Shown here piece by piece: positions 1-22,830 of a stretch of 22,830 nt of DNA. Within the stretch, counting starts at the first letter, position 1. Each line of letters begins with the position of its first letter. The DNA is taken from positions 62,001 through 84,830 of the forward strand of contig JYFJ02001285.1 of NCBI GenBank assembly GCA_000934665.2. Reading direction: 5' to 3'. Source of the DNA: Catajapyx aquilonaris (lineage: Eukaryota). The notes under the pieces were generated by a model. The model was not told where the DNA came from and searched no databases. It was given only the letters and a program-made list of their open reading frames with translations. A program made the translations under genes and the position numbers.

Positions 1-185
1 CCCCTTACTGCCTAATCTTGAAGGCTTCATGAGCTCCAAAAAAAAAAAATGCAGGAAAAACTCGCGTGATGCGGGAAAGATTCTGGATCTGATAAAAATG
101 CACGTCGATACGGTAGAATTGCAAATCCCGAATTTGCGGATTTTAAAATACGTAACTTTCTAGTTATCGCTCATGTATGCAGGAG

Positions 186-205
186 CCAATTCTTCCGTGA
201 CGTAA
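186..205 (+). promoter_or_regulatory. Candidate promoter motifs of gene A (CCAAT box and CRE/ATF-like TGACGTAA)
   Basis: CCAAT at 186-190 and TGACGTAA at 198-205, about 230 nt upstream of the ATG. Motif match only. Confidence 0.3.
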
Positions 206-432
206 ATTCACTCTGGTGTAACTAATTGTGGAATTGCTGCTGGCGGTGTTATGGTAAAGGAACGAAAACGAAAGTGCTTTTTTTCTTCTTCTTATTCTGC
301 ATATGTAACAGTGTGTGAGTCCTAATTCACGGACACATGCAGTAAAAACTGTGTACATCGCATTTTGTAAATATTTCAGCAATTACAGGACATATTATGC
401 TAATGATTTTCCTTATCACTATAGTTGCAGAA

Positions 433-3400
433 ATGACATCACTTGGTCGGCTACTATGGGTAGCAGCCACTATAAGTGGTCTTCTACATTCAACCCATGG
501 CCATGCTAGTGGAGCACCCAGCTCAGTGTGTGGGACCATGACTCCCAAGCACACTGGAACAAAGGCGCAGTTATCACTCTCACCATTTGAAGTAGGCGTA
601 CCTGTGTCAACAGTGCAAGCAGGAGGAAGAATGACTGTGATCATAAGGAGCAAGCAGGGCATTCCATTCAAAGGATTTCTGCTGGAAGCCAGAGATGTTG
701 CGAGACAAAACTCTACTGTTGGCACGTTTGTCATCAAGGACCCAGCCGTTAGCCAGCTTGTCAGTTGTGGAGGTGTCTCTGATGTAAGTAGGCCTATTAA
801 GACATATTAAGAGAGGTTAATAGCATATTTAACCGTACAACTCTTTCAGACTGGTGTGACACACAGGAACAGCAATGATAAGACTAGTGTGAGTGTGGAC
901 TGGGTAGCACCATTGGATTTCACAGGAGAAGTTCATTTCTGGTAAGTTCATCTATTCATTGGACAGTCCCCACAATGTTAACTGATGTCTTTGACAACAG
1001 GGCAACGTTTGTGAGGGATTATGACACATACTGGACCAATCAAACATCCCAAGCAGTGAGTGTCACTGGAGGACAAGCACCATCTGGAAATATGGCGATA
1101 TACAACTCCTGCGGCCAGGGGAAAGCTTGCCTTGGACTTCCAAGTGGTTGCGTTGAGAGGAAAGATTGTCAGTTGGTTGTGAGCTACGTTATGAGCAATG
1201 GCAAATACATGTTTGAAATGGATGGAAAGAGCAACGGCTATGTTGCAGTTGGCCTCTCCAATGATGATATCATGGTAAGTTCCATCTTGAGATGTACCCA
1301 AGGGTGATGAGACTCAATTCCTTGTGCGACCCTTTGTTAACATTGTCATCTATTACAGGGCAATGACAGTGTTGTTGATTGTGTCCGAGAGGGTGAACAA
1401 GTTAAGGCTTACATGTCATGGAACTTGGGAAAACCAGGCAGGAGAGGAAACAGGCGCCTGCAAAATGTAAGGAATCGAATCACTGGGCTATTATTGTACG
1501 CTGATGCATAACAACTAATGATATGCATATTTTAATAGCCGCTGCAAGGATTGAGTAATGTTAGAGGCTCATACAAAGATGGAAGGATTTCCTGCAGTTT
1601 TACTAGAGAAGCACAAACTAATGTTGAAGGTCAAGACTTTAATCTGGACACCAAGCCTTACTATTTGATGCTTGCATCTGGTGACTTGGAGGAAGGTGAG
1701 TGTGCCTATGACATGCACAAGACACTTTGTTAAAATTGGTTGCAGGGATAATAATTCTGAACTACTTTTTTAACAGATGGTGCCCTGGATTACCATTATG
1801 CCAACAAAATTGTTACTCCCACTGCATTCTCACTGAGAACTGGTTTGGCTGTCACTGATGGCACTACGGTGAGTCACATGATATATTTAGAGGTGACGGC
1901 AAATCCTGCAGTTAGTACTTGAGATTTCACTGAATATTTGTGATTTTTCAGCCCTTGCCATCTGGTCTCAAATACGATGGCTGTGGCAAGGCTGTGTCTT
2001 GCTTTGGATTCCCTACGGGATGTGTTGAAGCCAATAGCTGTGAAGCAATGGTGACATATTCACTGAATAATGGAAAGTACACTTTTGAGATAACTGGCCC
2101 CAATACAGGATATGTTGCTTTTGGCCTATCAGCTGACAATAAAATGGTAAGTGCACAATCTCATAAAATAAGGCTATATTTGGAACTCACAAAACTTTAT
2201 TATCCAGGGTAATGACAGTGTTGTGGAATGCTTTAAAGATGGCAATCAAATAAGGACATATATGTCATGGAATTTCGCTACAGAAACCAGGAAAGGCAAC
2301 AGAAGGCTCCCAAATGTGAGTAATAAGAAAGCATAATGTCTGGTATTCCTGGTAATGTAATATATTTTAATGTTTGTTTTAGCCTAATCTCGGTCTGAGC
2401 GACATTTCTGCATCTGACAACAATGGACAAGTTACCTGCAAATTTGTTAGGGAACAGCAAACATCCGTTGAAGGGCATGAATTTGACTTGTCCAAGGACA
2501 ATTTCTACTTAATGCTAGCCCTCGGTCCAGTTAAAACTGGTACGTAAAGTTACTTACATGAGTCCTGTTTCTTGGCAAGGTATTCAAATAACAATGAATG
2601 TTCATTTATGTTTCAGATGGATCATTAGGGTACCATGATGATAACAAAGTAGTTGGTAGTAATCCTGTTGCACTCAGTGCTATTCAGCCACTCAAACCGG
2701 TGAGTTAAACTGTTCAGAGTATTAATCTTCCTGAACGTCCTTCTGATTGCTGATGACATACTTTAAAAAAAATGTCACTGTTGAAGAAGAACTGTAAAGG
2801 AAGATTTACGATTCAGTAGGCCTACTGAAAGCATGAAATTGACATCATATATGTTTCACAAGTGATATACCAGTACATGTAATAAAATCAATTGTCTTCT
2901 GTTTTCCAGGCGGATGATGACCCAATTTATGAAGGGTGTGCAGTGACCAAGGCTTGCTTTGGTTACCCTAGTGAATGTGCTGCAACCAAATCATGTGAAG
3001 GAGTCGTTGCTTATTCAGTGGTTGATGGTAAATACTCATTTGAGTTGAGGGGACAGAGCAGCGGTTATATTGCCTTTGGTCTCTCCTTCGATGACAAAAT
3101 GGTAAGAAATCAAGTTAGGCCTGTCATGCAAATGTTATAGAAAAATATACCTGGCTTCGAAGAGTAGTAAAATGTGATCTCACTTTTCCAGGGTGACGAC
3201 AGTGTAGTGGAATGCATGAAAGAAGGAGACAAGGTTTCTACCTACATGTCGTGGAACTTCCAGAGGTCAGGAAGGAAAGGCAACGAGCGACTATCAACTG
3301 TTAGTATCTTAATCTGATGTAATAATTTAGGTCCACTTGTTTTAAAACTAGTACACCTGTGTGCTGAACATTATCTTGTGTAATGTAGCCTCACATGGGA

Positions 3401-4981
3401 CTGGAACAAATGAGTGGATCATACAAAGACGGATGGATTAACTGCAAGTTTGTCAGAGCCAAGAATACTACTGTTAACGGCATGGAGTTTAACTTGGATA
3501 ATAGCACATACTACTTGATGGTGGCCTTAGGCGAGGTCACGTCAGGTTAGTGTGATTTGGCTGTGATGTGTTGACTAGGAATATTTCATGCCTAATGTTA
3601 CTGTGTACATTATAACAGACGGTAACCTGGAGTATCATGAAACAAGGAGGATTGTCAGTGTTAGTAGCGCAAGTCTGTCCAGTGTTGCTACACTTGCTGG
3701 CAAAAGCAATCTGCTCAAAAAACTTCACGGAGCATTCATGATAACTGCATGGATTGGAGCTGCAAGCTGTGGCATCCTGTTGGCTCGTTACTTCAAGCAA
3801 ACCTGGACCAGGAGGCAAATTTGTGGAAAGGATGTTTGGTTTGCAGTGAGTAGAAATCATCTTTGCTGTGCAACCAGTGCCTAAATGTGCAGAAACTAAC
3901 AAAACACTTTAATTTTTCAGTGGCATCGTGTCATAATGACCACTGCATGGGGACTCACAATTGCAGCATTTGTGCTCATATTTGTGGAGCTGCAAGGCTG
4001 GACCACCTACCCAATCTCGAGAAATCCACATGCCGTACTAGGGTGCATCACTACCGCACTTGCCTTCATCCAGCCAATCATGGCTTTCTTCAGACCCCAT
4101 CCCGGTACACCCAATCGGCCAGTATTCAACTGGGCTCATTGGCTTGTTGGAAACCTGGCTCAGATTCTTGGCAGTAAGTGTTGTATTTCATTGTGCTGCT
4201 TTTTAGACCCAAGTTCATGAATTAGTGACCTTAATCCGAGTCTCTCTGTTACAGTAATCACGATCTTCTTTGCTGTTACTCTTCCGGAGAAGCTACTTCC
4301 AGAGTTCACCTATTGGATATTGGTCGCCTTTGTTGGTTACCACTGCTTGATGCACCTGATTTTCTCAGTAAGAATAATAATTAAAGATTGTGTTTTGTGT
4401 TACAAACTATCACCATCATTAAACTTGACTTTTTGCCCTTCAGATTCACCAGTGCCAATCAGATCGATCAGGAGTCCACGTCATTAGTCCACCGCCTAAC
4501 AGCAAGAATGCTACACAAAGCCGAGTGGATGCTCCAGTAAGAGATGCCTTTATTTTAATGTCAATATAATGAAATTTCTCTATGACTTAAATGTTAAAGG
4601 GACCATAAAAGTATTTGTTGAACTTCTGGTTTTATATTATGAAACTGATTTCACATTTAGTGATGATTTTACGTGACTATAAAGGTCACAATAAAATATA
4701 TAGTAAAAGCAGCATTATTTTGTCGACTAACAGGAAGAAAATAATGTTTCTCTTAGCAACATGGTTGTCATAATCTGAAACCAAGCCACAATTACTAGTA
4801 TTTTTCTAAAGCCAAATTTGAAAATTTTGCTAACTGAATTTTTCAATCATTTCAGGGTTCAACATTCCGGAAGCTGATGCTCGCATTTTACCTTCTTGTC
4901 AATTGGGTTTTGACCATCGTTCTGGTCCTCCTGGTGGTGTTTTCGCCAATTGAAAATCACATCAAGGGCTTATCCTCATAG
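433..4981 (+). CDS. FRRS1: Gene A: FRRS1/SDR2-like ferric-chelate reductase with Reeler + 3x DOMON + cytochrome b561 (961 aa, 18 coding exons)
   Basis: Exons 433-783, 850-941, 1001-1274, 1359-1466, 1539-1695, 1777-1868, 1952-2146, 2208-2315, 2383-2539, 2617-2699, 2910-3101, 3192-3299, 3389-3545, 3619-3845, 3921-4173, 4255-4367, 4444-4536, 4856-4981. All introns are GT-AG with matching phases; 2886 nt, open to TAG. Signal peptide MTSLGRLLWVAATISGLL; Reeler motifs GAPSSVCGTMTPKH, FKGFLLEAR, VTH, WVAP, ATFV...YW; three Cys-rich + DOMON units; b561 His in LHGAFM, WHRVIM, NPHAVLG, WAHWLVG. ATG 433 is preferred to 397 because a ttgcag acceptor ends at 430. The symbol denotes the family, not proven orthology. 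Confidence 0.93.
1096..1868 (+). other. Gene A DOMON unit 1 (Cys-rich lead-in + DOMON)
   Basis: IYNSCGQGKACLGLPSGCVERKDC ... GYVAVGLSNDDIM|GNDSVVDC ... MSWN ... ISCSFTR ... YYLMLASG ... LDYH. Confidence 0.88.
1952..2699 (+). other. Gene A DOMON unit 2 (four exons, bounded by phase-0 introns)
   Basis: YDGCGKAVSCFGFPTGCVEANSC ... GYVAFGLSADNKM|GNDSVVEC ... MSWN ... VTCKFVR ... FYLMLALG ... LGYH. Confidence 0.88.
2910..3680 (+). other. Gene A DOMON unit 3 (membrane-proximal; end coordinate approximate)
   Basis: IYEGCAVTKACFGYPSECAATKSC ... GYIAFGLSFDDKM|GDDSVVEC ... MSWN ... INCKFVR ... YYLMVALG ... LEYH. Confidence 0.88.
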
Positions 4982-5795
4982 GTGGAATGAGCATCATTCA
5001 ACTATTTAAAGTGTCTTGTGTGGAGTTTCTGTGATCTGATATAAGAACAGGAGATGCAGACTAATAATTGTGCGGAAACACGAAAAGTGAACCCTGACAC
5101 AATGAACTAAGAACCACCGACTTTTATGCAGTGCTCTACTAATGAAGTGGATGTTTGCCTACTTTGCATGTTATGCCACTGTAGACACTGAAAACAATGT
5201 CGACAGTTGTGCTGAGTATTTTACTAACCACTATCTGAATGCATGTTCAGGTTAGTGTACAGTACTCCTTTGAGAGAAGTAATTCTGTCTCATGATCTGT
5301 GCAATTTGCCATGTTAAACATGGTGCATAACAATGTACATAGTTGAAAAAAAATATCGCATTGGCACTAGTTTTACAGTGGATTTGCTTTAAAATTTTGA
5401 ACAGAGCAAATTAATTTTCATTATACTTGAACCGTCCTTCTCAGAAGTCAGTTTTAATTACATTGTAGCACAGCTTTTGTATCATACACATGTTTGAACA
5501 CTGCCGTCTAGTGGTACAGTATTTGGAGGTGAAAAATCTGGTGATGTCAGATTTATTTTTGAATATTGTACTTGTGTACACCATCTGAACAGGACCAAAA
5601 ATTTAATTACCATTGTATTAGAATTAAATGTTTGGTACCATTAACCATGATCAGCGGGACCATTCCAAATTATGTTTTTAGTTGGTAAATATTTACATGA
5701 ATAGTTGTTCTTTTTTTTTACTTTTATTCTTCACATAAATGTTTTCAAAAGTGTCAGTCTTCAAGAGTGTAACAGACTGGAGGCTACTGGTACTT

Positions 5796-5801
5796 AATAA
5801 A
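5796..5801 (+). terminator. Candidate polyadenylation signal of gene A
   Basis: First canonical AATAAA I found after the stop codon (about 815 nt downstream), followed by T-rich sequence. Confidence 0.45.
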
Positions 5802-8762
5802 ACTAGTAGTAATGTTTCTACATGTCTCTTATAATTACCTTTCCTTTGTCACACAACATTTTCAAGTTTGCCTTGGAAACTGCATGAAATAGGAAATATT
5901 CCAAAGTGCATGAGATCATATTGAAACGTATTTATAATTGCCTAAGTGAACCATTTTTTTTTCATTCAATGTCAAATGGGCTTTTAAAATATTGGACTAT
6001 CACTTTTACTTTGCATTAATTGAACGCATCTCGAATACAATCCAAGCTGCTTACAAAAAATGCACTTTGAAATTTCTCAATCATTTTCTGGCTTTTTTAG
6101 GTATTGTGCCAGAGCTCCCATGTAACCTTGGGTAGTACTGAAATAGGTCGACTTATTACACATGGAGCAAGCACCCATCATCTACCACCCAATTGAGCAC
6201 CAGAGGTTTTACATCATTTCACGAATGTTATTTGGGTGCTGATTAATTATTTCCAGCAATGAGTAATAGCCATTAACATATTGTAAGTCAGGATGGAAAT
6301 ATATCATAAATATATACTTTTGAGTTAATGAAAGTGACAGTAATTGAGGAGTGGAAAGTTAGAGCCGCAATGTTGAAAAGCGTCTTATGAGCCTAAAATT
6401 AGTGCACACCTCTACAGACCCTTACATGACTGTATTATTATTATGTCCATCAGTAATGAAAGGGGACCTGGGTATAATTAGCTTAGGTGCTGATATGATT
6501 GATCGGTTCTAAGGTACAGTACCAAGTAGCATGTACAGTACAATAGACTCTGGGTGTGAATGAGCAAAATATGGCTGAAAATGAGGAGGGTTTTCTTGTT
6601 GTTTTTTTTTGCAAAAGGAGGTCAATTATTGTTTCTTATTATAAATTCATGTAAACAATGTCAAGATATCTAGCTCTCTCACAATGGTGTCGCTATAAAT
6701 AGCCCAGAGAGAAACTTGCAACTTGGATGATGGCCATTGATGGTCCTGTTTTTTTTTAAAGTTGTCATGCAATAGTTTACAGTGCTGTGAAGTATTGTCA
6801 GATTTTGCGATCTAGCTACACGAAAAATTTACCAAAATAGTAGGAGTTCAGATAACTTCCGTAACGCGAAATGACAAAAAATTATCATTATTATAAAAGT
6901 GACGGCCTTTACAAATAGCCTCACGGTCATAAATCGTCCGTATTATTGCACAGTCTGGGTACTTATTTTTATTTCGCTAAAGCAGGAATAGACTTATAAC
7001 TACCTGAAAGTGCACTTTTTACTAGCAAATCGAGCCTTGCAAAAAGTAACGTTTCAACACAGGATTGGAAAAATGTGTTTGCAACTTTTCACAGTTCAGC
7101 AACTAAGATATGTGCGGAGGTCCTGGTAAGTGGGGTACCTTGGTTAAGCAATCATTCATAAAAAAAAGGGAGCTAATAAATTATATGGTCTGTTTTTAGC
7201 AAGGAACCATTTTTGTATTTGTCTTTGTCAGCCTCGAAAAAAATAATGCAAAGGACCTAATAAACACTCCTATTTTTAGAAGTCGTCTCTCTCGTTGCAC
7301 TTTACTGCACGTCTGTCCGTTTTTCTTTCAGGGTGTTGCGCTAAAATAATGTTTCCTCGTAATACTCACGGTCCAAAACATGCTCTCTGATTAATTGAGG
7401 AAAAATTATTGCGTAATAACACTGTGTAGCTGTGTAGAACCGGCCTAGATGTGGGAACTATGAATATTCGACGAGAAACACCTCGTTCGCAAGCGTAATC
7501 ATCCAGTTCATGGGGGGCTGTAAACACCTGCTTATCAAAGTACTTCACTTATTTTACAACTGCAAACTGTGCTTGTTGGTGAATTTGCATGGTGCGAACT
7601 TGCAAACTAGTGCAGCCTCATTCACAGAGTCGGGTGTCTTACTTTTAGTAGAATTATAGTGTTTGTAAAATATTCCCCTTTTGAGAGAGTTTTATTCAAG
7701 CAAATAAGTGACACAAATGTTCAATAAATTAATTTGTTAACGACTTGTTGACATTAGACTAATGGTGGGTCTATCTACACGCCGGTATATCAATAAACAA
7801 CAAATTAACACTGCCATAAACAACATGCCGCCAACTCGTGCTTTTAATGCAAGGCCACCCACTGCCACCCAAGTCCACAATCCAACAATGAAGGCGGGAG
7901 TGAACCCTCCTGCAAACCACTGACAAGTAACAATCACAGGTAGGATGTGACCCTGACTGTTTTTTTTTTCTTCCCAACAGGTTGAATCTCTGTAAAATTG
8001 GAGGTAAACAATCCACAAAACAATCCTCCCTCAGGGAAGTGCGTCACACCCTGAAAATACACCCTAATTATAACAAAGAAAAAGTTTATCCAACTCTTTA
8101 GCATACTACTAATCCCCTTATTCTCTCAGTCTGCTTATACCCGCGTTGACTCATCGCCTAGGTATTATAGTTACAATAGTTTTCACTTTCGCTGTTCGAC
8201 GATTAGAGGACATTAGCGATCAGAGAGGGTGGGGCCCACTTCAAGTTATAGCACCTTGGTGAGCTTTGTCCGCGTGGTGACTCATCACCAACGTGCATGT
8301 AATACTACTTTCCCCCTGACAGCGGCAGTAGTGTGCAGAGGGACAGCATATGCGCTAACTGGTAGGGGCATATCGTACTACGTCCAATTTGGGGGGTTGG
8401 GCCAAGCAGTGTTGCCAAAATTTGGCAACTAGTTTCACAGTCAACTTTTACACAATTTTTCTTACGCCAACATATTGCATCGTATGGTAGGTCGCAATTT
8501 GACCCAAGTTCATGGCACTAAATGGCCCCAGTTGAATTGGGGCATTGGAGTGGAAATAATGGGGTGAAGGTAGTAGATCCAGTCCCGGAAAAACTTCCAG
8601 ACAAAACCTTCCCTGAGGAAGCAGTTTTTCCTGTTGGTCACTCCGACTACAACTCCCGGTGGAGCTGTTTCTTTATCCCTTCCCCTCCCCCTCAGAAAAG
8701 GCGTTGCAAGATTTTCCCACTCACAACACCCATACCTTCTTACCAGGGGCCCCCTTCTCCAC

Positions 8763-8790
8763 AAACCAACCAACCAACCACCAACCAACC
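8763..8790. repeat. Imperfect (CCAA)n microsatellite
   Basis: aaaccaaccaaccaaccaccaaccaacc read directly. Confidence 0.8.
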
Positions 8791-8794
8791 CCCC

Positions 8795-9115
8795 CTCTAC
8801 TTCTGCTGCATGCCTTCGTGGCTCTTGCCCAACAGCTTCGAATGGACCTTCGACTCAGAAGACTTGGAGGAAAAGGTGCTCCTCCAGTCTCGTGTTCATA
8901 GTTCGTCCTGTCAGTGAAGTGCTATCAAGGGGGGGATAGACAGTGCTATATTTTTTTAAGGACATTAGTAGGATAACGGACCTGTGCGGATTTCTCTTGA
9001 GCTTGGCTGCCAGCTTTCTCTTCAAGAAGGTGAGTTACTTCATTGCTGATACAGACATTGCAGTCTCCCAGGACCATTTTGGTTTTTTCTTGGCTTTCTC
9101 CGTGTCATGGGCCAT
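8795..9115 (-). mobile_element. Possible highly degenerate transposon-protein remnant (Tc1/mariner N-terminal HTH-like; GIY-YIG-like alternative)
   Basis: Minus-strand fragments in order: KNQNGPGR, KRKLAAKLKRNPHRS, TGRTMNTRLEEHL (from 8911 downward), LL...MQQK*R, broken by stops and frameshifts. Resemblance judged by eye only. Confidence 0.25.
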
Positions 9116-12023
9116 TGTCTATGGGGCCATCCGGATTTCGCGGCTAACAGTAGTTTGGCCACAGGTTCACAATAGGGGCGGTACAACAACAACAACAAAA
9201 AACGATAACGAGAGATGAAATTCCCGTTATGAAGCGGCCATGTTTTGATTGCAATGAGGCTTTTATAAAAGGTGTGCCAAAATGGATGGGCGGGCTTTTT
9301 ATTGACTATAGAATAGATATCTCAAGGCTTTTTTCTGATGTGACTGTGTCATGCCCACTTCCGCATGGTTAGCTATGCAAATAATTCGGAATATGCGGGT
9401 GAGAATATTTACACTCCCAAGGTAATCCAGCGTAACCGCGATAAGAATGTATACGGACGAAGGTGAGACGCGGCAAATAACGGGAGCCAGTTTTTCATTA
9501 ATTGTGATGATCGCAATAATGAAGGGTCCTCTCTCATTTTTCGAAGCTTTCGCGTCAAGAACATGCAAGGTGACCATCCAAGGTGAAGAACCTCGGAGCC
9601 AAATTTGCCGAGACGAGGACACCTAGAAGGTCACATTTTGAATGAAAAAAATAAAAATCACATAACATATAGAAAACGCCCTGCAGCCGATTACCTGTTT
9701 ATTATTATGAAAAAATCAAAATGGGCCCGCCTTACATTATTGCATAAAAGTCGAGCCTGGGCAATAAAGCATGGGATCAATCTCGAATCACATGTACCGA
9801 CACAAGTAAAGAGGAGCCTCGTTACCGTGTCGAAACACCTACGGGGAAAAAAAAGTAAACATGCGAATGCTTATCACGCGATGTAACAACAGTGGACGGA
9901 AGATCACCTCTCCGTGTCTCCCAAAATGCTGAGAGGTTCAAGAACTTTGAATCCAGTGCAGAATCCAACAATAAGATTTCACTAGATGCCTCCCAACAAA
10001 GAAATCGAAAGATATCGGCATTATTTGTAACCGAAAAAATAATTGAAGCCCCCCATGTACATATGTATGGTAATTAGTTTTTTTTCCTAAATTGCTTTCA
10101 TGGGTACTGTGCACTGTATGGGTAGCCTCCAATTTTCCACAGAATCGCCTGTTAACAATCAAGGATAGAAGTAGCATGTGTGGGTGGCACCGACACCCTG
10201 ATGAATCAGCGAGTTTCACGATTCTTAGGATACGGTAACAGTAAAAGTGCAAAGAAGAAGAAGAAAAAAAAAAAAGCCTATACAAAAGAGTGAAAGAAGC
10301 TTGACCTTGGCACCGTGTAAAAGCCGCAATTATTATTATGTATACAAGAAATCCAGTTGCGTATAATTATTCCGGAAATGCAACAAATGGTGAAAAAAAA
10401 GGTCGCCTCTTTAGATACGGTTAACCTTGATTTTTACGAAAGTGGTTGCCAACTTGCTGGTTATTGGTCACGTGCAAATCTTATCGCTTTTTACGATCGT
10501 TAAAAAAAAATTTACGTGCCGGACCTGGCGCACCTTTTTTATTACTCAACTTTTAATCAGAGCTCATGCATATCAGATGCCCACTTTTTCGCGCCTAGCT
10601 GTAATAACACGCTATGGAAATATGACATTAATTTAGCGAATTATACCCGTGTTATTGCAGGTTACATCATCGAGAAGGACAATGGGACTTTTTTTTTTTA
10701 AAGAGGCGGCGACAAAGTGAAAGTGTTTGTACTCTTGACAACATGAGCATCGCGATTCTTGCGTATAGTGTACATCCGGGCAATAGTGTCTAATTTTCGC
10801 GATTTTTTAAACCGGAAACTGCGACCTCCACGTTCCTTTCATTTTGCAAAAAAAAAAACGAAGAAAAATTCGAACTCACTGACCATACCGAATGTACGAA
10901 ACTGGGCTATTTTTCAGTCATTTGCACTGATTTGAAATGGGACAGTTTTTTTTTTTAAGGAATAGAATTGGCGCCATAAACTGCTTGAAAGAGATCTTGT
11001 TAAAAAGTATTGTTTCACCTGATGCCTTCCATTAAGGGCAATTATTTCTCAATGAGGGTCTGGATAAATTGGGGAATGATTATTAGGGGTAACATTAATC
11101 TCAAAGGATGTGGCTGGAACAGACTTTTGATGCCGATAGCAGCTGGTTCATGCCATGCGTTGCACACATTTTCTCAGGTTGACTGATTCTTTAGGTCATT
11201 GTCTCTTTTTCTACACACACAAAAAAAAATTGGTATGAAATGACCATCTGTAAATAGCAATAGCAACTAAAAGGCAAACTTCTGTTCGTAATTTTGTGAG
11301 TGGGTCGTGTCGAACTTGACTGTTTATTGGAGAGAAGTAAATCACTTTATGGCGTCAACAAAAGCTACAACAGACTCCCCCAAAAAGTTGTTTTCAGATG
11401 TTATCGAGTCATGAAGCGGTCTGCTGTTAGGTTATAAAATCTCACTACTGCCCTCTAATTACAAGCCATATTATTTTCGCCCTACTGCCCATACTAGTCC
11501 TTAGTCTGGAAAACTAGTTTTCACTTGGAAATGTGTACAACCCTGAACACTCACATACACCCCAATAATAAACCTGAGAACTTATCAAAAATTCCATTCG
11601 GCTGTGTCTGTACCGTACATAGCAAGTCCGTTATACATCAGGAGAAATTGTTGCTCAGCTGGTATTTTTCAATATTCTAATAAATAAATATTGCTTTTGA
11701 TTAAGTGCGTATGAGTATTATTGCGCTATAGAGAAATAATAAGGCACATTCCACTTTACACCAGCATAATGTCTAATAATAAATGACAATATTATTAATA
11801 ATTATTAATTTAAGGTGCTCACACATTACATGGCATATAAATATTTTTTACAAAAATTCATGCTGGATATGTAGTGGGTATTGGCATGACTTCAAAGGAA
11901 GTGTATTAACCTGGGTGGGACAATGCTGTCTGTCAGGTGGTGTTTTCTCTGCAAATAATTATACAAATTTTGTCTCAACATTTGCATTTACACTGATGCG
12001 GTGAATTTTGATATTTCAGGACT

Positions 12024-15000
12024 ATGGCCCGGCTTGATTACTTATTCACAGTGACAGCTGCTCTTCTATGCATGGTACACCATGCCGAACCATACTCAAT
12101 GGGAGCACCAGACGCAGCATGCAAGGCAATGAAGCCGGACCACGAGACAGATCCGCAAAAGACTCAGCCTCCGTATCATGTTTCGGTGTCCAGTAAAGAG
12201 CTGCAAGCTGGACAGAGGTTAAGGGTCACTTTGGGTAGCTCTCCTGGAGCAGCTTTTGAAGGATATCTACTTCAAGCAAGAGACAAGTCCAGTCCAGAGA
12301 CCATTGTCGGCACTTTCTTTGGGGACAACTTCCCTGGGAGCATCCTTACTTGTGGAAGAGGAATACATGTAGGTCCATCACTTGGTAGTCCGTAGCCAGT
12401 GGAGTAAAAATAATTTCATTTCAGAATGCAGTCACACATAACAACAAGGGGAACAAGACCCAAGTAACGGTTGAGTGGGAGTCACCTCGCTCGTTCAGTG
12501 GAAAGGTGGTCTTCAGGTAGAGAGATTTTGGCCAATCTGATGGTATTAATTATTAGTGAAATGTAATGGAAACAAAGTCTTCTCTCAGGACTATTGGCAT
12601 TAATTTTTAATTGTCATTTGCATTATGAGTTTAGAATGCTATTGCAGCCAGAAAGATGGATAGCGTCCTGTCTTGAACATAATCAAGTTCACAGGAAATC
12701 CTGTGATTTCTCCAAGTGCTATTGTATGGTAGCATACATGAAGGTTATGACGTTGGCTGCTGCATATTAGTTGTGGATCAGATCATATTGCAGATTTTGC
12801 AGTGAACCTCATGTACCCAATCATCTTATTTTCCCATCTGTTTGGCCACAACAGTCACTGTACAGTTCAGGATTTCCCCCCCGAATCTTGGGAACTCCCA
12901 GATTTCATAATTTGTCAATATTACAATAATTGGTGATTAGCAGTTTAATATAAAGTGTCACTTTGCAGGGCAACATTTGTGGCAAACTACAAGACGTTCT
13001 GGGTCAATGTGACATCAGAAGAAATAAGTATTCATCCACAACAAAGCAGCACAGTCACTGTTGGTTCTACTGACAGTACCGTCAGTACAACAGCATTTAC
13101 AACACAGTCAACAACCACTACAACTGGTGCTACTACCACCACTGTCACTACAACAACAGCAACAACACAATTGTTGCCAACAGCACCAGCCTTTGTGCCT
13201 CCTGAGGTAAATGACAGACACTGCTAAGCAGGAGTCAATTAACAGAACTGTTAATTGCTACAACCATGAACCCCCATGCAAGCAGGAAATTAGTGACTTT
13301 CCTTGTTATAAAATAACGTCACTGTACTAATACACAATGAAGTGGTAATCACAAAATGTTTATGTCAGTTTCGTTTCATTCCTTCCAGAATGATGTGGGG
13401 ACTGACCCCATATATGAGGGCTGCTTCAGTGTGAAAAATTGCTTTGGCTACCCAGCCAATTGCGAAGAATCCAAGAATTGTGAGATGATTCTCACGTACG
13501 CAGTGAAAGGCGAGAGATACAACTTTGAATTGAAAGGGAAGTCAAGTGGTTACATTGCTACAGCCCTATCGGAAGATACAAACATGGTGAGTTACTCTGG
13601 TATTCTAACCATCACTTCTCAACTAATGTCAAGCTGATCATTATTGGTATAATCATTATGAAGGTAATGATATTATTGTTATCATTAATGACATGGGGGG
13701 TTATTCTCTGTCATACGGTACTTTCCAGTATGATTACATTTTTTCATTGGTAAATAATTCCTATTCTATTGGCTGACTGCTCAAATGCAACAAGATTATT
13801 TTAGAATGGAGATACCTTGTGTTACACACAGTCCCTACCATTACTTTGTTGCCACAACATCCAACTGAGGATGGCACTCGTACATTGCAAGAACAGTTTC
13901 CTCATTTCTCTGTAGCTGCAGTTGCGAAACAGTTACGGATTTACATAAGGAATGAGGAAGTAGAAACTGCTTGTGATATAAAGACTACTGCCAAGAATAG
14001 GTTATGTGATGGAGAACGAGGCATTATTTTCCTCAAATCATTCATTTGAATTCAGGCAGACTTTCTGCTGAATTACCATGCATAAAGCGGCACACTGGTA
14101 AAATCAGGGATCAACAGGTTCTAGAAAATGCACATCTGGTGTCTACACCAGCATAACGATATAAGACAGGGTGTGCCACTATACAAAGTGGGGTTTTGCT
14201 TACATTTTACCTGCAAAAAAATGTGTAAAGCAAAAATCTTTTTATATGTCTGAGAGTGAACAAAAAGAGAATAGACCCTTGCCTCCTTTCCCCAATCAGT
14301 GTCAACCAGTCATGAGTTTCTTGGCACTCCCCTGTAAATAACTTGCCAACTTTCACAATAAAAGGTAGCCTACACTCGTCTAAGATCGACGTAATGACAT
14401 GGTGGCATGAACATTATGTTCTTGTTATTGCTTAGTGCCGCAAGTGCACTTGAATGTTGACCCAGATATTTGGAATCGCTGTCTCAATTCTTTGTTGGAC
14501 GTTACAGTGCCTCAACTGTTTGTGTCTTGTGGTACTGTACGCGTTGCCTCTTGTAAGGGCCCATACTGCCATTACTGCATGACCATTTTGCAGAGAAACT
14601 GAAATTAATGCAACACTACTTGGGTAAATCTCTCCTTGATATGTGGGGGAGAAAAGGCATTGGTGGAAGGAAATTAGGAAGCTGCATTACTGATTCACAT
14701 GCCTACGTACTGCAGCTTCTGAACTTCCTTATTGCAAATTCCATTCCCGCATTACACTCCTAACCCTGCATGTTGCATTGCTGAGGTCATCGGACACTCT
14801 ATCCTACATGATCAAGAATAGAATTGCATGTGCCGGGGGTGTGTCATATTATTTCCAGTTACACGAAGTAGTGGTTGTATGCTTGAAAACCATTTTTTAA
14901 CGCATGAAGATTCTCACTTGCCTAAACAAGGGTGTTTTGTTCATCGCATAGTTAAATAAGTGGAATCACTTGTAATTACTGCATGGCATATGCAAGCTTC

Positions 15001-17141
15001 TGAAAGGTAAAGAGCACAACAATAAGCCATGGACAATCATACTACAGTCAACTCCGGATATAAGAGAGTTCAAGCGAACATGGAAATCAGTAGCAGTATC
15101 CTATAACCAAGGTGCACTTATCCATCGACTTTTCATCCTGTTAAAAACCGAAAAAGTTGTACCGTGTTGTATCGAGATGTTGTATACCATTGCAGATGCT
15201 AATGGTTAATTTTCCCATTTCAGAAAGATGACAGTGTGGTTCATTGCTTCCGAGATGGGGAAGCAGTGACTACTCAGATGTCTTGGAACTTTGAGGAGGA
15301 TGGGCAAAAGCAAAACAGGATTCTTGATGACGTAAGCATGAACAATACAATATTAGAGTAGTTAATAACTGCATATAATTAACCTAAATCTGACAGCCTG
15401 TAGATGGACTGTCTGATATGGATTCATCTTATAAAGACGGATGGCTCCATTGCAAGTTCACCAGAAAGATGCTCACAGTGATCGAGGGCAAGCTGTTTGA
15501 CCTCTCAAAGGAGAATTACGTTGTAATGCTAGCCATGGGACCAATAATGAATGGTAATATTGTTACAATTTGAGTATCAGCCATCAAATGATTACAAATT
15601 GATTTTTTAAACAGGTAATTTGGAGTACCATGGATCGCAGAAGATGGCAAGCAGCAGGGCTGTATCGTTAGCCAGCCTGTACCGGTTGGAGGCAGCAACA
15701 AATTTGTTCCTGAAGTTGCACGGTGCCTTCATGATTGCTGCATGGCTTGGCCTGTGCACATGCGGTATCATGATTGCTCGGTACTTCAAAAAGACATGGT
15801 CCGGGCAGCGAACATGTGGCAAAGACAACTGGTTTGCAGTAAGTTATGTTAATGCATTAGACAAATGGTAACAGACCTATATTATGGGGTTAAAACTCAC
15901 ATGTGACAGAAGATATTAAAATGTGAGAGAAAAAATGCTAAAACTGCAAAAATATAACCATTTTAAAAGATGACTGGTACGAATTTTGTCGTGCAGTGGC
16001 ATCGCTTTGTGATGATGCTGACCTGGATGCTTACAATTGCGGCGATTGCAATTATCTTTGTGGAGCTGGGCGGATGGACTTCAATACCCATAACAGAGAA
16101 TCCACATCCCATATTAGGCTGTGTGACAACTGCTCTGGCATTTATACAGCCGATTATGGCTCTATGTCGACCAGCTCCCGATGCAGAGAAACGGACCATT
16201 TTTAACTGGATACATTGGAGTGTTGGAAACTTGGCTTTAATATCTGCATGTAAGTTTTTTGGACTTACTTTTTAAAAAATGTGATTGCTCATGCGATTTT
16301 TCTCCTCTTCAGTTGTGACCATTTTCTTTGCTGTGACACTTCCTAAAGCAGAGTTACCAACGTTATCTTACTGGGTGCTAGCAGGAGTGGTTGCATTTTA
16401 TGCATTCATACATATCGTAATGATGGTAAGTAAACAGTTCAATACCCTTGAAATATTACTAATGTAAAAGAGAATTAACACATTACTACCACTTATGCGC
16501 ACATAGTAGGTAGTTTTCACTAAGAAAATATTTCATCAGGCCTCTTTATGGTCACAGAACAACATTACCATTTGTGCAACATCTGCATAAGTAAGTTACG
16601 AGTTATAAGGCTATGTTTTGAGGTAGAGAGCTTAAGGGCTTCTCAAATAGTAACAACCATTACCAGTGACAAAGTTGCACAGCTATTGGAGAAGTTAATT
16701 ATTGGTAACTGACAATACTGTTGGAACGCCATCAAAATATTTTTACTTGTATAAATCTAGAAGTCTACGATATTGGTACGAATGTAAATAATAGCCGTAG
16801 CTTACACATTTTCTTGGGTGTCTGTATTGCAGATTCAGCAGTGTCATTCTGACCGCAAGCAAGCAAAACAAATTATCAAGATGGCAAGTCGGAGTGGTTC
16901 ATCAAATGCTGTAATAAACACCATGGCTGGTGTCAAAGAAGATGCACCTGTAAGTTTTGCTATTATCAAAATTTTTGGGTCTTCGTAACACCTGCAATCA
17001 TTTCAGGGATCGACATTCCGCAAGAGCATCCTCTTCATCTACCTCTTCATCAACTGGATTTTAACAACAATTTTAATTCTTTTTGTGGTTCTTACTCCAA
17101 TCAGCAGTTACGTAGGAAGTTGGGTTGATGAGACCTTATAA
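12024..17141 (+). CDS. FRRS1: Gene B: FRRS1/SDR2-like ferric-chelate reductase with Reeler + Thr-rich linker + DOMON + cytochrome b561 (659 aa, 11 coding exons)
   Basis: Exons 12024-12368, 12425-12516, 12969-13206, 13389-13586, 15224-15331, 15397-15553, 15615-15838, 15997-16249, 16313-16425, 16833-16949, 17007-17141. All GT-AG; 1980 nt, open to TAA. Exon lengths 92/108/157/253/113 match gene A. Reeler YSMGAPDAACKAMKPDH, FEGYLLQAR; DOMON EDTNM|KDDSVVHC ... LEYH; b561 His in LHGAFM, WHRFVM, NPHPILG, WIHWSVG. Confidence 0.93.
14167..14334. mobile_element. Possible degenerate MITE in gene B intron 4
   Basis: Imperfect inverted ends cagggtgtgcca ... tggcactcccctg, 168 bp; no clear target-site duplication. 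Confidence 0.3.
15043..15184. mobile_element. Possible Tc1/pogo-type MITE remnant in gene B intron 4
   Basis: TA-CAGTCAACTCCGGATATAAG resembles pogo/Tigger-type termini; the opposite end (ttgtatcgagatgttgta) matches only weakly. Confidence 0.25.
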
Positions 17142-17316
17142 TGAACTTATTTTTAACTTCTTTGTAAAGTGTACAGTAGTTTATAAGTGCAACTTGCCTT
17201 TCTTATTTATTTTAATGTTTCCAATTTCAAACTGTTCATGAAATGTATCATTTAACATGTGTATGGAATTTTTAAGAAAATATTGTGAACCTTTGTACTG
17301 AAATTAACGAGCATAA

Positions 17317-17322
17317 TTTATT
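17317..17322 (-). terminator. Candidate polyadenylation signal of gene C
   Basis: AATAAA on the minus strand about 200 nt after the stop; a second copy at 17206-17211. Confidence 0.45.
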
Positions 17323-17520
17323 TATAAACACAACAGTTATAAACGTGAGAGATGGGAATGTGACAAACTGTTGCCTAAAAATTGTGTATTTACAAACAAT
17401 GAGCTTCCAAAACGATGTTGGGACCAATCCACCGCAACCAGTGTTATAAAAATATTCACTCTCACTTCAAAAAAAAAAATGCTGCACTTCACTGGACTAG
17501 AAGACTTTGGTAAAAGCAAA

Positions 17521-19692
17521 TTAGATGTCATCAGGTGCAGATACAACTACAACTAGAATGAATGTAAGCAGCCAAATGACAATGAGATACGTTGAGACAA
17601 CAACTTGGTGGAAGATGGTGCCCTGAAAATGTTAACTGTCAATTACGAGTTCATCAAGACAGAGCACCTTATGTGTAAGTAACAGACTTACATGGTTCGG
17701 TTCATCCTTGACTACATCAAGTCTGCTGTAACAGGTCTCTTCTTCTTCATTGGCAATGGCCGCCACTTGAACAGACATGTCCTCGTGAAGGAGCTCATGT
17801 GACCTGCGATTTCGGAAGCCACGTATCGTTTGCTGTGCCTGCAACAACACTAATTACCGTACTGAAAATACGGATGTAAAGCAGACTTACGGTAAGTAAA
17901 ATGTGAGCTACACAATGGACCACCACATAACTCGAGAGAATAAGATCAATGCTCTTCGGAAGACCAGCTTTTCCCTGCTTGATTCCAAAGAAGCATGTTG
18001 TAACTGCAACGCATATTTGCATAAATTTAAATGTTCACAAATAGATGTACATTTCACACACCTGCAAGGATGTGAGTGAGGTGGCCAACTGCCCTGTGAG
18101 TGGGGCAGAGGAAGCGCCAGTGACTTTTCTTCCATTTGAATCGAGTAGATGCAATCAGTAGCTGGAGCAGGAGCATTGACATTGTTGCACATCCCAAAGC
18201 TGCGTGGGGATTAATGTGAATGGGAACAGTAGTCCAACCATTCAGTTGAGCCAAGATCAATGAGAGAGCAATGGCTGAGAAAAGAGACACCGCAATCATG
18301 CAGTTCTGATGAACCTGTAGAATATAAGTAACATCACAAGTAAAGATGTCTGCAGGAAAATGCAAAAGCTTAAAACGTACCACAAACCAAATAGGTTTTC
18401 CACAAGCCCTGTACCGCAGCCAATCTGAATTCTTCATGTAACGTGAGAATAGGGTTCCTGTGCTGGCAAATCCTATCCAAGAGAGAATCATAAATACAGC
18501 ATGGTACTTCACCATTGGAAATTCTAAGGGCGTGACCTCAACGTCCTTGCTCAGAAGGACTGACTTGGACATAATTGCTCTGCGAATCCCATGGTATTTG
18601 ACCTTTCCTGATTCGCCAATATCACCAGCAGCCACCATCAAGTAGTACGACTCATTCAAGAGGTCAAACGTCCAGTTTCCCACCTCAATTTTGCTTGGTA
18701 GGGAAAATCCACAGAGTAACCATCCGTCATCGTTCACAGCACGAATATTCGTCAAGCCTTGAGTCTAGAAAAAAAAAATGCATGATTGGATGATGTAAAA
18801 ACCAGCCTACTTGGGGCAGACGTTTAAAAATATATCAGCTGCGGATTCCTCATATCTGATGCGAGATGATAAATTTCTGTCATCTACGTATATCATCTAT
18901 ATCCACTCAGGATAAACTGCGATTACCTCATTCAATAACTGCACACCCTTTTCCTGACCAGGTCCACCAACATTCCAGAGTTTCGCAACCCTAATGCCCT
19001 CTTCATCCTTGTAGCATATCACTCCACCGTCATTTCCCTAAGCCGGAGAAGTAGACTTATGTTAAATGGTGTCACATGATATTACGTCACATCATCAGTG
19101 TTGATAAGAATATTTCAAACCCGAAATGGTAATATTTGCGAATTGAGGCGACGTGACAATTTCTAATACACACTCAGGCCTGGTTGTATCAATGCGATTT
19201 AAGCAAGAGAAAATCTGGAGGTTTTTGTTCACCCAAGATTTAACTGCAGGTTTTCGCAAACTGGCGTTGATACAACGGGTTCGTTAATCACAGATTTTAT
19301 ACCTAGTAACCACAGGTTCAGAGAAAACCTGTTTCGATACAACTGGCCCGAAGTGAATTTCGAGCCAAAGACCAGTTCTTACCATAAATTCATCATCAGA
19401 CAATGCAATAGCCACATAGCCTTTACTATAGGCCAGCAGCTCAAAAATGAACACGCCATCAGAATGTGCGTAAGTAGCAAGCGTCGCACATGTACCGTCA
19501 TCAACACAACCATTCCGAATTCCAAAGCAGCCCTTTTGAGTGAAGCACGTATCATACACTCCGATATACGGAGCATATTTGGATGCTGGCGTACTCTGAA
19601 AAAAATGTTATTAATATACATACTTTATCAATGAACAGGCTATACTCACAGTGACATTGATATGTATTGTTTCCGTCTGAAAATGGGATAAA

Positions 19693-19747
<55 letters not shown>

Positions 19748-19912
19748 TACCGTAGTGGTTACGGCAGTGGTTACTGTGGCATGTCGGGCAGTTGTGGTCA
19801 TGAGGTTAGCTGCCTGTGTTGCATCGTCAGTCTTGTTGACCTGAGTACTATTATTAGCCTCTACTGTGTACAAGGCCAATATTAAAATTATTGCGACTGC
19901 CAGTCGGTTCAT
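17521..19912 (-). CDS. FRRS1: Gene C: divergent Reeler-less FRRS1-like protein, signal peptide + Thr-rich stalk + DOMON + cytochrome b561 (503 aa, 9 coding exons)
   Basis: Minus-strand exons 19912-19751, 19676-19650, 19595-19383, 19037-18927, 18764-18381, 18314-18062, 18003-17891, 17838-17692, 17622-17521. All GT-AG; 1512 nt, open to TAA. Signal peptide MNRLAVAIILILALYTVEA; YDTCFTQKGCFGIRNGC; SDDEFM|GNDGGVIC; VKYH; b561 His in KYHAVFM, VHQNCM, NPHAALG, PTHRAVG. The 253- and 113-nt exons are shared with genes A and B. Confidence 0.9.
19177..19349. mobile_element. MITE with PIF/Harbinger-like termini in a gene C intron
   Basis: Inverted ends ggcctggttgtatcaa (19177-19192) and tcgatacaactggccc (19334-19349), 173 bp, plus an internal ttgatacaac copy; TSD degenerate. 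Confidence 0.55.
19694..19747. repeat. Perfect (ATT)18 microsatellite inside a 74-nt intron of gene C
   Basis: Read directly; bounded on the minus strand by a GTAAAT donor (19750) and a cccattttcag acceptor (19677). Confidence 0.95.
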
Positions 19913-20067
19913 GACCTGTTCATACAAAAAAAGTGTGAGAGAAAATGAGTGACATCATCAGAGTCACATGACTGGTGTCAAAAACTTCTTGTAAACAATG
20001 CTTCAATGTTTCCTAAAGTACCCAGTTTTCTGCAGTATGATTCGGGCAATACTGTGAAGTTACTTAC

Positions 20068-20164
20068 TCTTTGTTTTTGCTTGGAAGGAATATTAAATCG
20101 AAGGGTCGAGCAGCAGCTGGCACAACATTTCGGCCATGATTTTCTCCTGGGCGTATCCGAATGA
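20068..20164 (-). other. Candidate non-coding first exon of gene C
   Basis: Minus-strand GTAAGT donor at 20067, acceptor ending at 19916 just before GTC ATG, and Inr-like TCATTC at 20164-20159. Confidence 0.4.
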
Positions 20165-20342
20165 GAACCTTGCGACGTCACGGTTCCGCTATCCACAATT
20201 ATTTACACTATAATAAGGCTGACATGCTACATTTTAATATTGTTTGTAATATTAAGTACAAAATGTATGTAGAATGTAATGTTTATCCCGGTTTAGCCAG
20301 TAGCAATGAGACCGTGTCCGAATTACTACTATTTTACTATGG

Positions 20343-20354
20343 AATGACGTCATT
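20343..20354. promoter_or_regulatory. Perfect CRE palindrome (AATGACGTCATT) upstream of gene C
   Basis: 12-bp perfect palindrome containing TGACGTCA; a second GACGTCA at 20174-20180. Confidence 0.4.
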
Positions 20355-21129
20355 GCCCCTGGTTGGGTAGGCAACCCAAAAGCCCATCAAAGACAAACTC
20401 GCGGAGAATCCAAACTCTACAGTAGAAAAAGCCGGATCTAGGATAGAACCTGATGTGTTCCACATGTTCCTCCATAGCCTTCACCTTGATATAATGCTTT
20501 GTTGGCTGCATTGTGTCATCTGGAATTTGTTCATGACTCATTTCTTTCCGATTATTTCGTCCATTTTCCTCCTTTTTCTTATTTTTGCTTTTCGTGAATC
20601 AGCGTGGTCTCGTGGCTTTCGGTGCCCATGCGCCGTACAAACCCCGCCGCCTTTTAGGGGTCGTTGGATGGGCGTTCGATCGAATTTCGGAGGGCCCGCT
20701 CTGGTGTCGGAGAGGATTCCTACCAGGCTGGTTGCTCACTCCCCATCATCCCTCCTTCCTCTTGTTCCACCTTAAAAATATTTTGGGATTTGCCAAATAA
20801 TATATACACATATACAAGTGCGCGGAAAACAAAGGAAAGACCGATGCGGACCATCGGGTGCTGGGTGTGGTGATTAATCCATCGCGAGTGGTGCGACCTT
20901 TTTGGAAAACAGGTCGAAGTGATATGTGACCAGGCTTTGGGGTCAAAAGGGTGCGGTGAGAGAGGTCAGTCGGGGGACACCGACTTGTTATTATTTTTCA
21001 TTATTTTTGTCCGACCAAAAAAAGAGCGACCTGTTTTATGCCCCATGCCCGAGTCCACAAGTGCTGGTTTACAGTTCTGATTGTTGCACGCTGAAGAAGA
21101 AAAGCCGGCGCCATTTAGGATAACCCAAG

Positions 21130-21235
21130 ATGGAACTGGTGGTCAAGTGGGCCTGGTGTGGCTTAGTTCTGGCTCTCATGGCTCTGGCCGTGGCGCCAAC
21201 CACACCCAATGTGCAGTTTGAAGCTGCCTTTCAAG
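21130..21235 (+). CDS. Probable first coding exon (signal peptide) of an unidentified secreted or membrane protein; partial
   Basis: caagATGG start; MELVVKWAWCGLVLALMALAVAPTTPNVQFEAAFQ; strong AAG|GTAAGC donor (phase 1); GC-rich, downstream of a CpG-rich stretch. I could not identify downstream exons in the window. Confidence 0.6.
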
Positions 21236-22118
21236 GTAAGCCCCGAATTGCATTGTTGTCCAATCATGCTGGGGACTGATTGTTGTCATCACTGATATGC
21301 AGCAAGAGTATATAGGAAAATTTGGCCAAATTATGAATGTCAAATGCCACAGTGCGAACGATTTACCTGAATCGAAGCGCATCCATATATGATTGGATCG
21401 TTTTGAATTATTCAGTATGGGAAGCTACATTTTAAAGGTTCGGTAATGGAATGGTGGGAACAGCCAATAAGGCAACATTGGACAGAGAATGTGCACTGAA
21501 AATACTGAAGTTGAATATAATGAGGCTTGCAGCACTGTGGACTTAAGCCGGTCTCATTTTCCCAAGTTCAATTAACTTGCGTAAATAGACAGTATTCAGA
21601 TTGGAAAAGTTTATTTCATAGAAGTCACTGGGGCTGTACGAAAAAGAATAGAATCAGTCGGAACTGTACTCATGCAATATGCAGTATGAGCATTAAGTAT
21701 GGTCAGGTCGACTATGCAGTATGCAGTTGCCGTTGTAAAAACATTATCAGTATGGAATGCGCTTCACTTGTTTAGGAAAATAGTTACCGGTATGTCTTTT
21801 TGTCACATTTTTGGACTCAGATGTTTCATGACAAATGGTCGTTTAGCGTCTGAACCCAGCTGTTTCCCCCCCTCTAAACCAACTCTTCAAAAATACATGG
21901 CTAGTGTGCAAACGTGCGTTTTGAAACCCACGACCGGTTTCAATGCTCGATTTGTGCCTTTCCCGCGGGTTGGCGGGTGGTCCACATGGGCTGCAAATGA
22001 GAACTGACATTGCGTCAATCACGCGCCAACCACACAGCCTCTCTTGACATACCAAAATGAGAGGGTGGGTACCATACTATACCCTCTTCAAACCCAAAAA
22101 ACATAACACCCCCCCTCC

Positions 22119-22138
22119 TATTTTTGCGACACCCTGTA
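22119..22138. mobile_element. Solo Tc1/mariner-like terminal repeat
   Basis: Reverse complement reads TA-CAGGGTGTCGCAAAAATA, similar to Tc1/mariner termini; no partner end found. Confidence 0.35.
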
Positions 22139-22830
22139 TTTTTTCAGGTGTTCTCTGTATGAATTATTCATATATCTACCCTTCCAAAAAATCAAGTATG
22201 AATGAAATAGATGGGGTCTGTGGGACGTGCAGTAGTTGTGATAATATCTGGTCTGAATGGTTGAAATGTATCAGGCCAACCAGCATATATGGATTTATCT
22301 GTATGCGGGCCAAGTATAACGTTACACACACAAAAAAGGTGACTGGTCGATATTATTTTATTTCACCCCACACCACCCAAAATAATCGGATTAATAACGC
22401 AAAAGCGGGATTTAATAGCCTGATTGGCATTTCCTATGTACCAATGATGCAATCGAATCAATCGATTTTAACAGTGCGCATGAAAATCACTCGTTAAATT
22501 TTTAGGTGTGGACAAAAAAATAATAATGTTCGTATAGGGTCTTTATGAGCGGAACCTAGCTCTCCAGTAGTCTGAGCCAGTAAAAACAGGGCTCATGCCA
22601 CGAGGGTTTTACTGGCAAAGCGTTTTAAAGTCAGATGGAAAGTCTGTAACCGCAGTGTCTTGTCCGCAATTTCGTCTGGTTTACGGCACAATAGGGGGGG
22701 GAGTGTCCAGGATGAATATTTATTTTATTTTTATTTTTTTATTTTCTTTACCCCGGTGGGCTGTACATAAAGCCTTTGGGGGGAGACGTACCGACAGCAT
22801 GTTAATTACCCATAAAAAGAAAGAGAGACA

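Follow-up and report, generated by a model that had tools for sequence, protein, structure and literature searches.

A triple-DOMON cytochrome b561 gene of Catajapyx aquilonaris and its multi-DOMON relatives in other animals

Gene A and its neighbouring paralogs

The window, by which we mean the whole stretch of 22,830 nucleotides of Catajapyx aquilonaris DNA that was analysed, contains a gene for a cytochrome b561 protein with three DOMON units (gene A) and two neighbouring paralogs, B and C (Table 1), and no tRNA genes were found in it. Gene A has GT-AG borders at all 17 introns and a single open frame of 961 residues, which rules out a pseudogene, and it reaches further on both sides than the span 1001..4173 originally predicted, which was too short. 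A public contig of 3,793 bases (run X1, its kind unrecorded) joins all 18 exons; the intron-skipping joints listed, 15 out of 17, are all GT..AG, and over coordinates 423-5769 the contig comprises 3,684 bases, the exact sum of the 18 exons, besides a loose 5' end of 109 bases whose 30-base consensus is absent from the window. This spliced contig, together with a DNA identity of about 60% between units, also rules out that the triple units are an assembly artefact.

Table 1. Genes, exons, domains and candidate heme ligands in the window
Feature	Position	Strand	Description
Gene A, coding span	433-4981	+	18 exons, 961 aa; putative signal peptide, Reeler, DOMON x3, cytochrome b561
Gene A, exons 1-6	433-783, 850-941, 1001-1274, 1359-1466, 1539-1695, 1777-1868	+	
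Gene A, exons 7-12	1952-2146, 2208-2315, 2383-2539, 2617-2699, 2910-3101, 3192-3299	+	
Gene A, exons 13-18	3389-3545, 3619-3845, 3921-4173, 4255-4367, 4444-4536, 4856-4981	+	
Reeler domain	505..1067	+	aa 25-170, exons 1-3; Pfam PF02014 E 2.5e-15 on exon 1; local profile
DOMON unit 1, outermost	1095..1850	+	aa 180-352; Met239 at 1272-1274, His334 at 1794-1796
DOMON unit 2	1967..2690	+	aa 364-536; Met423 at 2144-2146, His518 at 2634-2636
DOMON unit 3, membrane-proximal	2922..3692	+	aa 544-716; Met603 at 3099-3101, His698 at 3636-3638
Cytochrome b561 domain and C-terminal helices	3696..4981	+	six hydrophobic segments; alignment, hydropathy
b561 histidines	3726-3728, 3924-3926, 4029-4031, 4137-4139	+	His728, His769, His804, His840
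Gene B	12024..17141	+	659 aa: Reeler, Thr/Ser-rich stalk, one DOMON (Met291/His385), b561; sequence model
Gene C, divergent paralog	17521..19912	-	503 aa: no Reeler, one DOMON (Met134/His229), b561; sequence model

The whole chain of gene A is accounted for by the Reeler, the three DOMON units and the b561 domain, without a flavin dehydrogenase domain; residues 1-24 resemble a signal peptide by eye, and a hydropathy scan gave no flag. Gene model and spliced contig bear out the prediction of three complete DOMON units between Reeler and b561, and every unit keeps six cysteines, the Met/His pair, the SxDxxMGxD loop proposed as an iron site and an intact frame. The methionine codons indeed close exons at 1274, 2146 and 3101 (M239, M423, M603), the tetrapeptides LDYH, LGYH and LEYH end in H334, H518 and H698, and the four histidines expected of the b561 domain are H728, H769, H804 and H840, which align with H1-H4 of the Drosophila protein P0221. 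The predicted cysteine-rich part is likewise present three times but is no separate novelty, and it can be dismissed as a separate module, since it also opens the single DOMON of genes B and C. Unit 3 furthermore retains K602 and R702, which correspond to K285 and R383, two residues predicted to touch b561, and the linkers are short, with 35 and 31 residues, mostly domain, from His to the next Cys. All cytoplasmic-face residues of CG8399 are retained as well (K751, K762, W765, F766, R825, P826, P828, R833, N837), the positions scored being H1+23 basic, H2-4 W, H2-3 F, H3+21 R, H3+22 P, H3+24 P, H4-7 R and H4-3 N.

Pfam PF03188 matched exon 15 alone with an E value of 0.0016, a match too weak to reach the curated cut-off. 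A search with the b561 exon yielded 14 relatives among 62 candidates, with identities of up to 73%, and the window encodes none of them; a word-based search with exon 3 gave no relatives among 24 candidates. The gene B model has GT-AG borders in 10 of 10 introns and offers a natural single-unit comparator for gene A; in a quick midpoint-rooted b561 tree both genes fall just outside the winged-insect clade, where the branching lacks resolution.

Ligand conservation and origin of the repeats

A unique architecture is ruled out by 20 other proteins in public databases that combine three to eight units with b561; those named come from a millipede, a springtail, a brine shrimp, a tardigrade, an annelid, several echinoderms and a soft coral, and are all automatic annotations. 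Chamberlinius GAB6031634 and Allacma CAG7837810 have a Reeler, four units and b561, and Dimorphilus CAD5113583 a Reeler, three units and a truncated b561; Artemia XP_065561923 has four units, Amphiura XP_072017628 six, Hypsibius OWA54550 seven, and Asterias, Anneissia and Dendronephthya three each. The Reeler is absent from most multi-DOMON database relatives. The original prediction had allowed that the architecture might be already common and described: common in databases it is, and two units are in print, but for b561 proteins with at least three DOMON units no printed description was found in the searchable literature.

The ligand columns of gene A match Met286/His379 of the Drosophila protein (PMC10691727), and of 99 distal units in relatives with b561, 94 retain both ligands; these units, many of them hemipteran, are not independent samples. 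By rank, Met and His are both found in 51/52 single units, 53/54 proximal units of multi-unit proteins, 50/54 second units and 44/45 units ranking third or further. The His column, which fell outside the search profile, is 96% conserved in distal units, where it ranks among the disulfide cysteines. In contrast, neither ligand is kept in any of 77 repeats from 17 relatives in which no b561 was seen, and among the proteins fetched it is only in such proteins that repeats lacking both ligands are found. This difference in retention, together with the matching ligand columns, supports the earlier proposal and makes it plausible, as far as sequence can tell, that a gene A chain carries up to five hemes (3+2).

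Each unit of gene A corresponds to one repeated exon block, with exons of 108 and 157 bases in identical phases, that begins and finishes in phase 0, so that isoforms skipping a unit could stay in frame. Between units, identity is 46-50% at the protein level and 59-60% at the DNA level, and equivalent introns have no clear likeness; the triplication is therefore old and no assembly duplicate. It should also be mentioned that 65 of 172 columns are invariant among the three units, so that retention of Met and His within gene A is not striking by itself. The origin of gene A is lineage-specific and separate from that of the two-DOMON insect forms, since its units group with one another and with gene B, and the clustering of DOMON units by lineage across multi-unit relatives points to repeated independent expansion. 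Isoforms in databases differ by a whole unit.

Relation to known proteins and structures

Mammalian SDR2/FRRS1 and Drosophila CG8399 share with gene A the order Reeler-DOMON-b561, the ligand columns and the four b561 histidines, and the cytoplasmic residues and SxDxxMGxD loop of the CG8399 type are found in gene A too, but canonical SDR2 has one DOMON where gene A has three. Ferric reductase activity in vitro has been reported for CG8399 and mouse SDR2 (PMC10691727). Two-DOMON CG8399 orthologs are published from Hemiptera and leaf beetles (Holst et al. 2023, PMC10691727), and like gene A these have tandem DOMONs, both with Met/His, between Reeler and b561, but two units only; the spatial arrangement of their domains is called unknown in the same paper. 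The closest overall match to gene A, P0024 (41% over 624 residues), belongs to this insect group, and the multi-DOMON database proteins likewise have at least three ligand-bearing units before b561, in other lineages and other numbers. Gene A, with its DOMONs N-terminal to b561, agrees with the wording 'one or more DOMON domains' (PMC10784544) and appears to belong to a known class, the cell-surface iron-reducing CYBDOMs, in which a DOMON repeat seems to have evolved in many other animals too.

By analogy, gene A may be likened to plant HYP1 and CRR in passing electrons from ascorbate across the membrane to Fe(III)/Cu(II), and P302, R307 and N311 of HYP1 correspond to P828, R833 and N837 at equal offsets from the fourth histidine; unlike gene A, however, the plant proteins HYP1, CRR and AIR12 have one DOMON and no Reeler, and AIR12 also lacks b561. 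The cytochromes of cellobiose dehydrogenase (CDH; 1d7b, 4qi3) and PQQ pyranose dehydrogenase (6jt6) match in DOMON fold and Met/His ligation of heme b, as judged from stand-ins, but are soluble, with one cytochrome domain, a long linker and a flavin or PQQ donor. CDH has a tethered DOMON that shuttles electrons and adopts an open and a closed state, with an edge-to-edge distance of 9 A in the docked form (PMC4507011); it provides a working analogy and not a class for gene A.

The stand-ins were models of the relatives P0020 and P0024, used in place of gene A, with pLDDT 86.9/pTM 0.57 and 81.6/0.42; their domains are confident and the whole chains are not. In the second the inter-unit linker falls below 50 pLDDT and the pTM of 0.42 is low even for proximal unit and b561, but since the alignments are shallow (33-34 rows) low pTM may reflect alignment depth and not flexibility. 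Co-folding the distal DOMON of P0024 with its proximal DOMON, b561 and four hemes, with the alignment unused, gave no answer on their arrangement (score 0.00, mark 0.34). Among solved structures, the stand-ins resemble heme-binding cytochrome domains of CDH/PDH with Z 12.2-13.0 and an rmsd of 3.2-3.7 over 153-159 aligned positions; for Dcytb the values are Z 12.7 and an rmsd of 3.2 over 168. A sequence search for a solved CYBDOM structure gave none, its three matches all being spondin Reeler domains.

Possible roles of the outer units

We favor, at roughly even odds for the reading as a whole, that gene A belongs to the SDR2/FRRS1/CG8399 class as a lineage-specific paralog with a triplicated DOMON exon block and encodes an ascorbate-fed reductase with extra tethered, transiently docking heme modules. 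Judging from homologs, cytosolic ascorbate would reduce the two b561 hemes, and unit 3 would sit on b561 and receive the electron as modelled for single-DOMON CYBDOMs; conservation suggests that units 1 and 2 bind b-type heme via Met/His too. Most speculatively, the outer units could be single-heme modules tethered by short Pro/Gly-containing linkers and charged by transient heme-to-heme docking, like the mobile cytochrome of CDH, and would then raise the electron capacity and provide further sites for reduction of Fe(III)/Cu(II) close to the cell surface, not a fixed long-range wire. Multi-electron storage remains plausible. Two observations sit uneasily with tethered modules, namely that the gene A linkers are short compared to the long flexible linker of CDH and that ligand retention may reflect folding, since Met/His mutants of HYP1 mislocalise (PMC10784544).

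That mislocalisation, seen with M90L/H174L, would also fit outer units whose hemes are not fed by b561 and are either structural, reduced by extracellular ascorbate as in AIR12, or used for heme or iron capture, the repeats perhaps also serving as spacers that lift the Reeler. This we consider possible but rather doubtful. AIR12 heme is fully reduced by ascorbate with no fused b561 (PMC10784552), the Thr/Ser-rich stalk of gene B occupies the place of units 1-2, and the basic residue before Met drops from 41/52 single units to 9/45 third-or-further units, a drop confounded by lineage. Furthermore, in P0001 and P0004, an eight-unit and a six-unit relative, a ligand-deficient second unit sits between the membrane-proximal unit and outer units with intact ligands. 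However, the confinement of ligand-less repeats, in the set of proteins fetched, to those without b561 seen is in poor agreement with a purely structural heme, since these repeats presumably fold and heme is then not needed for the fold as such, and a spacer role cannot be general, since many expansions have no Reeler. That the extra units are heme-free and do little, being neutral duplications of an exon block which its phases allow to duplicate easily, is very improbable: the invariant columns make retention within gene A unremarkable alone, but units only about 60% identical in DNA keep frame, cysteines and ligands, and retention is family-wide.

The fixed five-heme wire of the original prediction, with three DOMON and two b561 hemes in a stable chain leading away from the membrane, seems unlikely. 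Near-complete ligand retention at all ranks, short linkers, a fairly regular distance of 77-113 residues, usually near 85, between a His and the following Met, and the benefit suggested by repeated expansion would suit it, and for HYP1 a conduit of three hemes has already been proposed, with Fe-Fe distances of 23.5 and 20.9 A in the model (PMC10784544). There is however only one heme per about 180 residues, and the modelled proximal heme pocket faces b561 with a single exposed edge, so that a pair of close neighbours would be required for every middle heme. Neither stand-in gives a confident inter-domain arrangement, unit number among relatives varies from 1 to 8, and the second unit is ligand-deficient in P0001 and P0004; reach far from the membrane is the part of the prediction that lacks support. 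Bacterial wires of the OmcS/MtrC type carry c-type CxxCH motifs and hold a fixed heme chain within about 14 A edge-to-edge, whereas no CxxCH was found on reading the 961-residue translation of gene A by eye.

The comparative result, ligands retained across many expansions and absent from repeats without b561, is more interesting than gene A alone. The function of the DOMON in CYBDOM reductases has been called unknown (PMC10691727), and for HYP1 the mislocalisation of the ligand mutants precluded an assay (PMC10784544). Proteins with several units offer a means to avoid this difficulty, since outer units can be mutated or deleted with the proximal one still there to hold the fold of the protein. 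We tentatively suggest, while holding it to be less than probable, that at least 10 independent animal expansions to 2-8 heme-binding DOMON modules electronically coupled to b561 form unrecognised surface multiheme redox arrays, with at most 10 hemes in a chain, that would serve extracellular reduction by several electrons or over a longer range, in which case gene A could be cleanly tested against paralog B with its single unit. With uncoupled outer hemes, gene A would be a known ferric reductase in which domains were duplicated in the ordinary way; with coupled ones, animals would possess multiheme relays at the cell surface of a type for which the literature searched gave no description.

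Gene A and the paralog cluster

The eukaryotic DNA of the window has short introns and carries a cluster of three paralogs, of which gene A comes first, with three units (Cys-rich plus DOMON blocks, unit 1 outermost and unit 3 membrane-proximal) between its Reeler and b561 domains. In single-exon searches Pfam recognised the Reeler (E 2.5e-15) and, in six of nine unit exons tried, DOMON; exon 15 matched cytochrome b561. The b561 match and all six DOMON matches, the latter to pieces of the domain, scored below the curated cut-off; the three 36-residue unit exons gave no Pfam match in these searches. Protein identity between the units is 46-50% and DNA identity 59-60%.

Matching of the public sequencing run X1 to positions 1-6000 yielded two contigs. 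The larger, of 3,793 bases, omits the introns at GT..AG joints (15 displayed, 2 not), has 0 other letters in the 7 pieces displayed, and covers by its coordinates (423-5769) 3,684 bases, the exact total of all 18 exons; since the introns are cleanly gone we infer that it is cDNA, in the form of a contig that displays no single molecules and drops rare isoforms. The exon phases permit in-frame skipping of units. The smaller contig (242 bases) has a low depth of 5.4, lies within the last intron and is read here as retained intron or pre-mRNA.

Gene B shares 108- and 157-base exons with gene A and has Lys in place of Gly after the ligand Met. Gene C has a long branch and keeps the DOMON Met/His and the four b561 His; on the cytoplasmic ascorbate face, however, it has lost both prolines, the Arg at H4-7 and the Asn at H4-3, and may therefore use a different electron donor. 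A quick b561 tree places A and B provisionally just outside the winged-insect clade. The DNA probably comes from an arthropod outside the Pterygota.

Features of the window (nucleotide positions unless marked aa)
Feature	Position	Strand	Description
Gene A	433-4981		18 exons; 17/17 introns GT-AG; open frame 961 aa
Gene A, Reeler	aa 25-170		local profile
Gene A, DOMONs	aa 180-352, 364-536, 544-716		local profile
Gene A, b561 core	aa 718-860		local profile
Smaller X1 contig	4546-4787		
Gene B	12024-17141	+	Reeler, Thr/Ser-rich stalk after it, one DOMON, b561; sequence model
Gene B, intron	13587-15223		1.6 kb, splits DOMON
Gene C	19912-17521	-	one DOMON, b561, no Reeler; sequence model
(ATT)n microsatellite	~19694-19747		trinucleotide, intron 1 of gene C
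Probable first coding exon of a further gene	~21130-21235	+	signal-peptide-like start, then GT donor

Distribution and origin of multi-unit proteins

A search with a profile built on four exons of the window, all of which end at the Met, brought up 1,071 representatives (E <= 0.001), and the best 150 of these, a selection favouring multi-unit proteins, were examined together with 66 and 14 relatives from additional searches; 18 isoform or cluster duplicates were removed before units were counted. With genes A, B and C included and the 14 extra relatives left out, b561-bearing modules contained one (52), two (33), three (9), four (6), five (1), six (3), seven (1) or eight (1) units, counts which are not to be read as frequencies. 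Named proteins with at least three units show Reeler, four units and b561 in Chamberlinius and Allacma, Reeler, three units and a truncated b561 in Dimorphilus, four units in Artemia, six in Amphiura, seven in Hypsibius, and three each in Asterias, Anneissia and Dendronephthya. Pfam, run on 43 selected proteins, gave the same kind of architecture with somewhat lower unit counts, and the top cluster returned by the ESM Atlas for a three-unit relative was DOMON plus b561 (894 aa, 83 members, Nematoda commonest).

Amphiura isoforms P0009 and P0155 differ by one DOMON unit (6 vs 5), as do cluster members P0033 and P0237 (3 vs a partial fourth). Two Allacma fusca paralogs, the two-unit P0028 and the four-unit P0030, suggest a tandem cluster resembling that of the window, because their accessions are adjacent and their contigs equal in size (93,263). 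P0026 has Reeler-DOMON-b561 two times over in a single chain of 1,226 aa; here gene prediction has probably joined a pair of tandem genes.

In a FastTree of 116 units these cluster by lineage, with support of 85 for gene A, 93 for Artemia, 100 for Chamberlinius, 95 for Allacma, 92 for Hypsibius and 86 for Dimorphilus; further such groups are Anneissia, Asterias, Amphiura and Polypedilum (each 99), Dendronephthya (100) and Diabrotica (87). In a second tree, built from 52 units by IQ-TREE in quick mode, A1-3 group with B (support 92) and the beetle and midge pairs lie within single-unit insects; the Artemia units and those of the three-unit relative P0020 are not joined in it. The count of origins could be inflated by within-gene homogenisation.

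Heme ligands and the proposed route of electrons

The putative ligand residues of gene A stand where originally predicted, at Met239/423/603 and His334/518/698 in the DOMONs and His728/769/804/840 in b561. Of the 172 unit columns, 65 are invariant in gene A taken by itself, and the argument therefore rests on family data. The alignment gives Met286/His379 for Drosophila CG8399 (P0221), in the same numbering as PMC10691727, so that the ligand columns are the published ones. In b561-bearing proteins, gene A's units counted, Met and His are both kept in 51/52 single, 53/54 proximal, 50/54 second and 44/45 third-or-further units, the Met count being biased by the search profile and the His lying outside it. 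Two of the five distal misses do carry His in a MAFFT alignment of the first set, where both ligands occur in 71/74 distal and 45/45 proximal units. The genuine losses concern the second unit, the neighbour of the membrane-proximal one, namely unit 7 of 8 in P0001 (Met to Ile) and unit 5 of 6 in P0004 (both ligands), with all outer units intact; these proteins are related and the losses may be one event. The fragment P0055 has a ligand-less unit 1 similar to the lost units. By contrast, both ligands are missing in 77 low-scoring units of 17 proteins in which b561 was not observed: P0002 (Echeneis naucrates XP_029382781, a teleost protein of 23 repeats) and 16 others form arrays of 2-23 SDR2-like DOMON repeats.

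All CG8399 cytoplasmic-face residues named in the accessible part of PMC10691727 are kept in gene A (K751, K762, W765, F766, R825, P826, P828, R833, N837). Both residues predicted to contact b561 are retained in unit 3 (K602, R702); the corresponding pair is K/K in unit 2 and I/K in unit 1. As stand-ins for gene A, P0020 (three units plus b561) was modelled with pLDDT 86.9 and pTM 0.57, and P0024 (Reeler, two units, b561; 41% identity to A) with 81.6 and 0.42, its inter-unit linker and DOMON-b561 junction both below 50. The model folds match the CDH and PDH cytochrome domains, the dopamine beta-hydroxylase DOMON, Dcytb, plant b561 and the spondin Reeler; the low pTM of these models means that an arrangement is not predicted, which does not show that there is none.

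Electrons would pass from b561 to the proximal DOMON, following the CG8399 and HYP1 models (PMC10691727, PMC10784544, as far as accessible), the latter with Fe-Fe distances of 23.5 and 20.9 A and a single heme edge exposed. Retention of the ligands argues that the outer units bind heme, and the five hemes of the original prediction are thus a plausible count. The best reading, to which we give an even chance, is by analogy that the outer units would dock transiently in the manner of CDH, for which the accessible part of PMC4507011 gives 9 A in the closed state and a limit of 14 A. That the outer hemes are instead uncoupled or structural is a weaker possibility, favoured by the mislocalisation of HYP1 ligand mutants and by the reduction of AIR12 by ascorbate alone (PMC10784552, in part). 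The extracellular wire also predicted is, as a fixed serial chain, unlikely and ranks below these looser arrangements, since unit number varies, losses occur in the second unit, there would be one heme per 180 residues and the pocket would be oriented to the membrane. Neutral duplication of the units is the least credible account and seems very improbable.

Standing of gene A in the family

The accessible text of PMC10691727 reports two DOMONs in 19 of 888 insect CYBDOM (DOMON plus cytochrome b561) hits, among them an aphid form with both DOMONs ligand-bearing and their spatial arrangement unknown, and has 0 occurrences of the phrase 'three DOMON'; CYBDOM is defined in PMC10784544, as far as accessible, by one or more DOMONs, and the available portion of PMC6003135 lists only Reeler/DOMON shell proteins. 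The phrase in PMC3204972 refers, as far as accessible, to three genes and not to a three-unit protein; bioRxiv 2024.12.25.630297 also matches it. The novelty for which a search was called is accordingly divided: no description of at least three units with b561 was found in the literature searched (most subscription papers lying outside its reach), and the architecture is not unique, occurring among the relatives examined in 20 proteins besides gene A (b561 full in 13, partial in 7). Iyer 2007 and Asard 2013 may show multi-DOMON architectures. We can conclude that the three-unit form of gene A is genuine and intact, that it is a variant within a known family of ferric reductases, present in spliced form in one public contig, and that it is one among many similar expansions.
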